Virus record (IMG/VR): IMGVR_UViG_3300035703_000009
Coordinates: 62,001 to 126,000 of that record
Direction: 5' to 3' (one strand)
Length of the DNA: 64,000 nt
A program made the position numbers and the translations under genes. Below the pieces are notes generated by a model. The model was not told the DNA's origin. It worked only from the letters and a program-made list of their open reading frames with translations, and ran no database searches. Positions 1 through 64,000 of this stretch are shown here, piece by piece; within the stretch, counting starts at the first letter, position 1, and the number at the start of each line of letters is the position of its first letter.

Positions 1-264
1 GTCTTCACAGATCGGAGTTTCGTCGTCGTGTGCAGTAAGATCAGCACGACCGACACCATCACCAACATAATCCTTTTCGTACATGAACCACATGAACCAA
101 TCGAACCCATGGTCAGTTAATATACACGACCATAATTTGTGAACCAGATCGGCATATTGCTCGGTAAAATCATATAACTTGATGCCGAGTTGAAGTGCAG
201 AATCTGTCCTTTCTGTTTGTTTTACCATGAGATCGGTAAGTTCTTTGAAGTGAGTAAACGTCAT
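1..264 (-). CDS. Hypothetical protein, 3' end truncated by the window edge (MTFTHFKELTDLMVKQ...)
   Basis: ATG at 264 overlaps the TAA of the topoisomerase gene; the frame stays open to position 1. Confidence 0.7.
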   Translation of the reverse strand, partial: MTFTHFKELTDLMVKQTERTDSALQLGIKLYDFTEQYADLVHKLWSCILTDHGFDWFMWFMYEKDYVGDGVGRADLTAHDDETPICED

Positions 265-2135
265 TATTCTTGAGGTATGTTTAAAATTCTTTCTTTACGA
301 GGAGCAGAGTCAGCACCGAACCACACATTTAAGGAGTCGCGGTGAGCAATGTCGTTTTTGATCTGCACGATCTTGGGATCCTTAATGATCTCAGCATACT
401 CAAAATCTTCGAGTGCAGCTAATCCTTTCTTATATTCTATGTTCCAACCTTTTGATTGGCTTTTTTGTGACCATTGGTCAAACTCCTGATTAGTATAAAA
501 ATTGAGCACGTCCTTGCCTTTTTTTGCGACTACTAGCGGAGTCATCACCTTGTAGACTCTGCCTTGGTCGAAGAGCTCTGGCCAAAATCGGTTAAAGAAG
601 TTGATGAGTAGAGCAGCGATCGAGTTTCCGTCTGGATCGGCATCAGTGTAGATGTAGATGCGGCCATATCGTAAGCCTCGAGGCTCTTCTCCAAGCTTTA
701 GTCCTAATGATGCCATTAGCTGAACTGCCTCGTCGTTCTTGATGATCTCTGAGCTCTTCATTTCGCTAACGTTAAGGAACTTACCTTTGAGAGGAAAGGC
801 TCCCTGGGTTTGAGTATCGCGAAACTTGCGCACTGCGGAAAGGGCTGAAAGTCCTTCATAGATTCCCAAGATGCAGGGACCACGGTCTCCTTTCTTTTGA
901 GCGTCGATTAACTTTGGAATCTTCGTCTTATCTAACGTGCTGTTGAGCTTACGTAGCTCTGCACGTTCTTGGGCAAGTGCTTTCTTTTCTACCCAGTCAA
1001 GCACCGATTGAATAATCTCCGACTTAAATATCGCTTTAGCTAGCTTGTCGCTAACCTCGTGCGAGGTCTCGAACTCCTTGGGCTCGGTGATCAGCTTTTC
1101 TTTGGTTTGTGAGCTAAATGCGGAGTTGACTATCGTGCAGTCTATAAAGACCATCATGTGTTGGCGAATGTCGCTGGGTTTTACGTCAACTTTGTGCTTC
1201 TTTTTGATCATCTCACGCAGCTGTGCGATGAGCTGATTGGTGATGTACTCGACGTGAGTACCTCCGTCTTTAGTGTGGACAGAGTTCACAAAGCTTACGG
1301 TAGCGAACCCCTTTTCAGACTTAGCAAAGCCTATGTTCCAGTCCTTTGACTCTTCGTAATGGAAGTCGGTCGTGTAGAGCTTGATGTACTCTTCAAAGCT
1401 CTTAAACTTGATCGTGTGTTCCCAACTCTGACCATTGTCAGTCTTTGCAAACTTTAAGGTCAGCTTAGGGTTGCAGGCAACCACGTCCAAGCAGCGCTTA
1501 AAGATCATGAAATAAGTAGTCTCATCGATTGAGCTCATCTTAAAGCGCTCAAGGTCAGGTTGATACACGATTTGGGTAAATCCGCGCTTGGCTGGAGTGA
1601 TCACTGCTTTGCTGCGTTTGTGCATGTTATCAGTGAACTCCTGCTCAAACTTATTTTTTCCATCACAAGTAGCGATGAAGAAACTCTTACTGAAGATGTT
1701 GGTGAGAGTCGCACCCACGCCATTGGTTCCAGCAACAGTTCTCTTTTCAGAGTCATCGAAGTTTGAACCGGCCTTGAGATTGGAAAAGATCATTTCTGGA
1801 ATCCACTCTTTGTGCACTCGGTGTTTCTCGACTGGAATTCCACCATTATCCATCACTGAGATGGCGTTGGTGGTCATGTTGATTGCTACCTGGATCTCAT
1901 TGAGCTTTGGATTGCGACGATGTTCGTCGACCGAGTTAGAGATGATCTCATCGAAAAGCTTAATAAAGCCTGGATTGTAGGTCACCTCTTGCGACCAAAT
2001 CTTTTCACCGTCATATAGGTGTTGTTCATCAGTGTGCATCGAGGTCGAACCGATGTACATGAACGGGCGTAGCAGAACGTGCTCAATATCGGTGAGCTTC
2101 TGGTACTTTTCTTCTATTCCTTTTTGTTTAGCCAT
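264..2135 (-). CDS. Type IIA DNA topoisomerase, ATPase/TOPRIM large subunit (T4 gp39+gp60-like)
   Basis: EHVLLRPFMYIGS, GHKL motifs DEIISNSVDE and DNGGIP, GTNGVG, TOPRIM EGLSA, PLKGKFLN, DADPDG, YKKGLA. Confidence 0.95.
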   Translation of the reverse strand: MAKQKGIEEKYQKLTDIEHVLLRPFMYIGSTSMHTDEQHLYDGEKIWSQEVTYNPGFIKLFDEIISNSVDEHRRNPKLNEIQVAINMTTNAISVMDNGGIPVEKHRVHKEWIPEMIFSNLKAGSNFDDSEKRTVAGTNGVGATLTNIFSKSFFIATCDGKNKFEQEFTDNMHKRSKAVITPAKRGFTQIVYQPDLERFKMSSIDETTYFMIFKRCLDVVACNPKLTLKFAKTDNGQSWEHTIKFKSFEEYIKLYTTDFHYEESKDWNIGFAKSEKGFATVSFVNSVHTKDGGTHVEYITNQLIAQLREMIKKKHKVDVKPSDIRQHMMVFIDCTIVNSAFSSQTKEKLITEPKEFETSHEVSDKLAKAIFKSEIIQSVLDWVEKKALAQERAELRKLNSTLDKTKIPKLIDAQKKGDRGPCILGIYEGLSALSAVRKFRDTQTQGAFPLKGKFLNVSEMKSSEIIKNDEAVQLMASLGLKLGEEPRGLRYGRIYIYTDADPDGNSIAALLINFFNRFWPELFDQGRVYKVMTPLVVAKKGKDVLNFYTNQEFDQWSQKSQSKGWNIEYKKGLAALEDFEYAEIIKDPKIVQIKNDIAHRDSLNVWFGADSAPRKERILNIPQE

Positions 2136-3731
2136 TTATTTTGGAGCTAATTTTTTTATCTTAAGAGCCTCTAAAAAGTATTGAGGCACCTTCTTATTAT
2201 CTAATATCTGATCAAAGCACTCGTCGAGAATATAGGTCTCAGCCCAGTCCTCTTCGCTACGAACGCTACGTCCGTATGCTTGTAATAGGTCGATCAGGGT
2301 CTTCCAGTTATACCATTCCGGCTTGATCTCAAGTCTACGCTTGATTTTTTTACTCACCAAGTTTGGAAAAGGCACTTTAAGTATGACCTGAAACCTTGAA
2401 AAGTCGTCCTTTAAGTCGATACCGGTAAACATCGATGGAGATACTAATACTGTTTCTAGGCTCGAAGTTAAATGTGTCTCTAAAGATTTTTCTCTGGTAG
2501 CTGAGTCATGGAAGATGAATCGCTTGTCCTTGATTGAGGCCTTGATCCAGTTGCTTAGCTCATAGTTTGAGGTATGAACGATGCCTTTGTGCTTGGCGTT
2601 TTTTTCAAGGATCTTGGTCAAGATCGGAACTGCTCTAGCAAAGGTCTCCTTCTTGTTGTAGTATGACATCTTGCCAAACTTAAGATAGATGACTGGTCGC
2701 TTTTCGGCGTCAAACGGGCAGGGCAGGGCAAGGTGAGTCGACTCCTCAGCATCCACTCCCATGATGTAGGAGAAAAGCTCCTTATCGAGGATGGTGCCTG
2801 ACATAAAGATCACATGGTCGTAATTGTCCCAAAAGGTCTCCTTAAGGTAGATGTTACCCCAAATCGGCTCGACTAGGACTCGAACGTGACCATAATTGTC
2901 AAGCTCCTTTTCAAAGGACCAGTTAGTCTCGTAGTTCTTGCGATCGTTGACGAATCGATTGAGCTTACACATCGTCTTGTCAACATGATCGGCTTTTTGC
3001 ACTAGTGCCAGCTTCTTTGCCCTGGCCCTGATCTCTTTTGCTTCTTCGATGAGGTCAGCTGCCTTGGCGGCAAGCAGCGGAACGAGGATGGATTCCACCC
3101 AGTCTGCAGCTTCAGTAAGCGAAGTGATGTTGTCTAGGTCGCGTTCCATCCATGGTTGCCAGACGTCTAGTAACTTTAGGCTACGTTCTGAAAAGACTGA
3201 TGCGACAAAGTCACAAAAGGTCTCTTCAAAGGAATGAGCCTCGTCGATTATCAATAGCTTTGCACCACGCTCTGCCAGGAGGTCTGGCGAGTACATCGCA
3301 TAAGAAGTAATTAAGTGGAAATTGGTGAGGCTCAGCGGGTTCCTGACAAAGTGAGATTGGGCTATCTTGTATGGACATACTTCGCACTTGTTCTCAGTAG
3401 ACTTATTGAGTATGCTGGCATCGCCACAGCTCATGTTCTGCTTACGACACCAGTAATTGCCCTTGCCTTTTAGATTAGCGATAAAACTAAAGTCTCGGAT
3501 GTACTGGTCTTGCAAGATCTTGGTGTTGGTCAATACATCGATTTTTGCTTTCTTGTTGATGGTCTTGCGATACCACTCAGCAATCATGATTGCAGCGTAA
3601 GACTTGCCTGTGCCAGTGGGAGCATCGATCATCATGAACTTTTTGTCCCTGTTTTGAATTGAGTCCTTGACGAACTCTAAGATCTGATCTTGTTGAGGTC
3701 TGGGTGTGAATTCTAGTTTTATTTCTGCCAT
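2136..3731 (-). CDS. DinG/XPD-family SF2 helicase with probable FeS cluster
   Basis: Q motif PRPQQ, Walker A APTGTGKS, DEAH, MSGT, QAYGRSVRS, four Cys in WCRKQNMSC...CEVCPY. Confidence 0.9.
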   Translation of the reverse strand: MAEIKLEFTPRPQQDQILEFVKDSIQNRDKKFMMIDAPTGTGKSYAAIMIAEWYRKTINKKAKIDVLTNTKILQDQYIRDFSFIANLKGKGNYWCRKQNMSCGDASILNKSTENKCEVCPYKIAQSHFVRNPLSLTNFHLITSYAMYSPDLLAERGAKLLIIDEAHSFEETFCDFVASVFSERSLKLLDVWQPWMERDLDNITSLTEAADWVESILVPLLAAKAADLIEEAKEIRARAKKLALVQKADHVDKTMCKLNRFVNDRKNYETNWSFEKELDNYGHVRVLVEPIWGNIYLKETFWDNYDHVIFMSGTILDKELFSYIMGVDAEESTHLALPCPFDAEKRPVIYLKFGKMSYYNKKETFARAVPILTKILEKNAKHKGIVHTSNYELSNWIKASIKDKRFIFHDSATREKSLETHLTSSLETVLVSPSMFTGIDLKDDFSRFQVILKVPFPNLVSKKIKRRLEIKPEWYNWKTLIDLLQAYGRSVRSEEDWAETYILDECFDQILDNKKVPQYFLEALKIKKLAPK

Positions 3732-3753
3732 GCAAATACTATACTACATTATT

Positions 3754-4020
3754 TTAGCTTTGGTCTAAAACCCTTAGTCCATAACCTAAATCAAACCAGG
3801 AAAATTCTCTTTCTGCAAACTTCTTGGAAGAACGAAAGTTCAACTTGTACTCTTCAAGAAACCACTTTTTCCACTCTTTGTGCTGTTCTGGAGTGATGGT
3901 ATTGTTTGAGAACCATTCTTTGTCGGTCTGCAGCACAGACGAGTCGACACCAGCGATCTCGAGCTGTTTGTGGACTGCGACTAGCGCAAACTGCAGTTTA
4001 GTTAGTTTAGTAGATTTCAT
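3754..4020 (-). CDS. Hypothetical phage protein
   Basis: 88 aa ORF co-oriented and tightly packed with neighbours. Confidence 0.7.
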   Translation of the reverse strand: MKSTKLTKLQFALVAVHKQLEIAGVDSSVLQTDKEWFSNNTITPEQHKEWKKWFLEEYKLNFRSSKKFAEREFSWFDLGYGLRVLDQS

Positions 4021-4026
4021 AGTATT

Positions 4027-4245
4027 TTATTTTTTACTGCGATTTATGATTGTGTATGAACCACACATCTTTATTGTTCCATTACATTCACATGTAGATT
4101 TGAAAGTAATGCAGCCTGAATCATCAACTACGTAGGAATCAGTGCGATACTGACCTTTGGCATCGTAAATGAGATAACGACCAGATTTACTACACGAGGA
4201 GAATATAGTTAATCCTAAGAGGAAAATGATGAGTTCTTTTTTCAT
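4027..4245 (-). CDS. Small lipoprotein
   Basis: Start moved to ATG 4245 (MKKELIIFLLGLTIFSSC): basic N-terminus, hydrophobic core and lipobox Cys. Confidence 0.7.
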   Translation of the reverse strand: MKKELIIFLLGLTIFSSCSKSGRYLIYDAKGQYRTDSYVVDDSGCITFKSTCECNGTIKMCGSYTIINRSKK

Positions 4246-4247
4246 TA

Positions 4248-5039
4248 TTATGAAGATTGATTTAATTGACTTTTGAAATACCAAAGAGTTCGCCCATTCA
4301 CATCTAATATTTGATCATCTGATTTTCCATAGCACTTGATCCAATCAGCAAAGCCTCCCGAAGGCACGTTGAATGGATTCTGCCAGTCCTTCAACTGACC
4401 TCCTCCGATCAAGTAGGATTCAAACGGAGCCTGTGAACAGAGCTCAAGTATCTTTGGATTACTAGTTATGGCTTCTCGAGCAGTCACAAATGGATTTTGG
4501 TCTGCCCGATATAGGATCTCAGCACGTAAGTAGTTTCCGATGCCATTGAAGTAACGTTGGTCCATTAACACAATGTGAATTGGTCGATTAAAAGCGCGCT
4601 TATGTAGATCAGTTACAATGTTTTGCACAAATTCTTTAGGTTCACTAAGAGGACACGGACCTCGGTGTGAGACCCAGCCATCGCTCCACTTCCACCGTGC
4701 AAACCTGCGAGCATCGACTAGACAAAGTCTTTTGCCTGAAACTGCATGAAACTTTAAGTGAGCGTGCTTTGGAGTGGAAAGGTCATCAGCTAGTTGCCAG
4801 TAACCAGACATTCCCATTGAAGCTGAGATTAAGTATTGATCTTTGCCTGAAGAAAGGATTAGCATTAGCTCTTTGCCCCTAGCTTTAGCTGAGATGGAAA
4901 AGAGTTGTAAATTAGATGGTTGTACTAGAGAAAGTCGACGAACAACCTCAGGCGAGACTGAGATGCTGGTGAAGTCTTCGCCAGCACAAGAGTCATTGAT
5001 GTACTCGGACATGATCTTTATTTCGGCTAATTCTGGCAT
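4248..5039 (-). CDS. Fpg/Nei-family DNA glycosylase, NEIL1-like with zincless finger
   Basis: Start at 5039 gives catalytic N-terminal M-P-E; RGKE, GMSG, DARRFA, H2TH FNGIGNYLRAEILYR, C-terminal GRTLWY with no CxxC pairs. Confidence 0.92.
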   Translation of the reverse strand: MPELAEIKIMSEYINDSCAGEDFTSISVSPEVVRRLSLVQPSNLQLFSISAKARGKELMLILSSGKDQYLISASMGMSGYWQLADDLSTPKHAHLKFHAVSGKRLCLVDARRFARWKWSDGWVSHRGPCPLSEPKEFVQNIVTDLHKRAFNRPIHIVLMDQRYFNGIGNYLRAEILYRADQNPFVTAREAITSNPKILELCSQAPFESYLIGGGQLKDWQNPFNVPSGGFADWIKCYGKSDDQILDVNGRTLWYFKSQLNQSS

Positions 5040-5230
5040 TATGCTTCTTTTAGTCTTAGGTAAGTAGAATAATTGATTTGGGCTTGGATCCAATCGGTTT
5101 GAGGTCGACTATCCCACTCGATCCATGCGTTATGGATTTCAGAGTCTAGCACAAAAACCGACTCCATTCTCTTAATGAGATCGTAAAGACGATTGAGATC
5201 TTCTTCTTTGACCCAGATAGTTATCATCAT
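5039..5230 (-). CDS. Hypothetical protein
   Basis: 63 aa ORF whose stop overlaps the glycosylase ATG; preceded by a bipartite promoter motif. Confidence 0.65.
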   Translation of the reverse strand: MMITIWVKEEDLNRLYDLIKRMESVFVLDSEIHNAWIEWDSRPQTDWIQAQINYSTYLRLKEA

Positions 5231-5248
5231 GCCCTATTCTTTTGATTA

Positions 5249-5274
5249 AGATACTAAATTTTTTCCAACGGTTA
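5249..5274 (-). promoter_or_regulatory. Putative middle-type bipartite promoter TAACC-N15-GTATCT
   Basis: Partial match to the motif recurring upstream of replication operons. Confidence 0.5.
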
Positions 5275-5277
5275 AAG

Positions 5278-5285
5278 ATAAATAA
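5278..5285 (+). promoter_or_regulatory. Putative late promoter ATAAATAA
   Basis: Resembles the T4 gp55 late promoter TATAAATA; recurs upstream of structural genes. Confidence 0.65.
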
Positions 5286-5302
5286 TAAAAAATCTCGAAC
5301 AA

Positions 5303-5533
5303 ATGAGTAATCCTGTAATGAATTACAATCAATTCATGTCAGCTTTCAAAAAGGCTGCATCTGGCTATAGCGGCAAGGCAAACATCAAGAATGATGATGC
5401 TACTGGAACTGCAAAAGTTAAGCAAGAATTGGCTGAAGGCCCAGTTAAGGGTAAAGGAACGCCTCACATCGACAAGTACACTAAACAGTATCTGTCAACT
5501 GTGAAGAACAAGAACATTGTAAAAACTAAGTAA
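5303..5533 (+). CDS. Small basic hypothetical protein, possibly virion-internal
   Basis: 76 aa, Lys-rich, follows a late promoter. Confidence 0.7.
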   Translation: MSNPVMNYNQFMSAFKKAASGYSGKANIKNDDATGTAKVKQELAEGPVKGKGTPHIDKYTKQYLSTVKNKNIVKTK

Positions 5534-5539
5534 ATCCAA

Positions 5540-5794
5540 ATGCAGAGAGCAATTCAAACATTTGAAGAGTTCGCGCTTTATGAAAAGAAGGGTGATCTTA
5601 AGAAGCTAGTAGGCAAGGAGGAAGACGAAGAACTCACAGTCAATGATGCCAAGAAACTTGGAGTCAAGATTGCAAACATGGAAGGTGAGGAAAAGAAAAA
5701 ATATGTCGGAATCGTTAACTTTCTAGGGGCTTCGTGTAACCTCTACAATGAACTTTGGAAGAACTACAAGAGAGTCAGAGATCGTAAAGCCTAA
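5540..5794 (+). CDS. Hypothetical protein with capsid-targeting-like N-terminus
   Basis: MQRAIQTFEEFALYE leader; TAATG coupling to the next gene. Confidence 0.7.
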   Translation: MQRAIQTFEEFALYEKKGDLKKLVGKEEDEELTVNDAKKLGVKIANMEGEEKKKYVGIVNFLGASCNLYNELWKNYKRVRDRKA

Positions 5795-6609
5795 TGAGCA
5801 AACTTTTCGAAAAATATGGAGACGAGGCTAGCGCAAAAGACGGAGGTTTCGTCTTCCAAGCAATCATTAGCCATGATGTAAAGTGGGAGATAGTTAACGG
5901 GGAGACCAAAATAGACCCGAAAAAAATTAGTTCCACTTTACACCAAGTTGATGTTTTTCCCGATATCAAGCTTTCTGAAGGTAGTGCTCTTTCCACATAT
6001 GTGATGCTGAGCGAAGTCAACATTCTAAAGAGAAAATTTGAGCTGGCAAGCGAAGCCATCAAAAAGAGGCTTAAGCCCGAATATCGCCAAGAGGTCGAAT
6101 CACTAAAGGCCAGGGGACTCACCAGCGAACAACGCAAAGCGCTTAACCTGCGACACTTTCAAAACACTTATTATGAAGCATCGGTCGTGACCGATCGGCT
6201 AGTATTACGCGAAGTTTCAACCAGCGGAATCGACTCAGGCTCGCCGAGAATCACCTTAAAGATCTCGACTGGCATGGTTGACACGCTGGATGCCAAGCCA
6301 GCTAAGACTTGGGAGGCATTCACTATCAAAGTAGACGGATCTACTCAGCTAGTCTTAAATAACTCGACTGAAGCTATTTCTTCTATCCAAGAGTTTGATG
6401 AGATTGAGAAGGTAAACGATGTGGTCTTTAGGACCATCTTGCCATCTCTGCTACTAGAATTCAAAGGCGACCGAGTATTCATAGACACACTATCAAACAG
6501 GTCAGCTCAAGTAGCGGTAGGCTCGCTTACTGACTATGATAACCTGTTTACAGTATCGGACAAAACAGTAACGGGTCAAACTGCTCCGCCTGCCGCGATA
6601 AATAAATAA
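5794..6609 (+). CDS. Hypothetical late protein
   Basis: 271 aa ORF in the late operon. Confidence 0.75.
   Translation: MSKLFEKYGDEASAKDGGFVFQAIISHDVKWEIVNGETKIDPKKISSTLHQVDVFPDIKLSEGSALSTYVMLSEVNILKRKFELASEAIKKRLKPEYRQEVESLKARGLTSEQRKALNLRHFQNTYYEASVVTDRLVLREVSTSGIDSGSPRITLKISTGMVDTLDAKPAKTWEAFTIKVDGSTQLVLNNSTEAISSIQEFDEIEKVNDVVFRTILPSLLLEFKGDRVFIDTLSNRSAQVAVGSLTDYDNLFTVSDKTVTGQTAPPAAINK
6598..6605 (+). promoter_or_regulatory. Putative late promoter ATAAATAA
   Basis: 25 nt upstream of the tail tube ATG. Confidence 0.65.
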
Positions 6610-6629
6610 AACAAAATAATCACGATAAA

Positions 6630-7199
6630 ATGGCCGGATTACCACATTGGAATAATTCTAGAGCTGCTACTAACTATTACGAACCGATTTTCTTAAATCA
6701 GTTTGAGGTTATTATCACTCCACCTGCAGCAATTGCAGACAACGTTGACCTTTTGGTTGAGCACGTAATGTCTATCGGAGGCCTACCTGAGTTGACTCCG
6801 ACTGAGACTGTGACTCAGACATATAAGTTTGCTAAGCGTTCATACGCAGCAGCTGTTCCAGCAGACACAGTTGCGAACCTGGATATTAAGTTTTCAATTA
6901 ACTTGAACGAGGACAATAACATGTACATTTATAACATCCTCAGAGGATGGGCAGACCTCGCATACGATCCCCTGACTGGTCGTCAAGGTCTAAAAAGAGA
7001 CTACTATGGAGAAATCTATGTAGCTATCTTCAATAAGGCAGGTGACATCTTCAGAGAGTTTAGGTTTACGCCAGTAATCCCACAAGGCGGACTTACTCCG
7101 ATGGCTCTTGACTACTTGTCAAACAACCTTTATGAAGTGACTGCTAAATTTAGAGCAGATGCTTGGAAAGAGACTAGAGTAGGTCAAATCACCGTTTAA
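6630..7199 (+). CDS. Tail tube protein (gp19-like)
   Basis: 189 aa; EPIFLNQFEV, W..L.YDPLTG.QGLKRDY and C-terminal F.AD.W resemble myophage tube proteins. Confidence 0.7.
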   Translation: MAGLPHWNNSRAATNYYEPIFLNQFEVIITPPAAIADNVDLLVEHVMSIGGLPELTPTETVTQTYKFAKRSYAAAVPADTVANLDIKFSINLNEDNNMYIYNILRGWADLAYDPLTGRQGLKRDYYGEIYVAIFNKAGDIFREFRFTPVIPQGGLTPMALDYLSNNLYEVTAKFRADAWKETRVGQITV

Positions 7200-7215
7200 A
7201 ATAACTAGAACTAAC

Positions 7216-7869
7216 ATGGAAATGTTTAACGTGCATCGCAGAGATGTAATGAATTTCGATAACTATATGGACCTTAAGAAACCAGGTTTTGGCGGACCTA
7301 GCTCAGCTGTCGCTTTTAAAGACAAGAGCGGTAAGCGAGTTGTGGACAATCCAAAGCTACAGGAGTTTCAAAGAGTGGTCGAGAGAGATCCAATGTTTGC
7401 CAGCAAACACTATGACTCTACTTATAAAGCAATGACTCATGATGTCATCTACAAGCAAGAAAAGAAAAAGCCAGTAAAATACCGCGATCCTTACTTGACT
7501 GCACTACCTGTGGTCGACATTTCAAAGGTCGAAGAGAGCTTTGCCTGCACATCATTTAGAAAGTTTGTTAACGAGCAGGATGAAAGCGATTTTGAGTTGC
7601 CTGAGCTAGACTTTGAAGACGAGAAAATGCTACCTGGAGATCATGACGATAGTGAATACGAAGTAAGAGGAGAAGACTTTGAAGAGATGGAAGAACCTAT
7701 TGAGCAGGACGATGAGTTTGAAATGGATGAGCCGGACGAAAAAGACGACTTTTATGATGAGGACAAACCTCCAATGGAAAGCGAACCCACTTCGAAGGAC
7801 ATCGATGACATTGAACGAATGCTAAAATCCTTTGAAACAGGAGGAAGCGACGAAGAATACGAAGACTAA
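7216..7869 (+). CDS. Hypothetical protein with highly acidic C-terminal half
   Basis: 217 aa; D/E-rich tail after SFRKFVNE. Confidence 0.8.
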   Translation: MEMFNVHRRDVMNFDNYMDLKKPGFGGPSSAVAFKDKSGKRVVDNPKLQEFQRVVERDPMFASKHYDSTYKAMTHDVIYKQEKKKPVKYRDPYLTALPVVDISKVEESFACTSFRKFVNEQDESDFELPELDFEDEKMLPGDHDDSEYEVRGEDFEEMEEPIEQDDEFEMDEPDEKDDFYDEDKPPMESEPTSKDIDDIERMLKSFETGGSDEEYED

Positions 7870-7872
7870 AAC

Positions 7873-7900
7873 AAAGGCCGAGATAATCTCGGCCTTTTTT
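7873..7900. terminator. Bidirectional intrinsic terminator
   Basis: AAAGGCCGAGA-TAA-TCTCGGCCTTTTTT between convergent genes. Confidence 0.9.
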
Positions 7901-8303
7901 ATTTTACTTGAACTACTTGCACCTTTTCTATTTCCCGGATCTCGATCTCCTCTAACTCCTTTGATTTTATTAGAGTGTAATCGAACTTAATGTTCTCGTA
8001 TTGGTCCTCAATGAAGTCCAACGTGTTAAGGATCAGTGAGGTCGAAATGTTTGAGTTTAAGTAGATAACTTGCTTGTACTTTTGGTTCTTGATGTTGACC
8101 GCTTTATCTAGGAGTTTTTTGACCTCATAGTTTAGCAAAAAAGACTGTATTTTGTTTGGCACTATAAACTTAGTCTTAAACTTTTCTTTAATGATCTTGT
8201 TAACGTTAAGCACATAGTCTTCCTTGCTCTTCTTTTCAAATGCAGCAATGAAGTGTTTATACTCACGAACAAAGATTATGCTTACTGTTCTCTCTTCCAT
8301 CAT
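7899..8303 (-). CDS. Hypothetical protein
   Basis: 134 aa; ATGA overlap with the dCMP deaminase stop. Confidence 0.75.
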   Translation of the reverse strand: MMEERTVSIIFVREYKHFIAAFEKKSKEDYVLNVNKIIKEKFKTKFIVPNKIQSFLLNYEVKKLLDKAVNIKNQKYKQVIYLNSNISTSLILNTLDFIEDQYENIKFDYTLIKSKELEEIEIREIEKVQVVQVK

Positions 8304-8719
8304 ACTTCTAATTTTACGACGTCGACCCCAGCTTCCCTAAGTATCTGTAAGTTACTGACATCTCGATATTCTTCAGCATAGATCACCCGCTTGATTCCAG
8401 CTTGGATGATGAGCTTGGTGCAGTCTTTACAAGGAGAAAGTGTGACATATAGTGTCGCACCTTCGACGTTTTGAGTAGACCGAGCCACCTTTAAGATTGC
8501 ATTTGCCTCAGCATGTAATACATACCAGTGAGTGTTTCCATCGCAGTCTTCACACTCGTTATTAAAGCCTTTAGGCGTGCCATTGAAGCCGTCTGAAATA
8601 ATGGTTCCGTCTTTCACGATTATAGCGCCGACTTTTTTACGAGTACAACAAGAAAGAACAGACCATTGTTTGGCCATCTTTAAGTAAGTGATGTGGTATT
8701 TAAGCTCCTTGCTGATCAC
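8300..8719 (-). CDS. dCMP deaminase
   Basis: KVGAII, GFNGTP, HAEANAI and SPCKDC zinc motifs. Confidence 0.93.
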   Translation of the reverse strand: MISKELKYHITYLKMAKQWSVLSCCTRKKVGAIIVKDGTIISDGFNGTPKGFNNECEDCDGNTHWYVLHAEANAILKVARSTQNVEGATLYVTLSPCKDCTKLIIQAGIKRVIYAEEYRDVSNLQILREAGVDVVKLEV

Positions 8720-8909
8720 GGTTGGAAGGTTTTAGGTTATTAGGTAGGACGGCTGTCGCGATTACAATGATCGCGAGCCACTGCATGTAACTCAAGTCAA
8801 CAGCAAAGGTCTTGGCTAAGAATAGAGAATACATCACCCAGCAGATGGCGGCACAGGTGAGATACTCGAATGCTACTGGAAGGTATTTGATGAATTTAAA
8901 GTCTTTCAT
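8700..8909 (-). CDS. Small two-TM membrane protein
   Basis: Two hydrophobic segments in 69 aa. Confidence 0.65.
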   Translation of the reverse strand: MKDFKFIKYLPVAFEYLTCAAICWVMYSLFLAKTFAVDLSYMQWLAIIVIATAVLPNNLKPSNRDQQGA

Positions 8910-8910
8910 G

Positions 8911-9777
8911 TTATTGGATGTTTGTGTGGATCCACTTTAGCAGAGGATCTTCTAGTAATTTAGGATCAGGATTTTTAAAGTCTGCAAAGAACTTAATTAA
9001 GTCGGAAGTAGGGTCCCCGTTCTCACTTATGAGGTTGACACCTACTGCTGGGATAGATTCTGGCACAAGTTCAGAGGTCAGCATCTTTTCGATTGCCTCA
9101 AAATGGTGCTCATAGATGTGAAACGAGTTATCGATGTGAGTGTATGTGCCCATCTCTAAGTCCGGATAGTGCGGTTTTAGGTGAGCAAGTGCCTGTGATT
9201 GCAAGACGGTAAAAAAAGCCAAGTCAGTCGGTAGTCCCCAAATCACGTCATTACTGCGCATTGAAATGGTGAGGTTGAGCTTGTTTTCACGAATATGAAA
9301 GATTCCATACATGGTGCACACAAAATCCCGGTTTGAGCGATACTGATGTTTTGGCAAGTTAAAGTGCATGATGGCTTGTCGCGAGTCCTTGTCCTTGATT
9401 AGGGAAGAGATCGCCCAGTCATACTGGCTAAAATCATGGTCATTGAGCTCGGTAAAAAGAAGGTTGCCATACGACGAATTTACCGTACCGTCATAGTTTT
9501 GAATGGTCGTCCAGAACTTGGCATACTCAGAGATGAAGTCGGCGTCGTTGCGTCCCATAAAATACCACAGCAGCTCAGCGGCGATGTATTTCTTTTGGGA
9601 AGACCTAAATTGATTTGAATATAGACATGACAGCGGATCCTCTAAGATCAGGACAGTATTGATGTTTTCCTTAACTAGCAGATCTCGAGGTCTGGTCTCG
9701 TATTCTGGGTTAGTCATTAGCTCATGTAGGCTTTCTCCATATACTGATGCAAAACTCTTGTCTTTATATACACGCAT
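8911..9777 (-). CDS. Thymidylate-synthase-family enzyme, T4 gp42 (dCMP hydroxymethylase)-like
   Basis: VNSSYG, DSRQAI, catalytic DFVCT, MRSNDVIWGLPTD, SFHIYE; start moved to 9777 because the upstream ATG lies inside the promoter motif. Confidence 0.85.
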   Translation of the reverse strand: MRVYKDKSFASVYGESLHELMTNPEYETRPRDLLVKENINTVLILEDPLSCLYSNQFRSSQKKYIAAELLWYFMGRNDADFISEYAKFWTTIQNYDGTVNSSYGNLLFTELNDHDFSQYDWAISSLIKDKDSRQAIMHFNLPKHQYRSNRDFVCTMYGIFHIRENKLNLTISMRSNDVIWGLPTDLAFFTVLQSQALAHLKPHYPDLEMGTYTHIDNSFHIYEHHFEAIEKMLTSELVPESIPAVGVNLISENGDPTSDLIKFFADFKNPDPKLLEDPLLKWIHTNIQ

Positions 9778-9796
9778 AGTCTTAGTATTTGACTTT

Positions 9797-9823
9797 TTAT
9801 ACATGGCATCGCACTACAAGTTT
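9797..9823 (-). promoter_or_regulatory. Bipartite promoter AAACT-N16-GTATAA
   Basis: Exact match to the recurring motif. Confidence 0.65.
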
Positions 9824-9835
9824 TAATCTCGACAA

Positions 9836-9843
9836 ATAAATAA
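9836..9843 (+). promoter_or_regulatory. Putative late promoter ATAAATAA
   Basis: Upstream of the plus-strand operon starting at 9858. Confidence 0.6.
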
Positions 9844-9857
9844 ATAAAATAGAATAG

Positions 9858-10226
9858 ATGTCTCTACAAAAGGTTTGGATAAAATGGGGTCAATTGAATG
9901 TTCAGTGGGGAGCAATCAACCTGACGTGGAGCGAGATCTATACGTATCTTGAAATAGCGAAAGGCAGTGGAGCCGGTGGAATAATAGTTGATCCAGAAAA
10001 AGTATGGAGCAGCGTTGATGCTGACCTAAAGAAACAAGGATACGATAAGGATACTCGAGAAAAGTTTTTAAAGGTAGTGGTCAAGGTAAATGGACTTGAA
10101 ACTGACTCTTCTAGAAAAATGGAGAGCATTAAAAAGTCGATCACTGTCGACCACATTAAAAATACGATAGCTAAGGTGACTCCTGAAGTAAGAGTTCACG
10201 CGATACAGGTTAAAAGAAATGGGTAA
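9858..10226 (+). CDS. Hypothetical late protein
   Basis: 122 aa; Trp-rich N-terminus. Confidence 0.75.
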   Translation: MSLQKVWIKWGQLNVQWGAINLTWSEIYTYLEIAKGSGAGGIIVDPEKVWSSVDADLKKQGYDKDTREKFLKVVVKVNGLETDSSRKMESIKKSITVDHIKNTIAKVTPEVRVHAIQVKRNG

Positions 10227-10986
10227 GAACTTTAATTCTTTTTCAGAACTGATTAAGGGTCGATCTGAGTCGGGTTTTAAATCATTTAAAGACCTCGCGA
10301 GCAAAATATCGACTGTCCCAGGTGCCGCACCTGTGCAAGAAAACATAGAAACTCCTCAAGTCGATCTAAACATCGAGGTCGACACTCAAGAGGACAAGTC
10401 AGTAGTTTCTAACCTAATTGAAAAGCTTTTAGAGTCTGACGACTCAAGCCAGACTCCTATAAATGAGAGCCTTTCTCAAGCAGAAACTGACCTGCCATTA
10501 GAAGGCAAGAACCTAGAAGAAGCCCTTGCGACTCTAATAAAAAGAATCGATGGGCTCTCAACAGGCATGCCGGTTACGCCAGAGGTCTTGCCAGAGCCAG
10601 TAAAAGAAGCACGACCTGAAGAACCAAACAAAGCATATAGAGTATTTAGAGATATAGACGAGACATTTGAGTGTAATCTAACAGTTGAAGGAACTAGCTT
10701 AGCTAATTCTAAAGTAAGACTTGTGCTCGAATCTGATGCATGGAACTTTGTGTTTTATGGCAAAGTGTACGGAGACGGCAAGTGTGTCGTTCCAATAAAA
10801 AAAGGTATTCCACTAGTGGAAGGAGCTACTGGAAAGATTAAATTAGAGGTAATTGCAGAAGAACAACTTTTCATAGGTTGGGAAGACAACTTTAAAATCG
10901 CTGCCTCCAAAAAGGTAAAAGTTGACCTAAAGGAGCAAAAAGCAGTTAAGGTCAGTTTTAACAAGCCGCTCAATGAAAAAGGATAA
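10219..10986 (+). CDS. Hypothetical late protein with beta-rich C-terminal domain
   Basis: 255 aa; low-complexity N-terminal half. Confidence 0.75.
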   Translation: MGKNFNSFSELIKGRSESGFKSFKDLASKISTVPGAAPVQENIETPQVDLNIEVDTQEDKSVVSNLIEKLLESDDSSQTPINESLSQAETDLPLEGKNLEEALATLIKRIDGLSTGMPVTPEVLPEPVKEARPEEPNKAYRVFRDIDETFECNLTVEGTSLANSKVRLVLESDAWNFVFYGKVYGDGKCVVPIKKGIPLVEGATGKIKLEVIAEEQLFIGWEDNFKIAASKKVKVDLKEQKAVKVSFNKPLNEKG

Positions 10987-10995
10987 TTTTAACGC

Positions 10996-11796
10996 ATGCC
11001 AACACTTGATTTAACGAACGTTAACGTATCTGCTTCTTTTCAAAGGCTACTACAGATCGACGATGCTGGAAACCAGTACAATGGTGCAGGCTCATTAATT
11101 AATACGCTAAGAATTCAAAAGACAATCTATCCAGAAATTAACTTTGCTGGAATAGACTATACTGTGATTCCTAACGGATCGTACATGATTGGATTTGATT
11201 CGGGAGCAGGCGGCAAGTTAGTGAAGTTAGATAACTCAGGCTCAATAACTGTCATAGAAGGTGCAGGAGGCGGAGGAATCATCACCAGTATATCAGACAC
11301 GAACACTGTCGACCTTGCGATAATTAGCGGAGACCTGTCGGCAGTAATTAAATATCAAAACTCTCCAGACATCGTGTTAAGTAGCGATGCCTCAGGCTTG
11401 ATCGCGAGCTTCGCTTCTGCCAATATTAGTCAGTTTACTAATAACACAGGATATACAACTTTATCTTCTTTTTCATCTGGTACAGGTATTTCTTATGATA
11501 ATCTTACAGGAGTAATAACTAACTCTGCTCCTGATCAAACTGTAGTATTAACTCCTGGAACAAATATAGGCATAAGTGGTACTTATCCAAGCTTTACAAT
11601 AAATGGATTAAATTCTGAAAGAAGAAATGACTGGGTAGCACCTTATTCTTATTGCGGTTCAGCTCCAAATGGTTCAGCAGAATCAGCATCAGTGTGGACA
11701 ATATATAGAATACAAGTAGCAAGTGATGGAACGGTGACTACATTATCAGCTACCAATGTAAAATGGACAGACAGATATACAACAATTTATACATAA
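10996..11796 (+). CDS. Tail-fibre-like structural protein, apparently chimeric
   Basis: G/S/T-rich fibre motifs (GTGISYDNLTGVIT, GTNIGISGTYPSFTI); codon usage changes mid-gene. Confidence 0.6.
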   Translation: MPTLDLTNVNVSASFQRLLQIDDAGNQYNGAGSLINTLRIQKTIYPEINFAGIDYTVIPNGSYMIGFDSGAGGKLVKLDNSGSITVIEGAGGGGIITSISDTNTVDLAIISGDLSAVIKYQNSPDIVLSSDASGLIASFASANISQFTNNTGYTTLSSFSSGTGISYDNLTGVITNSAPDQTVVLTPGTNIGISGTYPSFTINGLNSERRNDWVAPYSYCGSAPNGSAESASVWTIYRIQVASDGTVTTLSATNVKWTDRYTTIYT

Positions 11797-11809
11797 AAAT
11801 AAAAAAACT

Positions 11810-12106
11810 ATGCCTTTAATAAGCACACAACCTGTAACAGTAGACGGAAAAGAATATCCATTTTTAGCATTAAATATGGCTGTAAGTCCATTTTGGCAAC
11901 CTGAATATGTAGGAGGTTCAATAGCTTTGAGATTTACTCCATTCAGATATGACGAAAATCACAATGTAGAGAAATTAGAAAATCCTGATTATCAGAAAGT
12001 AATTTCTATGATGGATGTTTTTGATAATGGAACATCTCAGGAAAAAGATATTGCAAATAAAATAATGCTACAAATTCAAGAATTAATTAATTATAAAGGT
12101 TTTTAA
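11810..12106 (+). CDS. Hypothetical protein, possible fibre assembly factor
   Basis: 98 aa, between fibre-like genes in the AT-rich cassette. Confidence 0.7.
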   Translation: MPLISTQPVTVDGKEYPFLALNMAVSPFWQPEYVGGSIALRFTPFRYDENHNVEKLENPDYQKVISMMDVFDNGTSQEKDIANKIMLQIQELINYKGF

Positions 12107-13275
12107 TGGCAACTATAACATCAGCAGCAACAGGCAATTGGAGTAATACAGCAACTTGGGTTGGTGGAGTTGTACCTACAACAGTTGATGATGTTGTAAT
12201 AGGAGCAGGACATACTGTAACTTTAGATGTTAATGCTACTATACTTACGTTAACAGGTGCTGCAAATACAGCTTCAAATTTAGCTATAACAACAAGTAGA
12301 ACATTTACTTGTACCGCTGCAAATGGTATTACACAAAAGTCTATTAGTAACTCGACAGCGGGTTTAGTAGAAATATCAGGTGTTGGAATAACAGTAAATA
12401 TAAATGCTAATATTAGAAATATAAACGATTCATTAAGTAGTTCGGCAATAAGAATTGTTAGTATTTGTACTGTGAATATAGTTGGTAATGTTACAAATAC
12501 AGCACCAAGAAGTGCTTCAAGCGCAACAATTACACCAACTATATCTATATCCGCAGGAGCAACAGTAAATATTTTAGGGGATGTTATTTGCAATCCAGCA
12601 ACTGTTGGTGCAATTAACTTTGTTTGTATTCTTGCTAATAATAATGCTACAATAAACATTACAGGTAATTTAAGTTCAGGTATATTAACAACAGGTCAAA
12701 ATGCTATTTTAAATAATACAACTGCAATTACAATTAATGTAACAGGTAATGTCACAGCAAATTTAGCAACTGTAATTAATTCTAATCAATCATCAACAAT
12801 AACAGTAGTTGGTACAATAACTGCAAGTAATTCAGCAGTTGGTATAAATATGTCATCAGGAAATATTACAATATCCACACCTTGTCTAAATGCAACAAAT
12901 GGTGTAATGGCAGTATTATCTCCAAATGTAAAAATATACAGTAGTGCAATTGCAAGTTGGAGATTTTTAACAGATATTCCAGCAACTAATAAATTTCTTT
13001 ATTCAGCAGGCGTAGCACTTGGCAACCCAGTAATAGCGAATGTTAGAGATGGAACAGTTTATGGTGCATCAAATGAATTAACAGGCTCATTAATTATGGC
13101 AGTACCAAGTGATGTAAGAAAAAGTGTCCCTACAGATGCAACAGTTGGAACAGCAGATTTAACAGCACAAGACATATTTACAGAAATAGCAAATAGTTCT
13201 GACCCTATTGCTGTAAGATTAAGAAACATAGCAACAGTACAAACAACTGGAGCACAATTAGCATCATATAATTAA
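12106..13275 (+). CDS. Beta-helix adhesin / receptor-binding-like protein, paralogue 1
   Basis: GNWSNTATWVGGVVP N-terminus; repeated (I/V)NI(T/V)GN(V/L)T coils. Confidence 0.7.
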   Translation: MATITSAATGNWSNTATWVGGVVPTTVDDVVIGAGHTVTLDVNATILTLTGAANTASNLAITTSRTFTCTAANGITQKSISNSTAGLVEISGVGITVNINANIRNINDSLSSSAIRIVSICTVNIVGNVTNTAPRSASSATITPTISISAGATVNILGDVICNPATVGAINFVCILANNNATINITGNLSSGILTTGQNAILNNTTAITINVTGNVTANLATVINSNQSSTITVVGTITASNSAVGINMSSGNITISTPCLNATNGVMAVLSPNVKIYSSAIASWRFLTDIPATNKFLYSAGVALGNPVIANVRDGTVYGASNELTGSLIMAVPSDVRKSVPTDATVGTADLTAQDIFTEIANSSDPIAVRLRNIATVQTTGAQLASYN

Positions 13276-14266
13276 CTATGGCAGATAAGTATCCTTTGGC
13301 AAATGGTGTTTGGAGCAATGCAGCAAACTGGAATGGTGGAACTAAACCCATTGCAGGAGACGATGTATATGCAGATGGTAAGACTGTAACTATTGATGAA
13401 AATGTAAATGTCGGAACTATTAGAAATACGCTTAGAAGTGGTGGTACAACAGGAGGTGCTTTCTTAGTTACTTCTGGAGGGTTTACCATAACAACTACAT
13501 CCGCACAAGGCTTTTTTCCTAACATAGGTACATACCTATTACAGTTAAGCCACACTACAGGAACAAACATAATAAATGGCTCGATAGTCTGTCCAGGTAC
13601 ATCTAATAATGGCATATCAATTAGTGGTGTAGGTGGGACTACTAATATCAACGGAAACATAACAACTAATGGAGCTTCCATTGCTCTTCTTGTTTCAGCG
13701 GCAGCTACGGTTAATATAGTTGGCAATTTACAAGCAGGCAGTTCATCAAGTTGTTGCTCTATTACAGCAGCAGCAACTTTAGCTGTAACTGGAAATGTAA
13801 CAGGGGCAGCAGGAGGTAATGGCTCTGGTATAAGCAATGCATCAGTAGCAGCTACAATTACTATAACTGGCAATGTTACAGGGCAAGTAGGTGCTGGAAT
13901 AAATAGCAATCAAAACTCGACAATAAACATAACTGGAAATTGCACAGCAGCAAATCAAGCTGCAATATTAGCAACATCTTCAAATTTAGTCACAGTAGTA
14001 GGAACAATAACAGCAAGTAATTTAGCAGTTGGTATAAACGTTTCATCATGCACAATTTCCACTCCATGTCTAAATGCTTCTAATGGTGTTAATGCTGTTT
14101 ATTCTGCAAATGTAAAAATATATGCTTCTGCTGTTGCAAGTTGGCTATATAAAGACGAATTAAACAATAATAAATTTTTATATAGTGCAGGTGTAGCACT
14201 TGGCAATCCAGTAATAGCAAATGTTAGAAATGGAACAGTTTATGGAGCGTCAAATGAATTAACAGG
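12988..14266 (+). repeat. Dispersed ~98 bp near-identical direct repeat (12988-13085 and 14169-14266)
   Basis: Both copies encode NKFLYSAGVALGNPVIANVR(D/N)GTVYGASNELTG. Confidence 0.85.
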
Positions 14267-14459
14267 AACAATGATAGTTCCAAGCCCAAGCGATGTAAGA
14301 ATTTCAGTACCAACAGATAATACAGTAGGAACAGGACAATTAACAGCAGCAGATTTTCTTGCTGCAATAGCTGCTTCATCTGACCCTATAGCTGTAAGAT
14401 TAAACAATGTATCTACAGTAGATACAAGTGGAGCGCAAATGGCAAGTTATAATGTGTAA
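13278..14459 (+). CDS. Beta-helix adhesin / receptor-binding-like protein, paralogue 2
   Basis: GVWSNAANWNGG N-terminus, same coil repeats; C-terminus nearly identical to paralogue 1. Confidence 0.7.
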   Translation: MADKYPLANGVWSNAANWNGGTKPIAGDDVYADGKTVTIDENVNVGTIRNTLRSGGTTGGAFLVTSGGFTITTTSAQGFFPNIGTYLLQLSHTTGTNIINGSIVCPGTSNNGISISGVGGTTNINGNITTNGASIALLVSAAATVNIVGNLQAGSSSSCCSITAAATLAVTGNVTGAAGGNGSGISNASVAATITITGNVTGQVGAGINSNQNSTINITGNCTAANQAAILATSSNLVTVVGTITASNLAVGINVSSCTISTPCLNASNGVNAVYSANVKIYASAVASWLYKDELNNNKFLYSAGVALGNPVIANVRNGTVYGASNELTGTMIVPSPSDVRISVPTDNTVGTGQLTAADFLAAIAASSDPIAVRLNNVSTVDTSGAQMASYNV

Positions 14460-14519
14460 TGTTTTTTAGGATAGCTCTACCAGAAAGAATAAGTATTTCA
14501 TGACCTATAATATAATAAC

Positions 14520-16190
14520 TTACCCTATCTTAGTTAGAGTCATCTCCGAAAAGTGATCGACTGTTTTTACCATGATTCGATAGTTAAAAAGCTCTTCAGG
14601 TAAGGACTCATGAGAGACGACAAAAATCGTCATACCATACTTAGTAGAATATTCTCTTAGTATTTCTATCGCCATATACACGTTATTCTTGTCTAGTGAG
14701 CTAAAGATCTCGTCCAAGAACATCACGTTCATCTGTGAGTGCTTCATCTTGATCAGCTCAATAAAGGCTAAAAGCACGATGAGGTTCATCTTTTTACGTT
14801 GACCGCTAGAAAGACTTTCCGGTGAGATCTCCAATCCCATATAGGAGATGATTGGGTCAAAATCGCTGTTAAACTCAAAGGAAAACTTGAATTCTAATTT
14901 TTGTGAGATCTCAAAGATGCGAGCGTTTAGAGTCGGAATGATTTTATCAATTAGAGTCTTTTTGATGCCTGAGTCTGAAAGCAAGGAATCTAGTGTGCTG
15001 CTTAACTCGTACTCTTTTTCTTTAGTTTGGGCTTGAGTACTATCTGTGTCTAAGTTCTGCTGTATGGTTTCGATGATTGCTTCAATAGAGTTAGTCTCGT
15101 CAGTAGCTACTTCCTCCATCATCTTTTTAAGGCTAGTCTCAAGCGATTCGAGGTCTGCCTTGACTCGATAAAAGTCTGCCTTGGCTGAGTTTTGGTCATC
15201 AGTTAACTCCTCTAACTTAGAGTTTAGAGTTGAGAAAGATTCTTTGAGCGCAGGCAAGGACTCATCAAGGGTCTTTTTCTTAAGCTCGATAGATTCTTTG
15301 GTCTTGATAGCAGAGTCAGAGGTTAGGTCGTTTAAACAGTGTGGACACCTGTTCTTTTGGTATAAAGTAAGTTTATCGTTCACTTCAGAGATCGCTGCTC
15401 TGGCGCGACTGACCTCGTCCCTGACCTGATTGAGTTTCTGTTGAGTGCCGCTAATTGAATCCTTAAATGATGTATATCGACTTTTAATGTTCTCTAGGTC
15501 GGCGCGACGCTCTTCAATCTTAAAGGTAAGGTCGTCGGACTGCACCTCTTTTTTCTTGCTAAGCTTTTCCCTAAGCTGTGCAAGTTGGTCTAGAGAAGAC
15601 TGCAGAGTGGTCGAGTGTCTAGAGATTTGTGAGTTAAGCAGGTCGAGCTCTTTTTTGGCCTGACGCATCTCTTCCTTTACTATGCCTCGCATGTCAGTTA
15701 AAATGTCGATGCCAAAGATGCGATCGACTATCTTTCTCTTATCCGACTGACTCAGGTTAACGAACGACTTAAAATCATCGAATGACAGGCTAATTGTGTT
15801 ACAAAAAACCGAGAATGGGATCTTTGCAAGCTCTTCCTCGATGAAATCGTCGACCTTACGCTTGTCGGGTAGATTAAAGTGTGAACCATTCACCTCAATG
15901 TTACTAAAGTTAGGATCAATGCCTCTAGACAAGTCGACCTGGTCTCCTGAATTGGTCAAAAACTTGATGTTGGTGAAGGCATTTCGATTAACCCAGTTAG
16001 GAACATCCTTCATCTTACGAATGGCAGACCTACCGTAGATCGAAACAGTCAATGCCTCCTTTATAGAGGATTTTCCAGCGCCGTTTTCACCTTCTACAAG
16101 TATTAACTTAGGTTCATCGTCGAAGGTTAAGGTCTGTAGACAGTTGCCGTATGATAAGATATTCTTAAATGATAGCTCTAAAATCTTCAT
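14520..16190 (-). CDS. Recombination nuclease ATPase subunit (gp46/SbcC/Rad50-like)
   Basis: GENGAGKS, CPHC zinc hook, LSSGQ signature, FLDE Walker B, VVSH. Confidence 0.95.
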   Translation of the reverse strand: MKILELSFKNILSYGNCLQTLTFDDEPKLILVEGENGAGKSSIKEALTVSIYGRSAIRKMKDVPNWVNRNAFTNIKFLTNSGDQVDLSRGIDPNFSNIEVNGSHFNLPDKRKVDDFIEEELAKIPFSVFCNTISLSFDDFKSFVNLSQSDKRKIVDRIFGIDILTDMRGIVKEEMRQAKKELDLLNSQISRHSTTLQSSLDQLAQLREKLSKKKEVQSDDLTFKIEERRADLENIKSRYTSFKDSISGTQQKLNQVRDEVSRARAAISEVNDKLTLYQKNRCPHCLNDLTSDSAIKTKESIELKKKTLDESLPALKESFSTLNSKLEELTDDQNSAKADFYRVKADLESLETSLKKMMEEVATDETNSIEAIIETIQQNLDTDSTQAQTKEKEYELSSTLDSLLSDSGIKKTLIDKIIPTLNARIFEISQKLEFKFSFEFNSDFDPIISYMGLEISPESLSSGQRKKMNLIVLLAFIELIKMKHSQMNVMFLDEIFSSLDKNNVYMAIEILREYSTKYGMTIFVVSHESLPEELFNYRIMVKTVDHFSEMTLTKIG

Positions 16191-17302
16191 TAGTCGTAAT
16201 TCTTGCTGTTCTTTAATTGATCGTAAATGCTCTTAAACTTGCTCACGATCTGTTCTCTCTTGTACTCAGCAAGGTTCAAGTCGGATAACTGACTGTCTAG
16301 CACAGTAAAGATATTGTATTCATAGTTAGAACCAAGCTCAACTTCACTCTTTTTCTTTAGTTGATCGACTGAATAGGAGAAGAACTCAAGTCGACGATGT
16401 CCTGCATCCTTAATGAGTTCAGTGAATTTGGCCACAGGAAAGGTAGCAGAAAAGCTTGATTCAATTAGCACGTCAACAAAGTTATTCTTAAAGACCTTGA
16501 TGAGCTGCTCTGGGTTTAGGTTAAGCAGGTCTAGTATGTTAATCTTTAGGTGCTTTGGTGAGACCTGATTCTCGATGAAGCGTTCGGTAAAATCGGAGCC
16601 GTCTGCATTGATCACGTAGAAGCCTTTAGGGTTCCCTCGGTCACCTCGATCCATCTCGTAAGGTGTTCCTACATATAAGACATTTCGCTTTTCCTGGCGT
16701 ATATGAATGTGTCCTGAATATATCTTCTTAATGTGACTAATGTCTTCAAATTCTAATCCATGCTCAAGAGTGGTAACTGAGTTTAGGTCAAAGCCAGTAA
16801 AGTCCGCATGGCAGAATAAGTAGTCTGTGTTTGGACGCGACTTTATCTCTTCGCGGAGCAGAGTTAAGTCTGCTATCCATGGAAGAATTAAGACATGGTG
16901 ATGGTTTACTTTGATGAGTTCAGGCCGCTCAAAGATGTGAAAGTTTGGGTACATCTTGTCATAACCTTTAAGCGAGTGTAAGTCAGTACGATCTTTGTAG
17001 TAGCAATCATGATTACCGACGAAGAAATAAACTCCGCGCTTGAACTTGGCACACAACTTCTCGGCTATCTGATGTGAGACGTCCTGAATACGAATGTTGG
17101 TCGATTCGCGAACGTGGTTCCAATCGCCTACTTGAAGGAGTATGTCCTGAGCCGGATCGAAGCCGTCTTCATCGACCTGCGAGATAAAAGTATTGAGTAA
17201 GTATGATGTCTGTATGTCTGACCACTCTACTGAGTTGTTTCTGACCCCCAGGTGAAGATCACCAAGAACAAATATTTTTCGAATTCCTTGTAAATCCATC
17301 AT
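16190..17302 (-). CDS. Recombination nuclease subunit (gp47/SbcD/Mre11-like)
   Basis: GDLHLG, VGD, GNHD and SGHIH metallophosphoesterase motifs; adjacent to gp46. Confidence 0.93.
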   Translation of the reverse strand: MMDLQGIRKIFVLGDLHLGVRNNSVEWSDIQTSYLLNTFISQVDEDGFDPAQDILLQVGDWNHVRESTNIRIQDVSHQIAEKLCAKFKRGVYFFVGNHDCYYKDRTDLHSLKGYDKMYPNFHIFERPELIKVNHHHVLILPWIADLTLLREEIKSRPNTDYLFCHADFTGFDLNSVTTLEHGLEFEDISHIKKIYSGHIHIRQEKRNVLYVGTPYEMDRGDRGNPKGFYVINADGSDFTERFIENQVSPKHLKINILDLLNLNPEQLIKVFKNNFVDVLIESSFSATFPVAKFTELIKDAGHRRLEFFSYSVDQLKKKSEVELGSNYEYNIFTVLDSQLSDLNLAEYKREQIVSKFKSIYDQLKNSKNYD

Positions 17303-17517
17303 TGCTGCGCGAGTTTATCAAGGTCAACTATGTTGGATATTTTTTTGATCTTCTCTAGAATCTCAGCGGTCTCATCAGCAGTCGCAAAAGAAAAGGCATA
17401 CGCTGAGTTGTTCATGTAAAAGCTAATGCTTGTGCTGCTGGCCAACTTGATTTGGCTTACCTGGTCAAGGTTGATGATTGTCTCTCCACCGGAATATGTA
17501 AACTTGATGTTGGTCAT
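17299..17517 (-). CDS. Hypothetical protein
   Basis: 72 aa, coupled to gp47. Confidence 0.7.
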   Translation of the reverse strand: MTNIKFTYSGGETIINLDQVSQIKLASSTSISFYMNNSAYAFSFATADETAEILEKIKKISNIVDLDKLAQQ

Positions 17518-17519
17518 GG

Positions 17520-18092
17520 TTAGTGAATTCTTTTTTTGTGTATTTTGCCGTCTAAGATCTTGTACTTATTGTTAAGTTCGATGAGTAAGATCTCCTGTAT
17601 TTCTGTTTCCATCATATCGAACAGCTTCTTATACTCAATCGAAGTAATGGAGGATATTACCTCCATTGCATAGATCGGGTTGTAGAACAAATTCTCCGAT
17701 CCCTTCTTATCTAGTGAATCATTGATGCGATTAAACAAGAAATTGACCTCATCTTTAGACAGCTTAAGCTTGTTTGAAAACGGTTTATTTGTCTTTTTGT
17801 TTATTAGTATAATTATCTCTGGATCCTTTTGGACGAACTCAAAGATGCTATTCAAGATTAGTTTTGTATCAAGCGCATCTTCATACTCATATAAGTCTTT
17901 AAGATATTCGTTTGAGTAATCACTTGAGACCGATATTTTTCTTCGATATTCATAGTCTTCAGATTCAACTAGACCATCTCCAGTGTTGTATCTATTGTTA
18001 AAGATCTTGTCTTCTTTTAGTATGGTTTCCTCTACTGAAGTATCATCCTCGATTGGGTCCTCGATTTCTTCGTATTGATCGTCGTTGTACAT
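17520..18092 (-). CDS. Hypothetical protein with acidic N-terminus
   Basis: 190 aa ORF in the replication operon. Confidence 0.75.
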   Translation of the reverse strand: MYNDDQYEEIEDPIEDDTSVEETILKEDKIFNNRYNTGDGLVESEDYEYRRKISVSSDYSNEYLKDLYEYEDALDTKLILNSIFEFVQKDPEIIILINKKTNKPFSNKLKLSKDEVNFLFNRINDSLDKKGSENLFYNPIYAMEVISSITSIEYKKLFDMMETEIQEILLIELNNKYKILDGKIHKKRIH

Positions 18093-18107
18093 GCATGTTT
18101 TGTTATT

Positions 18108-19583
18108 TTAGATTGCCTTGAATAGCGCGTCATAATCGTCGTCGGTGGCCTCAAGCTGAGGGTCGATTGGTTTGCCTAGGTCATTATATTCTGAACGCAA
18201 TTCATCTTGCATTTTATTTACTTCTTCATCGTCACTATAAAACTCACTAGCTTGACCAACCTCTTCAGTCAACCTAAAGTATTCTTTCGACATTGAATAG
18301 AACTTATAGCTTTCCTCAAATCCGTTATCACGGTTGGCAATGACTTTTATCTTCATTCGGCTCTCAAGCGGGCTACGCATTAGACCAAATAAAGAGTCAA
18401 CTGTATGAATTAAACCAAAGGATTCAGCAACTGAGTCCATGCCTAAGTCAAAGTCGTTGATTGATTCACGTTTTACTTGAGTCGCACTGATTACACACCA
18501 TTCGTTACGCATGGCAACTCCTCTAAGTTCTTCAGAAATGGACTTAATCTTTTCATAAAGTCCATTTTGATCCTTGACAGGCCTTAATAGGTTGAGGTAG
18601 TCAACTACTATCACTTTAAATTTACGATTGAGCTTGCTCTCAAGGCGTAGGAAATAGTTTTCGATGTCGATCGCAGTGGCTCCACCGGTCGGAAACTCCT
18701 TCACATAAAGGTCACCTTTGATTTGGCCAGCATCTTTCAATGCAGTGAGTCGACGTCCAATGATTGATAGCGATTCCTTATCGGTGAACTTCACGTACTC
18801 ATCAGAGCGTATGCTTAACACATTGGCACCGATTCGTTTCATGTACTGACGATCTGGCAGCTCAACTGTGACTAATCCTGTTAGGTTGAGCTGCATCGAT
18901 CTGGCTGCAATGTTACCAAGCACCATCGATTTACCGACCTTAGGTCGACCTTGGAATACGACCAATGACTTTGGATTCCAACCTCCGCCTAATGCCTTAT
19001 CAAAGAAAGGAAAACCGGTTGGACTGCCTGCCTTAGGTAACTGGATGTGAGACTCTGGACTAAAGAAGTTGAGACCTGTGTCTCCGCTTGAAAAGTTGAT
19101 CGCCAACTTACTGCTAATGTCATTGCGAACCTTTTCAGAGATCTTATCGATGTTTTCAGGATCGATTGTCGTCGTCTTTAAGTACGTGAGTAAATCAAAA
19201 ACAGTAAGATTAAGATTTCTAAGCAGGATAAAAGAACGTACGTATTTGTAAAGATAGTCGTAGTTATATTCGCGTAGGTTGAAAGTATAAAGGTCATCAA
19301 AGTCTTCATCGTTGATTGAGCTATTTGTTAAGTCTAAGTAGCTTTTCAGCTCTCGACGGTTTGGAATTTTTTCATACTCCCTAAAGAACCTCATCGCCAC
19401 TTTAAAGGATTCCTGTCGATTCTCCTCGTTAAAGTAAGTCGGGCGAACCATTGGGATAAGCTCTTCTCTACGTAACGAATCATGGCTCTTAGGTCTCATT
19501 TCGCTAGCGACATCTTCATCATCAAGGATGAAGTTCCAGACCATTTTTTCTAGAGAGTCAATATTTTCGGTAAAATCTATCAT
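18108..19583 (-). CDS. Replicative DnaB-like helicase (gp41-like)
   Basis: PTGFPFFD, GRPKVGKS, VKEFPTG, VVDYLNL, SATQ, AESFG. Confidence 0.93.
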   Translation of the reverse strand: MIDFTENIDSLEKMVWNFILDDEDVASEMRPKSHDSLRREELIPMVRPTYFNEENRQESFKVAMRFFREYEKIPNRRELKSYLDLTNSSINDEDFDDLYTFNLREYNYDYLYKYVRSFILLRNLNLTVFDLLTYLKTTTIDPENIDKISEKVRNDISSKLAINFSSGDTGLNFFSPESHIQLPKAGSPTGFPFFDKALGGGWNPKSLVVFQGRPKVGKSMVLGNIAARSMQLNLTGLVTVELPDRQYMKRIGANVLSIRSDEYVKFTDKESLSIIGRRLTALKDAGQIKGDLYVKEFPTGGATAIDIENYFLRLESKLNRKFKVIVVDYLNLLRPVKDQNGLYEKIKSISEELRGVAMRNEWCVISATQVKRESINDFDLGMDSVAESFGLIHTVDSLFGLMRSPLESRMKIKVIANRDNGFEESYKFYSMSKEYFRLTEEVGQASEFYSDDEEVNKMQDELRSEYNDLGKPIDPQLEATDDDYDALFKAI

Positions 19584-19918
19584 TCGAAAGTATAAAAAGT
19601 GAGTAATCCTTTTTGAGTAAAGTGAATTTCTTCACCCTTGACCTCAAGTAATTGCTGTGAGATCAAGACTTTGATCTTTTTAACTAGATCTTGTTTGAAA
19701 GTTTCATCTTTTAGCTGATCACCAAAGACGTATTTGAAAGTTTTGCTTGAAAACTTCATGTTTTGGGGGTCCAGTTTCTTACCTTTTATCTCTATCACTC
19801 GAAGCAAGTACTGCGAAATATCAAAAAGGACCGCAAGATCGTCTTGCAGGTCCTTATGCGAGTGTAAGTTAAGATAGTATTTGATCGGAAGATCAGAGCG
19901 CAGTTTCATTTGATTCAT
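19580..19918 (-). CDS. Hypothetical protein, possible winged helix
   Basis: C-terminal LLEVKGEEIHFTQKG resembles a wHTH wing; lies between uvsX and helicase. Confidence 0.65.
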   Translation of the reverse strand: MNQMKLRSDLPIKYYLNLHSHKDLQDDLAVLFDISQYLLRVIEIKGKKLDPQNMKFSSKTFKYVFGDQLKDETFKQDLVKKIKVLISQQLLEVKGEEIHFTQKGLLTFYTFE

Positions 19919-21092
19919 TTAGAGTTTCTAATTCATCGTCTTCCATCTCGATGATTCCGTCTTGCGTCTCTGGAAACTTGAACATTGGTTTGATTGCTTT
20001 TTCGTCTAGTTCTTTTAATACGGCATCAGTAAAAAGTCTAGGAGAAAAGAATTCTCTAACTGGTACCTCATCACCATTGTGACGAATGATGTAATTTTTT
20101 GCTTGGATGCTCGGTTTCACATAAAGTGTTTCACCTCCGAGCTCAAACGAGTGGCACTTTGCCTGGTCTTCTGGTTTTAACTTTGAGTACTCCTTTTCAG
20201 TGAGCTTTGACGCCCGTATGACTCCGCAGTTTTCCCAGTTAACGAACTGTTCAAGGCCAACATAAGGATTCATGCCCTTGTGAAAGGAGATATGAAATTC
20301 TACATCGATTGGTTTGGCCAAGCGATTCTTACGAGTCTTGGAGCGAACGATGATTCCGGTTGTAGTCTTGTTTTCGTCACGAAGAGTTCCTTTGCTCAAC
20401 ATCACGATGATTGAAGCCGAGAATTCAGGTCCACCTCCACCCGACATGCCTTTTGGCGTGTATTGGTCCATTGAAGCATATGTGTGGTTAGTAAAGATGA
20501 ACGGAACTCGAAGGTTTGAAAGGTCAAGCGTGAAAGATTTAAATAGCGCACGAAGTTCCTTAGAGCGAAGACCCATATCGGCTGCGTTTTTACCCGCATC
20601 CATGTCTCTCTTGCTCTTATCAGTGTCGAGCATGCCGACTGAATCGACAAACATCGCGCACTTGAGACCTGGATTTTCTCTCATCGTATCGATAAAGTCA
20701 TTGATGAAGAACTTTACTTCGCTAATGAGACCCATGCGAAGATACTTTAACTTGTCAAGATCGACTCCAAACTTGATATAGTCTGAACGATCGATCGCAC
20801 CTTCAGTATCGATGTAGAAAACATAGTAGCCTTTCTTTTGTAGCTCACGAACCGCGTTTAAACATAAGAAGGTCTTGCCTGCACCAGAATCACCAGCAAT
20901 ACCGATGCTACGTGTGTTTGGATAACCTCCAAAGATTGAACCTGAAAGCTGAGCATTTAGGATAAAGTTTCCTGTTGGAATGTATTCATCAATGTCGACA
21001 AATCCCATTAGGGCAACTTTTGATTTGACTCTCTTTTCTAAGATGTCATTGAATTTATTAAATGCAGATAGTGCATCCTTTGAACTCGCCAT
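19893..21092 (-). CDS. uvsX: RecA/UvsX recombinase
   Basis: AGDSGAGKT, YIDTEGA, FVDSVG, DMGLRSK, FTNHTY, SGGGG. Confidence 0.92.
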   Translation of the reverse strand: MASSKDALSAFNKFNDILEKRVKSKVALMGFVDIDEYIPTGNFILNAQLSGSIFGGYPNTRSIGIAGDSGAGKTFLCLNAVRELQKKGYYVFYIDTEGAIDRSDYIKFGVDLDKLKYLRMGLISEVKFFINDFIDTMRENPGLKCAMFVDSVGMLDTDKSKRDMDAGKNAADMGLRSKELRALFKSFTLDLSNLRVPFIFTNHTYASMDQYTPKGMSGGGGPEFSASIIVMLSKGTLRDENKTTTGIIVRSKTRKNRLAKPIDVEFHISFHKGMNPYVGLEQFVNWENCGVIRASKLTEKEYSKLKPEDQAKCHSFELGGETLYVKPSIQAKNYIIRHNGDEVPVREFFSPRLFTDAVLKELDEKAIKPMFKFPETQDGIIEMEDDELETLNESNETAL

Positions 21093-21112
21093 GTAATACA
21101 GATTTTAGAATC

Positions 21113-21138
21113 TTTTACTTAAAATGAGGAAAAAGTTC
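21113..21138 (-). promoter_or_regulatory. Bipartite promoter GAACT-N15-GTAAAA
   Basis: Upstream of uvsX. Confidence 0.6.
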
Positions 21139-21693
21139 TTACTCAGAAAGATAAGAAAGGAGTAGAGTCGAGCAAGCTAGCGCGAGAGAATCGCAGACTT
21201 CGCCCTTAAGCAGGCGAGTGAATCTCACCTTTTCGACCGAGTGGAAATGATTTGCAGGTTCGACTCCAGGTAGCTTTGCAAGATTGCCGCCTTGGTCTAA
21301 TTTATCGCTGATATTGACTGCAAAGCAGGAGTATTCCTTAGTGAAAGGAATCGTGTGTTTTATTTTTCCCAAATAGAGTACGTGATCGACGTCGACTGCT
21401 GTGATTCCAGCTTCTCTATTTAAGCAAGAAAGAACTATCTCAAAGGAAGAATCGCTTACATTTGGATCGTAGGTCTCGGTAATACAACGAGACTCTTCAG
21501 CATCAGAAAGGTAATCTTTATATTTGAACAAGAAGACGTTACGGATCTGGCCTTGATCGTTTGTGTCAAACGGTAAGATGCAGATGCTCTTTTCTTTAGA
21601 AGAAATACGCTTAAACTTGCCCTTATCGCCATAAAAGCTTAGGACTTCAAACTTATCGTCTGTGTACTCTTGTTTTTTGTCTAGTCCGAACAT
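21139..21693 (-). CDS. Degenerate Nudix-fold protein
   Basis: SICILPF strand, CLNREAGI as a remnant of RELxEExG, LYLG. Confidence 0.5.
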   Translation of the reverse strand: MFGLDKKQEYTDDKFEVLSFYGDKGKFKRISSKEKSICILPFDTNDQGQIRNVFLFKYKDYLSDAEESRCITETYDPNVSDSSFEIVLSCLNREAGITAVDVDHVLYLGKIKHTIPFTKEYSCFAVNISDKLDQGGNLAKLPGVEPANHFHSVEKVRFTRLLKGEVCDSLALACSTLLLSYLSE

Positions 21694-22355
21694 TATACTT
21701 CTCTAACTGTGATTTGAGGGCTTGCCGGCGCTGCCTCTTTTTTCTTTACCGGAGTAGGATCTAACGACTCTTTCATGGAGTCAGCGATCACTTGTTTATT
21801 TATCACGGACTGCAAGTATTCTGAAAGTTCATCTAAGAACTTATCTTTGTTTTCAGCGCTTGCATACATCATCTTTAGCAGCTTCTTGTCAGGCAAACGA
21901 ACTTTAAGAGACACTGATATTTGCGACTCTTCAGAGTTAAACATGGCAAACATGTTAGTCTTATGTGTGACTTGTGCGGGTTGAGGAGGTACTTGTGGCT
22001 GCACCTGTGATTGGTTCACCACAGGTTGAGATTGGGTGACCTGAACTTGAGGCTGGCTTGTGTTGGCAGGCTGAACGTTTATCTTAGGCTTGGGCCCTTG
22101 AATCGCTTCAACCTCGCTTCTAGACAGGGGCTGAGCGTCTCCATGTATCATCATCAGGTTAGAGTTGAGTTTGGTCGAATCGATTTTAGATCCGTCATCA
22201 AAGACTACGTCAAACCCTCCAAGTCTGTTTGGATGGACGTCTCTACATCTAACTACCTTGCCTATTAGTTCAGGACGATCTGTCTTGATCCACTGAAACT
22301 TTTGGTTGGTAAAGTTCTCTTTTAACGAGATTAGCTTGTTTTCATCAAAACTCAT
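21693..22355 (-). CDS. Hypothetical protein with Q/P-rich linker
   Basis: Start moved to ATG 22355 (MSFDENK) to avoid overlap with the upstream ORF. Confidence 0.7.
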   Translation of the reverse strand: MSFDENKLISLKENFTNQKFQWIKTDRPELIGKVVRCRDVHPNRLGGFDVVFDDGSKIDSTKLNSNLMMIHGDAQPLSRSEVEAIQGPKPKINVQPANTSQPQVQVTQSQPVVNQSQVQPQVPPQPAQVTHKTNMFAMFNSEESQISVSLKVRLPDKKLLKMMYASAENKDKFLDELSEYLQSVINKQVIADSMKESLDPTPVKKKEAAPASPQITVREV

Positions 22356-22374
22356 TGTGTCTGGTGTTTTTTCG

Positions 22375-22620
22375 TTATCCGTGGAGCTCGTCCATGGTAG
22401 CAGCCCCTTTACGATTTTCAATTTCTTTAAGAAAATCATCGTTTACTGGATTATTTGTGGATGACATGCTGCCTGCGTCATATATCGCATAGTATGGAGA
22501 GATCGTTACCTTGGCCTCTTTCATCTTTTTTCTGATTTCTCTTACTTGAGGAATGGTTACCGAGTTTTTGTTGGCATCAAGGAATCCTTCTAGCCAGTTG
22601 ATAAATGAATTAGCGTCCAT
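22375..22620 (-). CDS. Hypothetical phage protein
   Basis: FINWLEGF motif common in small phage proteins. Confidence 0.7.
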   Translation of the reverse strand: MDANSFINWLEGFLDANKNSVTIPQVREIRKKMKEAKVTISPYYAIYDAGSMSSTNNPVNDDFLKEIENRKGAATMDELHG

Positions 22621-22622
22621 GT

Positions 22623-22916
22623 TTATTGGTTATTTTGAATGATTTTAGCTCCTGCGGTCTCAAGTGTTAGCACTAGGTTTTCCTTACGAAGCTCTTCGAC
22701 TTCTTCCTGTGCTTTCTTGATTAGGTCAGCGATCTCAATGTCGCTGGCGCCGATTGCATTTAGGACCTGAAAGGTCACATCCTCTATGTTACTCGTGCGA
22801 TAAGGCAAGACATGATATTCCTCGCCAAATTTCTTTTCTAAGCCTTCACACGCAGTCTGTACTTGCTGAACATCAGCTTTAGTCGGAAAGCCTATGATAA
22901 AAATTGGTTTTGCCAT
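22623..22916 (-). CDS. Hypothetical protein
   Basis: 97 aa; TAATG-coupled to the polymerase fragment. Confidence 0.7.
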   Translation of the reverse strand: MAKPIFIIGFPTKADVQQVQTACEGLEKKFGEEYHVLPYRTSNIEDVTFQVLNAIGASDIEIADLIKKAQEEVEELRKENLVLTLETAGAKIIQNNQ

Positions 22917-24343
22917 TACTTCTTTGCATTTTTTAAACTCTTGATCTCGCCTTGGGTTTTAATACGTTCGTCATAAAGTCTGGTCAAGATCGTACGTGCT
23001 ACTGAATCGTTTGCGCTAGAAAAAACCGTGTCGTTTTTAGTGAAGATTTCTCCACCTTTTATCTTGACCCTGTCTTTCTTACCAAGATAAGTGTCTGGCG
23101 AGATGTTGAACTGTATTTGAATATTTGGGTACATCGATGAGAAGTCATAACATGACACGTAGTTATAGTAGTCTGGGTTTGGCTTCATAACATATGCTCC
23201 CTCATAAGTTGCGTCTTCCGGTGTTCCTTCTCCCCACGGAAGTTTCATCATCTTTAGGTTCTTGTTTAAGAACTCACGACACATGAGGATCTCTGCAATA
23301 TAGACTGGGCTGAATACTTTATTGACCTCTACTTGTGCGACGTTAGCAATTGAGTAAGCCACATCAAGAAGAGAGAGCTTGTCCTCAATTAACTTAACGA
23401 GCACTACGTCGATCACATTGTAAAGAGTAAAGAGATAGGTGTCCTTTTGAAAATCAAAGAAGGTAGAGTATTTATGTTTCAGCTTGTTTGCACCGAGTAC
23501 TAGGCCGGCAATATGGTCGAGCTTGTAGTTTTCAACTACCTTGTAGGGCTTTAGCTTTTCAAACACTTGCATATAGTCTAAGACTCCTAAATGGGATGGG
23601 ATCTTGTTCTTTGACACATGAGAGCGAGAAGGCATGTTTTGCATGGAATCGAGCTTTAGGTTACGTGCACGATTCATCAGGTACTTCCAGTCAAATTCGG
23701 TCACGTTCCAGCCTGTCACAAACGATAGCTTTGGAACGATGTTATGAAAGTAGAAGCTCATCAACTCTTCTTCGCTATTGAAGTATTTGTATTTGATCTT
23801 AAACTCTTGCTGGAATAACCTGGCGTCCTCTGGTTTTAATGGAATGATCTTTCTAAAGTAGTCATTGACTTCTACTTCCATACGTGAGATCTCTTCCTGA
23901 GTTAACCCGTTTGGATGGTCATCGTCGTTTAGGATGGAAAGTATGTAGGTGACGTTGTCTTCGTTACAGAAGGAGATGAGACCGACTGGCATGCGAGCGC
24001 CTTCTGGATCTGGAAAAGAGTCATTTATTAGCTTGATCTCGATATCGAGGTAGGTCTTCTTTGGTAAGTTGTCAAAGCTGTAAATTGCTTCAAGCTCACT
24101 AGGGCTTAGTTTGTCTTGGATTAACTCTTGCACTCTAAACTGACTCACGTATTTACCTCCAGTTTGACTCTTCTTCACGAAACGACCGTCCCAGTTACGT
24201 TGCGTAGTGGCGGTCTGTGACTCAACCCAGTTGAAAAGCTCGTGATCGAGCACCCTTTTTCTGATGAAGGCTATCTTACCCGCCGCATCGTAATATGAAA
24301 TGAGTAGTGTGCCGTCTTCTAATACTTCTGAGCCTATTATCAT
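22916..24343 (-). CDS. Family B DNA polymerase, N-terminal part only (exonuclease plus motif A)
   Basis: ExoI YLDIEI, ExoII GWNVTEFD, ExoIII YNVID, YEGAYV, motif A YDFSSMYPNI; motifs B and C absent. Confidence 0.88.
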   Translation of the reverse strand: MIIGSEVLEDGTLLISYYDAAGKIAFIRKRVLDHELFNWVESQTATTQRNWDGRFVKKSQTGGKYVSQFRVQELIQDKLSPSELEAIYSFDNLPKKTYLDIEIKLINDSFPDPEGARMPVGLISFCNEDNVTYILSILNDDDHPNGLTQEEISRMEVEVNDYFRKIIPLKPEDARLFQQEFKIKYKYFNSEEELMSFYFHNIVPKLSFVTGWNVTEFDWKYLMNRARNLKLDSMQNMPSRSHVSKNKIPSHLGVLDYMQVFEKLKPYKVVENYKLDHIAGLVLGANKLKHKYSTFFDFQKDTYLFTLYNVIDVVLVKLIEDKLSLLDVAYSIANVAQVEVNKVFSPVYIAEILMCREFLNKNLKMMKLPWGEGTPEDATYEGAYVMKPNPDYYNYVSCYDFSSMYPNIQIQFNISPDTYLGKKDRVKIKGGEIFTKNDTVFSSANDSVARTILTRLYDERIKTQGEIKSLKNAKK

Positions 24344-24603
24344 ACTTGTGGTTTAAACATTTCGTTAATGTGGCCGCACTTTGCACACGCAATCACCGGT
24401 AAGGGTACGATTGAGTCTTGAGGCGCACCAGTCATGAACTTAGAAATCTTCTTGATCTTCATTTTTTCTTCAAAGACGTCGTGACCACATGAGTCACAAG
24501 TCAAGTAAGGTGCATCAGATAGGTTAACGTTTACCTTAGCACCGCCGTTTGGATTTGGGTTTGGGTTGGTTGGAGCTCCTGCTCCGCCGATGATTGCTTC
24601 CAT
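24340..24603 (-). CDS. Small zinc-ribbon protein
   Basis: CDSC...CAKC. Confidence 0.75.
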   Translation of the reverse strand: MEAIIGGAGAPTNPNPNPNGGAKVNVNLSDAPYLTCDSCGHDVFEEKMKIKKISKFMTGAPQDSIVPLPVIACAKCGHINEMFKPQV

Positions 24604-24617
24604 TATGTGTAGTTATT

Positions 24618-25085
24618 TTAGTAGCCTCTTTTTTGACGATCGCGATTTTCTTGGTTCTTGCTCATATACATATTATACATCTCTTGAGGAGTCATGCCGA
24701 TCGAGATTGCATAGTTCATGAAAAAATGGAGCATGTCGATTATCTCGAACTTACACTCTAGCTGATCAGCCTCAGAAAGATCGCTAAATTTCATAGATTC
24801 GTACTTTGCATGGTTCTTTTTCCAGTACTTCCACACTGCATTACCGTGACCGTCCTTGATTCCACCAAGAGCATCAGTTGCTTCATGTATCTCATCAATG
24901 AGACTATGTGAATTGACGTGCCAGAAGTCCATGACCTCACGTAAAGTCATCTCGGAAAAATTGAAACCGTACACGTTTTCTTGAGTGTCCTTCTGAAGGT
25001 TCAAAATGTCGCCTAAGGTGTCAGTTGACTTAGAGTACAAGTCATTTACTTCTAAGTCTGAACATTGGTTGTCAGTATTTGCCAT
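24618..25085 (-). CDS. Dimeric all-alpha dUTPase/dCTPase (T4 gp56-like)
   Basis: DEIHE, WKYWK, KFEIIDMLHFFMN, YMSKNQENRDRQKRGY. Confidence 0.85.
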   Translation of the reverse strand: MANTDNQCSDLEVNDLYSKSTDTLGDILNLQKDTQENVYGFNFSEMTLREVMDFWHVNSHSLIDEIHEATDALGGIKDGHGNAVWKYWKKNHAKYESMKFSDLSEADQLECKFEIIDMLHFFMNYAISIGMTPQEMYNMYMSKNQENRDRQKRGY

Positions 25086-25106
25086 TTGCCTATTTATTTT
25101 GAGATC

Positions 25107-25133
25107 TTGTACTTTTGAAAAGCTAAGGAGTTC
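25107..25133 (-). promoter_or_regulatory. Bipartite promoter GAACT-N16-GTACAA
   Basis: Upstream of the dNTPase-polymerase operon. Confidence 0.65.
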
Positions 25134-25174
25134 TTTATTTTCCTGCTTTTTTTAGAAATTCAGCCCGTTTGCAG

Positions 25175-25182
25175 ATAAATAA
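25175..25182 (+). promoter_or_regulatory. Late promoter ATAAATAA
   Basis: Upstream of the tail sheath gene. Confidence 0.7.
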
Positions 25183-25202
25183 TTAAAAATACAAGAATAG
25201 AA

Positions 25203-28160
25203 ATGGCCGAACAAAGGATCAATCTGAATAATTTTAAGTCAAGTGGCGTCTATACGATAGAAATAGACCAAAGCGAGAACTTGACCCTTCCTCTTACTAC
25301 AGGCAGACTCGTTGTAGGGTCCAGCCGAGTAGGTCCATTCAATACTGTCGTACTGATCAATGACATAAGAACACTAAGAGCAGTCTATGGTGAAATCGAC
25401 CCTAAGTTAGAAAAAGAGGGTAGTTATTTCCACAGAACAATTGAGGTATCACTAAAAGAAGGGCCGGTATTTGCATTGAATGTAATCGGTTTGGACACAG
25501 ACACTGATGTGTCAGCAAACTTAGACCAAGCATACTTTAAAACTTTCAATAGCGAATCTGCAGCGAATAATAATCCAGACACAGTTGCAAACACTTACCC
25601 AATGGTAGAGTTCTTCAATAGAAAACGACTATGGTTTGCTGATTCATATCAATTGAACCGCTCAAAGAACCTAGCCCTAGGTGACGATTTCGTCGCTAAT
25701 CCTGGAGGATTCGGCCAGACTACTTTGCAATCAAATAAGATCTTATCTTTTGCGAACTTAGGAAGCGCAAATTCAACTATCTGGGTTAGAAAGTCAGATG
25801 TTCGTGGATTTGACATCACTGCAAAAGAGTGGTTCTCAACAATCGGAGGCGGAAACTCAATAGAATATCCTTCTTTCGTTCACCCTGACGATTTCATCTC
25901 AGACTATTTTGTAGAAGTCATCATTGTGAATGGAGACTGGACAAATTATTTAAAACTTGCAAAAGATCCAATTTACAAGACGTTCTTCGATGACTCAGGT
26001 CTTAAAATATCAAGAGCTGCTGAGTTCTTTGCGTTACGTGAAATTAAAGTAATCAGCAGAACAATTGGATGTTTAATTCCAGACTTCAAAGATCAGAGCG
26101 GACTTACTGTTTCGATTGATCGTTTAATAAACAGATTATTCCCAACTACCGGAGTTCTCTGTGCACTAGATACTAGAAAGCTTGATCTTATCGATTTAGA
26201 AACTAACGATCCATTCACTGACTCTGATGTGACTACTCACCGTGTAGATATTGTCGGTCATGGTTTTGATGACCTTGCATACTATATTGATAACGGAACC
26301 TATGATACTGATGGAAACACAGTTGCGTTAAGTAAATTAGTTGACACTCTAAGCTACTCTAAGCCGGCTGATGGTGAACTAATCTACATATTTGATGCAA
26401 ATTATGCTGAAGTAAACTTAGCTGCAAATATTGCTATCGGAGAAATTTACACCATCACAGCGGCTAACGATTACATAGTTGCAACTAAAGGAAGCACGCT
26501 TTACGAAGCTTACACAAAAGGATTCATAAAGACTGGTGACACGATAACTGATGGCTCTAACTCTTATTATGTTAAGGTGTTAGACACTCTTGCGACAGGA
26601 TCACCTTCTATACCATACATCAAGATCGAAACATACTCAGACATTGCTTTACTTAATCAAGAGAATGCAACTGACTTGGTATACACTGATGGCGCAGATG
26701 ACTTTGTGAAGTTTATCCTTCAAGATGGAGACGATTTCAAATACATATTTGATTTGGACACTGATTTCTTTTCATACTCAATCACTCAACCTAATACTAT
26801 TACTTTGGGAGTTTTTGCTGCTAATAAGTCACTAGTCGATGAGTACATCAAAGTCAATCAATACATTAAAGCTAAATCAACAGACGGTCGCGTCCGATTA
26901 CTTAAGATAATCTCAGTGAGCAGCGCGACTCAACTAACTAGCCCTGCAACTTACACATACACAGTCAAGACCATGGCGCCAAGCGTTGATAATGTGGTAG
27001 GAATCGACTATGATGCGGATCCAGCACTAGGATACGCTGCAGCTCTTAAAGTTTATAAAGGAGTTTACAACTTTGCACCGACGCTTAAGGGTCAATATGC
27101 TCCGGGTTACAAGATCCGCGAAGCGTTACTGCCAAAAGCAGATTCAGACGGTCAGCGCCAAAGAGAAATTCTTAGCTACTTATTTGAAAGCACCTCGATT
27201 CCACAGGCTCTTGCTACTGGAGAACTGGTTGACTTCAGATATGTGGTTGATTCATATCAAGGTGAGATCTACTCTTCATCTAAATATTACTTAGCGAAAC
27301 TTGCTGCGATGCACGGCCAAGCAATGGCCCTATTGAATGCACCATCGGTTCAACAGTTTGAACAGAGTGTTGACCCAAGCTTCATTGATACAACTACTAA
27401 GTTAGTGTCTGCTGAGTATATTGCTCAAGGAGGAGACCTTTCTTTGAATCCAAGCTTTACTTTCCAGTTTGCTGAGGAAGACGTAAACGGAGTTCCGCTA
27501 TCGTCATATGCAACTTATTACTTCCCTAACCTAATCATTAGAAGCGGTAATAAGAACCTTTCAGTTCCGCCAGCAGCATATGTATCTAACCTATATGTTA
27601 AGAAGTTTAAGAACGGTACGCCTTTCTTAATTGTAGCCGGTGGTAAGCGAGGAGCAATTAATGATTCTGAAGTAGTAGGAATAGAATATGACTTAACCGA
27701 TGAAGACAGAAACTTCTTAGAGCCAGCAGGCCATAACCTAATTGTTAAACGTAGAGGATTTGGAATTATCTTGTTCTCTAACAATACTGCTTACCAAAGA
27801 ATCAACTCTGCTCTAAATAACGCTCACGTAAGAGATAACTTATCGACTATTGAAAGAGACATTGAGAAGATACTTTTCAACTTCTTGTTTGACTTTAACG
27901 ATGAGATCACGCGATTAAGAGTTAAGACGCTAGTTCAAAACTACTTAGACGCAGTGGTATCAGCCAGAGGATTAAGCTCTTATGAAGTAATCTTTGACTC
28001 TTCAAACAACACTAACGAGGTGATTTCAGCAAACACAGCGATAATTGATATTCGTGTTGATTTCCCAAGAGGAATTCACAAGTTCATCAATCGTATCACT
28101 ATCACTAGAGTCGGAGGACAACTTAGCTCCGAATCTACTGGATTCATCCCTAGCTTCTAA
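25203..28160 (+). CDS. Contractile tail sheath protein (gp18-like)
   Basis: N-terminal SSGVYTIEID, GPFNT, VPPAAYV, AGGKRG, FDFNDEITR, DSSNNT sheath C-terminal motifs. Confidence 0.9.
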   Translation: MAEQRINLNNFKSSGVYTIEIDQSENLTLPLTTGRLVVGSSRVGPFNTVVLINDIRTLRAVYGEIDPKLEKEGSYFHRTIEVSLKEGPVFALNVIGLDTDTDVSANLDQAYFKTFNSESAANNNPDTVANTYPMVEFFNRKRLWFADSYQLNRSKNLALGDDFVANPGGFGQTTLQSNKILSFANLGSANSTIWVRKSDVRGFDITAKEWFSTIGGGNSIEYPSFVHPDDFISDYFVEVIIVNGDWTNYLKLAKDPIYKTFFDDSGLKISRAAEFFALREIKVISRTIGCLIPDFKDQSGLTVSIDRLINRLFPTTGVLCALDTRKLDLIDLETNDPFTDSDVTTHRVDIVGHGFDDLAYYIDNGTYDTDGNTVALSKLVDTLSYSKPADGELIYIFDANYAEVNLAANIAIGEIYTITAANDYIVATKGSTLYEAYTKGFIKTGDTITDGSNSYYVKVLDTLATGSPSIPYIKIETYSDIALLNQENATDLVYTDGADDFVKFILQDGDDFKYIFDLDTDFFSYSITQPNTITLGVFAANKSLVDEYIKVNQYIKAKSTDGRVRLLKIISVSSATQLTSPATYTYTVKTMAPSVDNVVGIDYDADPALGYAAALKVYKGVYNFAPTLKGQYAPGYKIREALLPKADSDGQRQREILSYLFESTSIPQALATGELVDFRYVVDSYQGEIYSSSKYYLAKLAAMHGQAMALLNAPSVQQFEQSVDPSFIDTTTKLVSAEYIAQGGDLSLNPSFTFQFAEEDVNGVPLSSYATYYFPNLIIRSGNKNLSVPPAAYVSNLYVKKFKNGTPFLIVAGGKRGAINDSEVVGIEYDLTDEDRNFLEPAGHNLIVKRRGFGIILFSNNTAYQRINSALNNAHVRDNLSTIERDIEKILFNFLFDFNDEITRLRVKTLVQNYLDAVVSARGLSSYEVIFDSSNNTNEVISANTAIIDIRVDFPRGIHKFINRITITRVGGQLSSESTGFIPSF

Positions 28161-28166
28161 TCTAAC

Positions 28167-28195
28167 GGGGGAGATTTTTCTCCCCCATTTTTTTT
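28167..28195 (+). terminator. Intrinsic terminator
   Basis: GGGGGAGA-TTTT-TCTCCCCC followed by a T8 run. Confidence 0.9.
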
Positions 28196-28212
28196 AAAAA
28201 TAACTCAAAAGA

Positions 28213-28824
28213 ATGGCCGAAACATTAAAGATTGATGCGCTCAAAGGCATCGTTCCAGACGCAGTGTTAGCTCAGATTCCTGATACTGCTGCAAAATTCA
28301 ACATCACTACAAACTTAAGACTCGCTCACTTTCTAGCCCAATGTGCTCACGAAAGCGGAGGCTTTAAAGCTGTGACTGAGAACTTAAATTACTCAGCAGA
28401 CGGTTTACTTAAGATCTTCCCGAAGTACTTTGCAAACAAGTTAAACGAGTCTTATGCTAGAAACCCAGAAAAGATCGCATCTAGAGTTTATGCAAGCCGC
28501 ATGGGCAATGGAGACGAATTATCAAAGGATGGATTCAAGTTTAGAGGACGCGGTTACATACAGTTGACCGGAAAAGACAATTACACAAAATTCACCCAAT
28601 TTATTGGAGAAGATTGCGTAGCTAATCCTGATCTAGTAGCAACAAAATACCCATTGGCATCTGCTGCTTTTTTCTTTAATTCAAATGGATTATGGGCTCT
28701 TTGCGATAAAGGAGCAGATACTGCAGCAGTTACAGCAGTCACAAAAAGAGTAAACGGTGGAACACATGGACTAGACGATCGTCTAGCTAAGTTTAACGCC
28801 TACCGCGCAAAGTTAAGCGCGTAA
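28213..28824 (+). CDS. GH19 (chitinase-like) endolysin
   Basis: AHFLAQCAHESGGF, ENLNYS, FRGRGYIQLTG, VNGGTHGL. Confidence 0.92.
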   Translation: MAETLKIDALKGIVPDAVLAQIPDTAAKFNITTNLRLAHFLAQCAHESGGFKAVTENLNYSADGLLKIFPKYFANKLNESYARNPEKIASRVYASRMGNGDELSKDGFKFRGRGYIQLTGKDNYTKFTQFIGEDCVANPDLVATKYPLASAAFFFNSNGLWALCDKGADTAAVTAVTKRVNGGTHGLDDRLAKFNAYRAKLSA

Positions 28825-29124
28825 TTACTCGTAGTTTTCAAGATCAACTTCGTTTTCGTCATCTAAGATGGCAATCACCTCGTTTGATAGAATAACGTAG
28901 TGTTTTTCTCCCTTATACATCAGTTCAACTCCGGCATATCTGTTGCAGAGGACAGTGTCTCCAGGTTTAACCAACATTGGATTATTGATAGACCCGTCAC
29001 CGCATGCAATTACAAGGCCGATGTTGGGCTTTTTTACTGCTTTTTCCGGAATGAGAATTCCTTGGGAAGTCTTGGTCTCTTTTTGACGAGGTTTAATTAA
29101 GATTCTTTCGTATAATGGCTTCAT
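28825..29124 (-). CDS. groES: Co-chaperonin GroES
   Basis: KPLYERILI, mobile loop TSQGILIP, VKPGDTV, YAGVE. Confidence 0.92.
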   Translation of the reverse strand: MKPLYERILIKPRQKETKTSQGILIPEKAVKKPNIGLVIACGDGSINNPMLVKPGDTVLCNRYAGVELMYKGEKHYVILSNEVIAILDDENEVDLENYE

Positions 29125-30257
29125 AGTGAAGAAAGGTTATTTTTAAGAGCGGTAAATTTTTGTGATAAAAACTTAGAGGTAGAGTATGTCTCAAAGTGTT
29201 GTTCTAGAGCCTTCCTGATTTCATCTGGGAAAACTTTGATTGATAGACGTATTATCTTAATATTGAAGAGTAGGTGTGCTCTGATCTCATCTATTTTATC
29301 TTGATCCTTGATCTTGTTTACATTAGCTATCTCTTTGATAAAAGTGTCGATAAAATTTGAGTCCAGCTCATCCATTAAGTCGATCAACTTTGTATCAAAT
29401 CTTTGTTGCAGGTTAAAGATGATTTTCTTAGCCTTAGCCGGAGTAATGTTGGTCACCTTAGGTATGTTATCTGACTTGTCGCCTAATAGTATCTTAGAAA
29501 GAAGCTCCTCAGAGACGTTTACTTGGTGTTCAACGTAGTCTTTGCTCTTGATGCTCTTGATCACCTTGTCGATGGTAGAACCGCCAATATGACTCTCGCT
29601 TAAAGAAAAGAAACTATCACTCTCATCATCAGCCTTATCTGGCACAAGATTAGTTGACACAAATAACTTCTTCGTCTTGCTCATCTGCTTTGGCACAATT
29701 AGCAGCACGTTCTTTGATGGATTATCAACCAACTGTTTTAGGTCTTGATCTACCGAATAGATTAGGATGTCAGTGTTTAACTTAGAGCATAGGTAGGCGA
29801 TGATGTCGTCTCCCTCAGTGTTCTTAAACCTGTAGTGATTGACTCCACAGTTTTCCAGAGCAGAGACGATTACCTGTTGAAAATAGTCAAAGAATAAGTA
29901 TTGGTGGTCATCATACTTACGATTGCCTTTGTATGTGAACTCAGTTGGCGCTGAGCTGGTCTTAAATTCGCTTGACTCAAAAAAACCGGAGATGTAATCT
30001 TTACGCCAGCTTTTTGAGTCAAATACGAAGTGGACAGCAGTTAACGATGAACCTATAGGGGAGATTAAGGAATTCAAATAGGTAAAACAAAAGTTTCTAA
30101 ATGAGACCTTTACTTGATCCTTTAACCGACAGTTGCCTTCATTAAATAGGTCATCAAACCAATAAGTCTCACCAACTCGTTTGTCTTTGAAAGAGACCGA
30201 TTTGGTAACACTTATTGCTACGTTGATGAAGGCATTTCCGTCGATTATTAGGTTCAT
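29121..30257 (-). CDS. 5'-3' exonuclease / T4 RNase H-like flap endonuclease
   Basis: IIDGN, FDSKSWR, YKGNR, EGDDII, DQDLKQL, GDKSDNIP. Confidence 0.9.
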   Translation of the reverse strand: MNLIIDGNAFINVAISVTKSVSFKDKRVGETYWFDDLFNEGNCRLKDQVKVSFRNFCFTYLNSLISPIGSSLTAVHFVFDSKSWRKDYISGFFESSEFKTSSAPTEFTYKGNRKYDDHQYLFFDYFQQVIVSALENCGVNHYRFKNTEGDDIIAYLCSKLNTDILIYSVDQDLKQLVDNPSKNVLLIVPKQMSKTKKLFVSTNLVPDKADDESDSFFSLSESHIGGSTIDKVIKSIKSKDYVEHQVNVSEELLSKILLGDKSDNIPKVTNITPAKAKKIIFNLQQRFDTKLIDLMDELDSNFIDTFIKEIANVNKIKDQDKIDEIRAHLLFNIKIIRLSIKVFPDEIRKALEQHFETYSTSKFLSQKFTALKNNLSSL

Positions 30258-30259
30258 GG

Positions 30260-30562
30260 CTATTGCTGTGTTTCTGAAGTAGGAGTTTCCTCTACTTCTG
30301 GAGATGGTGTTGATTTACGTAAGGTTCTGATTGCTGAGGCTAATGTTTCAGATTCCTGTAAGTTGAATGAACCTTTGGCCTGTGCATAGTTTGCGGAGGC
30401 AACTAGCACGAATAGCGCTTGGGCTGGATTCATTTCATGAATAAACTTTTCATAGTTTGATTCCTCAGTGTAGGAGATTGAACCAAAAAGCACGGATTTA
30501 GGTGCTTCTTGTGGTGAATTCTCGGTAGCTGTTTTTTCTACGGTTGTTGTAGATTCTTCCAT
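30260..30562 (-). CDS. Hypothetical protein
   Basis: 100 aa ORF in operon. Confidence 0.7.
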   Translation of the reverse strand: MEESTTTVEKTATENSPQEAPKSVLFGSISYTEESNYEKFIHEMNPAQALFVLVASANYAQAKGSFNLQESETLASAIRTLRKSTPSPEVEETPTSETQQ

Positions 30563-30580
30563 GGTAGTAATTGGATTTTT

Positions 30581-31603
30581 TTATAGGTCTTTAAATAAAT
30601 CATCATATTCATCAGAGCTGGCAGCAGGAGTAGCGACTGAGGCTGGCTTCGCTGATTCTGATTTTGAGCTAGTAGTAGCAGTAGTACCAAAGTCTAGGTC
30701 TTCATCCTTTGCCATTGGTGCGTTGTTCTTAGTCGGCTTTAGTTTTGAACGAACTAACTCGTTCATCTTAGCATCTTTGCTCTTTTCAAGCACCATCTCT
30801 AGCACTTGGCGTTGTGGAATGGCTGCAACCACTGCTTCAGCAACCTTTGTGTAGGTCTCTTCAGTCCAAGGTTGATGAGCGTATTCGTCCATCGATGGAG
30901 TGTTCTTAGTTAAGAACTCGTTTACTAATTTGATGACTTTCTCATCATTTTTAACCTGGACTTGCTTGTCTCCGATCTTGAAAACAAAAGGAGTAACTTC
31001 GTCCATGAACTTGCACTTAGACCAGTCTCTGAACTCTTTGGTCTTTTTACCGACAACACAAAGAAAGTCCTTTCCTTCGAGTAAGTGGAATGGATTGATC
31101 TTTCTGGTAGGTTCAAGGCCATCGATTTCCTCTGGATTCATTTGTTGGTCGATGAGCTGATCAACTTGGTTTCTAAACTTAAATATTAGAACCTTGCCCT
31201 CTAGCTCTGGACGCTGAGGATCTTTTTTGATGTATACTGCAGAGTGGTGTGTGTACCATCTTGAAAAGTTTGATTCGAGTTCTTTGGCGAGATCAGGTTC
31301 TTCTTTTCTAAGCGAACGAATAACTGACTCGATTGTCCATAGAATGGAAGGCTGCTCTACGTTAGAAGGGCAGTCAACTATTAGGGATTCCTTAGTAAGA
31401 GGATTCCAAAACTTAGCTGTATATTTGGTGAATTTGCTAAGCTTTTTGTTGGCGATGTACGGTAAAAAACGCATCACCGATTTGTAAGAGCCATTAAAGG
31501 CATTTGGATCTGGATCGTAAACATTTGGATCTACTTTCTTGGTTTTCTGAGAGTTCTTCTGTTTTGAGAATGATTCTTCTGGTAGGTCGAAAAAGTCTGT
31601 CAT
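30581..31603 (-). CDS. Single-stranded DNA-binding protein (gp32-like)
   Basis: MRFLP, NPFHLLEGKDF, DWSKCKF and acidic-aromatic C-terminal tail DEYDDLFKDL. Confidence 0.85.
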   Translation of the reverse strand: MTDFFDLPEESFSKQKNSQKTKKVDPNVYDPDPNAFNGSYKSVMRFLPYIANKKLSKFTKYTAKFWNPLTKESLIVDCPSNVEQPSILWTIESVIRSLRKEEPDLAKELESNFSRWYTHHSAVYIKKDPQRPELEGKVLIFKFRNQVDQLIDQQMNPEEIDGLEPTRKINPFHLLEGKDFLCVVGKKTKEFRDWSKCKFMDEVTPFVFKIGDKQVQVKNDEKVIKLVNEFLTKNTPSMDEYAHQPWTEETYTKVAEAVVAAIPQRQVLEMVLEKSKDAKMNELVRSKLKPTKNNAPMAKDEDLDFGTTATTSSKSESAKPASVATPAASSDEYDDLFKDL

Positions 31604-31624
31604 AGTAAGTTTATTTTTTGATTA

Positions 31625-31650
31625 TTATACTAAAAATTGGGTGAAAGTTT
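31625..31650 (-). promoter_or_regulatory. Bipartite promoter AAACT-N15-GTATAA
   Basis: Upstream of the SSB gene. Confidence 0.7.
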
Positions 31651-31664
31651 CTAATGATAGACAG

Positions 31665-31689
31665 AAAATGCCTCACTAAGGAGGCATTC
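31665..31689 (-). terminator. Intrinsic terminator
   Basis: AATGCCTC/GAGGCATT stem with a short T tail on the minus strand. Confidence 0.7.
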
Positions 31690-31710
31690 TATGTTAGAAC
31701 TTGAGAGAAA

Positions 31711-31980
31711 TTACTTTGCTTTCAGTTCAGTTGTTAAGTCTTCACGATAAAGCTTAGCTGATGTTTGAACGGCAGCAATTGCGGCTTTTGCAGTAGCACC
31801 TTTAGCTACTTTTCTGATTTCTTGTAACTTCTTTTTTAAACGGTTACCTGCACTTTTTACGCCTTTGCCATAGTACCTTTGAGCATCTTCTTCAGCTGCT
31901 GCAATAAGTTCATTTACCGGTCCAAATATAGCAGCTTGAGCAGCAGCTACTTCTTCTTTAAGTTTGTTAAACTGATCCAT
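31711..31980 (-). CDS. Histone H1-like Hc1-family nucleoid protein
   Basis: DAQRYYGKGVKSAGNRLKKKLQEI matches the Hc1 pattern of Bacteroidota/Chlamydia. Confidence 0.7.
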   Translation of the reverse strand: MDQFNKLKEEVAAAQAAIFGPVNELIAAAEEDAQRYYGKGVKSAGNRLKKKLQEIRKVAKGATAKAAIAAVQTSAKLYREDLTTELKAK

Positions 31981-32000
31981 GTTATTTATTTTTAGATTTC

Positions 32001-32026
32001 TTGTACTTGATCTAAGAATAAAGTTT
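32001..32026 (-). promoter_or_regulatory. Bipartite promoter AAACT-N15-GTACAA, plus late ATAAATAA at 31982-31989
   Basis: Upstream of the Hc1 gene. Confidence 0.65.
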
Positions 32027-32772
32027 TATAGATTATTGATGATTTCGTCTACCTTAGGTGAAAATTTGGCTTCTGGGTAGTTTTGAGAGGCGAATGTCAC
32101 CCATTTTTGCATTACTTGAGAGTATTCTTCTTGAGTGATGTAGCTAGATTCGATGAATGGCCTTAAATACTCATCGAATACTTGGTCTAGAGGCTTTCCC
32201 TGTTGTGCTGCACTGGCATACATGCCTTCGACCATCGACTCTACCTCGTCATCCAATAAAAAGTACTTATAACTCTTTTTTGCTAGCTCTCGCTCATCTG
32301 GATTGGATGGCATCTCGTTAAACGCCTCACGACCGCTGCCTATTTGTTCAAGGTGGTTGGTCTCGTGGGTTAAAATGTCGATTAATCTTGCAAAAAGTTT
32401 AGTATAAAGATGTGGCTCTTGGTTTGGGTCCAAAATTAGGTGAATTATGATCTTATGATATAGATTAGGCTTACTTACGTGCAGGTTTGCATCGATCGCA
32501 TAGCCATATTCTGAGTAGTTTAGCTCTTCCCAAGGCAAGTTCTTAAAGTGCTCGTCGCTTGTGAAGTTAGCGTTGGGATCCCGACGTAAAAATAGGACAA
32601 GATCAAATGCATATGGCTCTGTGAACTCCATGCCAGCATGTTTTGAGTATCTCTCAGAGATAGGTTCACGAGCAGTCCTGATCTTTTGAATCAACTTAGT
32701 CGCAAGATCCTTGATAAAAAGATTCTCTGATTCAAAGCTCTCGCTAACGAATTTGGTGAATGACTTGACCAT
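32026..32772 (-). CDS. HExxH (zincin-like) protein with capsid-targeting-like leader
   Basis: ILTHETNHLEQ plus downstream EVES; N-terminus MVKSFTKFVSE. Confidence 0.65.
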   Translation of the reverse strand: MVKSFTKFVSESFESENLFIKDLATKLIQKIRTAREPISERYSKHAGMEFTEPYAFDLVLFLRRDPNANFTSDEHFKNLPWEELNYSEYGYAIDANLHVSKPNLYHKIIIHLILDPNQEPHLYTKLFARLIDILTHETNHLEQIGSGREAFNEMPSNPDERELAKKSYKYFLLDDEVESMVEGMYASAAQQGKPLDQVFDEYLRPFIESSYITQEEYSQVMQKWVTFASQNYPEAKFSPKVDEIINNL

Positions 32773-33251
32773 TACTTTCTTAGTGTGATAAACGTTACCT
32801 CAATGTTGTGTGTGGTAGCTTCTCCCTTTTTAGTAAAAAACACGCTAGTGTCTGGCTTTCGATTACCGAACATGTCAGTCAAGGAAGCGTTTTTTAGCTT
32901 TTCAAGGAAGGGTAAGTCTGAGTCTGCTACGTGTGATTTCTTACCGGTGACCACTTCGATCAGTTTTTTACGTTTGGTCTCAAGCTCAGAGTCTGACATC
33001 TTATTTTTGTCAGTGCTTGCTATGTTCTTTTTTGTCCAGTCAGTAAGTTCTTTTTCAGTAGAGGAAAACGTTGGGTAATCGGCAGTTGAGCTTCCGTCCG
33101 GATATGTTTTCTTTTTGATTTTACTGTATTCATCTGGTTCAAGAAAGACATATATAAACTCTTTCTCAGCTTGGGTAGAAGCGGCTGCGGTTGGATCGAC
33201 CATTGCCTCCTGTTCAAGTAATAACTGTGTGTATGGTTTAATGTGTTTCAT
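32772..33251 (-). CDS. Hypothetical protein with capsid-targeting-like leader
   Basis: MKHIKPYTQLLLE N-terminus; late promoter upstream. Confidence 0.7.
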   Translation of the reverse strand: MKHIKPYTQLLLEQEAMVDPTAAASTQAEKEFIYVFLEPDEYSKIKKKTYPDGSSTADYPTFSSTEKELTDWTKKNIASTDKNKMSDSELETKRKKLIEVVTGKKSHVADSDLPFLEKLKNASLTDMFGNRKPDTSVFFTKKGEATTHNIEVTFITLRK

Positions 33252-33272
33252 GTTGAGTCTAGTTGCTTATTG

Positions 33273-33280
33273 TTATTTAT
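33273..33280 (-). promoter_or_regulatory. Late promoter ATAAATAA
   Basis: Upstream of the ORF starting at 33251. Confidence 0.65.
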
Positions 33281-33286
33281 CTAAAC

Positions 33287-33313
33287 AAAAAAGCAGCAAA
33301 GTATTTTGCTGCT
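33287..33313 (-). terminator. Intrinsic terminator after nrdA
   Basis: AGCAGCAAA/TTTGCTGCT stem with a T run on the minus strand. Confidence 0.85.
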
Positions 33314-33341
33314 CTATTAAAAGTATTGTATGGTGATGAGG

Positions 33342-35147
33342 TTAGCCGTCGCACATAAGGCAATCTTTCGTTGCTCTAGCTGCAATGTCTCCGCGTAACA
33401 CTGATTCAGTTCGCATGTAATATAGGGTCTTGACACCAGCTTTATACGCTTCAAAGTGAACTTGATTGATGAACTTAGGCTCGGCTTCACTAGGAAAGGC
33501 TAGGTTTAAGGAAACTGACTGGTCAATATATTGTTGACGTAATCCGGCTTGCCTAACTAGCTCAAGTTGATTGATCTCTTTGAAGGTCAAAAACACTTCC
33601 TTTAGAGGAATGTAATGAGCTTGATCGGGTTCAGGCAGCTTTGACCACTTGTTTTTTGAGATAGGATTGCCTTTATCGTTGAGCTTAACTAACCAGCTAT
33701 CCATGAAGTCGAGTCCCTGTACGGATCCGTCGTCTTCTAAGATCTTATCCCAAGCATCTTTAGTGTTGTGTCCTATCTTGTCTAAGGATTTTTCCAATAC
33801 TGGATTCTTGCGAATGAACGTTCCCTTAGCTGTTTGCTCAGTAAAGACGTTAGCTGCCCATGGTTCTATGCCTGGCGAAACGTCGCCAGAAAGCTTGGAA
33901 TTAGTTACAGTCGGCGCGATCGCTCGCAAGTGAGTGTTTCGCATACCAGTGCCAACACACCATAATGGTTCCCCATACTCTCTAGCTAGGTCGCGACTTG
34001 CGCGCTCGCTTTCAATCTTAAGTTGTGAAAAGATCTTCCTGGTCTCAAACTGAGCCTGTAAAGAATCAAATGGGATGTTTCTCTCTTGTAAGTATGTGTG
34101 CCAGCCTAGGACTCCTAATCCTAATGCTCGTCCCTTTTCGGCAGAACGAATTGAGTTCTCAAATCCACGCATGTATTTAGCGCGTTGAATAAACTCTTCG
34201 AGCACTCCATCTAAGAACCAAGTGGCTGTGTAGATTAAGTCAGTGTCCTTCCACTCATCGTACTTTGCTAGGTTTAAAGAAGAGAGACAACACACGAAAG
34301 AGTGATTCTCATCGGTATGTAAGGTGATTTCAGAACAGATGTTGGTCATGAATACCTTTAGACCATTCTTTTTATAGGCCTCTGGGTTCTGGTTATTGAC
34401 GTTACCCTTGTACATGATGTAAGGCTCACCAGTTGCTTTACGTTTTCTAAGAACGGCGGTCCACCGCTTACGCGCTTCTTTGTCACCCTGCTCTAACTTA
34501 TCCATGAAACTGTCTGATACGACAACGCATTGGTGTAAGTTTAGACTCTGACGATTCACATCTCCCTTAGGTTCTCTGATTTCGAGCCATTCCCAAAAGT
34601 CTCCATGTTCAATATCTATGTTTACCGATGCGGCACCTCGACGAACTGATCCTTGATTGGTAGCCAATACTGCTGAGTCGTAGATCTTGCAGAATGGCAC
34701 AACGCCATCGGATGTTCCGTTTTGAGAAATCTTAGAGCCGGCAGGTCTGATCTGATTTACTCCAATTCCGACTCCGCCACCGTGCTTGGCAAGTAGCATC
34801 ATTTCTAGGTTTTTGCCACCGATTTCTTGGATGGAGTCACCAACATCGATTCCAAAGCAGGAGATCGGCAAGCCTCTTTCAGTTCCAGTGTTTGAAAATA
34901 CAGGAGAGGCTAGATTAAGCCAACCCTTCCAAAGGTAGTCAAAGAACTTAGAGGCCAGTTCTGGCTTACCTAGTCGCTTGGCAATAGTAGTACTTACTCG
35001 CCAGTAAGCGTCCTTTGGGGTCTCCCCAGATAGCAAGTAGCCCTTTGATACTGTCTTAACATAGACTTCAGTATTTGCCCAAACAGGAAAGTGAACTCCA
35101 ATTTCCCAGCCTAGGCTTTCGCCGTGATTTATTTCTTTTTCTGTCAT
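33342..35147 (-). CDS. nrdA: Class I ribonucleotide reductase alpha subunit, no ATP cone
   Basis: GLPISCF, GGGVG, RRGA, TNICSEI, CCLSSLNL, AIAPT, KTLYY, C-terminal CLMCDG. Confidence 0.95.
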   Translation of the reverse strand: MTEKEINHGESLGWEIGVHFPVWANTEVYVKTVSKGYLLSGETPKDAYWRVSTTIAKRLGKPELASKFFDYLWKGWLNLASPVFSNTGTERGLPISCFGIDVGDSIQEIGGKNLEMMLLAKHGGGVGIGVNQIRPAGSKISQNGTSDGVVPFCKIYDSAVLATNQGSVRRGAASVNIDIEHGDFWEWLEIREPKGDVNRQSLNLHQCVVVSDSFMDKLEQGDKEARKRWTAVLRKRKATGEPYIMYKGNVNNQNPEAYKKNGLKVFMTNICSEITLHTDENHSFVCCLSSLNLAKYDEWKDTDLIYTATWFLDGVLEEFIQRAKYMRGFENSIRSAEKGRALGLGVLGWHTYLQERNIPFDSLQAQFETRKIFSQLKIESERASRDLAREYGEPLWCVGTGMRNTHLRAIAPTVTNSKLSGDVSPGIEPWAANVFTEQTAKGTFIRKNPVLEKSLDKIGHNTKDAWDKILEDDGSVQGLDFMDSWLVKLNDKGNPISKNKWSKLPEPDQAHYIPLKEVFLTFKEINQLELVRQAGLRQQYIDQSVSLNLAFPSEAEPKFINQVHFEAYKAGVKTLYYMRTESVLRGDIAARATKDCLMCDG

Positions 35148-35163
35148 CTTTTAAAAGTTATTG

Positions 35164-36162
35164 TTAGTCAAATAATGCGTCTTCGTCCCAGTTTTCGTTT
35201 TCGCCAGCCTTCGAATAATCAGTGGGACGAATGGCAAAAAAGTCAGTATGAGTGACACCACCAGTAAGATGATAGAACCAGTCGAGCTTGTCTGCTGACT
35301 CGTTATCGTATTCAAATATAGGCAGGTATCCAAGTTCCATCAACTTCTCATTAGCTCTGCGAATGATGAAGTTTTTGAGATCGTATTTCTTTAGGTTCTC
35401 AAGGTCTCCCATCTCAAACATCTTATCGATGAATTTGAGTTCCATCTCCACCATTAGCTGGGCGGCTTCTTCCACTTGAGACTGAACCGAATCCTTCAAT
35501 TCAGGATATTCTTCGCACATGTGACGAAATAATTGGCACCCCATCTTTGAGTGAAGAGATTCATCACGAACTGACCACTTCATCTGTTGTCCGACTCCTT
35601 TGAGTAGGTTTCTCATTTGAAATGAATATAGTACGGCAAAGGAAGAGTATAGAGAGACTCCTTCGGCGAAGGCTGAGAATATCGCTAATGACTTGGCAAC
35701 ATCCTTGCGAGCATCGGCTGAATGTAACAAGTCCTCGTGAGAGTAATCCGCATTAGTCTCCATCAAAAATTCAAACTTAGAGGCGATTGAAGGCTCATGT
35801 AAAAAGGCTGCAAAGTCTTCGAGACCAAGGGTCTCATTTAAGTATGAATATGCGACTGCATGGATGGTTTCCTGTGAGCCAAACATTATGGCCATCTGCT
35901 TGATCTCATGTTTTGGGAACCACTTGGTGACCATGCCGGTCCAGTAGTCTGAGACTGCACATTCAGTCTGAGCAAATCCAAGTAGGATGTTGCCGACTAG
36001 ATTCTTTTCAGCTGGTGTAAGGTGTTCGTTCCAGTCCTTTACGTCGCCTTGCATCGATATTTCTGTGTGTAGCCAAAAGGCCTGAGCCTGTTTGAGCCAG
36101 CCTTCTGTAAAATATATTGGAAATTCAAAAGGCTTGTATTCAATTCTCTCTTCAAATAGCAT
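35164..36162 (-). CDS. nrdB: Class I ribonucleotide reductase beta subunit
   Basis: AFWLHTE, ETIHAVAY, AEGVSLYSSF, RDESLH, DFFAIRPTDY. Confidence 0.95.
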   Translation of the reverse strand: MLFEERIEYKPFEFPIYFTEGWLKQAQAFWLHTEISMQGDVKDWNEHLTPAEKNLVGNILLGFAQTECAVSDYWTGMVTKWFPKHEIKQMAIMFGSQETIHAVAYSYLNETLGLEDFAAFLHEPSIASKFEFLMETNADYSHEDLLHSADARKDVAKSLAIFSAFAEGVSLYSSFAVLYSFQMRNLLKGVGQQMKWSVRDESLHSKMGCQLFRHMCEEYPELKDSVQSQVEEAAQLMVEMELKFIDKMFEMGDLENLKKYDLKNFIIRRANEKLMELGYLPIFEYDNESADKLDWFYHLTGGVTHTDFFAIRPTDYSKAGENENWDEDALFD

Positions 36163-36183
36163 CTGTCGTAATATTTTAGAAAA

Positions 36184-36247
36184 AAATATCCCATCCTAGC
36201 TGAAACTAAATTGAAAAACAATATGCTCTGGCTGTGATAGGATATTT
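36184..36247 (-). promoter_or_regulatory. Long imperfect hairpin in the nrdB 5' leader
   Basis: 12 bp outer stem AAAUAUCCUAUC/GAUGGGAUAUUU plus inner stems; late promoter at 36264-36271. Confidence 0.55.
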
Positions 36248-36309
36248 GATTAGGTCATCTTGATTATTTATCTTGTGATAGACTTTCAAGACTCGGTGGG
36301 TTAGAAAAA

Positions 36310-37479
36310 TTATGCTTCAACAAATTCAAATCTCAGACGCTTGTTGATTGGGTCAACTTTGAAAACTTTAACCATTGGGTATCGATTTAAGTTTTCTTGA
36401 AGGTCATTACGCTTTAATTGTACCTCATAGCTTTCGCCATTGATGTCGATTGAGATTGAATTTTTATTTTTGTTAATTGTGTAGGAAAAGCTATTGTTCT
36501 CAGTCTTGTTACGTAATTCCTGCCACTGTAACTTTTCACCGTTTACTTGAGACTTGTCTAAGGTCAACACGATGCGGTATTGATTACCCTTAGTAGTGAC
36601 GTCTTTGACATAAACTGAAATCTTATCGCCGACTCTGTAGTTCTTACGAACATCATCGTAGTTTTCAAACTCTGACTTGTGGATTAGACCGGTGTAGTAA
36701 CCATCGATCTCAACAAAGATACCGAAATCGTATGGGTTATTGGTCAACACTCCAGTGTATGGCTCATCGAATTTAAGTTCGGTGATCATTTTTGGCATGG
36801 AATGAGAGACATATTTCTTGTAAGACAGGATGAATAGATCATTTGCAGAGTCATAGTTGTCAACCATCACAGTAAGTGTCTTACCTAGAAGATCACCGAA
36901 GTTATGAACTACGTTCGCTGCGGCATGAGAACCTGGAACAAAGCACTCGACTTCATTTTGGTAGATTGCAAGGTACCCGCCTTTGATAAGCTTCTTAAGC
37001 TTGATTTCAAATGAAGTCTCATTTGCAAGGTGAACAAACAATTCTTGCTTATAAGAGACAGAGAGTGCTTTCTTTTCAGAACCAATATATTCTCCGTCCT
37101 TGGCTGAGTGATATAGTTTAACGTAGAACTCGTTGTTTTTACCGGCAGCAAGTTCATCAATCGATTTTGAGTATTCTTTTATTGGAACTATGATGCTTAC
37201 TCCTGAATTGACTTCCTCAGTCAATATAGAACGGTCTGCTTTTAAAAGGTGGGTAGCTCTAACCTTGTATACTTCGTTTAAGATAAGGTCTTTGCTTTCC
37301 ATTTTTGAGGTAGTACCACCATTGCGACCGGACATGAGGTCATATAGTTCTTGAGCATACGGCTCATGACAATAAATTTTTAATTTTGATTTTTTGTCCT
37401 CTTTAGTGAGAATGATATTGGGGTTATATTTGCCAATATTTTGAAATGGATCTAATTGTGTAGGTACGAGTGCTAGCAT
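36310..37479 (-). CDS. S1 RNA-binding domain protein (ribosomal protein S1-like)
   Basis: KGGYL..ECFVPGS, FGIFVEIDG..GLIHKSE and YRVGDKISVYV S1 repeats. Confidence 0.8.
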   Translation of the reverse strand: MLALVPTQLDPFQNIGKYNPNIILTKEDKKSKLKIYCHEPYAQELYDLMSGRNGGTTSKMESKDLILNEVYKVRATHLLKADRSILTEEVNSGVSIIVPIKEYSKSIDELAAGKNNEFYVKLYHSAKDGEYIGSEKKALSVSYKQELFVHLANETSFEIKLKKLIKGGYLAIYQNEVECFVPGSHAAANVVHNFGDLLGKTLTVMVDNYDSANDLFILSYKKYVSHSMPKMITELKFDEPYTGVLTNNPYDFGIFVEIDGYYTGLIHKSEFENYDDVRKNYRVGDKISVYVKDVTTKGNQYRIVLTLDKSQVNGEKLQWQELRNKTENNSFSYTINKNKNSISIDINGESYEVQLKRNDLQENLNRYPMVKVFKVDPINKRLRFEFVEA

Positions 37480-37498
37480 GGTATGATTTTATAGTAAT

Positions 37499-37525
37499 TT
37501 ATATCATGCAAGTTGATTAAAGTTT
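37499..37525 (-). promoter_or_regulatory. Bipartite promoter AAACT-N16-ATATAA
   Basis: Upstream of the S1-like gene. Confidence 0.55.
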
Positions 37526-37533
37526 TAGAAAGC

Positions 37534-40500
37534 TTACAAATATTCTCTAAAAAGACCAACTTTATCTGCACCTGCTGCCAGGAATTGGTCGACGAAGAGC
37601 AAAAACAAAGGATTTGCAGGGCTTAATCGTTCCCAGGAAGGTATGTCATCTTGACTCACAACCGGATGGAGATTACGCACAGTCAGATAGCTAGGCTTAG
37701 TTGAATCGACCATCGAAAAAGAAAAGTTAGTAGTATCGAGCTTTGGTGTAGGAGGAAGAGGCACAGTAGCAGTTACATGGTCGGCGATTCCGGCTATCAA
37801 AGCAACTAGCATAGGTAATGGTGAGTTTGCGATTGGCCCCAATACTGTTTCAACGATCTTTAGCTTTTCTTGTATGACGTCAGTGTCCATTATTTGCATG
37901 GTGTTTGACTTTCCGGTGTTTTCCCTAATTTTAGTTATTCCTATAAATGTTGGAAGATATGGTGGAGCGATTGGTGGAAAGAAAGACGGCAATGAATATT
38001 GGATAGATTCAAGTAGGTTTATTTTGGTACCTTTTGCGCTCTTGAGCAAAGAAATTATCTTGTAAAACTGGTCTAATATTTTTTCTGCGATGTCAAAACC
38101 AAGGTCAATAAAGTTCTTAAGCACTGCAAGCAGATCACTTGGATTTATGCTTAAAAAATCAAAGTCTAGTGTGGAAAAAGATGGAAGAACATCACGATCA
38201 GACTGGGCAACTACGTTGCCTGAGCTAAATGGAGATGAAGTAGGAGCCTTGATAATGGACCTAGTTGATAGATTTGTGTTAACATCGTCCGGAGAGTCAT
38301 AATTGACGTTTGGTTTGTAACCTCCGTCTGAGATGGCACTCTTTTGCGAGTCATCAGGTTCACAGGTAACTATCTTTATGTCTGAGTCCAATTTAGTAGG
38401 TTGTGCAGGCTTAGAACTTAGTGCGGCAGCTTCGCCAGCAGTCAATGTACTGTCGGCCGGCGTTATTTGCTTTGGACTTGGAGCAGTATATTTCTTTGGA
38501 TCAGGAAGAGAGTTATCTAAGAAGTCCATTAGCGCATTAAGCAAGACTGGCTTTAGCAAGTTAAGGTCAATCTTGATGCGTGCTGGAAAAGGAGTTCGAG
38601 CAGGATTTGGAATCCTTAGCTCAAAAAGAGAAGCAAGTATGCCGGAAAACGATGCAGCAAAGGTCAGTAAGTTAAAGGCTGGCACTGGAATGGCTAAGTT
38701 AGCTGGGACCGTGTTCTTTATTATCCCAATGTATGAACTAGTTAGTTCTCTAGGTGAGATCGTTTTCTTATCGCCTACCAGCGACTTAAATTGCTTTGGA
38801 GTGAGGCTCTTTACGTAGCCATCGAGTACTAGTCTAACTGACTCAATGATTGGAATTGCAGGAGAAAGCCCACTAAGATCTAGCTGAAATCCGCTCTTGG
38901 CACAACACGGAGAAAAAGGATTAAAGTCTACTTTAAGCTGACCTAGTGCAGCAAGAGCGGCTGGAGTCAAGGCAAGTGCCTCTTTGACCCTAGCATTATC
39001 AAAAATGTCAGAAAATTGTACTTGTAGTGTTTGTAACTCTTTTTCTAGGTCTCTTTTTTTCTTTGGATCCTTTTCGGCATTTACCTTGTCCTTTTGAGAG
39101 TTTACTTTTGCAGCTTGAGCCTTTACTGCGGCTTCTCCACCGCTACCTTTGAGTGAATCGACCAGTGTTGAGTTGACGTCTAGCAAATACTTTTGGATCT
39201 TGTCAAAGTCTTTTTCAACGTCTAGTGATTGGCCAGAGGCTAGGTCTCCATCGATTTTCGTCTTAATCTTGGTCTTGTTCTTTGCTAATTGCACAAGGAG
39301 CATATTGCGAAGCTTTAAGCTGTCTTGTGAGATGAAGTTTGACTTATACATGCTAGAAAACTCAAGCACTTCATTTAAAAAGTCAAGGATGGCGTTCGGC
39401 TGTGGCTCGAGCTTGCTTGAGTCCTTTGGAATAGAGATGGTCGGAAACTTTAGTCGATCATAGTATGTCTTCATGTCAGCCTTGATCGCACTGATCTTTT
39501 CATCCATGTCGGAACCATCTATCTTTACCTGTTCACGAATGGTCTTGGCAGCTGCATCATCACCATTGGCTAGTGCTTGCTGTAAATTAAGTAAGAGCTG
39601 ATCTTGACGTTTAGTGATCTTTGTCTTTAGCTCGTTTGCTTTTGTCAGGTTAGGCTTGCCTAAATCATTGATGCGCTGATGGATCGCTCGCTTTGCGTCT
39701 TCGATCGCATCCTTAGCTGACTCGGTCTTATCTAGGATATTTTGAAGCCTTTCATGAGGTCCTAAATTGGATATTGATAGTTCTAAGTTTCTTTTCTCAC
39801 GAGCTACCTTAAGTAGGCGGTTTTTATTGCCTGAAGACTTTGCAGTTGACTCGACAACATTAAGAATGTTGCGTTGCTTTGCGACTTGAGCCTTTTGAGC
39901 TGAACTCAAGTTAAACTCTTTGCCGTCTATTGCTTCTTTTGCTAGTCTTTGTATCTTTTCACGATTTGCAAGGAATGCGACTGATTTTTGCACTCCAGGT
40001 TTGATAGATTCCTCATCACCTGAAAAACCGAACTTTGGAGAAGGTCCCCTAACTGTAAAGATGTGTTGCTTAAATCCTGTGCTCGACACAAAAAAGATGA
40101 TTGGTGAGATGAAGATGCCATTAATAGTCAAAAATATGACTATTGTGCCCATTGGAGTAGCAATTGAGACTAGCGGCAACCATATCACGGGTAAAGGAAT
40201 TTTAATGAGCCCGCCTGGAGTAGGAATCACAAAGCCAACTGGCCAGTACCTAAGCTGGTTAAAGTTAGGTAGGTTCGGCATGGGAATCAAGCCCATGATG
40301 TTTGCGACCAGCGAAAACTGTACCCAATAACAAAGCTGATTTGAACAAGGTAAAGTTGCATCGGTACCTTCAGTGATGCTTTTTAAATATAGAGGATCTT
40401 TTCCTAACTTGCCCATCACCGAGACACAGTTTGCAGGTTGGGTTTCCTGATCCATTTTGTCAAAACACTCTGGGCTCTGCTTTTTTAAGCGGGCTTTTAC

Positions 40501-42075
40501 CTTTTCTGGACTGGGCTTTAAGTCATCCATCACTCCCTTGATCCTTGCGATCTCCGAGCTAAGGTCAGAAAGAGCAGTGGCTACCGCTAAGTTTTGATTT
40601 TTGATTCCATTAACGATGTTGCGTAGTGTTGATGAAGAGTCAGTTGTGAACTTATTGACTCGACCAATGGCTAAAAGTAATTGGACTTCACGTCTAGCAA
40701 TGTTTCTAAACACTGCACGAATGCCGTCCTTTGCTGGATCGATTACTTGCATTCTTTTTTCCCTTTTCTTGTTGTCAAAAGTTACTTCAAAGTTTTGATA
40801 AAACTGTTGTAGCTTATCAAGATCCTTGACAAAGTATTCAGAACCATTTTCTCTCTTTTTCTCAGATTCAGTACCCTTGACTTTAGGATCGATTGCGGCA
40901 GCTTCAGTAGTTAATCCGCGATCGTCTAAAGTGAATAAGTTGTTGATTGGATCTGCAAGTAGATTGTAATAGTTGGTGTAGATCTTACCTAACACTGGAA
41001 CGTCTGTTGCTTGTGATAACTCATCTACTGAAAAAATGGATGAACTCGCAAAGAAGGACTGTTTTTCTAATAGAGAGTTACCTTTGACTGGAAAATCTAC
41101 TTTTTGATTTACATAAGTCTTGGTTTGCTGGTCTTGTACTTGGGTCTCAAGCTTGAAAGAAAAGAGCTGTGGAAAGTTGATCTTAAACTTAAAAAATGAT
41201 TGGTTTGCTGCCTGATTCACGGAAGTAGGAGCAGAACCTACTTCAAATACTTGGATGCACTGTGAATATGCAGAGATTTGAGACTGTATTTGAGTAAGCT
41301 GTGAACGGTCAATGTAGTTAGAATATAGGTTGGATAGCGCAGTAGAGATGTCTGAATTAGCCGCACCGCTATTTAAACCTCCAACTAAGGCATTATAATA
41401 CTTATTGTTAAAGACTGGAATCGATGCTTCCTTGCCTTTAAGAAGGTTTTGTTGTACTAGGACTTGTGACTCAAGGTTAGCGATGTTTAAGTTGATCATC
41501 TCAAGACTAACTGAGAGATTAGCGATATTTGCACCTTTAGTTATCTTATTAAGTAGAGTAGAGCGTTCGGTATTTGCTTGATCGAGCTTGATCTTTAGCT
41601 CTTTTTCCTTTTCTAAGACTGAACTAAATTCCTTTAGTATTCTGGCTAATTCGTTTGCCCTTTCCTCAAAATAAGAGGCAACTGGCTCAAAGTTATCTTG
41701 ATATTCGATTAGTTTATCATGTAAGGCTGAGTATTTGACATAGAGCTCGCGTTCTTTTTCAAGGGAAGCAGAAATGGTCTCGACCGAGTCTATACATTTT
41801 TTGACCGGATTAGCAGTTGGCGTGTTTTCAAGGTCTTGGATTAGTTTTTCAATGTCCGCCGTGCTTAGCTCCGGTAATAACTGTGGAGCTGGTTCTTCAC
41901 AGGGAAGCTCAGTGATCTGTCCAAAGGGAGCGCCTACTTCATCAGTAGGATCGCACAAGGATAGGTCATACAGCTCTTTGAGCTGTTGTTCAGTAAACTT
42001 GCTCTTGACTTCACTAGGAGGGATCCCGAGAACGTTTGCAATTTCATTGATGATTAAGTCGATAACTGAGTCCAT
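37534..42075 (-). CDS. Large (1513 aa) coiled-coil protein with hydrophobic segments, probable virion protein
   Basis: Late promoter ATAAATAA at 42081-42088; helical regions plus a hydrophobic, Pro-rich block. Confidence 0.7.
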   Translation of the reverse strand: MDSVIDLIINEIANVLGIPPSEVKSKFTEQQLKELYDLSLCDPTDEVGAPFGQITELPCEEPAPQLLPELSTADIEKLIQDLENTPTANPVKKCIDSVETISASLEKERELYVKYSALHDKLIEYQDNFEPVASYFEERANELARILKEFSSVLEKEKELKIKLDQANTERSTLLNKITKGANIANLSVSLEMINLNIANLESQVLVQQNLLKGKEASIPVFNNKYYNALVGGLNSGAANSDISTALSNLYSNYIDRSQLTQIQSQISAYSQCIQVFEVGSAPTSVNQAANQSFFKFKINFPQLFSFKLETQVQDQQTKTYVNQKVDFPVKGNSLLEKQSFFASSSIFSVDELSQATDVPVLGKIYTNYYNLLADPINNLFTLDDRGLTTEAAAIDPKVKGTESEKKRENGSEYFVKDLDKLQQFYQNFEVTFDNKKREKRMQVIDPAKDGIRAVFRNIARREVQLLLAIGRVNKFTTDSSSTLRNIVNGIKNQNLAVATALSDLSSEIARIKGVMDDLKPSPEKVKARLKKQSPECFDKMDQETQPANCVSVMGKLGKDPLYLKSITEGTDATLPCSNQLCYWVQFSLVANIMGLIPMPNLPNFNQLRYWPVGFVIPTPGGLIKIPLPVIWLPLVSIATPMGTIVIFLTINGIFISPIIFFVSSTGFKQHIFTVRGPSPKFGFSGDEESIKPGVQKSVAFLANREKIQRLAKEAIDGKEFNLSSAQKAQVAKQRNILNVVESTAKSSGNKNRLLKVAREKRNLELSISNLGPHERLQNILDKTESAKDAIEDAKRAIHQRINDLGKPNLTKANELKTKITKRQDQLLLNLQQALANGDDAAAKTIREQVKIDGSDMDEKISAIKADMKTYYDRLKFPTISIPKDSSKLEPQPNAILDFLNEVLEFSSMYKSNFISQDSLKLRNMLLVQLAKNKTKIKTKIDGDLASGQSLDVEKDFDKIQKYLLDVNSTLVDSLKGSGGEAAVKAQAAKVNSQKDKVNAEKDPKKKRDLEKELQTLQVQFSDIFDNARVKEALALTPAALAALGQLKVDFNPFSPCCAKSGFQLDLSGLSPAIPIIESVRLVLDGYVKSLTPKQFKSLVGDKKTISPRELTSSYIGIIKNTVPANLAIPVPAFNLLTFAASFSGILASLFELRIPNPARTPFPARIKIDLNLLKPVLLNALMDFLDNSLPDPKKYTAPSPKQITPADSTLTAGEAAALSSKPAQPTKLDSDIKIVTCEPDDSQKSAISDGGYKPNVNYDSPDDVNTNLSTRSIIKAPTSSPFSSGNVVAQSDRDVLPSFSTLDFDFLSINPSDLLAVLKNFIDLGFDIAEKILDQFYKIISLLKSAKGTKINLLESIQYSLPSFFPPIAPPYLPTFIGITKIRENTGKSNTMQIMDTDVIQEKLKIVETVLGPIANSPLPMLVALIAGIADHVTATVPLPPTPKLDTTNFSFSMVDSTKPSYLTVRNLHPVVSQDDIPSWERLSPANPLFLLFVDQFLAAGADKVGLFREYL

Positions 42076-42097
42076 CAGATTTATTTATTAGAAACTA

Positions 42098-42124
42098 AAA
42101 AGGGCAGCTAAGCGCTGCCCTTTT
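42098..42124. terminator. Intrinsic terminator after groEL
   Basis: AAAAGGGCAGC-TAAGC-GCTGCCCTTTT. Confidence 0.88.
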
Positions 42125-42154
42125 CCATTAAAGCTTTACACGAATGGCCGAAAT

Positions 42155-44553
<2,399 letters not shown>

Positions 44554-44569
44554 AAAAGGCTTAGCTATT

Positions 44570-45313
44570 TTATGCTTGGAAGTCTTGTACTACAGGTAGG
44601 CTGGAGAGTTTCAGTAAAATTTGGGCACAAACAAAAACATCCTTTTGACAGTAGGTAGCGATGCGAGGAACGTCTCCTTCTTGCCAAAATACTCTGCCTA
44701 CTTCTTCGCCTCGGATATCGTCTTTAGGTGTAGGCAAGCCTAGGGCAGTTGCTAACAACTCAAGAGATGCGAAACCTTCTTGCCATGCACCAAAGCTCCA
44801 AAGCTCAGAAGTATCAATTAGTGGCATTTCCCAAGGTTTAAGGTTGGTAAGCTGAAGACCTTTAGGCAAAGGGCGACCTGACATGATAATTCTTTTACAC
44901 ATCATTGGTACATCAAATCGCTTGATGTTGTGACCAACAAACTTATAGGTTGCAAACTTTTCAAAGACTGTTGAAATACCTTCAAGCACCTCTTGCTCGT
45001 CCTTTGATGCATAACTTTTGATGGTCATTTTAGGAAAATTACCTATCACTGGATCGTTTTCAAAAGAGATTCGACCAAAGGATGCACAGACGATACGACT
45101 AAACTCGGGAGTAAGTCCGGCTTTTGCTACATATAGTGAGTCATCTGACATTTCTCTGTTTTCTTCAAATCGGGTGCGAAGGTAGTCGCAGCGCTTACGC
45201 CAAAGCTCAGCCATTTTTGGGCTAGCGTCTTCAAGGTCGCTTAGAGTCGCGTAGGTTGATGCTGTTTCCAGGTCAAAAAAGACCATTTTTGCAAGTTCTG
45301 ATTGAGAGTACAT
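44570..45313 (-). CDS. DEDD 3'-5' exonuclease (PolB-exonuclease-like, Bacteroidota-type)
   Basis: FFDLET, GHNIKRFDVP, YCQKDV. Confidence 0.88.
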   Translation of the reverse strand: MYSQSELAKMVFFDLETASTYATLSDLEDASPKMAELWRKRCDYLRTRFEENREMSDDSLYVAKAGLTPEFSRIVCASFGRISFENDPVIGNFPKMTIKSYASKDEQEVLEGISTVFEKFATYKFVGHNIKRFDVPMMCKRIIMSGRPLPKGLQLTNLKPWEMPLIDTSELWSFGAWQEGFASLELLATALGLPTPKDDIRGEEVGRVFWQEGDVPRIATYCQKDVFVCAQILLKLSSLPVVQDFQA

Positions 45314-45859
45314 TTATGATGGGTTATTTTTCAATTGGTTTTCAATGTGGTTAGCGATGATGATGACTGCTTCGTCCTGGATCCACCAGTGTTCTTTGCC
45401 ATTTACCGTCAACGAAAAGTCACCGTCGGATGGGTCAAGAACTACATTGGTGATCGATTGGATGGGATTGTGTCGAGCTCTATCGTTTTCCTCCATCTCA
45501 AGATGGATTTTACGTAAGGATTCAGGTAATTTACGAGCAGACTTATTATTCTCTTCCTGACGTTTTTTACGGCGTTCAGTGCGCGCTATGTGCTTTGTGT
45601 GATTATAGTAGTCAGTCGACTCACCAGTTGGACCATGTATAATGATGACTTCAAGGTCGCTCCAGTCGGTGACTTTTTCCCAGTTTTTAAGGATGAATAT
45701 CTTGGCACACTCTGCCACATGACTCATTGCTGCTATATGCTTACGGTACTCATTAAAAAAGTCTTTCTCTGTCCAAAAGATGGAATTGCGATAGCCATTT
45801 TCAAAGTCCTCTTCATTCATGAAGCAAGGAGTAAATATTTTTCCAGGTATCTGTTGCAT
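45314..45859 (-). CDS. Hypothetical protein
   Basis: 181 aa, preceded by promoter motif TAACC-N15-GTATTA (45869-45894). Confidence 0.75.
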   Translation of the reverse strand: MQQIPGKIFTPCFMNEEDFENGYRNSIFWTEKDFFNEYRKHIAAMSHVAECAKIFILKNWEKVTDWSDLEVIIIHGPTGESTDYYNHTKHIARTERRKKRQEENNKSARKLPESLRKIHLEMEENDRARHNPIQSITNVVLDPSDGDFSLTVNGKEHWWIQDEAVIIIANHIENQLKNNPS

Positions 45860-45891
45860 ACTCTGATATAATACTAAACTTAGGTAATTGG

Positions 45892-46185
45892 TTAAATTAT
45901 CTCACCCTTTGCGATCTCTTCAGCACGATTGAGAATGGTTAAGTGTTTCTCGATCTGCGCTCTCCACCAATCCCTGCTTAAGTTAGCATCTTGTGTGTCT
46001 GCAAAAATGGTGAATATCTTTTTAGGTATCACTTCCTCGTAAGTAGGACCATAGAATACCCATTTTTTCTTTATGATCACGACAGTACCTAGGTAAAATT
46101 CTGTACGTGTAGATTCGCCGTATTCACAGGCATCATAGAATGTTTGATACTGTAGATTTATTCCGTTTATGTTGATTTCTTTCAT
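45892..46185 (-). CDS. Hypothetical protein
   Basis: 97 aa ORF. Confidence 0.7.
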   Translation of the reverse strand: MKEININGINLQYQTFYDACEYGESTRTEFYLGTVVIIKKKWVFYGPTYEEVIPKKIFTIFADTQDANLSRDWWRAQIEKHLTILNRAEEIAKGEII

Positions 46186-46186
46186 A

Positions 46187-46672
46187 TTAGTCAGGGATTA
46201 CTATTTCGTTTGTAGCACGATATTCCAACTCTTGTGCATATAATTTATTTGCAAAACAATCAGTCGTACCGCGTTCGGCATTATATCGAATACACGCTTT
46301 AATCCACTCATTGCTCATTTGATGCATCGGTACCCAAGTTAAAGGTTGACGGCCGTCCTTGCCTCTACCGCCACGGTGAAAGTTCTCACGGATAACTTCA
46401 AACGGTGCATCAGAATAGACGCTGAGCTCAGTATAGAGTAAAGGGTCATTCCACTTTTTACCTATTAGTTTGAGCAAAAAGATCCATATCTTTAAAAGAA
46501 AGTTCTTTTTTGTTTCATTAACGTTTCGACGTAAGTATTCTGAACCACCGTCTACCATGTATTGATGGCCATTGTTATCGGTGTATGTAACATAGTCATG
46601 ACGATGCATTGACTTTAAGATAGTACCATCTGGTGTACGAATCTGATTTAGGATTATTTGTTTTTCTTCCAT
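46187..46672 (-). CDS. Conserved phage hypothetical protein
   Basis: TPDGTILKSMHRHDY and VDGGSEYLRR motifs typical of a widespread phage family. Confidence 0.75.
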   Translation of the reverse strand: MEEKQIILNQIRTPDGTILKSMHRHDYVTYTDNNGHQYMVDGGSEYLRRNVNETKKNFLLKIWIFLLKLIGKKWNDPLLYTELSVYSDAPFEVIRENFHRGGRGKDGRQPLTWVPMHQMSNEWIKACIRYNAERGTTDCFANKLYAQELEYRATNEIVIPD

Positions 46673-46736
46673 CTTTTTTAGATTTTATTTGTTATTAAAG
46701 TATTGATAGTTTATTTCTAAGTTTAGTAGTCCCATG

Positions 46737-48275
46737 TTATTTGCTGGCTAATTCAGCCACTCTTTTTCTGATTTGAGTTAATGTTGTTTGATTGTAAAGC
46801 TTACCGTCTTCAAAGATAGTTTGCAAAAGACCAGTTGCTTCTTGCTCTGGTGTGCATTCAGTATGGACAACATACTCACCGTCCTCTTCAGACACTGCAA
46901 CGAATCCTTTAAGTGATTTCTTGGTGCCGTCATCCGTTATTGGGTCCTTGTAGATGTTGTAACCTACTCCATTGATCTCAAACCATGCGCCTTTGGCTGC
47001 AAAGCCTAAAGCATCGCGAGTGTTACATTGGTAGGTAAAGGAACCAACGCCTAAGACGATGTTAGTGGTTGCAAAACCATTCTCAGCAAGCTTCTCGTAA
47101 ATCTGAATCTGCCGTTCTAGTGTGATTGAGTCACCGTATATCGCTCCAATGTGAGAGTCAAGCAACTTGTAACCGGCCTCAGTGGTAGTGCCGCCGAATA
47201 TTTCCCATAGGAGTTGGATTACTCCTTTCTTTTCGTCCGTTGAAATCCACTTGCCAGTCTCATTAACTCGATAGCCAAGGACTGATCTATCTACTCCATG
47301 TTCAACAGTAACTTCATAGTCATGGTAGCCACAAACGATTCGAACCGGATCTCCTGAGTCAGGGCGTATCACCAGCTTACCGTTGCGTGCCATGATCTTG
47401 GCCTTGTTTTCAGGCAAGTATTTAGTGATCAGAGTCCAAAGGTCAAATGTGTCGGATACGATGGATAAGATTCCTTCTGGGAATTGATCAAGGTAATAAT
47501 CGATCATCTTGCTCTCACCCATGGTAAAGATGCACGTGGTAGAAACTGAGTGTTCTGACGCATTCACTGAGCTGATGCAGACTTCATTAGTCGGCTCATC
47601 GTAGAAGTAGCGAGCAGCCGGAATGACTACTAGTGTGTCTGAGCCGCGAAAGGATGTGGCATGACCCAGGCCAGATGTCATCATGTCCCAAGGAGACAGA
47701 CCACGTGCGCTAAAGTCGTGAGCTAAGTAGTCAATCAACCACTTGTTTGCAGGATCTGTCTTTGCTACCCATTGTGCTAGATTGCGACGATACTGCAGAG
47801 CGATCGTTGCTGATGTAGTTGGTTTCCAAGCAATGGAACTGATGATCGTCTCTAGATAAAGAGTTAACCACGCAAAACCATCAACGGTATTGATGAAGGT
47901 CATGTGAGGTATGTTTGGATTGGTCTCTATTCCCTCAGGAAGAGACTTGATTCGTATCGGTAAGTAACCCAGGTCGTGTAGTGCTTCAAAGTGAGAGCCA
48001 TCATATTTTAGACCTAGGTACATGCACATGTCTTTTGTAAAGATTAATGCAGCATCTTTAGGTAGCTCAAAAAAGTTTTCTTGAAACTCGTCACGAAGCC
48101 AGCGAACTACCAGTTGCTGGCCGAACGACAGGATCTTTTTGACGCCAGTTGGCGCGTACTTTAGGCTACGTGGGATCCATGTGCCATATAGTTTTTGGGT
48201 GCCTGGCGCAAGCATTCTTTTATGGCCTATCTTATAGCCATCTGTGTAGTACAGGGCAGTTGGTTTAAAACTCAT
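46737..48275 (-). CDS. NAMPT-family enzyme (Namat-like, NARP1)
   Basis: TDGYKIGH, HDFSARG, ASEHSV, SIVSDTFD, VIRPDSGDP, IYGDSIT, KKSLKG. Confidence 0.92.
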   Translation of the reverse strand: MSFKPTALYYTDGYKIGHKRMLAPGTQKLYGTWIPRSLKYAPTGVKKILSFGQQLVVRWLRDEFQENFFELPKDAALIFTKDMCMYLGLKYDGSHFEALHDLGYLPIRIKSLPEGIETNPNIPHMTFINTVDGFAWLTLYLETIISSIAWKPTTSATIALQYRRNLAQWVAKTDPANKWLIDYLAHDFSARGLSPWDMMTSGLGHATSFRGSDTLVVIPAARYFYDEPTNEVCISSVNASEHSVSTTCIFTMGESKMIDYYLDQFPEGILSIVSDTFDLWTLITKYLPENKAKIMARNGKLVIRPDSGDPVRIVCGYHDYEVTVEHGVDRSVLGYRVNETGKWISTDEKKGVIQLLWEIFGGTTTEAGYKLLDSHIGAIYGDSITLERQIQIYEKLAENGFATTNIVLGVGSFTYQCNTRDALGFAAKGAWFEINGVGYNIYKDPITDDGTKKSLKGFVAVSEEDGEYVVHTECTPEQEATGLLQTIFEDGKLYNQTTLTQIRKRVAELASK

Positions 48276-48284
48276 ATTGTAGAT

Positions 48285-48773
48285 TTATTTTTTAAGTATG
48301 ACTATGGTTACTATACAATCTTTTAGCTCGCGTTTAATGATTTGCTTGATTTTTTCCCAGTCTCCACCGGCAAGACCCGCACCAATCATCGGTAAACCGA
48401 TATGCATGCCCTTAAAGTTATGGTTGATCTTTCGCATGCACAGGGTGATTGCATCATAATCGACTGGCACGGCATCACCATCTGCGTGGTTACGTCCATA
48501 TTTGTATTGAGTGTATGCATTAAGCACGAAAACTCCGCGTTTCATGTCCGCCCTAGAGACCAGTACCCCATCAATCTGACCAAGCTTATTGATGTCGCCT
48601 CGATATTGAGTGTTTTCTAACTTAAATAGGTCACAACCAAATGCCGATGCCATGTGAGGAGCTAAGCCGGCTCCCATGGTGCACATGCAGTTACAACCGT
48701 GTGCGATCACGTCAAACTCTCCATCTTTTGCAAGGGTGATTAAGTTGCCAAACACTTCAGTATAGTTATTCAT
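48285..48773 (-). CDS. Macrodomain (ADP-ribose binding/hydrolase)
   Basis: GNL, IAHGCNCMCTMGAGLA, NAYTQ, PMIGAGLAGGDW; start moved to ATG 48773. Confidence 0.88.
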   Translation of the reverse strand: MNNYTEVFGNLITLAKDGEFDVIAHGCNCMCTMGAGLAPHMASAFGCDLFKLENTQYRGDINKLGQIDGVLVSRADMKRGVFVLNAYTQYKYGRNHADGDAVPVDYDAITLCMRKINHNFKGMHIGLPMIGAGLAGGDWEKIKQIIKRELKDCIVTIVILKK

Positions 48774-49263
48774 GGTTTTCGAGTATTTGTAGTGAGGCCT
48801 GAAGTAGGTCATCGAACTTTGAGTAGTTTGGAACGCGGTAACGATCACACACGATGTCAACGTTACCCTTGCGCCAAAAACCTTCTGGACAGCACACTAG
48901 TAGCTTATCAGAGTCTGCAAACTTGCCTAGCTCTAATAGGGAGATAGGTGACTTGGTGTTAGGATCAAAATACATGATGATTAGAGTTGCCTCCTCCAAT
49001 GCGGTCAATTCCCAGTTTACTTGTTGGTAGAAGTTGGCGTTTTCAAACGTTTGTTCCCAACTGGAGTCCCAGTCTTCTCTACGCGGACTGTAAACTACTA
49101 CTTCTACTCCATTTTCTTCGTAAAACTGGATGGCTTTCTTTTGCCAGTCCTCTGCCTTACCCATTTCAATGCTGCCTGCAAGAAAGATGGAAGGCTTGGT
49201 TGAATCTGAGTCTCTAAAGATCGGAGCTGGTGGTTTGATAACGTGGACGGATTGATTTTTCAT
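48766..49263 (-). CDS. Nucleoside 2-deoxyribosyltransferase-like N-glycosidase
   Basis: IFLAGSIE, PRREDWD, QVNWE, PISLLELG with the catalytic Glu. Confidence 0.8.
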   Translation of the reverse strand: MKNQSVHVIKPPAPIFRDSDSTKPSIFLAGSIEMGKAEDWQKKAIQFYEENGVEVVVYSPRREDWDSSWEQTFENANFYQQVNWELTALEEATLIIMYFDPNTKSPISLLELGKFADSDKLLVCCPEGFWRKGNVDIVCDRYRVPNYSKFDDLLQASLQILENHE

Positions 49264-49278
49264 AAAGTATATGTTATT

Positions 49279-50163
49279 TTAAAAGACATCAAGTTGACCT
49301 ACTACTGAGTTTTCAATGTCTGAATAGCTATTGCTACAGTAGATGCCGTCAAGATGCTTACTAAGCTCATCAAAGCCTGCTGAAAATATGCCGTGTGAAA
49401 CGACTAGGTAAATCTTGCCAGTTCTTTCAGGCTGGGTCTTTTTGATCTCTTCGGCGATGTTTAAGAAAGTTCGACCGCCGTCACAGATGTCATCGATGAT
49501 GATTAGATTCTTTGAGTAGTGATCGATTCTGACTGGCACGTGAGTCTTACTCAGTTTACCATCGGTGTCTCGATACTTGCTACAGGTAAGGACCTCACCT
49601 GTGAATTGTAGGTTCTTAGCAACAGTATAGATCTTCTTTAGACTACCTGCGTCAGGTGAAACAAAGACGCATGATTCTAGGAAAGAGCTGACTGCTAGGT
49701 CTCGATTAGCTGCCACACGACTGATGAATGAGCTGACTATTTGAGTATTGTCAACCACTTTAAGTCGATTGATGCAGGCAGCTGCGACATCTGAGTGAAC
49801 ATCAATGCAGGTGACGCTCTCGAACTCCAATGAGTTTAGGATAGGAGCGATCACGTCTCGTAAGTAAGAAGTTCCACCTTCAACGAACTGTCGATCGCTG
49901 CGAGCTCCCATCACGTAAGGAACATACAGGTGGATTTCTTTGACTCCAAGATTACGAAGAGCTTTGGTAGCGCAGATGATTATCTCAAGATCCTTAAAGG
50001 AGTTGAAACGTGATCTGATCTCGACCATGTCTTTTTTTGGATTGATGCTTGAATGAATGGATACTGCATCAAGCAACTGAATGTCCTGCTGGCCGTCTGG
50101 AAAACGGGAGATTTTGTACTTGATTTCTGAGCAAGACTGGTCAACTAAATTTAAGATTTTCAT
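49279..50163 (-). CDS. Ribose-phosphate pyrophosphokinase-like enzyme (Adps-like, NARP1)
   Basis: FPDGQ, PYVMGARSDR, DVHS, SPDAGS, IIDDICDGGRTF, VSHGIFS. Confidence 0.9.
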   Translation of the reverse strand: MKILNLVDQSCSEIKYKISRFPDGQQDIQLLDAVSIHSSINPKKDMVEIRSRFNSFKDLEIIICATKALRNLGVKEIHLYVPYVMGARSDRQFVEGGTSYLRDVIAPILNSLEFESVTCIDVHSDVAAACINRLKVVDNTQIVSSFISRVAANRDLAVSSFLESCVFVSPDAGSLKKIYTVAKNLQFTGEVLTCSKYRDTDGKLSKTHVPVRIDHYSKNLIIIDDICDGGRTFLNIAEEIKKTQPERTGKIYLVVSHGIFSAGFDELSKHLDGIYCSNSYSDIENSVVGQLDVF

Positions 50164-51104
50164 TCAAAACTGAATTTATTTGGAGTTAATAAAAGACTAC
50201 TTTCTGTTGATGCTGAGTCGGTACGATATTTTAGGACTGCTAGATCTTTGGCTTTTGCCTCGACCTCAACATCCACATCCAAGTCATAGTGAGGAATGAC
50301 CTCATAAATGTAATCGGCATGCGATCGATTGAGAGCGCTGGCATCTTCGTACAATCTAGTACTACTATAGTGCTGCAGCGGTTTATGTTTGTACCAAGTA
50401 GAAGCTGCAAGGTGTGCGGCTTCTTGCGGAGAGAGACCGCTTGTGCAGAATCTATGATGTAGGTGGTCAAAGGTGATCGGGCAGCCTACTCCATTATAGA
50501 TGCCGTCATATAGGTCAAGCACGCTGAACTGGGTGGCTTTATCGTCATTTTCGACAACAAGGCGGGCCTTGGTAGAGTCAGCCAGGCGATCGAAGTTTGT
50601 GCAAAACCGCTGGATTGCAGAAGGCTTGTCGCCATATGTGCCGCCGATATGGATGTTGATTGGTGCGGCATAGCTTTTAGGCAGCTGCATGAGATCCATG
50701 ATGCGTGCGTGCTGGTCCAGATCATATATCGTCTTGTCGACTATACTTTGAGTAGGAGAAGCAAGCACATCGAACTGGCCTGGGTGAAAGGAGATGCGCA
50801 AGTTGTGTTGGTGCACGAACTCGCCGATTTGCTGCATGATCCCTACTAGCTTATCATAGTTAGGTAGCTGTTCGAACATATACTCGCTCATCCAAGGAAA
50901 TATGTCACTGGACATGCGATAGACTCTAATGTCATGCTCTAGGTTCCACTGCAGTATCTTACAAAGATCTTGTAGGTTCTGTTCAGCAAGTAGAGCCGCT
51001 CGAGCAATGCCTTGTTCTAGCCATGTCTTTTTGACCATGCCTCGATTTATAGTAATCCCTTGCTCACGCAAGCTAAGGTTGATGCAACAATATCCTAATC
51101 TCAT
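50160..51104 (-). CDS. uvsE: UV-damage endonuclease
   Basis: RLGYCCIN, RMSSDIFP, FHPGQF, VENDD, FDHLHH, SHAD, EAKAKD. Confidence 0.92.
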   Translation of the reverse strand: MRLGYCCINLSLREQGITINRGMVKKTWLEQGIARAALLAEQNLQDLCKILQWNLEHDIRVYRMSSDIFPWMSEYMFEQLPNYDKLVGIMQQIGEFVHQHNLRISFHPGQFDVLASPTQSIVDKTIYDLDQHARIMDLMQLPKSYAAPINIHIGGTYGDKPSAIQRFCTNFDRLADSTKARLVVENDDKATQFSVLDLYDGIYNGVGCPITFDHLHHRFCTSGLSPQEAAHLAASTWYKHKPLQHYSSTRLYEDASALNRSHADYIYEVIPHYDLDVDVEVEAKAKDLAVLKYRTDSASTESSLLLTPNKFSFE

Positions 51105-51142
51105 ATTGCTAATGTACTACAAATGGGTGAAAACTAAAAATT

Positions 51143-51242
51143 CCGCGAGCGGGCGCCCTACTAGAGTAGCTATTATAGTAATAATTATAGTAAGAATAGA
51201 GTAATACTATAGTACTACTATAGCTACACCCACCCACCACCC
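51143..51242. other. Structured intergenic element at a strand switch (candidate origin or ncRNA)
   Basis: GC clamp, 62 nt imperfect AT-rich inverted repeat at 51166-51227, and a CCCACCCACCACCC tract. Confidence 0.45.
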
Positions 51243-51246
51243 ATTG

Positions 51247-51324
51247 TTGTACTAGCAAAAAAGCTTATGGTTTTGAGAATAAATATCATATTGAGTAGAA
51301 CTCTTTAATAACTTCAACGTATAA
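51247..51324. promoter_or_regulatory. Back-to-back bipartite promoters: minus AAACC-N16-GTACAA (51247-51273) and plus GAACT-N16-GTATAA (51298-51324)
   Basis: Both match the recurring motif. Confidence 0.65.
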
Positions 51325-51355
51325 TCATTTTAGGCCTTAAAATTATCCACAATGA

Positions 51356-52015
51356 ATGACCATTGTCAGCATAGACTTTTCCATCTTATATCCTGGAGTC
51401 TGCATCTGCAGAGATTTTACCAAGTTTAAGTGGATAGCGTTAGCTAATACTAACGTTAGAAAAAAGGATTCAGATAACTTTGATTACGTTAACTCAACTT
51501 ATCCAAACATAAAGATCTTAAGAACTACTACTAGAAGAAAAAAAGAGCAAGAATATCATCTAACTGAAAGAACCAAGCTAATCAATTACCTTGAAGCAAT
51601 CGATCTACTCGTTTCTGAAATAGAAAAAGAAGTAAATGGAGAAGACGTTCTTGCATGTCTCGAAGGAATATCCTTTGGTTCTAGCGGTAACTCGCTAGTT
51701 GACATCTCACAAGCGACTGGCATCTTAAAGTATCACTTAACTACTAGAATCCTAAAGAATCAACACGATAGATTTTTTATCTTTAGCCCAAGCGAGCTCA
51801 AAAACGCGATAGGTTGCAAAGGTAATGCAAACAAAAACGACATACTAGCGAAATTTAAGAGCGACCCAATCATAGAATCGGTAAAGCAATCTGACTTATT
51901 TAAACTCGTCAACCAAGAAAAATGGATATTAGAAGGAGACAAGATCCTTTCGCCTATTACTGACATGATTGATTCCTATTTAGGGGTGGTCAAGGTACAT
52001 GGGCTCTTAAAATAA
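51356..52015 (+). CDS. RuvC-like Holliday junction resolvase
   Basis: SIDFS..PGVC, LEGISFGS, SPSELK, DMIDSY. Confidence 0.8.
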   Translation: MTIVSIDFSILYPGVCICRDFTKFKWIALANTNVRKKDSDNFDYVNSTYPNIKILRTTTRRKKEQEYHLTERTKLINYLEAIDLLVSEIEKEVNGEDVLACLEGISFGSSGNSLVDISQATGILKYHLTTRILKNQHDRFFIFSPSELKNAIGCKGNANKNDILAKFKSDPIIESVKQSDLFKLVNQEKWILEGDKILSPITDMIDSYLGVVKVHGLLK

Positions 52016-52024
52016 TCTCGCTAA

Positions 52025-52423
52025 ATGGCAAGAAAGAAACGTGGTGATCAACACTACATCAATAATAGAGATTTCACCGACGAAATCATCAAGTGTAAAA
52101 AGACTAGCGAGCTCAGCCCGTTTGCAATCGAATGTTTTATTTCTCTGGCAAACCGAGCAGTAGATCGTCTCTACTTTAGGGATGAACGTGATCGCGAGGA
52201 CTGCATTCAGTCGGCGCTATTAGACTGCTTAAAGTACTGGAAAAGCTTTGATGAGACTCGTACTGGAACTCCTAATGCATTTGCTTACTTCACCCAAATG
52301 TGCAAGAACGGTTATGCTAAGGAATGGAAAAAGATCCATAAGAAGACCGGTTTAGATAAGGAGGATAAATTAGAGTTTCTTTCCTTAAACACTTCAGGCG
52401 AAAGCTCGATTTATAGCATCTAA
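52025..52423 (+). CDS. Late-transcription sigma factor (gp55-like)
   Basis: HYINNRDF, REDCI, CLKYWKSFD, NAFAYFTQ. Confidence 0.8.
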   Translation: MARKKRGDQHYINNRDFTDEIIKCKKTSELSPFAIECFISLANRAVDRLYFRDERDREDCIQSALLDCLKYWKSFDETRTGTPNAFAYFTQMCKNGYAKEWKKIHKKTGLDKEDKLEFLSLNTSGESSIYSI

Positions 52424-52435
52424 CCTAAATACCTA

Positions 52436-52443
52436 ATAAATAA
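52436..52443 (+). promoter_or_regulatory. Late promoter ATAAATAA
   Basis: Upstream of the large structural operon. Confidence 0.7.
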
Positions 52444-52461
52444 TACAAATAGGAAAACTTA

Positions 52462-55400
52462 ATGCTAGTCCAAAACCTAGAATTCTTTGATAAGTTTGGC
52501 CAAAACCTCAACCTAAACTTTAATGTGGCCTCTGGGGTATGGGAGGGCAAGATATACTTTGAACCTATATCAAACTATCTATTTGACAATGAAAACCTCT
52601 TTGTCTTAGAAAAAGTGGGAACTACTTATAAGTTTCCTCAGCTAGCAAACAATCAGCAATACTTTGAGTTTGCTTGGGTTTCAAACAAGACATCAAACGA
52701 ATTCTTTTTGTATGAGGTAGTTCGTGACATTCAGTTAGATGAGAAGTTCATCACCAAGATCGATAAATCAGTCATCAAGTATTCAGACATTGATCCTGTG
52801 AACACCAACTCTCTATTGGACGTGTCAATACCTTTACAAGTAAACATAGCCTTCTGTCCTACTGACGAGGTCTCTTTTGAGAGAACTCTACAGATGTTTT
52901 GGTTTAACGGCACTAGCCGAGTAAAGATCGCTGAGTTATACTTTTATGGAGAAGGAGTGGAAGAGGACACTCGATTTAGGAATTGGGCCGAAAACTTTGG
53001 CATTAGGTTTCTACGCGAGGACGCAAATATCCTTAAGAACTATGACATCAAAGAGGCTTTTCCAGACATGGAAGCCCTTAATCAGATCAGAAAGGAGCTC
53101 TTAGTGAGCAAAGACCAGGTGTACCCATACGTCGGTACTTATAAGGGACTCGTTAACTTTATCAATTTGCTTGGATACAAGGATGTGCTAAGGATCAAGG
53201 AATATTGGTTGAACTACAATCAAAGGTCGGCTTACTACAACAAGATGACCCTAATCGACATCAGCGATTACCTAGATGATGGCATCATCCAGTCGCTTGA
53301 CTTGGAGGACAAGAATCGTAACCTAAAATTTGGCAAACAATTTAAGAAGACTGAGTTTTTGGCTCTTGTTTATCAATTCACAGTCGCCACTGATAATTTC
53401 GATGACGATAACATCCCAATAGTTGAAGAGACCACTGAATTCACTGTAAACGAGATCTTCTATAAGCTGAACCTACTAAATGATAAGATCAAGAATGAGT
53501 TTCTACCGATAAATGTAAAGGTAAAGGACATAATCGGTGAGTTTATTTACTTTCAAAAGATAACTCTAACCTATTGGACCGATCCTAACCGAATCTTTGA
53601 TTACATGGTCAATGATTACGCAGAGATTGACGTTTATCCTGGGAAAGATGCGGACCTTACCTTACGTGCATTGGATCCTTTGTATCGTAGGGTCAGCGAG
53701 GTGGGCCTCGACCTTGGAGTAGCTAGGATCAACAATAACGGTTCAAAGAATCCATTTGAGTACTCTCAAGTCATCTCCACTAGGACAGAGGCTGAGAACT
53801 ACATCGAAAATATCGAGACCTTTTACACTGAGATAAAGAACCAACGAATTCCTAACCTTGGAAAGAAGCTAACTTGGGAATTCGGCGACGATCCACAACG
53901 CGTGATCGGTGCACCCACAGTTTTTACCCTTGATACTGGCAAGTTTACTTTACAGGACCTTAGGGGAGTTAGACTGGACGACTTGGATGCGATCGCACCA
54001 GGGCTTGATCCGCACTGGACTTTTCAAAACATCGATTTTAGGAACTTTTACGAGGTCAACTGGAGAATCACAAAGCCCGGACCAAACCCATATAACTTTG
54101 AGATCAGAGGCAGGATAGTAGACCTATTTGCCCTACCTCACGTATTACCCTTTGCCGGCACCTATCGAGTCATCGTTGAGCTCTTTGATTTTTCAGGAAA
54201 TGTCAGTGTCTTTAGTCGATTTGTCACAGTGCAGGACGACAAGAAACCTGAGATACTAGCAATCACCAGGCTTGAAGACAAGTTCGACTATTTCCTAGAC
54301 AACTTAAAAAACGTGAGGCTGCAAGATTTTGGAGCATCTCATCTATATTATCCAAAGGTCAATGTATTAGACAATGAAGATGCTGCTGTAAAGCTAGATC
54401 CCTATAAGAACCTATTAGAGTGGATCTCTTTTTACAAACATCGTTATGGCATGGGCCAAAGCTTATATGACGCTGAGATTTATGACTCAAACTTGGGAAC
54501 CTGGGTACCATACGCTGATACTACTCAATCTCACCCAAAGAAAGGATATTGGGGACTGGGAGAAGGCGACCTGCCAATTCAACTAAAGGACTTTAGTGAC
54601 GTTGAGGTTGGTGAACTTTATTGGATGAGAATCACTGACCTCATCTACTTGGACGATTTTAATGCAGGTTTTTACCTAATTAACCCAGCTCCAGGAAACT
54701 CAATCTTCATGTCGCTATTTTCTGAGTACGTGATCCCTAACTTTTCTACCCTAGAGGAGTTGGCAGTAATCTTAAACGATAGCGATCACCCAGGAATCAA
54801 TCTTTTTAATTACGAGGTGATTGAAGGAAAGATCCATGCACAAGCCGAATACCTAAGCAAAGAAATGTATCACATCCTTGGACATGGAGGATTTAGTCCA
54901 GGTAGTCCAGGTAGTCCAGGATTTAGTCCAGGTAGTCCAGGGTTCAGTCCTAGCCCATTTTTTGACGAGTACGTTGAAAACGGTTACGTTGAAAACGGTT
55001 ACGTAGGTAACTATTTCATCAATTCAAGCGTAAACAATACTCCTCTTACCCAAATCAATGGTACTGAGTCTAGCGACAAATACACTTTCTTTTTACCCAG
55101 AAAGGTTTTTTCGCAAAAGCTGATTGACTTTCTAACTAACATATCGCCTGTATTTGACATAGAGACTCTTTTCTTATTAGCTAAGACGAGCGACGTACTC
55201 ACTGGTGCGGTGCAAGATCCTACTTTTTGGCGAGACATCAAATGTTGGAAGTTTGTGGATGACGTGCAAATCGGCCACCTGCCTACAACCATCGACCAGA
55301 ACGCATTAAACATTAATGACATCAAGCTGTTTGAGGAAAGCTTTGCTGTTCCGGAAAATGCGATAGTCTTTTTTGTGGTAAATAGCTTAGACGGAAAAAA

Positions 55401-55662
55401 CGAGTTCTATTGGACTCTAACTGATTCTCGAACCGGTGATGTGGTCATGCAAGTGAGATCTGTGCCGTTTTTTGCATGGAAGTTTAAAGATCTTGGTACG
55501 TTTAGCCTAAGTTGCAGAGTTATCGATAACCGAGGCACTGAGTACACAAATGAGGTCAAAAACTTTGTTCAAGTTCTTGATAAAAGACAATACATCACAG
55601 GTGTCGAGAGACGACTTAACGATAGAAAGATAAAAATAATTAAGAGCGGCTCTCTGAGCTAA
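52462..55662 (+). CDS. Large structural protein (baseplate/tail-associated, PKD/Ig-like elements)
   Basis: Late promoter; GTYKGLVNFINLLGY baseplate-wedge-like motif; GTYRVIVELFD and GTFSLSCRVID Ig-like strands. Confidence 0.6.
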   Translation: MLVQNLEFFDKFGQNLNLNFNVASGVWEGKIYFEPISNYLFDNENLFVLEKVGTTYKFPQLANNQQYFEFAWVSNKTSNEFFLYEVVRDIQLDEKFITKIDKSVIKYSDIDPVNTNSLLDVSIPLQVNIAFCPTDEVSFERTLQMFWFNGTSRVKIAELYFYGEGVEEDTRFRNWAENFGIRFLREDANILKNYDIKEAFPDMEALNQIRKELLVSKDQVYPYVGTYKGLVNFINLLGYKDVLRIKEYWLNYNQRSAYYNKMTLIDISDYLDDGIIQSLDLEDKNRNLKFGKQFKKTEFLALVYQFTVATDNFDDDNIPIVEETTEFTVNEIFYKLNLLNDKIKNEFLPINVKVKDIIGEFIYFQKITLTYWTDPNRIFDYMVNDYAEIDVYPGKDADLTLRALDPLYRRVSEVGLDLGVARINNNGSKNPFEYSQVISTRTEAENYIENIETFYTEIKNQRIPNLGKKLTWEFGDDPQRVIGAPTVFTLDTGKFTLQDLRGVRLDDLDAIAPGLDPHWTFQNIDFRNFYEVNWRITKPGPNPYNFEIRGRIVDLFALPHVLPFAGTYRVIVELFDFSGNVSVFSRFVTVQDDKKPEILAITRLEDKFDYFLDNLKNVRLQDFGASHLYYPKVNVLDNEDAAVKLDPYKNLLEWISFYKHRYGMGQSLYDAEIYDSNLGTWVPYADTTQSHPKKGYWGLGEGDLPIQLKDFSDVEVGELYWMRITDLIYLDDFNAGFYLINPAPGNSIFMSLFSEYVIPNFSTLEELAVILNDSDHPGINLFNYEVIEGKIHAQAEYLSKEMYHILGHGGFSPGSPGSPGFSPGSPGFSPSPFFDEYVENGYVENGYVGNYFINSSVNNTPLTQINGTESSDKYTFFLPRKVFSQKLIDFLTNISPVFDIETLFLLAKTSDVLTGAVQDPTFWRDIKCWKFVDDVQIGHLPTTIDQNALNINDIKLFEESFAVPENAIVFFVVNSLDGKNEFYWTLTDSRTGDVVMQVRSVPFFAWKFKDLGTFSLSCRVIDNRGTEYTNEVKNFVQVLDKRQYITGVERRLNDRKIKIIKSGSLS
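54886..55004 (+). repeat. In-frame tandem repeats: (GF)SPG units and 2.3 copies of TACGTTGAAAACGGT
   Basis: Repeated AGTCCAGG units; YVENG-YVENG-YV. Confidence 0.85.
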
Positions 55663-55669
55663 TAAATAA
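55662..55669 (+). promoter_or_regulatory. Late promoter ATAAATAA
   Basis: Upstream of the ORF at 55689. Confidence 0.65.
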
Positions 55670-55688
55670 ACTAAAATAATCGATAACG

Positions 55689-56684
55689 ATGGCATTTACT
55701 CCAGTTGATCTACCGATTCAAGAGATACTGTTAACCAACTTCATCACGGATATTGCAACACTTAGCAATGCCAACTCCCTGTTGCTTAAAGATAAGCTTG
55801 AAGACCTTCTCAATAACTTTGAGATAGACACAAACACGATCTCAATAGGTACAGACAATCCAATTAACTACATCAGGACGCAGTCCATGGTCTTACAGGG
55901 ATCTGGTTTTACCTATCAGACCGGCACACCGGCTCAGATCATTGCAAAGCTCGAAAAAAATATCCTTGGCGAGTCTGTGTTTACTGTCGATCGACTCATT
56001 GCTAACGCATCAGTCAACACCGATGTCTTAACAATAAACACGATTTCAGTAGCAAATGACGTGACGATTGACCCTACGGCTACTGCCACTATAAACTCAC
56101 CAATCACTTTCACTAACTCAGTGATAGAATCAAAGGAGACAACTATCGTAGACTTTGTGAAGAATGGTCTTGATGCTGAGGGAACTATCACTCTGACCAG
56201 CACAAGCCGACAAAACATTTTTGTTAAAATCAGAACGACTACTGCTCCAACGCTAAACCCAATATATAATGGTGGAGGCGCATTTAACACAATCAGTCTA
56301 TTTGCCCTTTACATCGACTTTGACCTCAATAATCCTCCTCTAGAAAATTCAGTATTTAGAATCCACCTAGTAGACATTGTTGAAACCAACGGTAACTCGA
56401 TAATCGGTGATGTCGCAACTGCTACTATCCCGATCGTGTTTAGAGCAGGTACTAACCAAAGCACATCAACTCCTATAATCCTACAAGCAGGTTTAGGCTC
56501 AGCTTCATATGACGTTGGAATCAATCCAAATAGCACTAACGTGACAGTCAGCGATCAAGTATTGAAGAGTTTAGTGCCTACCCAATACGGACACTCTCTT
56601 TCTATGCTATACATTATCGATGAAAACTTAGACGATCGTCTGATGATTAACGGCATGGTAGGCATGGAATTCATGGTTCCGTAA
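55689..56684 (+). CDS. Putative structural protein
   Basis: T/I/N-rich beta composition; in the late operon. Confidence 0.6.
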   Translation: MAFTPVDLPIQEILLTNFITDIATLSNANSLLLKDKLEDLLNNFEIDTNTISIGTDNPINYIRTQSMVLQGSGFTYQTGTPAQIIAKLEKNILGESVFTVDRLIANASVNTDVLTINTISVANDVTIDPTATATINSPITFTNSVIESKETTIVDFVKNGLDAEGTITLTSTSRQNIFVKIRTTTAPTLNPIYNGGGAFNTISLFALYIDFDLNNPPLENSVFRIHLVDIVETNGNSIIGDVATATIPIVFRAGTNQSTSTPIILQAGLGSASYDVGINPNSTNVTVSDQVLKSLVPTQYGHSLSMLYIIDENLDDRLMINGMVGMEFMVP

Positions 56685-56700
56685 AAAATTAAAAGCGTAA

Positions 56701-58854
56701 ATGGCAGTAACTTCGCTAATCAAGCCCGTACAAAACAAAAAGGGCATCTTTTATAACTTTCAGAGCGCGCTCGAAGACATCAACATTACACTAAGTAATA
56801 GCGAAAATGCCGTGCGATTCTCTAAGTTTGTGTTGCTTAGAGTGCCTGAAATCGGAGAGCCTGACACTTTACAAACAGACAATAAGATCCAATTTTATTC
56901 TCAAGGTGAGACTCCTCTAATCGAGGGACTTAACACAGACAACAACGTTAATCTTGCACAAAGCTTTCAAAACTATGCGCTTAATCTTGAAGCTTTACTA
57001 TTAAGTCGGCCTCAATATAAAAAGGATGAAAAGTTAACCGTTTCTGAAAGAGTATTTTGGAAGTGGATAAAGGAACTCGGTGCGATCAGGTTCCAGGACG
57101 CAAACACTCTTGAAAAGAACTTTACGATACTTGGAACTGGACCTGGCTCTGAGCGATTTGTTGAAAAACCAGAAACTAACTCAACTTATAAAAGAGTGGT
57201 AAAATATGTCGGAGACATCGATGTAGTTAACTCGCTCAAGAACAACAATAACTCATACACTGAGATTTATATCCACGTTCCATCGAATGTGGGTACTACC
57301 CCACATGTCCTATTTAAGTCAATTAAAGATGCGAATTACTATCCGAGCATGACTATCGCAAACATCGGTGCTGACCCACTAAACATAGAATACTTAGCCG
57401 GTAGAAAATATAATGAGGTTCATCCATTTGGACTTTCTCTCAAGGCTTTTTATGACCTAGATAGCTCAGAAGCCCTTGCTCAAATCAAGAACAGTTTTAC
57501 CGCTGTTTATTCAGCTGGTAACTGGTTCAATAAGACAGTCAAGAATGCATACTACACTGACGTTTACTTAGATCCTACTACAGGCTCTCCTTCGCCTGAT
57601 CCAGTCAGCGGAGACACCAATCGATATAACGTAGCAAAAGACCAGTTCGTCTTTAAGCAAGTTGACCTAAAGAGCGTTGAGTACGTACGTACTACCCTCG
57701 ATGGCATCTCCATCGATTTTGATCTTAATAACTATAAGCTTGCGAGCGAAAACGCTGAAATTAAAGTATTTTCACAGTTTAATGATTACGTTGCAAATCG
57801 TGATTTTGAGTTTAATGCCATCCTTATTTACTATGACACTTATGATCCAAACAACTTGGACTCAAATGGTGTTCCAGTGGACTTTAAGACGAACCTATAT
57901 GGCGTCTTATTCTTAGATCGCATCCAACAGAGCGGCCTAGAGTTCCAGATTCCGACTATCCTAAAGTACAAGCAAGATCCTTTGAATAAGGTCAACGGTA
58001 ACGCTTTCTCCTTTAAGCTGAACTTAAAGCTGGACTCTTCGATCGAGGATGCTCTAGTAGAGCGTTCAATCAATGACTATTCCACTTTCTCGCTCGAGCT
58101 CTTTACCGATGTCTTGACTGAGTTTAAGCAGTTACAACAACGTTACAACGATAAGCTACTCGAACTAGACAAGCTTCGTCAAGACGTTGAGAACCTAAAG
58201 GGACTATTGCTTAACACTGAGGACCAAACTGAATTAGCCAATCGCGTCTCTAATCTTGAGACTTCATTGACTGCCAATTCTGCCATCTTTGAAAACACGG
58301 CTGCCCTAATAAACCTAATCACTAGCGTGAACGACAAGGTCGATTCCATCGTGACAGGTACCACAAACGCTAAGGTATCATATGATATTGATGCTGTTCG
58401 CCCAGGCGAGGGCATTGCGATCGATCGTCGTACTCCAGGCAGGATAAGGGTGGTCAACTCTAACCAACAATACAACATAGCGAATAGCTCGATCGGAAAC
58501 ATCTTTAACAATAATGTGGTCACACTATCTACTTTTACTAATTACTTAGTTCACCAAAATAGCGGAGCTCCTATCGTTTTAGAAAAAGACTTGCAAGTAT
58601 TCATCACAGACTACCCAACATATTGGAAAAAAGGCCAGACTCTGCGCCTAGTTTTTGATGATGAACTTGTGTTGGGAAACTATAACTTAAAGTTTTACAC
58701 AGACTACACTAATCGCCAGAGCTTAGGTCAATATGGAGTTCAAATAGGAGTTATAATCGCAGATGAGTTTACGTCGTCTGATAACAAACCTATCTTTGAT
58801 ATTATCTGCATGAACGAAAACACCCTAAGCTTTAGAATAGACAAAATAAGATAA
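56701..58854 (+). CDS. Putative structural protein with coiled coil
   Basis: 717 aa; in the late operon. Confidence 0.6.
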   Translation: MAVTSLIKPVQNKKGIFYNFQSALEDINITLSNSENAVRFSKFVLLRVPEIGEPDTLQTDNKIQFYSQGETPLIEGLNTDNNVNLAQSFQNYALNLEALLLSRPQYKKDEKLTVSERVFWKWIKELGAIRFQDANTLEKNFTILGTGPGSERFVEKPETNSTYKRVVKYVGDIDVVNSLKNNNNSYTEIYIHVPSNVGTTPHVLFKSIKDANYYPSMTIANIGADPLNIEYLAGRKYNEVHPFGLSLKAFYDLDSSEALAQIKNSFTAVYSAGNWFNKTVKNAYYTDVYLDPTTGSPSPDPVSGDTNRYNVAKDQFVFKQVDLKSVEYVRTTLDGISIDFDLNNYKLASENAEIKVFSQFNDYVANRDFEFNAILIYYDTYDPNNLDSNGVPVDFKTNLYGVLFLDRIQQSGLEFQIPTILKYKQDPLNKVNGNAFSFKLNLKLDSSIEDALVERSINDYSTFSLELFTDVLTEFKQLQQRYNDKLLELDKLRQDVENLKGLLLNTEDQTELANRVSNLETSLTANSAIFENTAALINLITSVNDKVDSIVTGTTNAKVSYDIDAVRPGEGIAIDRRTPGRIRVVNSNQQYNIANSSIGNIFNNNVVTLSTFTNYLVHQNSGAPIVLEKDLQVFITDYPTYWKKGQTLRLVFDDELVLGNYNLKFYTDYTNRQSLGQYGVQIGVIIADEFTSSDNKPIFDIICMNENTLSFRIDKIR

Positions 58855-58862
58855 CCCAGTAA

Positions 58863-61800
58863 ATGGAAACTAAACATACGCTTAGTGATGTTCTAAAGAG
58901 ACTAGTTGTCGACATCGACAACATGAACTCTTTCCTATATAGCTTAGAGAACATCCTAGAATCAAAATCAGAAAACGTTGATGTGACTCAAACGAAGGCT
59001 GATGGAACACTAACCACCATCAATGTGCCGTCTTTTGGTTACCTAAAGGGTAAGATTGAGGACATTAACTCTAGGTTTGACACTCTACTTTCAACAAATA
59101 GCGACGTCATTGGAATCAAATCTTCCACTGGTGAAGTCAGAAAGTTTGAGTTAAAAAAGACCTCACAGGTTTTAGCTGATCTTGAGAACGTAGCTAGTGC
59201 CCAAATCACCCTACCTACTGAGTTCAAAGTAAAGAACAACTGGTTTTTTGAGTCATTTTTGAACCCTTTGCTCTATGTTGGACTGGACCTCTCCGGTGTG
59301 CTAACCGATGACATCGATAGGTTCTCAGTAAAGCGAGTCATCATCAATGCAGTAAACAATGATGATTTTGCCGCCTTTTTTGACACTAATTACAAGGGAC
59401 GTAATAACGTTTCCTTAACTTCTCTACGTAATGACCTAAACGATAACGGAATTGACTTTTTTGAGGATGATAACCTAGTCGAGGTCGACACTGCAGTCAA
59501 CCGATATAAAGGATCATTCGATGTGCTTCGTATACTAGAAGAAACTGGTGTGCAAACGTTAAACAATAATCAGACAGCATCCGTCGTTCGTAATCGATAT
59601 AAACTAAACTCTTTAAGCTACACTGACTCTCTTTCTGGCATTCAAAACTCTAAGATCCTTGCTGAGGGTGACGTGTTAATCACCGCTAATGACTCTGAGT
59701 ACAAAGTGCTCTCAGTAAATAAGACCGATACTGAAGTCGTGCTTGAAAGAACGTTCGGCATCGATCCAATCACCATTGGAGCGTCTATATTACGTATCAA
59801 GCCACAACCATATCGTTTTCCAGAGTTACAAGTGAATGTTGGATTCAACGAGCGTGAGGTGATCTTTATACGTCCAGTGAGCAAGAGCGCTAACTTAACG
59901 ATCGATGAATACTCAAACGGTATTGCGATCTACACTAATGAGCTAACAATTCCTTTACAAGACAGCAGCACATCTAGCCTAGAGAGCTATTACAATAATT
60001 TCGTTTCTGACTTTGGTTTAATCTTATTGAACTTAGCTAAAGAAAGAAAGCTTCCAGCGATTATCGGCTCTAAGCCTAATGCACCAACGATTGACGCTGC
60101 AAACTTTAAGGTGGTCCAGATCGACCAACACATACAGGACGATCAAAACATCACAAAGATCACCAGCACAATCAAGGAAAAAGCACAAGTCGAAAAAGAA
60201 ATCGATGAGCTTAACAAGAAGATTGACGTGACTAAGGCACAGATCACTACTTCAGCCAAGACTCCACAAGAATCTAAACGCCTTGAAAAGGTCCTAAAGG
60301 AGACCTATTCTACTCGTGACGAAAAGGTGACTACTCTTTCGACTCTAGTAACCAACGCTACTTTACAGATAAACACAACTCCACAGTTTGTGACCAACAA
60401 GAAATACGCAATTCGCGGTTTCTGGCAAATCCCAACGGCTCAGACGACTGTGTATGGCAACCAACAGGTTGCCCAGTTCAAGTATCGTTATCGCTACTTA
60501 AGTAAGTCCGGAAACCAGCCAAATGCGACTCAACAGACCTTCTTAGACACAGACGGCACCACCAAGTCCGCAACCTTTTCTCCATGGATAGAACAGCTAG
60601 CTAAGGCTCGTACAAAAGAGCTAGACACTACAACTGGTCTCTACATCTGGAGCGAAGAAAAAGTCAACGATGTTGATGCGGTCAACTCAAACCAATTAGA
60701 GATCTCAATTCGTAAGGGTGAGATCGTCGAAATCCAAATCAAGTCTCTTTCAGAAGCAGGCTGGCCAGACAACCCAGTTGAATCGGATTGGTCTACATCA
60801 GTACAAGTGGCTTTTCCTGAAGAAATATCTTCACAGGAAGAAGGTACAGTCATCTCACAAAAGCTATTTGCAGATAAGACTAAGCTGGACTTTGAAAAGA
60901 CCCTGATCTCTAAGGGAATCGACACCCACACAGCAAGCCAGTTTACAACAGGCGATCGATTCTTTGCACATAAGACAACCGACATTGCCAGCGGATTCTT
61001 TACCACTGAAGGTAATGTGATTGACCTCTATGAACAATTAACGACTCTTAAGACAACTTTAGAAGCAGTCCAACAAGCTATTGCAAATGACACTGGAGTC
61101 ATTAAGATTTCAATCATCGATCCGGACGGTAACATCACTGACGTTGCGAATGGAGACACGATCAGTCTATTCGCCGGCTATTACAAGGACCTCATCAAGG
61201 ACACAACTGGAGGAACCGTTATTTACAATGAAGGTAAAGTAGTCACTAAGCAATACGCATTATCAATACAGAATACTTCAGCAAGCTTGCTTGAACTAAT
61301 CTCATATTTCTCAGCAAACATCGGGACTGGCATATTAGCTGAAGCAAATGACGGAATTCCATCAGATCCTAACGGTTATCCGGATAGCGACTATCACGTC
61401 AATCGTAGATACGACATCGTTCCCCTAGGAGTAAACAACAATACTACTCCATTCGTAAATGCATTTAAGCAGATTGCCAGTGAGCAGTCCGGTCAAGTAA
61501 AGAGCCAATTCGTTTATGCTAGAGTCAGAAACTATGGGTTATCTGAGGAAATTTATGCTCCTCAATATCCAACTAATATTACTTTAGGCTATGGACAATA
61601 CTATCTTTCAAGCTATCAATACTCCGGAACAACTGTAGGAACTGCGACTGTGCCTGTTAACTGGGGACACTATCTACCATATATGCCACTAGATCCATCT
61701 GGCCCCATTCCTAATGCTAATTCTAAGGTTTGGAACGGAACCACTGACTCATCAAGCAATGGTGTAGGAGGCGGCAGCCTTACTGAGTTTTGTATCAGTA

Positions 61801-62456
61801 AAGACCATCCAAGCCTAAAGACTCTTTTTGGAGCTAGCTTCTCTTGGGGAATCCCTGCGATCTCCTCCAAGTTTAGACCTGCATTTGCTACAACCAGCTC
61901 AACTGAACCTCAAAAGGTGCTACCTTTTTCCCATGCAATCCACTTTGAGACGTCAGTCGCTGAAGGTACCAATGCATTTGGAATAGAATATTATAAACAG
62001 GCTGCTAGAATAACACCTATCACGCCTACTGCTACTGCTGGAGAAGAGAAAAACTATCCAATTAAGTTAGGATTTACTCCAAACGACGAATACTTGATTG
62101 GAAAATACACATGTGGAGCTTACCTTTACATGTTCCCTCTGAACTATGATGCTATCTCTGTACAGGGTAATATACCATCTAGAGCTGCTAAGGGAGTAAA
62201 ATTAGGTTCTGAGAACGCGCTAAACATCCCGATCCTTTTCCAATTCAGATGCTCTGATAAGCTAGGATATATCGGTGGATTTAGAACCAGTGGCACTTTA
62301 AACAATATAAAATACCAAAAGAAGATCGGTCTTGACATAATCGTTAAGAACGATGTTCCGTTCTCGTTCGACCTGGAAGTTAGCGCACAATACCTTAAAG
62401 AAACGTCATTGGATGCACCTCTAGTTCAAGGAAAGGGAACGATTAAGACATTCTAA
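58863..62456 (+). CDS. Large putative structural protein
   Basis: 1197 aa with central coiled coil; in the late operon. Confidence 0.6.
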   Translation: METKHTLSDVLKRLVVDIDNMNSFLYSLENILESKSENVDVTQTKADGTLTTINVPSFGYLKGKIEDINSRFDTLLSTNSDVIGIKSSTGEVRKFELKKTSQVLADLENVASAQITLPTEFKVKNNWFFESFLNPLLYVGLDLSGVLTDDIDRFSVKRVIINAVNNDDFAAFFDTNYKGRNNVSLTSLRNDLNDNGIDFFEDDNLVEVDTAVNRYKGSFDVLRILEETGVQTLNNNQTASVVRNRYKLNSLSYTDSLSGIQNSKILAEGDVLITANDSEYKVLSVNKTDTEVVLERTFGIDPITIGASILRIKPQPYRFPELQVNVGFNEREVIFIRPVSKSANLTIDEYSNGIAIYTNELTIPLQDSSTSSLESYYNNFVSDFGLILLNLAKERKLPAIIGSKPNAPTIDAANFKVVQIDQHIQDDQNITKITSTIKEKAQVEKEIDELNKKIDVTKAQITTSAKTPQESKRLEKVLKETYSTRDEKVTTLSTLVTNATLQINTTPQFVTNKKYAIRGFWQIPTAQTTVYGNQQVAQFKYRYRYLSKSGNQPNATQQTFLDTDGTTKSATFSPWIEQLAKARTKELDTTTGLYIWSEEKVNDVDAVNSNQLEISIRKGEIVEIQIKSLSEAGWPDNPVESDWSTSVQVAFPEEISSQEEGTVISQKLFADKTKLDFEKTLISKGIDTHTASQFTTGDRFFAHKTTDIASGFFTTEGNVIDLYEQLTTLKTTLEAVQQAIANDTGVIKISIIDPDGNITDVANGDTISLFAGYYKDLIKDTTGGTVIYNEGKVVTKQYALSIQNTSASLLELISYFSANIGTGILAEANDGIPSDPNGYPDSDYHVNRRYDIVPLGVNNNTTPFVNAFKQIASEQSGQVKSQFVYARVRNYGLSEEIYAPQYPTNITLGYGQYYLSSYQYSGTTVGTATVPVNWGHYLPYMPLDPSGPIPNANSKVWNGTTDSSSNGVGGGSLTEFCISKDHPSLKTLFGASFSWGIPAISSKFRPAFATTSSTEPQKVLPFSHAIHFETSVAEGTNAFGIEYYKQAARITPITPTATAGEEKNYPIKLGFTPNDEYLIGKYTCGAYLYMFPLNYDAISVQGNIPSRAAKGVKLGSENALNIPILFQFRCSDKLGYIGGFRTSGTLNNIKYQKKIGLDIIVKNDVPFSFDLEVSAQYLKETSLDAPLVQGKGTIKTF

Positions 62457-62459
62457 TCG

Positions 62460-64000
62460 ATGACCCGTGAAATTCAATACACCAAAGTACTAACCGATGA
62501 CTCTAGCTTTCAACTAGTCAGAACCAATCCAAAGCTCACAGGCAATGTGAAGCTGACTATTAATGAGGCCGGCGACATGTGGCTTAATGCAATTAAAGCA
62601 AACCTTGAGCTTGCAAAGGACGACTATGCTAGGTTTCCAATAGACATTGCTCAGTCCTTACCTGCAAACATTTACCAGTTTTTCAAGAACGGCGAGACTC
62701 CAAAGGAAATCATCTTTGCTCTAACTGAGAGCATCGATTTGGTCAAGACCTCAAAGGACTTTAAGGATCAGTTTGACTTTTCAAACTACTTTAGCGGCAT
62801 CAAATATTTTCCATCCAATAAGTACGAGGAAAAGCTTACCTACTTTGCTCCTTTGTACCTAAAGAAGAACCTACCGAATTACTTTGTCATTCTTAAGATG
62901 AAGGGTCCTCTTAATAACCAGATTGTGCAAGATCGTCAGAACTTTGAGAGCGGCCAAACTCGTGACCAATACTTGATTGAGCTATTTAAGACTGCAACAA
63001 TCGTCAAGACATTTGATCTTAGTCCAACTAGCAATCCCGGTAAGTATCTTAGGACTTACCTAAATAGCCCTGGGTTCCCTGTGAGCCCACTTACTGTTTC
63101 ATTTAATGAGAATGATTACACCACTTGGAATGGGATCCTGATTGACTCTGGTGTGTTCGGAAGCAAAGGCGAATTACTCTACTCCCAATACGCTGATTCA
63201 ACTCCTTTAAAGTTTTTTGAAGAAAACATCACAAATGGATTTGAACGCAATGGTGTCATTGTACCTAACATCGTCAATTTGGAATTCATCTTTGACGATG
63301 AGACTTCTAATGATTACGAGTTTGACAGATATTTGGGAATCTATGTGGACACAGTTGAGCTCTCAAAGCTAGACATCGATCTTGCTCGACTCTATACCGA
63401 AAGAACAATTTGGCCAAACTCTCCAAAATTACGTAAGGAGTACTTTGAGAGCGATGAGGTAAAACTATTTCAATCGAACCAAAACGGAATCGTCTTGCCA
63501 ATCAAAAACCTTGACCTAAACTTAAACGAGTTCAGCACAATGTTTACTGATGCCGACTCTTTATACTTTAACTATATCACTGATAAAGACAATAAGTTAC
63601 GTCTTCCAAAGCTAACCTCTCCATACACAATAGAAAGATCGAATGAGGTGGCAGTGAGCCTAAATGCAGTAGGAACTATGATCACAGCTACTGTAGTAAG
63701 TTCTCATGCATTTGACACAGGTGACTTAGTGCAGATAGTTAGTCCAGATCCAGAATATGCTGGTGAGTTTTTTGTCACTAAGCTGTCTGACACACAGTTT
63801 CAATATATCTTGACCTCTACTCCAACTAATGCTGCTGCAAACGGAAACGCATCACAGGAAGTCGGCCAAGCTAAGATCACTCTGAGCGATCGTGAAATCG
63901 ACCTCGGCAAGTTCATCGGCGCAAGCAACGACCTTTTCTTGCAAGATGCGGGTTTTGCAAGCAAGATTGGAGGTCACTCACACGCAGTCATAAAAATAAA
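62460..64000 (+). CDS. Large putative structural protein, truncated by the window edge (MTREIQYTKVLTDDSSFQLVRTNPKLTGNVK...)
   Basis: ATG at 62460, 3 nt after the previous stop; frame appears open to the window end. Confidence 0.75.
   Translation, partial: MTREIQYTKVLTDDSSFQLVRTNPKLTGNVKLTINEAGDMWLNAIKANLELAKDDYARFPIDIAQSLPANIYQFFKNGETPKEIIFALTESIDLVKTSKDFKDQFDFSNYFSGIKYFPSNKYEEKLTYFAPLYLKKNLPNYFVILKMKGPLNNQIVQDRQNFESGQTRDQYLIELFKTATIVKTFDLSPTSNPGKYLRTYLNSPGFPVSPLTVSFNENDYTTWNGILIDSGVFGSKGELLYSQYADSTPLKFFEENITNGFERNGVIVPNIVNLEFIFDDETSNDYEFDRYLGIYVDTVELSKLDIDLARLYTERTIWPNSPKLRKEYFESDEVKLFQSNQNGIVLPIKNLDLNLNEFSTMFTDADSLYFNYITDKDNKLRLPKLTSPYTIERSNEVAVSLNAVGTMITATVVSSHAFDTGDLVQIVSPDPEYAGEFFVTKLSDTQFQYILTSTPTNAAANGNASQEVGQAKITLSDREIDLGKFIGASNDLFLQDAGFASKIGGHSHAVIKI

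What the first reader, a model, noticed from the sequence alone, without database searches (positions are those of the whole stretch)
46737..50163. Four-gene expanded NAD+ reconstitution locus: PRS-like + NDT-like glycosidase + macrodomain + NAMPT-like
Seen: four tightly packed co-oriented genes with gaps of 15 nt or less, or overlaps. Known: a PRS-like Adps plus NAMPT-like Namat pair is the phage NARP1 pathway, which rebuilds NAD+ from ADP-ribose and nicotinamide after NAD-depleting defences such as Thoeris, SIR2 and TIR effectors. Here two extra enzymes sit between that pair. One is a macrodomain, a family that removes ADPR from DNA or protein or processes ADPR derivatives. The other is an NDT-like N-glycosidase with an intact LELG Glu, a flavodoxin-like fold related to TIR/MilB/DNPH1. 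Inference: the extras may feed NARP1 by freeing ADPR from DarT-type modified DNA, modified proteins or ADPR-based immune signals. That would couple signal or mark removal to NAD+ recovery, and this is the best candidate for an undescribed system in the window.
Basis: partly seen in the sequence, partly recalled or inferred. Interest (0 to 1): 0.8.

Follow-up and report, generated by a model that had tools for sequence, protein, structure and literature searches.

The report
Phage NAD-rebuilding operon with extra enzyme
A freshwater phage carries the known three-gene kit that rebuilds the cell's NAD+ after a bacterial defence destroys it, and a fourth, uncharacterised sugar-bond-cutting enzyme that turns up beside this kit in many phages and bacteria sits inside it.

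Summary
Four co-oriented minus-strand genes (46737-50163) are packed with a 15-nt gap, an 8-nt overlap and a 9-nt gap.

Three of them are homologues of the validated NARP1-AP pathway of Vibrio phage Gary:
- Adps, the PRS-like gene.
- Namat, the NAMPT-like gene.
- Adpp, the macrodomain, an ADPR-1''-phosphate phosphatase that counters aRES defence.
The essential residues of all three are conserved. That part was published in January 2026, and the macrodomain's known role is not DarT-type mark removal.

The fourth gene is a PF15891 NDT-like (DrHyd) protein with an invariant Glu in LLELG. No function is known for it, and I found no paper linking it to NARP1. The link itself is robust:
- Namat lies within 6 kb of 25 of 56 dereplicated viral NDT homologues, in several gene orders and clades. 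The neighbouring UvdE gene gives 1 of 18.
- The same subfamily sits in NrtR-headed bacterial operons with Adps, Namat, NADAR, KptA, a metallophosphoesterase and ARH.
- It is fused elsewhere to ART, Nudix and metallophosphoesterase domains.

Most likely it cuts an N-ribosyl bond in an NAD+-derived compound to supply NARP1. The substrate is unknown.

The parts
49279..50163 (-). Adps: PRPS-like ADP-ribose pyrophosphokinase (ADPR + ATP -> ADPR-PP + AMP), first NARP1 enzyme
   Evidence: phrog_619 3.6e-56. TIGR01251 scores 85.8 bits, below its 113-bit cut-off for true PRPP synthases. 28% identity, E 6e-28, to the tested Adps of Vibrio phage Gary. K196 is invariant and aligns with Gary K192, whose mutation abolishes function. 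Carries the DDICDGG diphosphate-loop motif.
48766..49263 (-). NDT-like / DrHyd protein (PF15891), uncharacterised; predicted N-ribosyl hydrolase or transferase; recurrent NARP1 accessory
   Evidence: PF15891 1.2e-34, full length; phrog_30579, unknown function. AF2 model pLDDT 92.6. Closest solved structure is 4MCJ, an uncharacterised Parabacteroides protein; then YtoQ, MilB, NDTs, DNPH1 and TIR domains. E111, R61, R62, R131 and four Trp are invariant in 44 homologues. Neighbourhood evidence.
48285..48773 (-). Adpp: Macro-domain ADPR-1''-phosphate phosphatase of the NARP1-AP pathway
   Evidence: phrog_335 4.9e-47; Pfam Macro weak, 1e-3. 37% identity, E 8e-23, to the tested Gary Adpp, with H25 aligned to its essential H24. 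Weak sequence match to yeast Poa1p, 6LFU/6LFQ. Start ATG 48773 overlaps the NDT stop by 8 nt.
46737..48275 (-). Namat: nicotinamide ADP-ribose transferase (ADPR-PP + nicotinamide -> NAD+ + PPi), second NARP1 enzyme
   Evidence: phrog_448 5.4e-157. Best PDB hits 9W5X/9W5W at 2.6e-115, against about 1e-45 for true Nampt. 42% identity to Gary Namat, with H242 aligned to its essential H243. The selectivity-clamp motif GSFTYQCNTRD fits the Namat consensus of PMC12774641, except Cys at position 7, where most relatives have Tyr/Phe.
50160..51104 (-). UvdE UV-damage endonuclease: upstream neighbour, overlaps Adps by 4 nt; not part of the NAD+ module
   Evidence: PF03851 1.7e-55. Only 1 of 18 dereplicated viral UvdE loci carries NARP1. 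Relatives L210 and L235 have UvdE followed directly by homologues of the genes downstream of Namat, with no cassette.

Best explanation
The cluster is a phage NAD+ reconstitution operon of the NARP1-AP type with one additional, undescribed accessory enzyme.

Inferred by homology to tested enzymes: Adps pyrophosphorylates ADP-ribose, and Namat joins the product to nicotinamide to remake NAD+ after NAD+-depleting defences. The Macro protein (Adpp) dephosphorylates ADPR-1''-phosphate, the product of RES-type (aRES) NAD+ phosphorolysis, so that it can enter the pathway.

Inferred from fold, conserved residues and gene context: the fourth protein is a catalytically competent NDT/DrHyd-fold enzyme that acts on an NAD+- or ADPR-derived nucleotide. 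The most likely mechanism is hydrolysis, or transfer to nicotinamide, of an N-glycosidic bond at the ribose that once carried nicotinamide. Candidate substrates are cADPR-type or N7-cADPR molecules, His-ADPR, or another ADPR-N-conjugate. The released ADPR would then go to Adps. This would extend NARP1 to a further class of defence products, as Adpp does for ADPR-1''P and RyDEP does for 2'/3'cADPR.

My probabilities:
- Adps/Adpp/Namat assignment: about 0.85.
- The NDT-like protein works in NAD+/ADPR metabolism together with NARP1: about 0.75.
- The specific substrate class named here: about 0.35.
For: Homology to the tested Gary NARP1-AP, with all three essential residues conserved. Namat clamp motif and far better match to Namat structures than to Nampt.

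NDT-like protein:
- PF15891, confident NDT fold, invariant Glu in the S-x5-E-L-G helix, four invariant basic residues and several invariant aromatics.
- Of 56 dereplicated viral NDT loci, Namat is present in 25 (within three genes in 20), Adps in 21, Macro in 9 and NADAR in 6. No other family exceeds 9.
- Gene orders differ between loci.
- The association occurs in several clades of the NDT tree: 12 label changes, at least 4 forced by well-supported branches.
- Reverse view: 15 of 35 viral Namat loci have an NDT within 8 kb.
- Control: UvdE gives 1 of 18, Fisher p = 0.002.
- L261, a related phage, has the canonical Adps-Macro-Namat order with a different NDT lineage 2 kb downstream. This shows independent placement.
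- Bacteroidota genomes carry NrtR-Adps-[NADAR-KptA-metallophosphoesterase-DUF4291]-NDT-Namat-[ARH] operons.
- Domain fusions of PF15891 with metallophosphoesterase and Nudix, and with an ART-PolyVal ADP-ribosyltransferase in a polyvalent protein next to the portal gene.

Precedents: accessory enzymes feeding NARP1. From my own knowledge, the ADP-ribosyl cyclase/CD38 clade of the same superfamily hydrolyses cADPR.
Against: - No enzymatic datum exists for any PF15891 member. The closest solved structure is an uncharacterised structural-genomics target.
- About half of the viral NDT loci, and 49 of 64 bacterial ones, show no NARP1 gene within 6 kb. The four isolate phages I inspected have the NDT gene in other contexts.
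- Immune signals are far less abundant than the NAD+ pool, so 'feeding' would be a minor benefit. In bacterial housekeeping operons an immune-signal substrate makes little sense.
- Fusion to Nudix and metallophosphoesterase fits a mononucleotide substrate such as NMN equally well.
- The equivalence of E111 to the NDT/DNPH1 nucleophile rests on motif and fold, not on a residue-level structural alignment.
- Namat has Cys where most relatives have an adenine-stacking Tyr/Phe.
Confidence: 0.68

Rival explanations
1. The NDT-like protein is a pyridine-nucleotide nucleosidase (NMN, NaMN or nicotinamide riboside -> nicotinamide + ribose phosphate). It supplies the nicotinamide half of the Namat reaction, for instance from NMN left by NAD+-dependent ligase or by defences that split NAD+ into AMP and NMN.
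For: The nearest characterised fold relatives (MilB, DNPH1) are nucleoside-monophosphate N-glycosidases. The S-x5-E-L-G motif resembles the DNPH1 phosphate-binding and nucleophile segment (my recollection). Fusions and adjacency with Nudix and metallophosphoesterase domains, which could make NMN from NAD+. The Metis defence yields AMP + NMN.
Against: Nicotinamide is released 1:1 with ADPR by the usual NADases, so it should not be limiting. NMN cleavage gives no ADPR, so NARP1 still could not run after an AMP+NMN type cleavage. Four invariant basic residues and many aromatics suggest a larger ligand than NMN (inference only).
Confidence: 0.2
2. The NDT-like gene is an ordinary nucleotide-pool enzyme (a dNMP/NMP N-hydrolase or deoxyribosyltransferase, as its Pfam name says). 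It merely lies in the same early nucleotide-metabolism block as NARP1.
For: Pfam and record names. In isolate jumbo phages the homologue is not next to NARP1. The window's cluster lies in a long block with RNR, polymerase, helicase and exonucleases.
Against: No dNTP-metabolism family is enriched near NDT homologues; the enriched ones are Namat, Adps, Macro and NADAR. The UvdE control shows that synteny alone does not give the association. In bacteria it sits in NrtR-regulated ADPR/NAD operons. It is fused to an ADP-ribosyltransferase domain.
Confidence: 0.1
3. The pair is classical salvage rather than NARP1: the PRS-like enzyme makes PRPP and the NAMPT-like enzyme makes NMN, as in NARP2-type logic. 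The two middle genes would then be unrelated to ADPR recycling.
For: Pfam and NCBIfam name the proteins as PRPP synthase-like and nicotinate/nicotinamide phosphoribosyltransferase. Namat retains Nam-PRPP catalysis in vitro according to PMC12774641. Cys replaces one adenine-stacking aromatic residue.
Against: The PRS-like protein scores below the trusted cut-off of every true Prs model, and its match to true PRPS structures is weak (best E 4e-10) while it aligns to a tested Adps over 241 residues. Namat matches Namat structures at 1e-115 against 1e-45 for Nampt, and carries the Namat-specific GSxxxxxxTRD motif. No Nmnat homologue is adjacent. The Adpp homologue only makes sense with an ADPR-using pathway.
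Confidence: 0.06
4. The NDT-like protein is a non-catalytic binder (sponge) of an ADPR-derived immune signal, or a regulatory partner of Adps or Namat.
For: The TIR/DrHyd/SLOG class includes non-catalytic nucleotide sensors (PMC9503650). The protein is small and standalone, like known sponges.
Against: The nucleophile-position Glu, a second acidic residue and the basic cluster are invariant across 44 diverged homologues. Its presence in bacterial metabolic operons argues for an enzyme.
Confidence: 0.05

Closest known systems
NARP1-AP of Vibrio phage Gary (Adps-Adpp-Namat; Osterman et al., bioRxiv 10.64898/2026.01.28.702374)
   Same: The same three protein families in one co-oriented operon, with the Macro gene between Adps and Namat. 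Identities are 28%, 37% and 42%. The essential residues (Adps K192, Adpp H24, Namat H243) are conserved as K196, H25 and H242.
   Different: The window has a fourth gene, a PF15891 NDT-like protein, inserted between Adps and Adpp. That paper does not mention this family.
Core NARP1 (Adps + Namat; phages Bas63 and SPbetaL1; Osterman et al. 2024; PMC12774641; PMC13586617)
   Same: A PRPS-like enzyme paired with a Nampt-like enzyme. The Namat clamp motif GSx(phi)x(phi)x(phi)TRD is present. Best structural-sequence hits are the Namat crystal entries.
   Different: There are two accessory genes. Position 7 of the clamp motif is Cys rather than Tyr/Phe.
RyDEP next to NARP1 in mycobacteriophage DyoEdafos (bioRxiv 10.64898/2026.05.28.727677)
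   Same: The same concept: a glycosidase encoded beside NARP1 turns an ADPR-derived defence product into linear ADPR, which NARP1 converts to NAD+.
   Different: RyDEP has a RyR-domain fold and cuts an O-glycosidic ribose-ribose bond. The window protein has an NDT/DrHyd fold, whose known members cut or transfer N-glycosidic bonds. There is no sequence or fold relation.
NDT / DNPH1 / MilB nucleotide N-glycosidases and transferases (DrHyd superfamily) and PDB 4MCJ (BDI_0649)
   Same: Flavodoxin-like fold. A Glu in the helix after strand 4. A Gly-Ser-Ile loop after strand 1. 40% identity to 4MCJ.
   Different: The match to the classical NDT family PF05014 is only marginal (E 0.002). The phage/NARP1 subfamily has its own invariant NPRRDDWDSSW and GFWRKGN motifs, which 4MCJ partly lacks. 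No member of PF15891 has a known substrate.
Viral SLOG-Macro-NADAR ADPr-processing neighbourhoods predicted by Iyer, Burroughs, Anantharaman and Aravind 2022 (PMC9503650)
   Same: The predicted division of labour among ADPr-derivative-processing domains in large phages. An N-glycosidase of the TIR/DrHyd/SLOG class is combined with Macro and NADAR.
   Different: That survey assigns the role to YpsA-like SLOG domains, and states that among NAD-related DrHyd domains viruses carry only ARC-type versions. The PF15891-NARP1 link is not described there.

Membership tests
NARP1 (Adps + Namat) | A PRPS-like protein of the Adps clade rather than a true PRPP synthase | tested here: met
   phrog_619 3.6e-56. 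All true-Prs NCBIfam models score far below their cut-offs. E 6e-28 to the tested Gary Adps. The catalytic Lys is conserved. No outgroup-rooted tree was made.
NARP1 (Adps + Namat) | [quoted passage not shown] | tested here: inconclusive
   The motif is present as GSFTYQCNTRD. Position 3 is Phe, but position 7 is Cys. Relatives show Y/F in 73 of 87 motifs and M in 9. The closest relative also has Cys. Overall similarity clearly favours Namat over Nampt.
NARP1 (Adps + Namat) | [quoted passage not shown] | tested here: met
   Both are on the minus strand, about 1 kb apart, with two genes between them.
NARP1 (Adps + Namat) | ADPR + ATP -> ADPR-PP, then ADPR-PP + nicotinamide -> NAD+ | not testable with these tools
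   Needs purified proteins and LC-MS.
NARP1-AP | A Poa1p-like Macro-domain protein within two genes of the NARP1 genes | tested here: met
   Lies between Adps and Namat. 37% identity to the tested Adpp, with the essential His conserved. Weak direct match to Poa1p structures. Resembles the Table S1 sequences.
NARP1-AP | ADPR-1''-phosphate phosphatase activity and rescue from aRES defence | not testable with these tools
   Biochemical and plaque assays are required.
NDT-like / DrHyd, Pfam PF15891 | Match to the family model above the gathering score, over its full length | tested here: met
   119.3 bits against a cut-off of 30, profile positions 1-105 of 105.
NDT-like / DrHyd, Pfam PF15891 | Flavodoxin-like fold with the conserved Glu in the helix after strand 4 | tested here: met
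   AF2 pLDDT 92.6. Foldseek gives 4MCJ at TM 0.80-0.86, then MilB, NDTs, DNPH1 and TIR. E111 is invariant. Residue-level equivalence is inferred from the motif.
Nucleoside 2-deoxyribosyltransferase proper (PF05014) | Significant match to PF05014 and deoxynucleoside base-exchange activity | tested here: not met
   PF05014 scores only 18.6 bits, below its 28.8 cut-off. Activity is not testable here.
RyDEP | RyR Repeat12-like domain | tested here: not met
   No RyR-type Pfam hit, and the fold is NDT-like. Any resemblance is functional analogy only.

The most novel reading that the evidence does not exclude
The PF15891 NDT-like protein founds a new class of NARP1 accessory enzymes. It would be an N-glycosidase or transglycosidase that converts N-linked ADPR derivatives made by defence systems into ADPR, or with nicotinamide directly into NAD+ without ATP. 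Candidate substrates are N7-cADPR, canonical cADPR, His-ADPR and ADP-ribosylated bases. Such an enzyme would both silence Thoeris-type signalling, or undo non-canonical NAD+ depletion, and feed NAD+ reconstitution. The same enzyme would be a core part of an unrecognised NrtR-controlled ADPR-recycling regulon in Bacteroidota.
Probability: 0.3. Interest if true: 0.85.

Novelty: new variant of a known kind. Interest (0 to 1): 0.6.

Why it matters
NAD+ depletion and NAD+-derived signals are central to bacterial immunity. Each accessory enzyme found beside NARP1 so far has exposed a defence chemistry that plain NARP1 cannot handle: Adpp exposed aRES and ADPR-1''P, and RyDEP exposed 2'/3'cADPR.

A third accessory is common (more than 7,900 protein clusters at E <= 1e-5) and has no known substrate. 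It points to another NAD+-derived product or signal that phages must neutralise. It also gives a direct handle, one small soluble protein, to find that product.

The bacterial NrtR-headed operons suggest that ADPR-to-NAD+ recycling with a battery of ADPR-releasing enzymes is also a housekeeping pathway in Bacteroidota. That would change how 'phage-specific' NARP1 is seen.

Tried and rejected
- Megablast of the locus against isolate phages found nothing. The phage is known only from metagenomes.
- Literature searches gave nothing relevant: NARP1 with deoxyribosyltransferase; PF15891, Nuc_deoxyri_tr2 or 4MCJ; NADAR with deoxyribosyltransferase; NARP1 with DrHyd, nucleosidase, DUF4291 or NrtR. 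YtoQ papers gave no function. The 2012 de Souza and Aravind paper could not be fetched.
- A profile search of PDB sequences with the NDT alignment found only 4MCJ. No residue-level alignment to a characterised NDT, DNPH1 or MilB could therefore be produced.
- BFVD fold search returned only unnamed or generically named viral NDT-like proteins.
- No RNA sequencing run holding the locus was listed, so co-transcription is inferred from spacing only.
It was rerun without them.
- A DarG-like role for the Macro protein was considered and rejected: the NCBIfam DarG model scores 23 bits against a cut-off of 250, and the protein is much closer to the tested Adpp.
- The idea that UvdE belongs to the module was considered and rejected.


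Full report
THE OBSERVATION

Four co-oriented minus-strand ORFs occupy 46737-50163:
- A PRS-like gene, 49279-50163.
- A PF15891 NDT-like gene, 48766-49263.
- A macrodomain gene. The ORF runs to 48860, but the ATG at 48773 gives a 162-aa product. That start overlaps the NDT stop by 8 nt, as in relatives.
- A NAMPT-like gene, 46737-48275.

The spacings are a 15-nt gap, an 8-nt overlap and a 9-nt gap. A UvdE gene upstream overlaps the first gene by 4 nt.

Promoter-like and terminator-like sites are no more frequent than in shuffled sequence, so one transcript is likely. No RNA run was listed to show it.

The window comes from a 207-kb IMG/VR contig of a tailed phage with tail sheath, GroEL, RNR and replication genes. 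Near-identical DNA occurs in at least 20 lake and freshwater metagenome runs. Independent contigs are colinear across the four genes, so the arrangement is real.

THE THREE KNOWN GENES

Osterman et al. (bioRxiv 10.64898/2026.01.28.702374) showed that 15% of 859 NARP1 operons carry a Macro-domain gene. [quoted passage not shown] It overcomes the aRES defence because the Macro protein, Adpp, dephosphorylates ADPR-1''-phosphate to ADPR.

I fetched the Gary operon and compared it with the window:
- Adps: 28% identity, E 6e-28.
- Adpp: 37% identity, E 8e-23.
- Namat: 42% identity, E 6e-118.

The residues whose mutation abolished function in that study are Adps K192, Adpp H24 and Namat H243. They are conserved in the window as K196, H25 and H242.

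The window's Namat matches the Namat crystal entries at 2.6e-115, against about 1e-45 for true Nampt. It carries the Namat-specific clamp motif of PMC12774641 as GSFTYQCNTRD. The one deviation is Cys at position 7, where 73 of 87 related motifs have Tyr or Phe. The closest relative shares the Cys.

The PRS-like protein scores below the trusted cut-off of every true PRPP-synthase model.

These three genes are therefore a member of a published system. The macrodomain's expected role is ADPR-1''P phosphatase, not removal of DarT-type marks.

THE FOURTH GENE

The 165-aa protein matches PF15891 over its full length at 1.2e-34, and the classical NDT family only marginally. PHROGs lists it as unknown, and NCBIfam has no model for it.

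An AlphaFold model built on 44 viral homologues is confident, with pLDDT 92.6. Its nearest solved structure is 4MCJ, an uncharacterised Parabacteroides structural-genomics target at 40% identity. YtoQ, MilB, NDTs, DNPH1 and TIR domains follow.

Across 44 homologues of 49-59% identity, these residues are invariant:
- E111, in S-P-I-S-L-L-E-L-G, at the start of the helix after strand 4.
- E33.
- R61, R62 and R131.
- W40, W65 and W84.
- N134.

This is the pattern of an active enzyme that binds a phosphorylated, base-bearing ligand. The equivalence of E111 to the NDT/DNPH1 nucleophile is my inference from motif and fold. I could not produce a residue-level alignment to a characterised enzyme.

The family is very large, with at least 7,970 protein clusters at E <= 1e-5, and essentially unnamed.

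IS THE NDT-LIKE GENE LINKED TO NARP1?

I fetched 80 IMG/VR loci holding homologues. I called and clustered their ORFs and dereplicated at 90% NDT identity, which left 56 groups. The neighbour families ranked as follows:
- Namat: 25 of 56 groups, within three genes in 20.
- Adps: 21 of 56.
- Macro: 9 of 56.
- GIY-YIG homing endonucleases, a Thg1-like protein and a small HAD-like protein: 9 each.
- NADAR: 6 of 56.

No dNTP-metabolism family is enriched.

Gene order varies between loci: Adps-NDT-Macro-Namat; Adps-x-NDT-Namat; Namat-NDT; Adps-Namat-NADAR-NDT; Adps-Macro-NADAR-x-NDT-Namat; and Macro-NDT-Namat.

On a tree of the 56 NDT proteins the NARP1-linked rows fall in several clades. There are 12 label changes, at least 4 of them forced by well-supported branches.

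In the reverse direction, 15 of 35 viral loci found with the window's Namat have an NDT homologue within 8 kb. Of the same 35, 12 have Macro, 9 have NADAR and 20 have the HAD-like protein.

As a control for mere synteny I repeated the procedure with the adjacent UvdE gene. Only 1 of 18 dereplicated groups (57 loci) has NARP1 nearby, Fisher p = 0.002.

That single locus, L261, is informative. It has UvdE-Adps-Macro-Namat in the canonical NARP1-AP order, and a different NDT lineage (50% identity) about 2 kb downstream, after an SPFH-domain gene. Two other relatives, L210 and L235, go from UvdE straight to homologues of the genes downstream of Namat. The cassette is therefore a variable island.

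The published base rate of NARP1 is 4.3% of phage genomes.

Against the link: about half of the viral loci and the four isolate phages I inspected show the NDT gene without NARP1 nearby.

EVIDENCE FROM BACTERIA AND FROM DOMAIN FUSIONS

The same subfamily, with the motifs FLAGSIEMG and GFWRKGNV at 50-60% identity, occurs in bacterial genomes and MAGs. In 15 of 64 dereplicated loci it lies in an NrtR-headed operon. These include Aquimarina amphilecti DSM 25232 and other Aquimarina isolates. The operon has the form NrtR-Adps-[NADAR-KptA/Tpt1-metallophosphoesterase-DUF4291]-NDT-Namat-[ADP-ribosylglycohydrolase].

NrtR is the ADPR-responsive regulator of NAD metabolism (established knowledge). The other genes all make or process ADPR derivatives.

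PF15891 domains are also fused to other domains:
- To metallophosphoesterase domains, in clusters of 300 and 80 members that are mostly viral.
- To Nudix domains (also a Klosneuvirus protein).
- To an ART-PolyVal ADP-ribosyltransferase domain in Tunturiibacter phage Tunturi_5. There an NDT domain 47% identical to the window's opens a 1,262-aa polyvalent protein encoded next to the portal gene.

Together these place the subfamily in NAD+/ADPR metabolism with good confidence.

MECHANISM

Inferred by homology to tested enzymes: Adps makes ADPR-PP, Namat makes NAD+, and Adpp converts ADPR-1''P to ADPR.

Inferred from fold and context: the NDT-like enzyme cleaves or transfers an N-ribosyl bond in an NAD+-derived nucleotide. 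I favour an ADPR-N-conjugate, such as cADPR-type rings, N7-cADPR, His-ADPR or ADP-ribosylated bases, that yields ADPR. Four points lead me there:
- The two characterised NARP1 accessories both convert a non-canonical product into ADPR.
- The superfamily includes ADP-ribosyl cyclases that hydrolyse cADPR (my knowledge).
- The protein co-occurs with, rather than replaces, Macro and NADAR. This suggests a distinct bond specificity.
- The basic and aromatic invariant residues suit a dinucleotide-sized ligand.

The main rival is an NMN or NR nucleosidase that supplies nicotinamide. The Nudix and metallophosphoesterase fusions fit that reading equally well. Nothing I could compute separates the two.

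COMPARISON WITH THE LITERATURE AND NOVELTY

None of the papers on NARP1, NARP1-AP, NARP3, RyDEP, Namat structure or Adps structure mentions an NDT-like or PF15891 gene.

The broad survey by Iyer et al. 2022 predicts that SLOG, Macro and NADAR domains share the work of processing ADPr derivatives in phages. It states that among NAD-related DrHyd domains viruses carry only ARC-type versions.

The four-gene locus is therefore a new variant of a known kind. It is NARP1-AP plus a recurrent, uncharacterised accessory.

Interest is moderate to high. Three quarters of the finding is already explained. The remaining gene is a well-supported, directly testable lead to another layer of the NAD+ arms race.

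Noticed in passing
L091-L118 (e.g. L100:7561-8000; L015:5553-5990): A small protein of about 145 aa lies directly between or beside Adps and Namat in 20 of 35 viral Namat loci, and in several bacterial operons. It has only a weak match to a HAD-type phosphatase family (NF046079, 1e-5). It occupies the position Adpp has elsewhere and may be an alternative phosphatase accessory of NARP1.
   Followed up: partly
L166, L171, L186, L197, L161, L164, L168, L180 (bacterial loci): Bacteroidota genomes, including Aquimarina isolates, carry NrtR-headed operons that combine Adps and Namat with NADAR, KptA/Tpt1, a metallophosphoesterase, DUF4291, the NDT-like gene and ADP-ribosylglycohydrolase. This looks like a large ADPR-recycling regulon, not described in the papers I read.
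   Followed up: partly
L264:3953-7741 (Tunturiibacter phage Tunturi_5, PP885688.1): A 1,262-aa polyvalent protein next to the portal gene starts with a PF15891 NDT-like domain, followed by an ART-PolyVal ADP-ribosyltransferase domain. It is annotated only as MutT/NUDIX hydrolase.
   Followed up: partly
window 46981-50024: In two lake metagenome runs a single 77-nt contig joins 46981 to 50024, skipping 3,042 bases: most of Namat, Macro, NDT and most of Adps. Depth is low (2-4) and only 24 letters lie on one side. It may be a cassette-less variant or an assembly artefact.
   Followed up: no
L210 and L235 (UvdE at 6001-6900/6963): Related phages have UvdE followed by one small ORF and then homologues of the window's genes at 46187-46672 and 45314-45859. 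They lack the four-gene cassette, which therefore behaves as an insertion/deletion island.
   Followed up: partly
L089:6997-8542: In a relative with 74% NDT identity, the Namat reading frame ends after about 275 aa, just past the conserved NASEHSV segment. A 244-aa ORF on the opposite strand follows. This may be a mobile-gene insertion that splits Namat. The contig ends soon after.
   Followed up: no
window 47040-47072 (Namat residues 402-412): The Namat selectivity-clamp motif has Cys at the position where most relatives have an adenine-stacking Tyr/Phe. The closest relative also has Cys and another has Met.
   Followed up: yes
window 37534-42075 and 42155-43795: A 1,513-aa ORF has no PHROG hit at E <= 1e-5. 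Beside it lies a phage-encoded GroEL-type chaperonin (phrog_5725, 1.9e-157).
   Followed up: no
window 46000-51400: Near-identical DNA is held by at least 20 public runs from lake, freshwater and subsurface metagenomes dated 2018-2025, so the phage is widespread in fresh water. The genes lack Shine-Dalgarno-like sequences, and the best bacterial NDT matches are Saprospiraceae MAG contigs. This hints at a Bacteroidota host, but the evidence is weak.
   Followed up: partly
L036, L043, L060, L064, L068, L083, L106: A Thg1-like gene (tRNA-His guanylyltransferase family, PF04446) recurs a few genes from Namat or NDT. GIY-YIG homing endonuclease genes are frequent in the same neighbourhoods.
   Followed up: no

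What the first reader, a model, noticed from the sequence alone, without database searches (positions are those of the whole stretch)
51105..51355. Divergent intergenic element: promoter, G-tract, long AT hairpin, GC clamp (candidate R-loop origin or ncRNA)
This is the largest non-coding gap in the window and lies at a strand switch. A leftward promoter (51247-51273) would start a transcript at about GGGUGGUGGGUGGG, which is G-quadruplex and R-loop prone. Next comes a 62 nt imperfect hairpin (8 + 6 + 7 bp; GTAGCTAT...ATAGCTAC at 51166-51227) built of TAG/TAT/TAC units, then GGGCGCCCGCUCGCGG and a U run. T4 origins are a middle promoter plus an unwinding element that forms a persistent R-loop, so this layout fits an origin. 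A small RNA or a uvsE leader are the alternatives.
Basis: partly seen in the sequence, partly recalled or inferred. Interest (0 to 1): 0.6.

Follow-up and report, generated by a model that had tools for sequence, protein, structure and literature searches.

The report
Conserved promoter, G-triplets and melt-prone repeats
Between the leftward replication genes and the rightward late genes of an uncultured freshwater T4-like jumbo phage lies a single-copy non-coding element, kept in over 50 related phages, that is built like a transcription-primed replication origin, though nothing yet shows that it works as one.

Summary
The whole layout recurs in 54 distinct relatives, always divergent from the RuvC-like/late-sigma operon. 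The parts are an AAAACC box, a -10-like box, three G-triplets, 70-100 nt of AT-rich repeats and, in the window's clade, a GC block.

The leftward neighbour varies (uvdE, a 3'-5' exonuclease, small ORFs), so the element is not a uvdE leader.

The "hairpin" is better described as about six 11-nt tandem units (TRF period 11, 4.5 copies). Its stems never covary, several relatives keep the repeats with no hairpin, and the antisense strand folds as well as the sense strand. Rfam gives no match and there is no canonical terminator.

The repeat array is the least stable 60-bp duplex in the whole 207-kb genome, and it ranks in the top three of its locus in 39 of 54 relatives.

A promoter, G-clusters on the non-template strand, an unwinding element and a strand switch together match T4 oriF/oriG and recall mitochondrial LSP-CSB II. 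I favour an R-loop origin at about 0.4. An RNA leader or ncRNA, or a protein-binding array, remain live rivals.

GC skew switches nearby, but with the wrong polarity and confounded by gene orientation. No RNA data exist.

The parts
51269..51274 (-). Upstream box of the leftward promoter P1 (AAAACC on the minus strand).
   Evidence: This is the most conserved non-G position of the element. AAAC[CT] starts 28-29 nt before the G-tract in 49 of 55 unique relatives. It resembles the AAACTT box of the genome-wide promoter class.
51247..51254 (-). P1 -10-like box (TAGTACAA on the minus strand).
   Evidence: It matches the (T/G)AGTAYAW box found upstream of many genes in G000: 21 of 72 hits lie in the 9% of the genome that is non-coding. 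-10-like A/T-rich boxes occupy this place in all relatives. It does not pass the strict sigma-70 scan.
51229..51242 (-). G-tract GGGTGGTGGGTGGG at the predicted P1 start, on the non-template strand.
   Evidence: It is the only non-coding match to GGG-N3-5-GGG-N-GGG in the 207-kb genome, and the looser GGG-N1-8-GGG-N1-2-GGG has a single match in complete relative G002. Three G-triplets with variable loops are kept in 64 of 71 related loci. One lineage, L086, lacks them.
51160..51228 (.). TA-rich array of about six 11-12-nt units (T[AT]CT / TACTATA cores). It doubles as an imperfect inverted repeat and is the candidate unwinding element.
   Evidence: TRF gives 51174-51223, period 11, 4.5 copies, score 56. 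Unit spacing is 11, 11, 12, 12 nt. The inverted arms are 51166-51183 and 51210-51227. It holds the least stable 60-bp duplex of 207,050 windows in G000, z +3.6. In the clade the autocorrelation peaks at lag 11.
51143..51158 (-). GC block (GGGCGCCCGCUCGCGG on the minus strand) that bounds the array.
   Evidence: It is present in all window-clade relatives and in a few others, with variable sequence. In the window it can pair with the G-tract: duplex -25.2 kcal/mol, z -4.5, with many G-U pairs. Across the family this pairing is only weakly above chance, mean z -0.9.
51130..51142 (-). A/U run after the GC block (AAUUUUUAGUUUU).
   Evidence: Read directly from the sequence. It is not a canonical terminator. 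It is absent in L064/L006 and in the distant clades. It may belong to the P2 upstream region.
51122..51129 (-). CACCCAUU, a perfect 8-nt complement of AAUGGGUG at the start of the G-tract.
   Evidence: the repeat finder pair I11 is 100% complementary and is used in the window MFE fold. Its position is not conserved in relatives.
51112..51119 (-). P2, a second leftward -10-like box (TAGTACAT) 7 nt before the uvdE ATG (51102-51104).
   Evidence: It has the same box type as other gene-proximal promoters. A TAGTATAAT-like box sits just before the leftward gene in relatives of all clades.
51278..51286 (+). Rightward late-promoter-like box AATAAATAT.
   Evidence: ATAAAT and TAAATA are the most enriched 6-mers upstream of genes. 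WATAAATAW has 9 matches in the window against 3.8 expected, mostly just before gene starts. It is conserved as TATTTAT on the other strand in the window's clade.
51298..51325 (+). Rightward promoter for the RuvC-like/sigma operon (GAACTCTTT, 13 nt, GTATAAT).
   Evidence: GTATAAT at 51319-51325 belongs to the enriched class. AGAACTTTT-like and GTATAA boxes are conserved in relatives.

Best explanation
The element is a cis-acting module of the 'promoter plus downstream unwinding element' type, that is, a transcription-primed (R-loop) replication origin.

Proposed mechanism:
1. An early or middle-type promoter, P1, fires leftward.
2. The first 14 nt of the transcript are three G-triplets on the non-template strand. 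This gives a very stable rG:dC hybrid and possibly a DNA:RNA hybrid G-quadruplex, which would nucleate an R-loop.
3. The R-loop would spread into the next ~70 bp, a TA-rich 11-bp repeat array that is the easiest stretch of the genome to melt.
4. In the window's clade a GC block bounds the array.
5. The RNA 3' end would prime leftward leading-strand synthesis by the phage's T4-type replisome.

Shown: the anatomy, its conservation, its single copy, its position at the early/late divergence next to the late-sigma operon, its minimal duplex stability, and the T4-type replication genes.

Inferred, with no data: that P1 is active, that an R-loop forms, and that DNA synthesis starts here.
For: Conservation:
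- The architecture is kept in 54 unique relatives whose RuvC-like protein is as little as 39% identical. The element always lies divergent from RuvC-like/sigma, 81-134 nt from its ATG in nearly all relatives (two at about 320 nt, with an inserted segment). The AT-rich sequence itself turns over between clades.
- The AAAC[CT] box and the G-tract keep a spacing fixed to within 1 nt.
- The G-triplets are invariant while their loops vary in sequence and length (1 and 3-8 nt). That pattern fits G-cluster or G4-type function better than a protein site or a Watson-Crick helix.

Unwinding element:
- The array is the least stable 60-bp duplex in G000 (0 of 207,050 windows are weaker). It ranks among the 16 weakest regions in the complete relative G002.
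- It is the weakest in its locus in 23 of 54 relatives and in the top three in 39 of 54, mean z +2.7.

Copy number:
- The element is single-copy in both G000 and G002.

Replisome genes present: a family-B polymerase, a DnaB/gp41-like helicase, a gp32-like SSB, UvsX, gp46/47-like proteins, topoisomerase II and a FEN/RNase H-class 5'-3' exonuclease.

Precedents from the literature:
- T4 oriF/oriG are about 100 bp: a non-late promoter plus an AT-rich DUE that holds a persistent R-loop, and the DUE sequence is exchangeable. T4 origins sit at transcription divergences with compositional shifts (PMC3016281).
Against: - There is no direct evidence of transcription, an R-loop or initiation. No RNA run holds the sequence.
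- Cumulative GC skew has a local maximum near the element in G000 and G002, which is the polarity of a bacterial terminus rather than an origin. Third-position skew follows gene orientation.
- Within the window's clade the short AGTA/TACT blocks are far more conserved than their spacers (96.7% against 78.8% column identity). A sequence-free unwinding element does not predict this.
- One lineage (L086) keeps P1, the array and the GC block but has no G-tract.
- T4 oriF has neither G-clusters nor repeats.
- No MotA homologue was found.
- Intergenic TA-rich DNA between promoters is often the weakest duplex for trivial reasons.
Confidence: 0.4

Rival explanations
1. The element acts as RNA. The P1 transcript (about 115-125 nt in the window) folds into a long hairpin whose closing stem pairs the 5' G-tract with the GC block and further C-rich segments. 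It would work as a 5' stabiliser or attenuating leader of the leftward operon, or as a small regulatory RNA with a G-rich seed.
For: - The window RNA has an MFE of -42.5 kcal/mol, z -3.5, with 0 of 200 shuffles folding as well.
- The G-tract/GC-block duplex is -25.2 kcal/mol, z -4.5, with five G-U pairs.
- Similar G-tract partners appear in L065, L066, L098, L095 and L129.
- RNAalifold draws a 22-pair hairpin for 11 close relatives, with 97.5% of cells paired.
- In L064/L006 the transcript would run into a small ORF with no U run in between.
Against: - No pair shows a compensatory change in either alignment.
- The stems are invariant sequence blocks.
- Relatives such as L077, L091 and L085 keep only direct TACTTTA repeats and fold no better than shuffles.
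- The antisense strand folds as well or better: mean z -2.0 against -1.3, and for the AT-rich part -19.3 against -16.4 kcal/mol.
- Family-wide G-tract pairing is weak, mean z -0.9.
- Rfam has no family match; the best hit is 18.9 bits against a gathering score of 72.
- There is no canonical terminator.
- The leftward gene differs between clades.
Confidence: 0.25
2. The array is a DNA site for a phage or host protein. Short AGTA/TACT(TTA) blocks repeated every ~11 bp lie on one face of the helix. They would nucleate a wrapped nucleoprotein complex that regulates the four promoters of the gap, for example as a roadblock for P1 or an upstream activator for P2. Such a complex could also help to open an origin.
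For: - 6-8 units lie at 10-12-nt spacing in all window-clade relatives.
- The autocorrelation peak at lag 11 is 0.42 against about 0.30 background.
- TRF gives period 11.
- The blocks are near-invariant while the spacers vary.
- TACT units persist where their would-be pairing partners are gone (L023/L024, L077, L091).
- The unit resembles both the -10 box (TAGTA) and the -30 box (AAACTTT) of the phage's own promoter class.
- In one lake strain the array is replaced while the flanks are kept.
Against: - The repeated unit and its period differ between clades: CTTAG at 7-9 nt, or a plain long inverted repeat.
- There is no candidate binding protein. No MotA was found and the neighbours are repair and recombination enzymes.
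- Tandem units can arise by slippage in unconstrained AT-rich DNA.
- This reading does not explain the invariant G-triplets.
Confidence: 0.2
3. The gap holds only ordinary divergent and tandem promoters. Everything between P1 and P2 is a drifting AT-rich spacer with slippage repeats and has no function of its own, or it is merely the leader of uvdE.
For: - Four promoter-like boxes account for much of the conservation.
- The array sequence turns over quickly between clades and even between strains.
Against: - The G-triplets, their fixed spacing to the AAAACC box, the 70-100-nt AT-rich length and the extreme melt-proneness are kept across clades whose flanking protein is only about 40% identical.
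- The element goes with RuvC-like/sigma when uvdE is elsewhere. In the 33 loci where uvdE does not neighbour the RuvC-like gene, nothing like it lies near uvdE.
Confidence: 0.1

Closest known systems
Phage T4 oriF (uvsY) and oriG (gene 34) R-loop origins
   Same: - A non-late promoter fires into an AT-rich downstream unwinding element, together about 100 bp.
- The unwinding element's sequence is free to vary.
- The site lies at a transcription-divergence region with a shift in strand composition.
- The phage has a T4-type replisome and a FEN/RNase H-class nuclease (PMC3016281).
   Different: - T4 oriF has no G-clusters at the transcript start and no tandem or inverted repeats.
- Its promoter depends on MotA, and no MotA homologue was found here.
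- Origin activity is shown for T4 and untested here.
Mitochondrial LSP-CSB II primer switch (hybrid G-quadruplex / stable R-loop)
   Same: [quoted passage not shown]
   Different: - There are only three G3 tracts, placed at the very start of the transcript rather than about 100 nt downstream.
- An intramolecular quadruplex is not possible without a fourth tract.
- Here an AT-rich array follows the tracts.
- The polymerases are unrelated, and nothing has been tested.
T4 oriE iterons and plasmid/lambda iteron origins
   Same: Evenly spaced short direct repeats sit at a candidate origin, which an early promoter transcribes away from the late genes (PMC3016281).
   Different: - T4 oriE lies inside gene 5, and its 12-nt repeats have no shown role.
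- Plasmid iterons are 17-22 bp and sit beside their initiator gene.
- Here the units are 11 nt, differ between clades and have no initiator gene beside them.
Small RNAs or 5' leaders with a terminal stabilising hairpin
   Same: The promoter-proximal 5' end is sequestered in a long stem, and in the window's clade a GC stem and a U run follow.
   Different: There is no covariation, no sense-strand bias, no canonical terminator and no Rfam match, and the hairpin is absent in several relatives.

Membership tests
T4-type R-loop origin (oriF/oriG) | A non-late promoter directs transcription into the element. | tested here: inconclusive
   Conserved -30 and -10-like boxes at fixed spacing fit the phage's own promoter class. 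There is no strict sigma-70 match and no transcript data.
T4-type R-loop origin (oriF/oriG) | [quoted passage not shown] | tested here: met
   It is the weakest 60-bp duplex in the 207-kb genome. It ranks in the top three of the locus in 39 of 54 relatives.
T4-type R-loop origin (oriF/oriG) | A MotA-dependent middle promoter. | tested here: not met
   PF09114 (MotA_activ) finds nothing in the 81%-complete genome. T4 oriE is reported to use an early promoter instead.
T4-type R-loop origin (oriF/oriG) | A persistent R-loop, and autonomous replication of a plasmid carrying the element during infection. | not testable with these tools
   This needs bench work on an unknown host.
T4-type R-loop origin (oriF/oriG) | A T4-type replisome able to use an R-loop. 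| tested here: met
   PolB, a DnaB/gp41-like helicase, a gp32-like SSB, UvsX and a 5'-3' exonuclease are present. The clamp, the clamp loader and gp59 were not looked for.
G-quadruplex / hybrid-G4 priming site (CSB II type) | [quoted passage not shown] | tested here: met
   Three G3 tracts lie at the predicted start and are conserved in 64 of 71 loci. The rule is taken from PMC4176368.
G-quadruplex / hybrid-G4 priming site (CSB II type) | Four G-tracts for an intramolecular quadruplex. | tested here: not met
   The four-tract pattern has no match in the genome.
Iteron origin | An array of direct repeats that bind an initiator encoded nearby. | tested here: not met
   Repeats are present. The units are 11 nt and specific to each clade. 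The neighbours are UvdE, a RuvC-like protein and a sigma factor, with no Rep-like gene.
Structured non-coding RNA | A conserved secondary structure supported by covariation, or a match to a curated family. | tested here: not met
   There are no compensatory pairs, the shuffle controls equal the observed values, and Rfam gives nothing above gathering score.
Intrinsic terminator | A GC-rich stem of at least 5 bp followed directly by a U run. | tested here: not met
   The scan finds none in 50900-51600. By eye the stems are 3-4 bp, with 2-13 nt before the U run.

The most novel reading that the evidence does not exclude
A whole family of uncultured freshwater T4-like jumbo phages starts replication at one fixed site by transcription. 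Three G-triplets at the 5' end of an early transcript would lock an R-loop, or an RNA:DNA hybrid quadruplex, beside the weakest duplex of the genome. This would be a phage counterpart of the mitochondrial LSP-CSB II primer switch. The site lies back to back with the operon for the late sigma factor, so origin firing and the switch to late transcription could be physically coupled.
Probability: 0.3. Interest if true: 0.7.

Novelty: new variant of a known kind. Interest (0 to 1): 0.55.

Why it matters
Outside T4 itself, the replication origins of T4-like and jumbo phages are almost unknown. Even in T4, the rules for R-loop formation at origins are listed as an open question (PMC3016281).

This element gives a sharply defined candidate of about 130 bp, with natural variants in more than 50 lineages. 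The variants include a G-tract-less lineage and a strain in which the array is swapped. They could show whether G-clusters plus an unwinding element are enough to make an origin.

If the element instead acts as RNA or as a protein-binding array, it is still the best-conserved non-coding feature of a widespread lake phage group. That group was found in runs from 19 studies.

Tried and rejected
- Public phage records. DNA searches (near and distant) found nothing. A protein search with the RuvC-like gene found only matches of 26-27% identity. There is therefore no annotated relative to lean on.
- Rfam. The gathering and E-value modes gave no family. No tRNA or tmRNA was found in the window.
- Sigma-70 and terminator scan. 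It found nothing at P1 or at the GC block.
- RNA covariation. Two alignments and a pair count gave no compensatory change.
- Sense-versus-antisense folding. It showed no strand bias.
- G-tract/downstream duplex test. It is strong in the window but weak family-wide.
- GC skew as origin evidence. I rejected it. The switch is near the element in two genomes, but the polarity is that of a terminus, the effect is about 0.03, and third-position skew tracks gene orientation.
- uvdE leader. Rejected on synteny.
- Small ORF at 51109-51258 (49 aa, TTG start). Rejected because relatives differ by frame-breaking indels.
- MotA. No homologue was found.
- T4 oriE iterons as a close analogue. Weakened, because oriE lies inside gene 5.
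- RNA-seq support. None is available: all holders are DNA contigs. The one read-laying run, on 901 letters, gave only contig placement and variants.
- Tools not used. The large protein searches, structure prediction and complex prediction were not used. The question is about non-coding DNA, and the family scans settled the flanking genes.

Full report
**Setting.**
The window is bases 62001-126000 of a 207,110-bp IMG/VR virus record, estimated 81% complete. It has no DNA match among 50,697 deposited phage genomes.

The genes mark a distant T4-like jumbo phage:
- topoisomerase II;
- a DnaB/gp41-like helicase;
- UvsX;
- gp46/47-like nuclease subunits;
- a gp32-like SSB;
- a family-B polymerase;
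- ribonucleotide reductase;
- a 5'-3' exonuclease of the FEN/RNase H class;
- a tail sheath protein;
- GroEL;
- a gp55-like late sigma factor.

Near-identical DNA occurs in contigs from 19 studies, mostly lake-water metagenomes. None of these runs is an RNA library.

The 251-nt gap at 51105-51355 separates uvdE (minus strand; Pfam UvdE 1.7e-55) from a RuvC-like gene and the late-sigma gene (plus strand). Read on the minus strand, it contains in order:
1. AAAACC at 51274-51269;
2. TAGTACAA at 51254-51247;
3. GGGTGGTGGGTGGG at 51242-51229;
4. a TA-rich stretch at 51228-51160;
5. a GC block at 51158-51143;
6. AAUUUUUAGUUUU;
7. TAGTACAT, 7 nt before the uvdE ATG.

Its arms are 51166-51183 and 51210-51227, 18 nt each and 83% complementary.

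By crude ORF calls the gap is among the largest in the window, but not clearly the largest.

**Conservation.**
Searching IMG/VR with UvdE gave 57 loci, and 18 of them keep the divergent uvdE/RuvC-like layout. All 18 carry the same string of features.

Searching with a RuvC-like profile gave 71 loci. In 64 of them a GGG-N1-8-GGG-N1-2-GGG tract lies upstream of, and divergent from, the RuvC-like gene. It sits 81-134 nt from the ATG in nearly all of them; two relatives with an inserted segment have it at about 320 nt. These make 54 distinct sequences.

In three further loci the element lies about 1.3 kb from the RuvC-like gene, with other genes in between. I estimate about 0.007 such tracts per 900 nt by chance.

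The AAAC[CT] box starts 28 or 29 nt before the tract in 49 of 55 sequences.

In relatives whose RuvC-like protein is only about 40% identical, including three complete 271-kb genomes, the leftward neighbour is a 3'-5' exonuclease rather than uvdE. There the AT-rich sequence is entirely different, yet the promoter boxes, the G-triplets and a 70-100-nt AT-rich segment remain.

The element therefore belongs to the divergence point beside the late-sigma operon, not to uvdE.

It is single-copy:
- the tight tract pattern (GGG-N3-5-GGG-N-GGG) has one non-coding match in the 207-kb genome;
- the looser GGG-N1-8-GGG-N1-2-GGG has one match in all of complete genome G002;
- the 11-nt array is the only non-coding AT-rich array of its kind found by TRF.

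**Promoters.**
The 6-mers most enriched upstream of genes are ATAAAT and TAAATA, which are like the T4 late promoter, followed by GTATAA.

A second class pairs AAACTT-like boxes, 11-14 nt upstream, with (T/G)AGTAYAW. These often end 6-7 nt before an ATG.

The gap holds one box of the late type facing right (51278-51286). It also holds three of the second class:
- P2 at the uvdE start;
- a rightward one at 51298-51325.

None is a strict sigma-70 match, so their activity is inferred from recurrence and conservation.

**What the AT-rich part is.**
In the window's clade it is a tandem array. T[AT]CT cores recur every 10-12 nt, six to eight times. TRF gives period 11 and 4.5 copies. The clade's autocorrelation peaks at lag 11, at 0.42 against about 0.30.

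The units are half-palindromic (TACTATAGTA), and this produces the hairpin potential.

A second clade repeats CTTAG every 7-9 nt. A third has a plain long inverted repeat.

**RNA-structure tests.**
The window RNA folds well: -42.5 kcal/mol, z -3.5. Its G-tract can pair with the GC block through many G-U pairs, z -4.5. The family-wide picture is weaker:
- G-tract pairing averages z -0.9.
- Mean fold z is -1.3 for the sense strand and -2.0 for the antisense strand.
- Several relatives fold no better than shuffles and contain only direct repeats.
- No predicted pair shows a compensatory change.
- The "stems" are near-invariant sequence blocks at 96.7% column identity, against 78.8% for the spacers.
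- Rfam gives nothing.

The hairpin is thus not good evidence for a structured RNA, though an RNA role is not excluded.

**Unwinding test.**
With nearest-neighbour stacking energies, the array holds the least stable 60-bp duplex of all 207,050 windows of the genome (z +3.6). It is among the 16 weakest regions of the 271-kb relative.

It is the weakest of its ~5.6-kb locus in 23 of 54 relatives and in the top three in 39 of 54, mean z +2.7. This property is kept while the sequence changes.

**GC skew.**
Cumulative skew has its maximum 1-2 kb from the element in G000, and a local maximum about 4 kb from it in G002.

However, the effect is small (about 0.03). Third-position skew follows gene orientation (-0.15). 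The polarity is that of a bacterial terminus. I count this as neither support nor refutation.

**Population data.**
Four lake runs carry the element unchanged. One contig from a related strain keeps uvdE's start and the G-tract/P1 region, but replaces 51119-51225 with 111 other letters. This agrees with fast turnover of the array between fixed flanks.

**Interpretation.**
Five features are conserved across the family:
1. a promoter;
2. G-clusters on the non-template strand at the transcript start;
3. an extremely melt-prone segment of 70-100 bp;
4. a single copy;
5. a position at the early/late divergence.

These are the features of T4 oriF/oriG, which consist of a non-late promoter plus an exchangeable AT-rich unwinding element that holds a primer R-loop. 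T4 origins also lie at transcription divergences (PMC3016281).

The G-triplets add a feature known from the mitochondrial priming site. There, two or more non-template G-tracts give RNA:DNA hybrid quadruplexes and very stable R-loops (PMC4176368; PMC3488243).

I therefore rank the readings as follows:

| Reading | Confidence |
|---|---|
| Transcription-primed origin | about 0.4 |
| RNA leader or ncRNA | about 0.25 |
| Phased protein-binding array, which could coexist with an origin | about 0.2 |
| Functionless spacer between promoters | about 0.1 |

Points against the origin reading:
- there are no functional data at all;
- the sequence-specific conservation of the short blocks is not predicted by a sequence-free unwinding element;
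- one lineage has no G-tract;
- no MotA homologue is present;
- T4 oriF has neither G-clusters nor repeats.

- No alternative genetic code was used.

Noticed in passing
window 51112-51119 (uvdE); G000 genome positions 7726, 173359, 175106, 192906: Several genes have a TAGTAYAAT-type -10 box that ends only 6-7 nt before the ATG. They look like leaderless mRNAs, which may hint at the unknown host's translation style.
   Followed up: partly
window 6601-6609, 9835-9847, 42081-42089 (minus strand), 52435-52443, 55661-55669: An AATAAATAA box, like the T4 late promoter, sits 6-21 nt before gene starts. There are 9 matches in the window against 3.8 expected.
   Followed up: partly
window 22916-24343 (minus strand) and G000 17653-17955: The family-B DNA polymerase is split. 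The exonuclease domain and the first part of the polymerase domain are in the window. The next part of the polymerase domain is encoded about 67 kb away in a separate 493-aa frame.
   Followed up: partly
window 46737-50163 (minus strand): A nucleotide/NAD salvage cluster lies next to uvdE. It comprises a nicotinamide/nicotinate phosphoribosyltransferase, a phosphatase, a nucleoside 2-deoxyribosyltransferase-like protein and a PRPP-synthetase-like protein. A GroEL gene lies at 42155-43795.
   Followed up: no
L086, upstream of its RuvC-like gene (locus positions about 2200-2420, minus strand): One relative keeps the AAAACC box, the TACTTTA repeats and the GC block, but has no G-tract. Two C-triplets lie in the promoter spacer instead. 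It is a natural test case for the role of the G-triplets.
   Followed up: no
window 51119-51225, in run X3: One contig of a co-occurring strain replaces the whole array and GC block with 111 unrelated letters, while keeping the uvdE start and the G-tract/P1 flank. In run X7 contigs break inside the array.
   Followed up: no
G000 202547-202622 (outside the window): A GC-rich tandem array of 11-12-nt units (TCCAGGCAGGCC, about 4 copies) lies in a non-coding gap. Large 45-nt repeat arrays lie at about 58-59, 142-143 and 178-181 kb.
   Followed up: no
window 54894-54950: A 9-nt tandem repeat (TAGTCCAGG, 5 copies) lies inside the 1066-aa ORF of unknown function just downstream of the sigma gene.
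   Followed up: no
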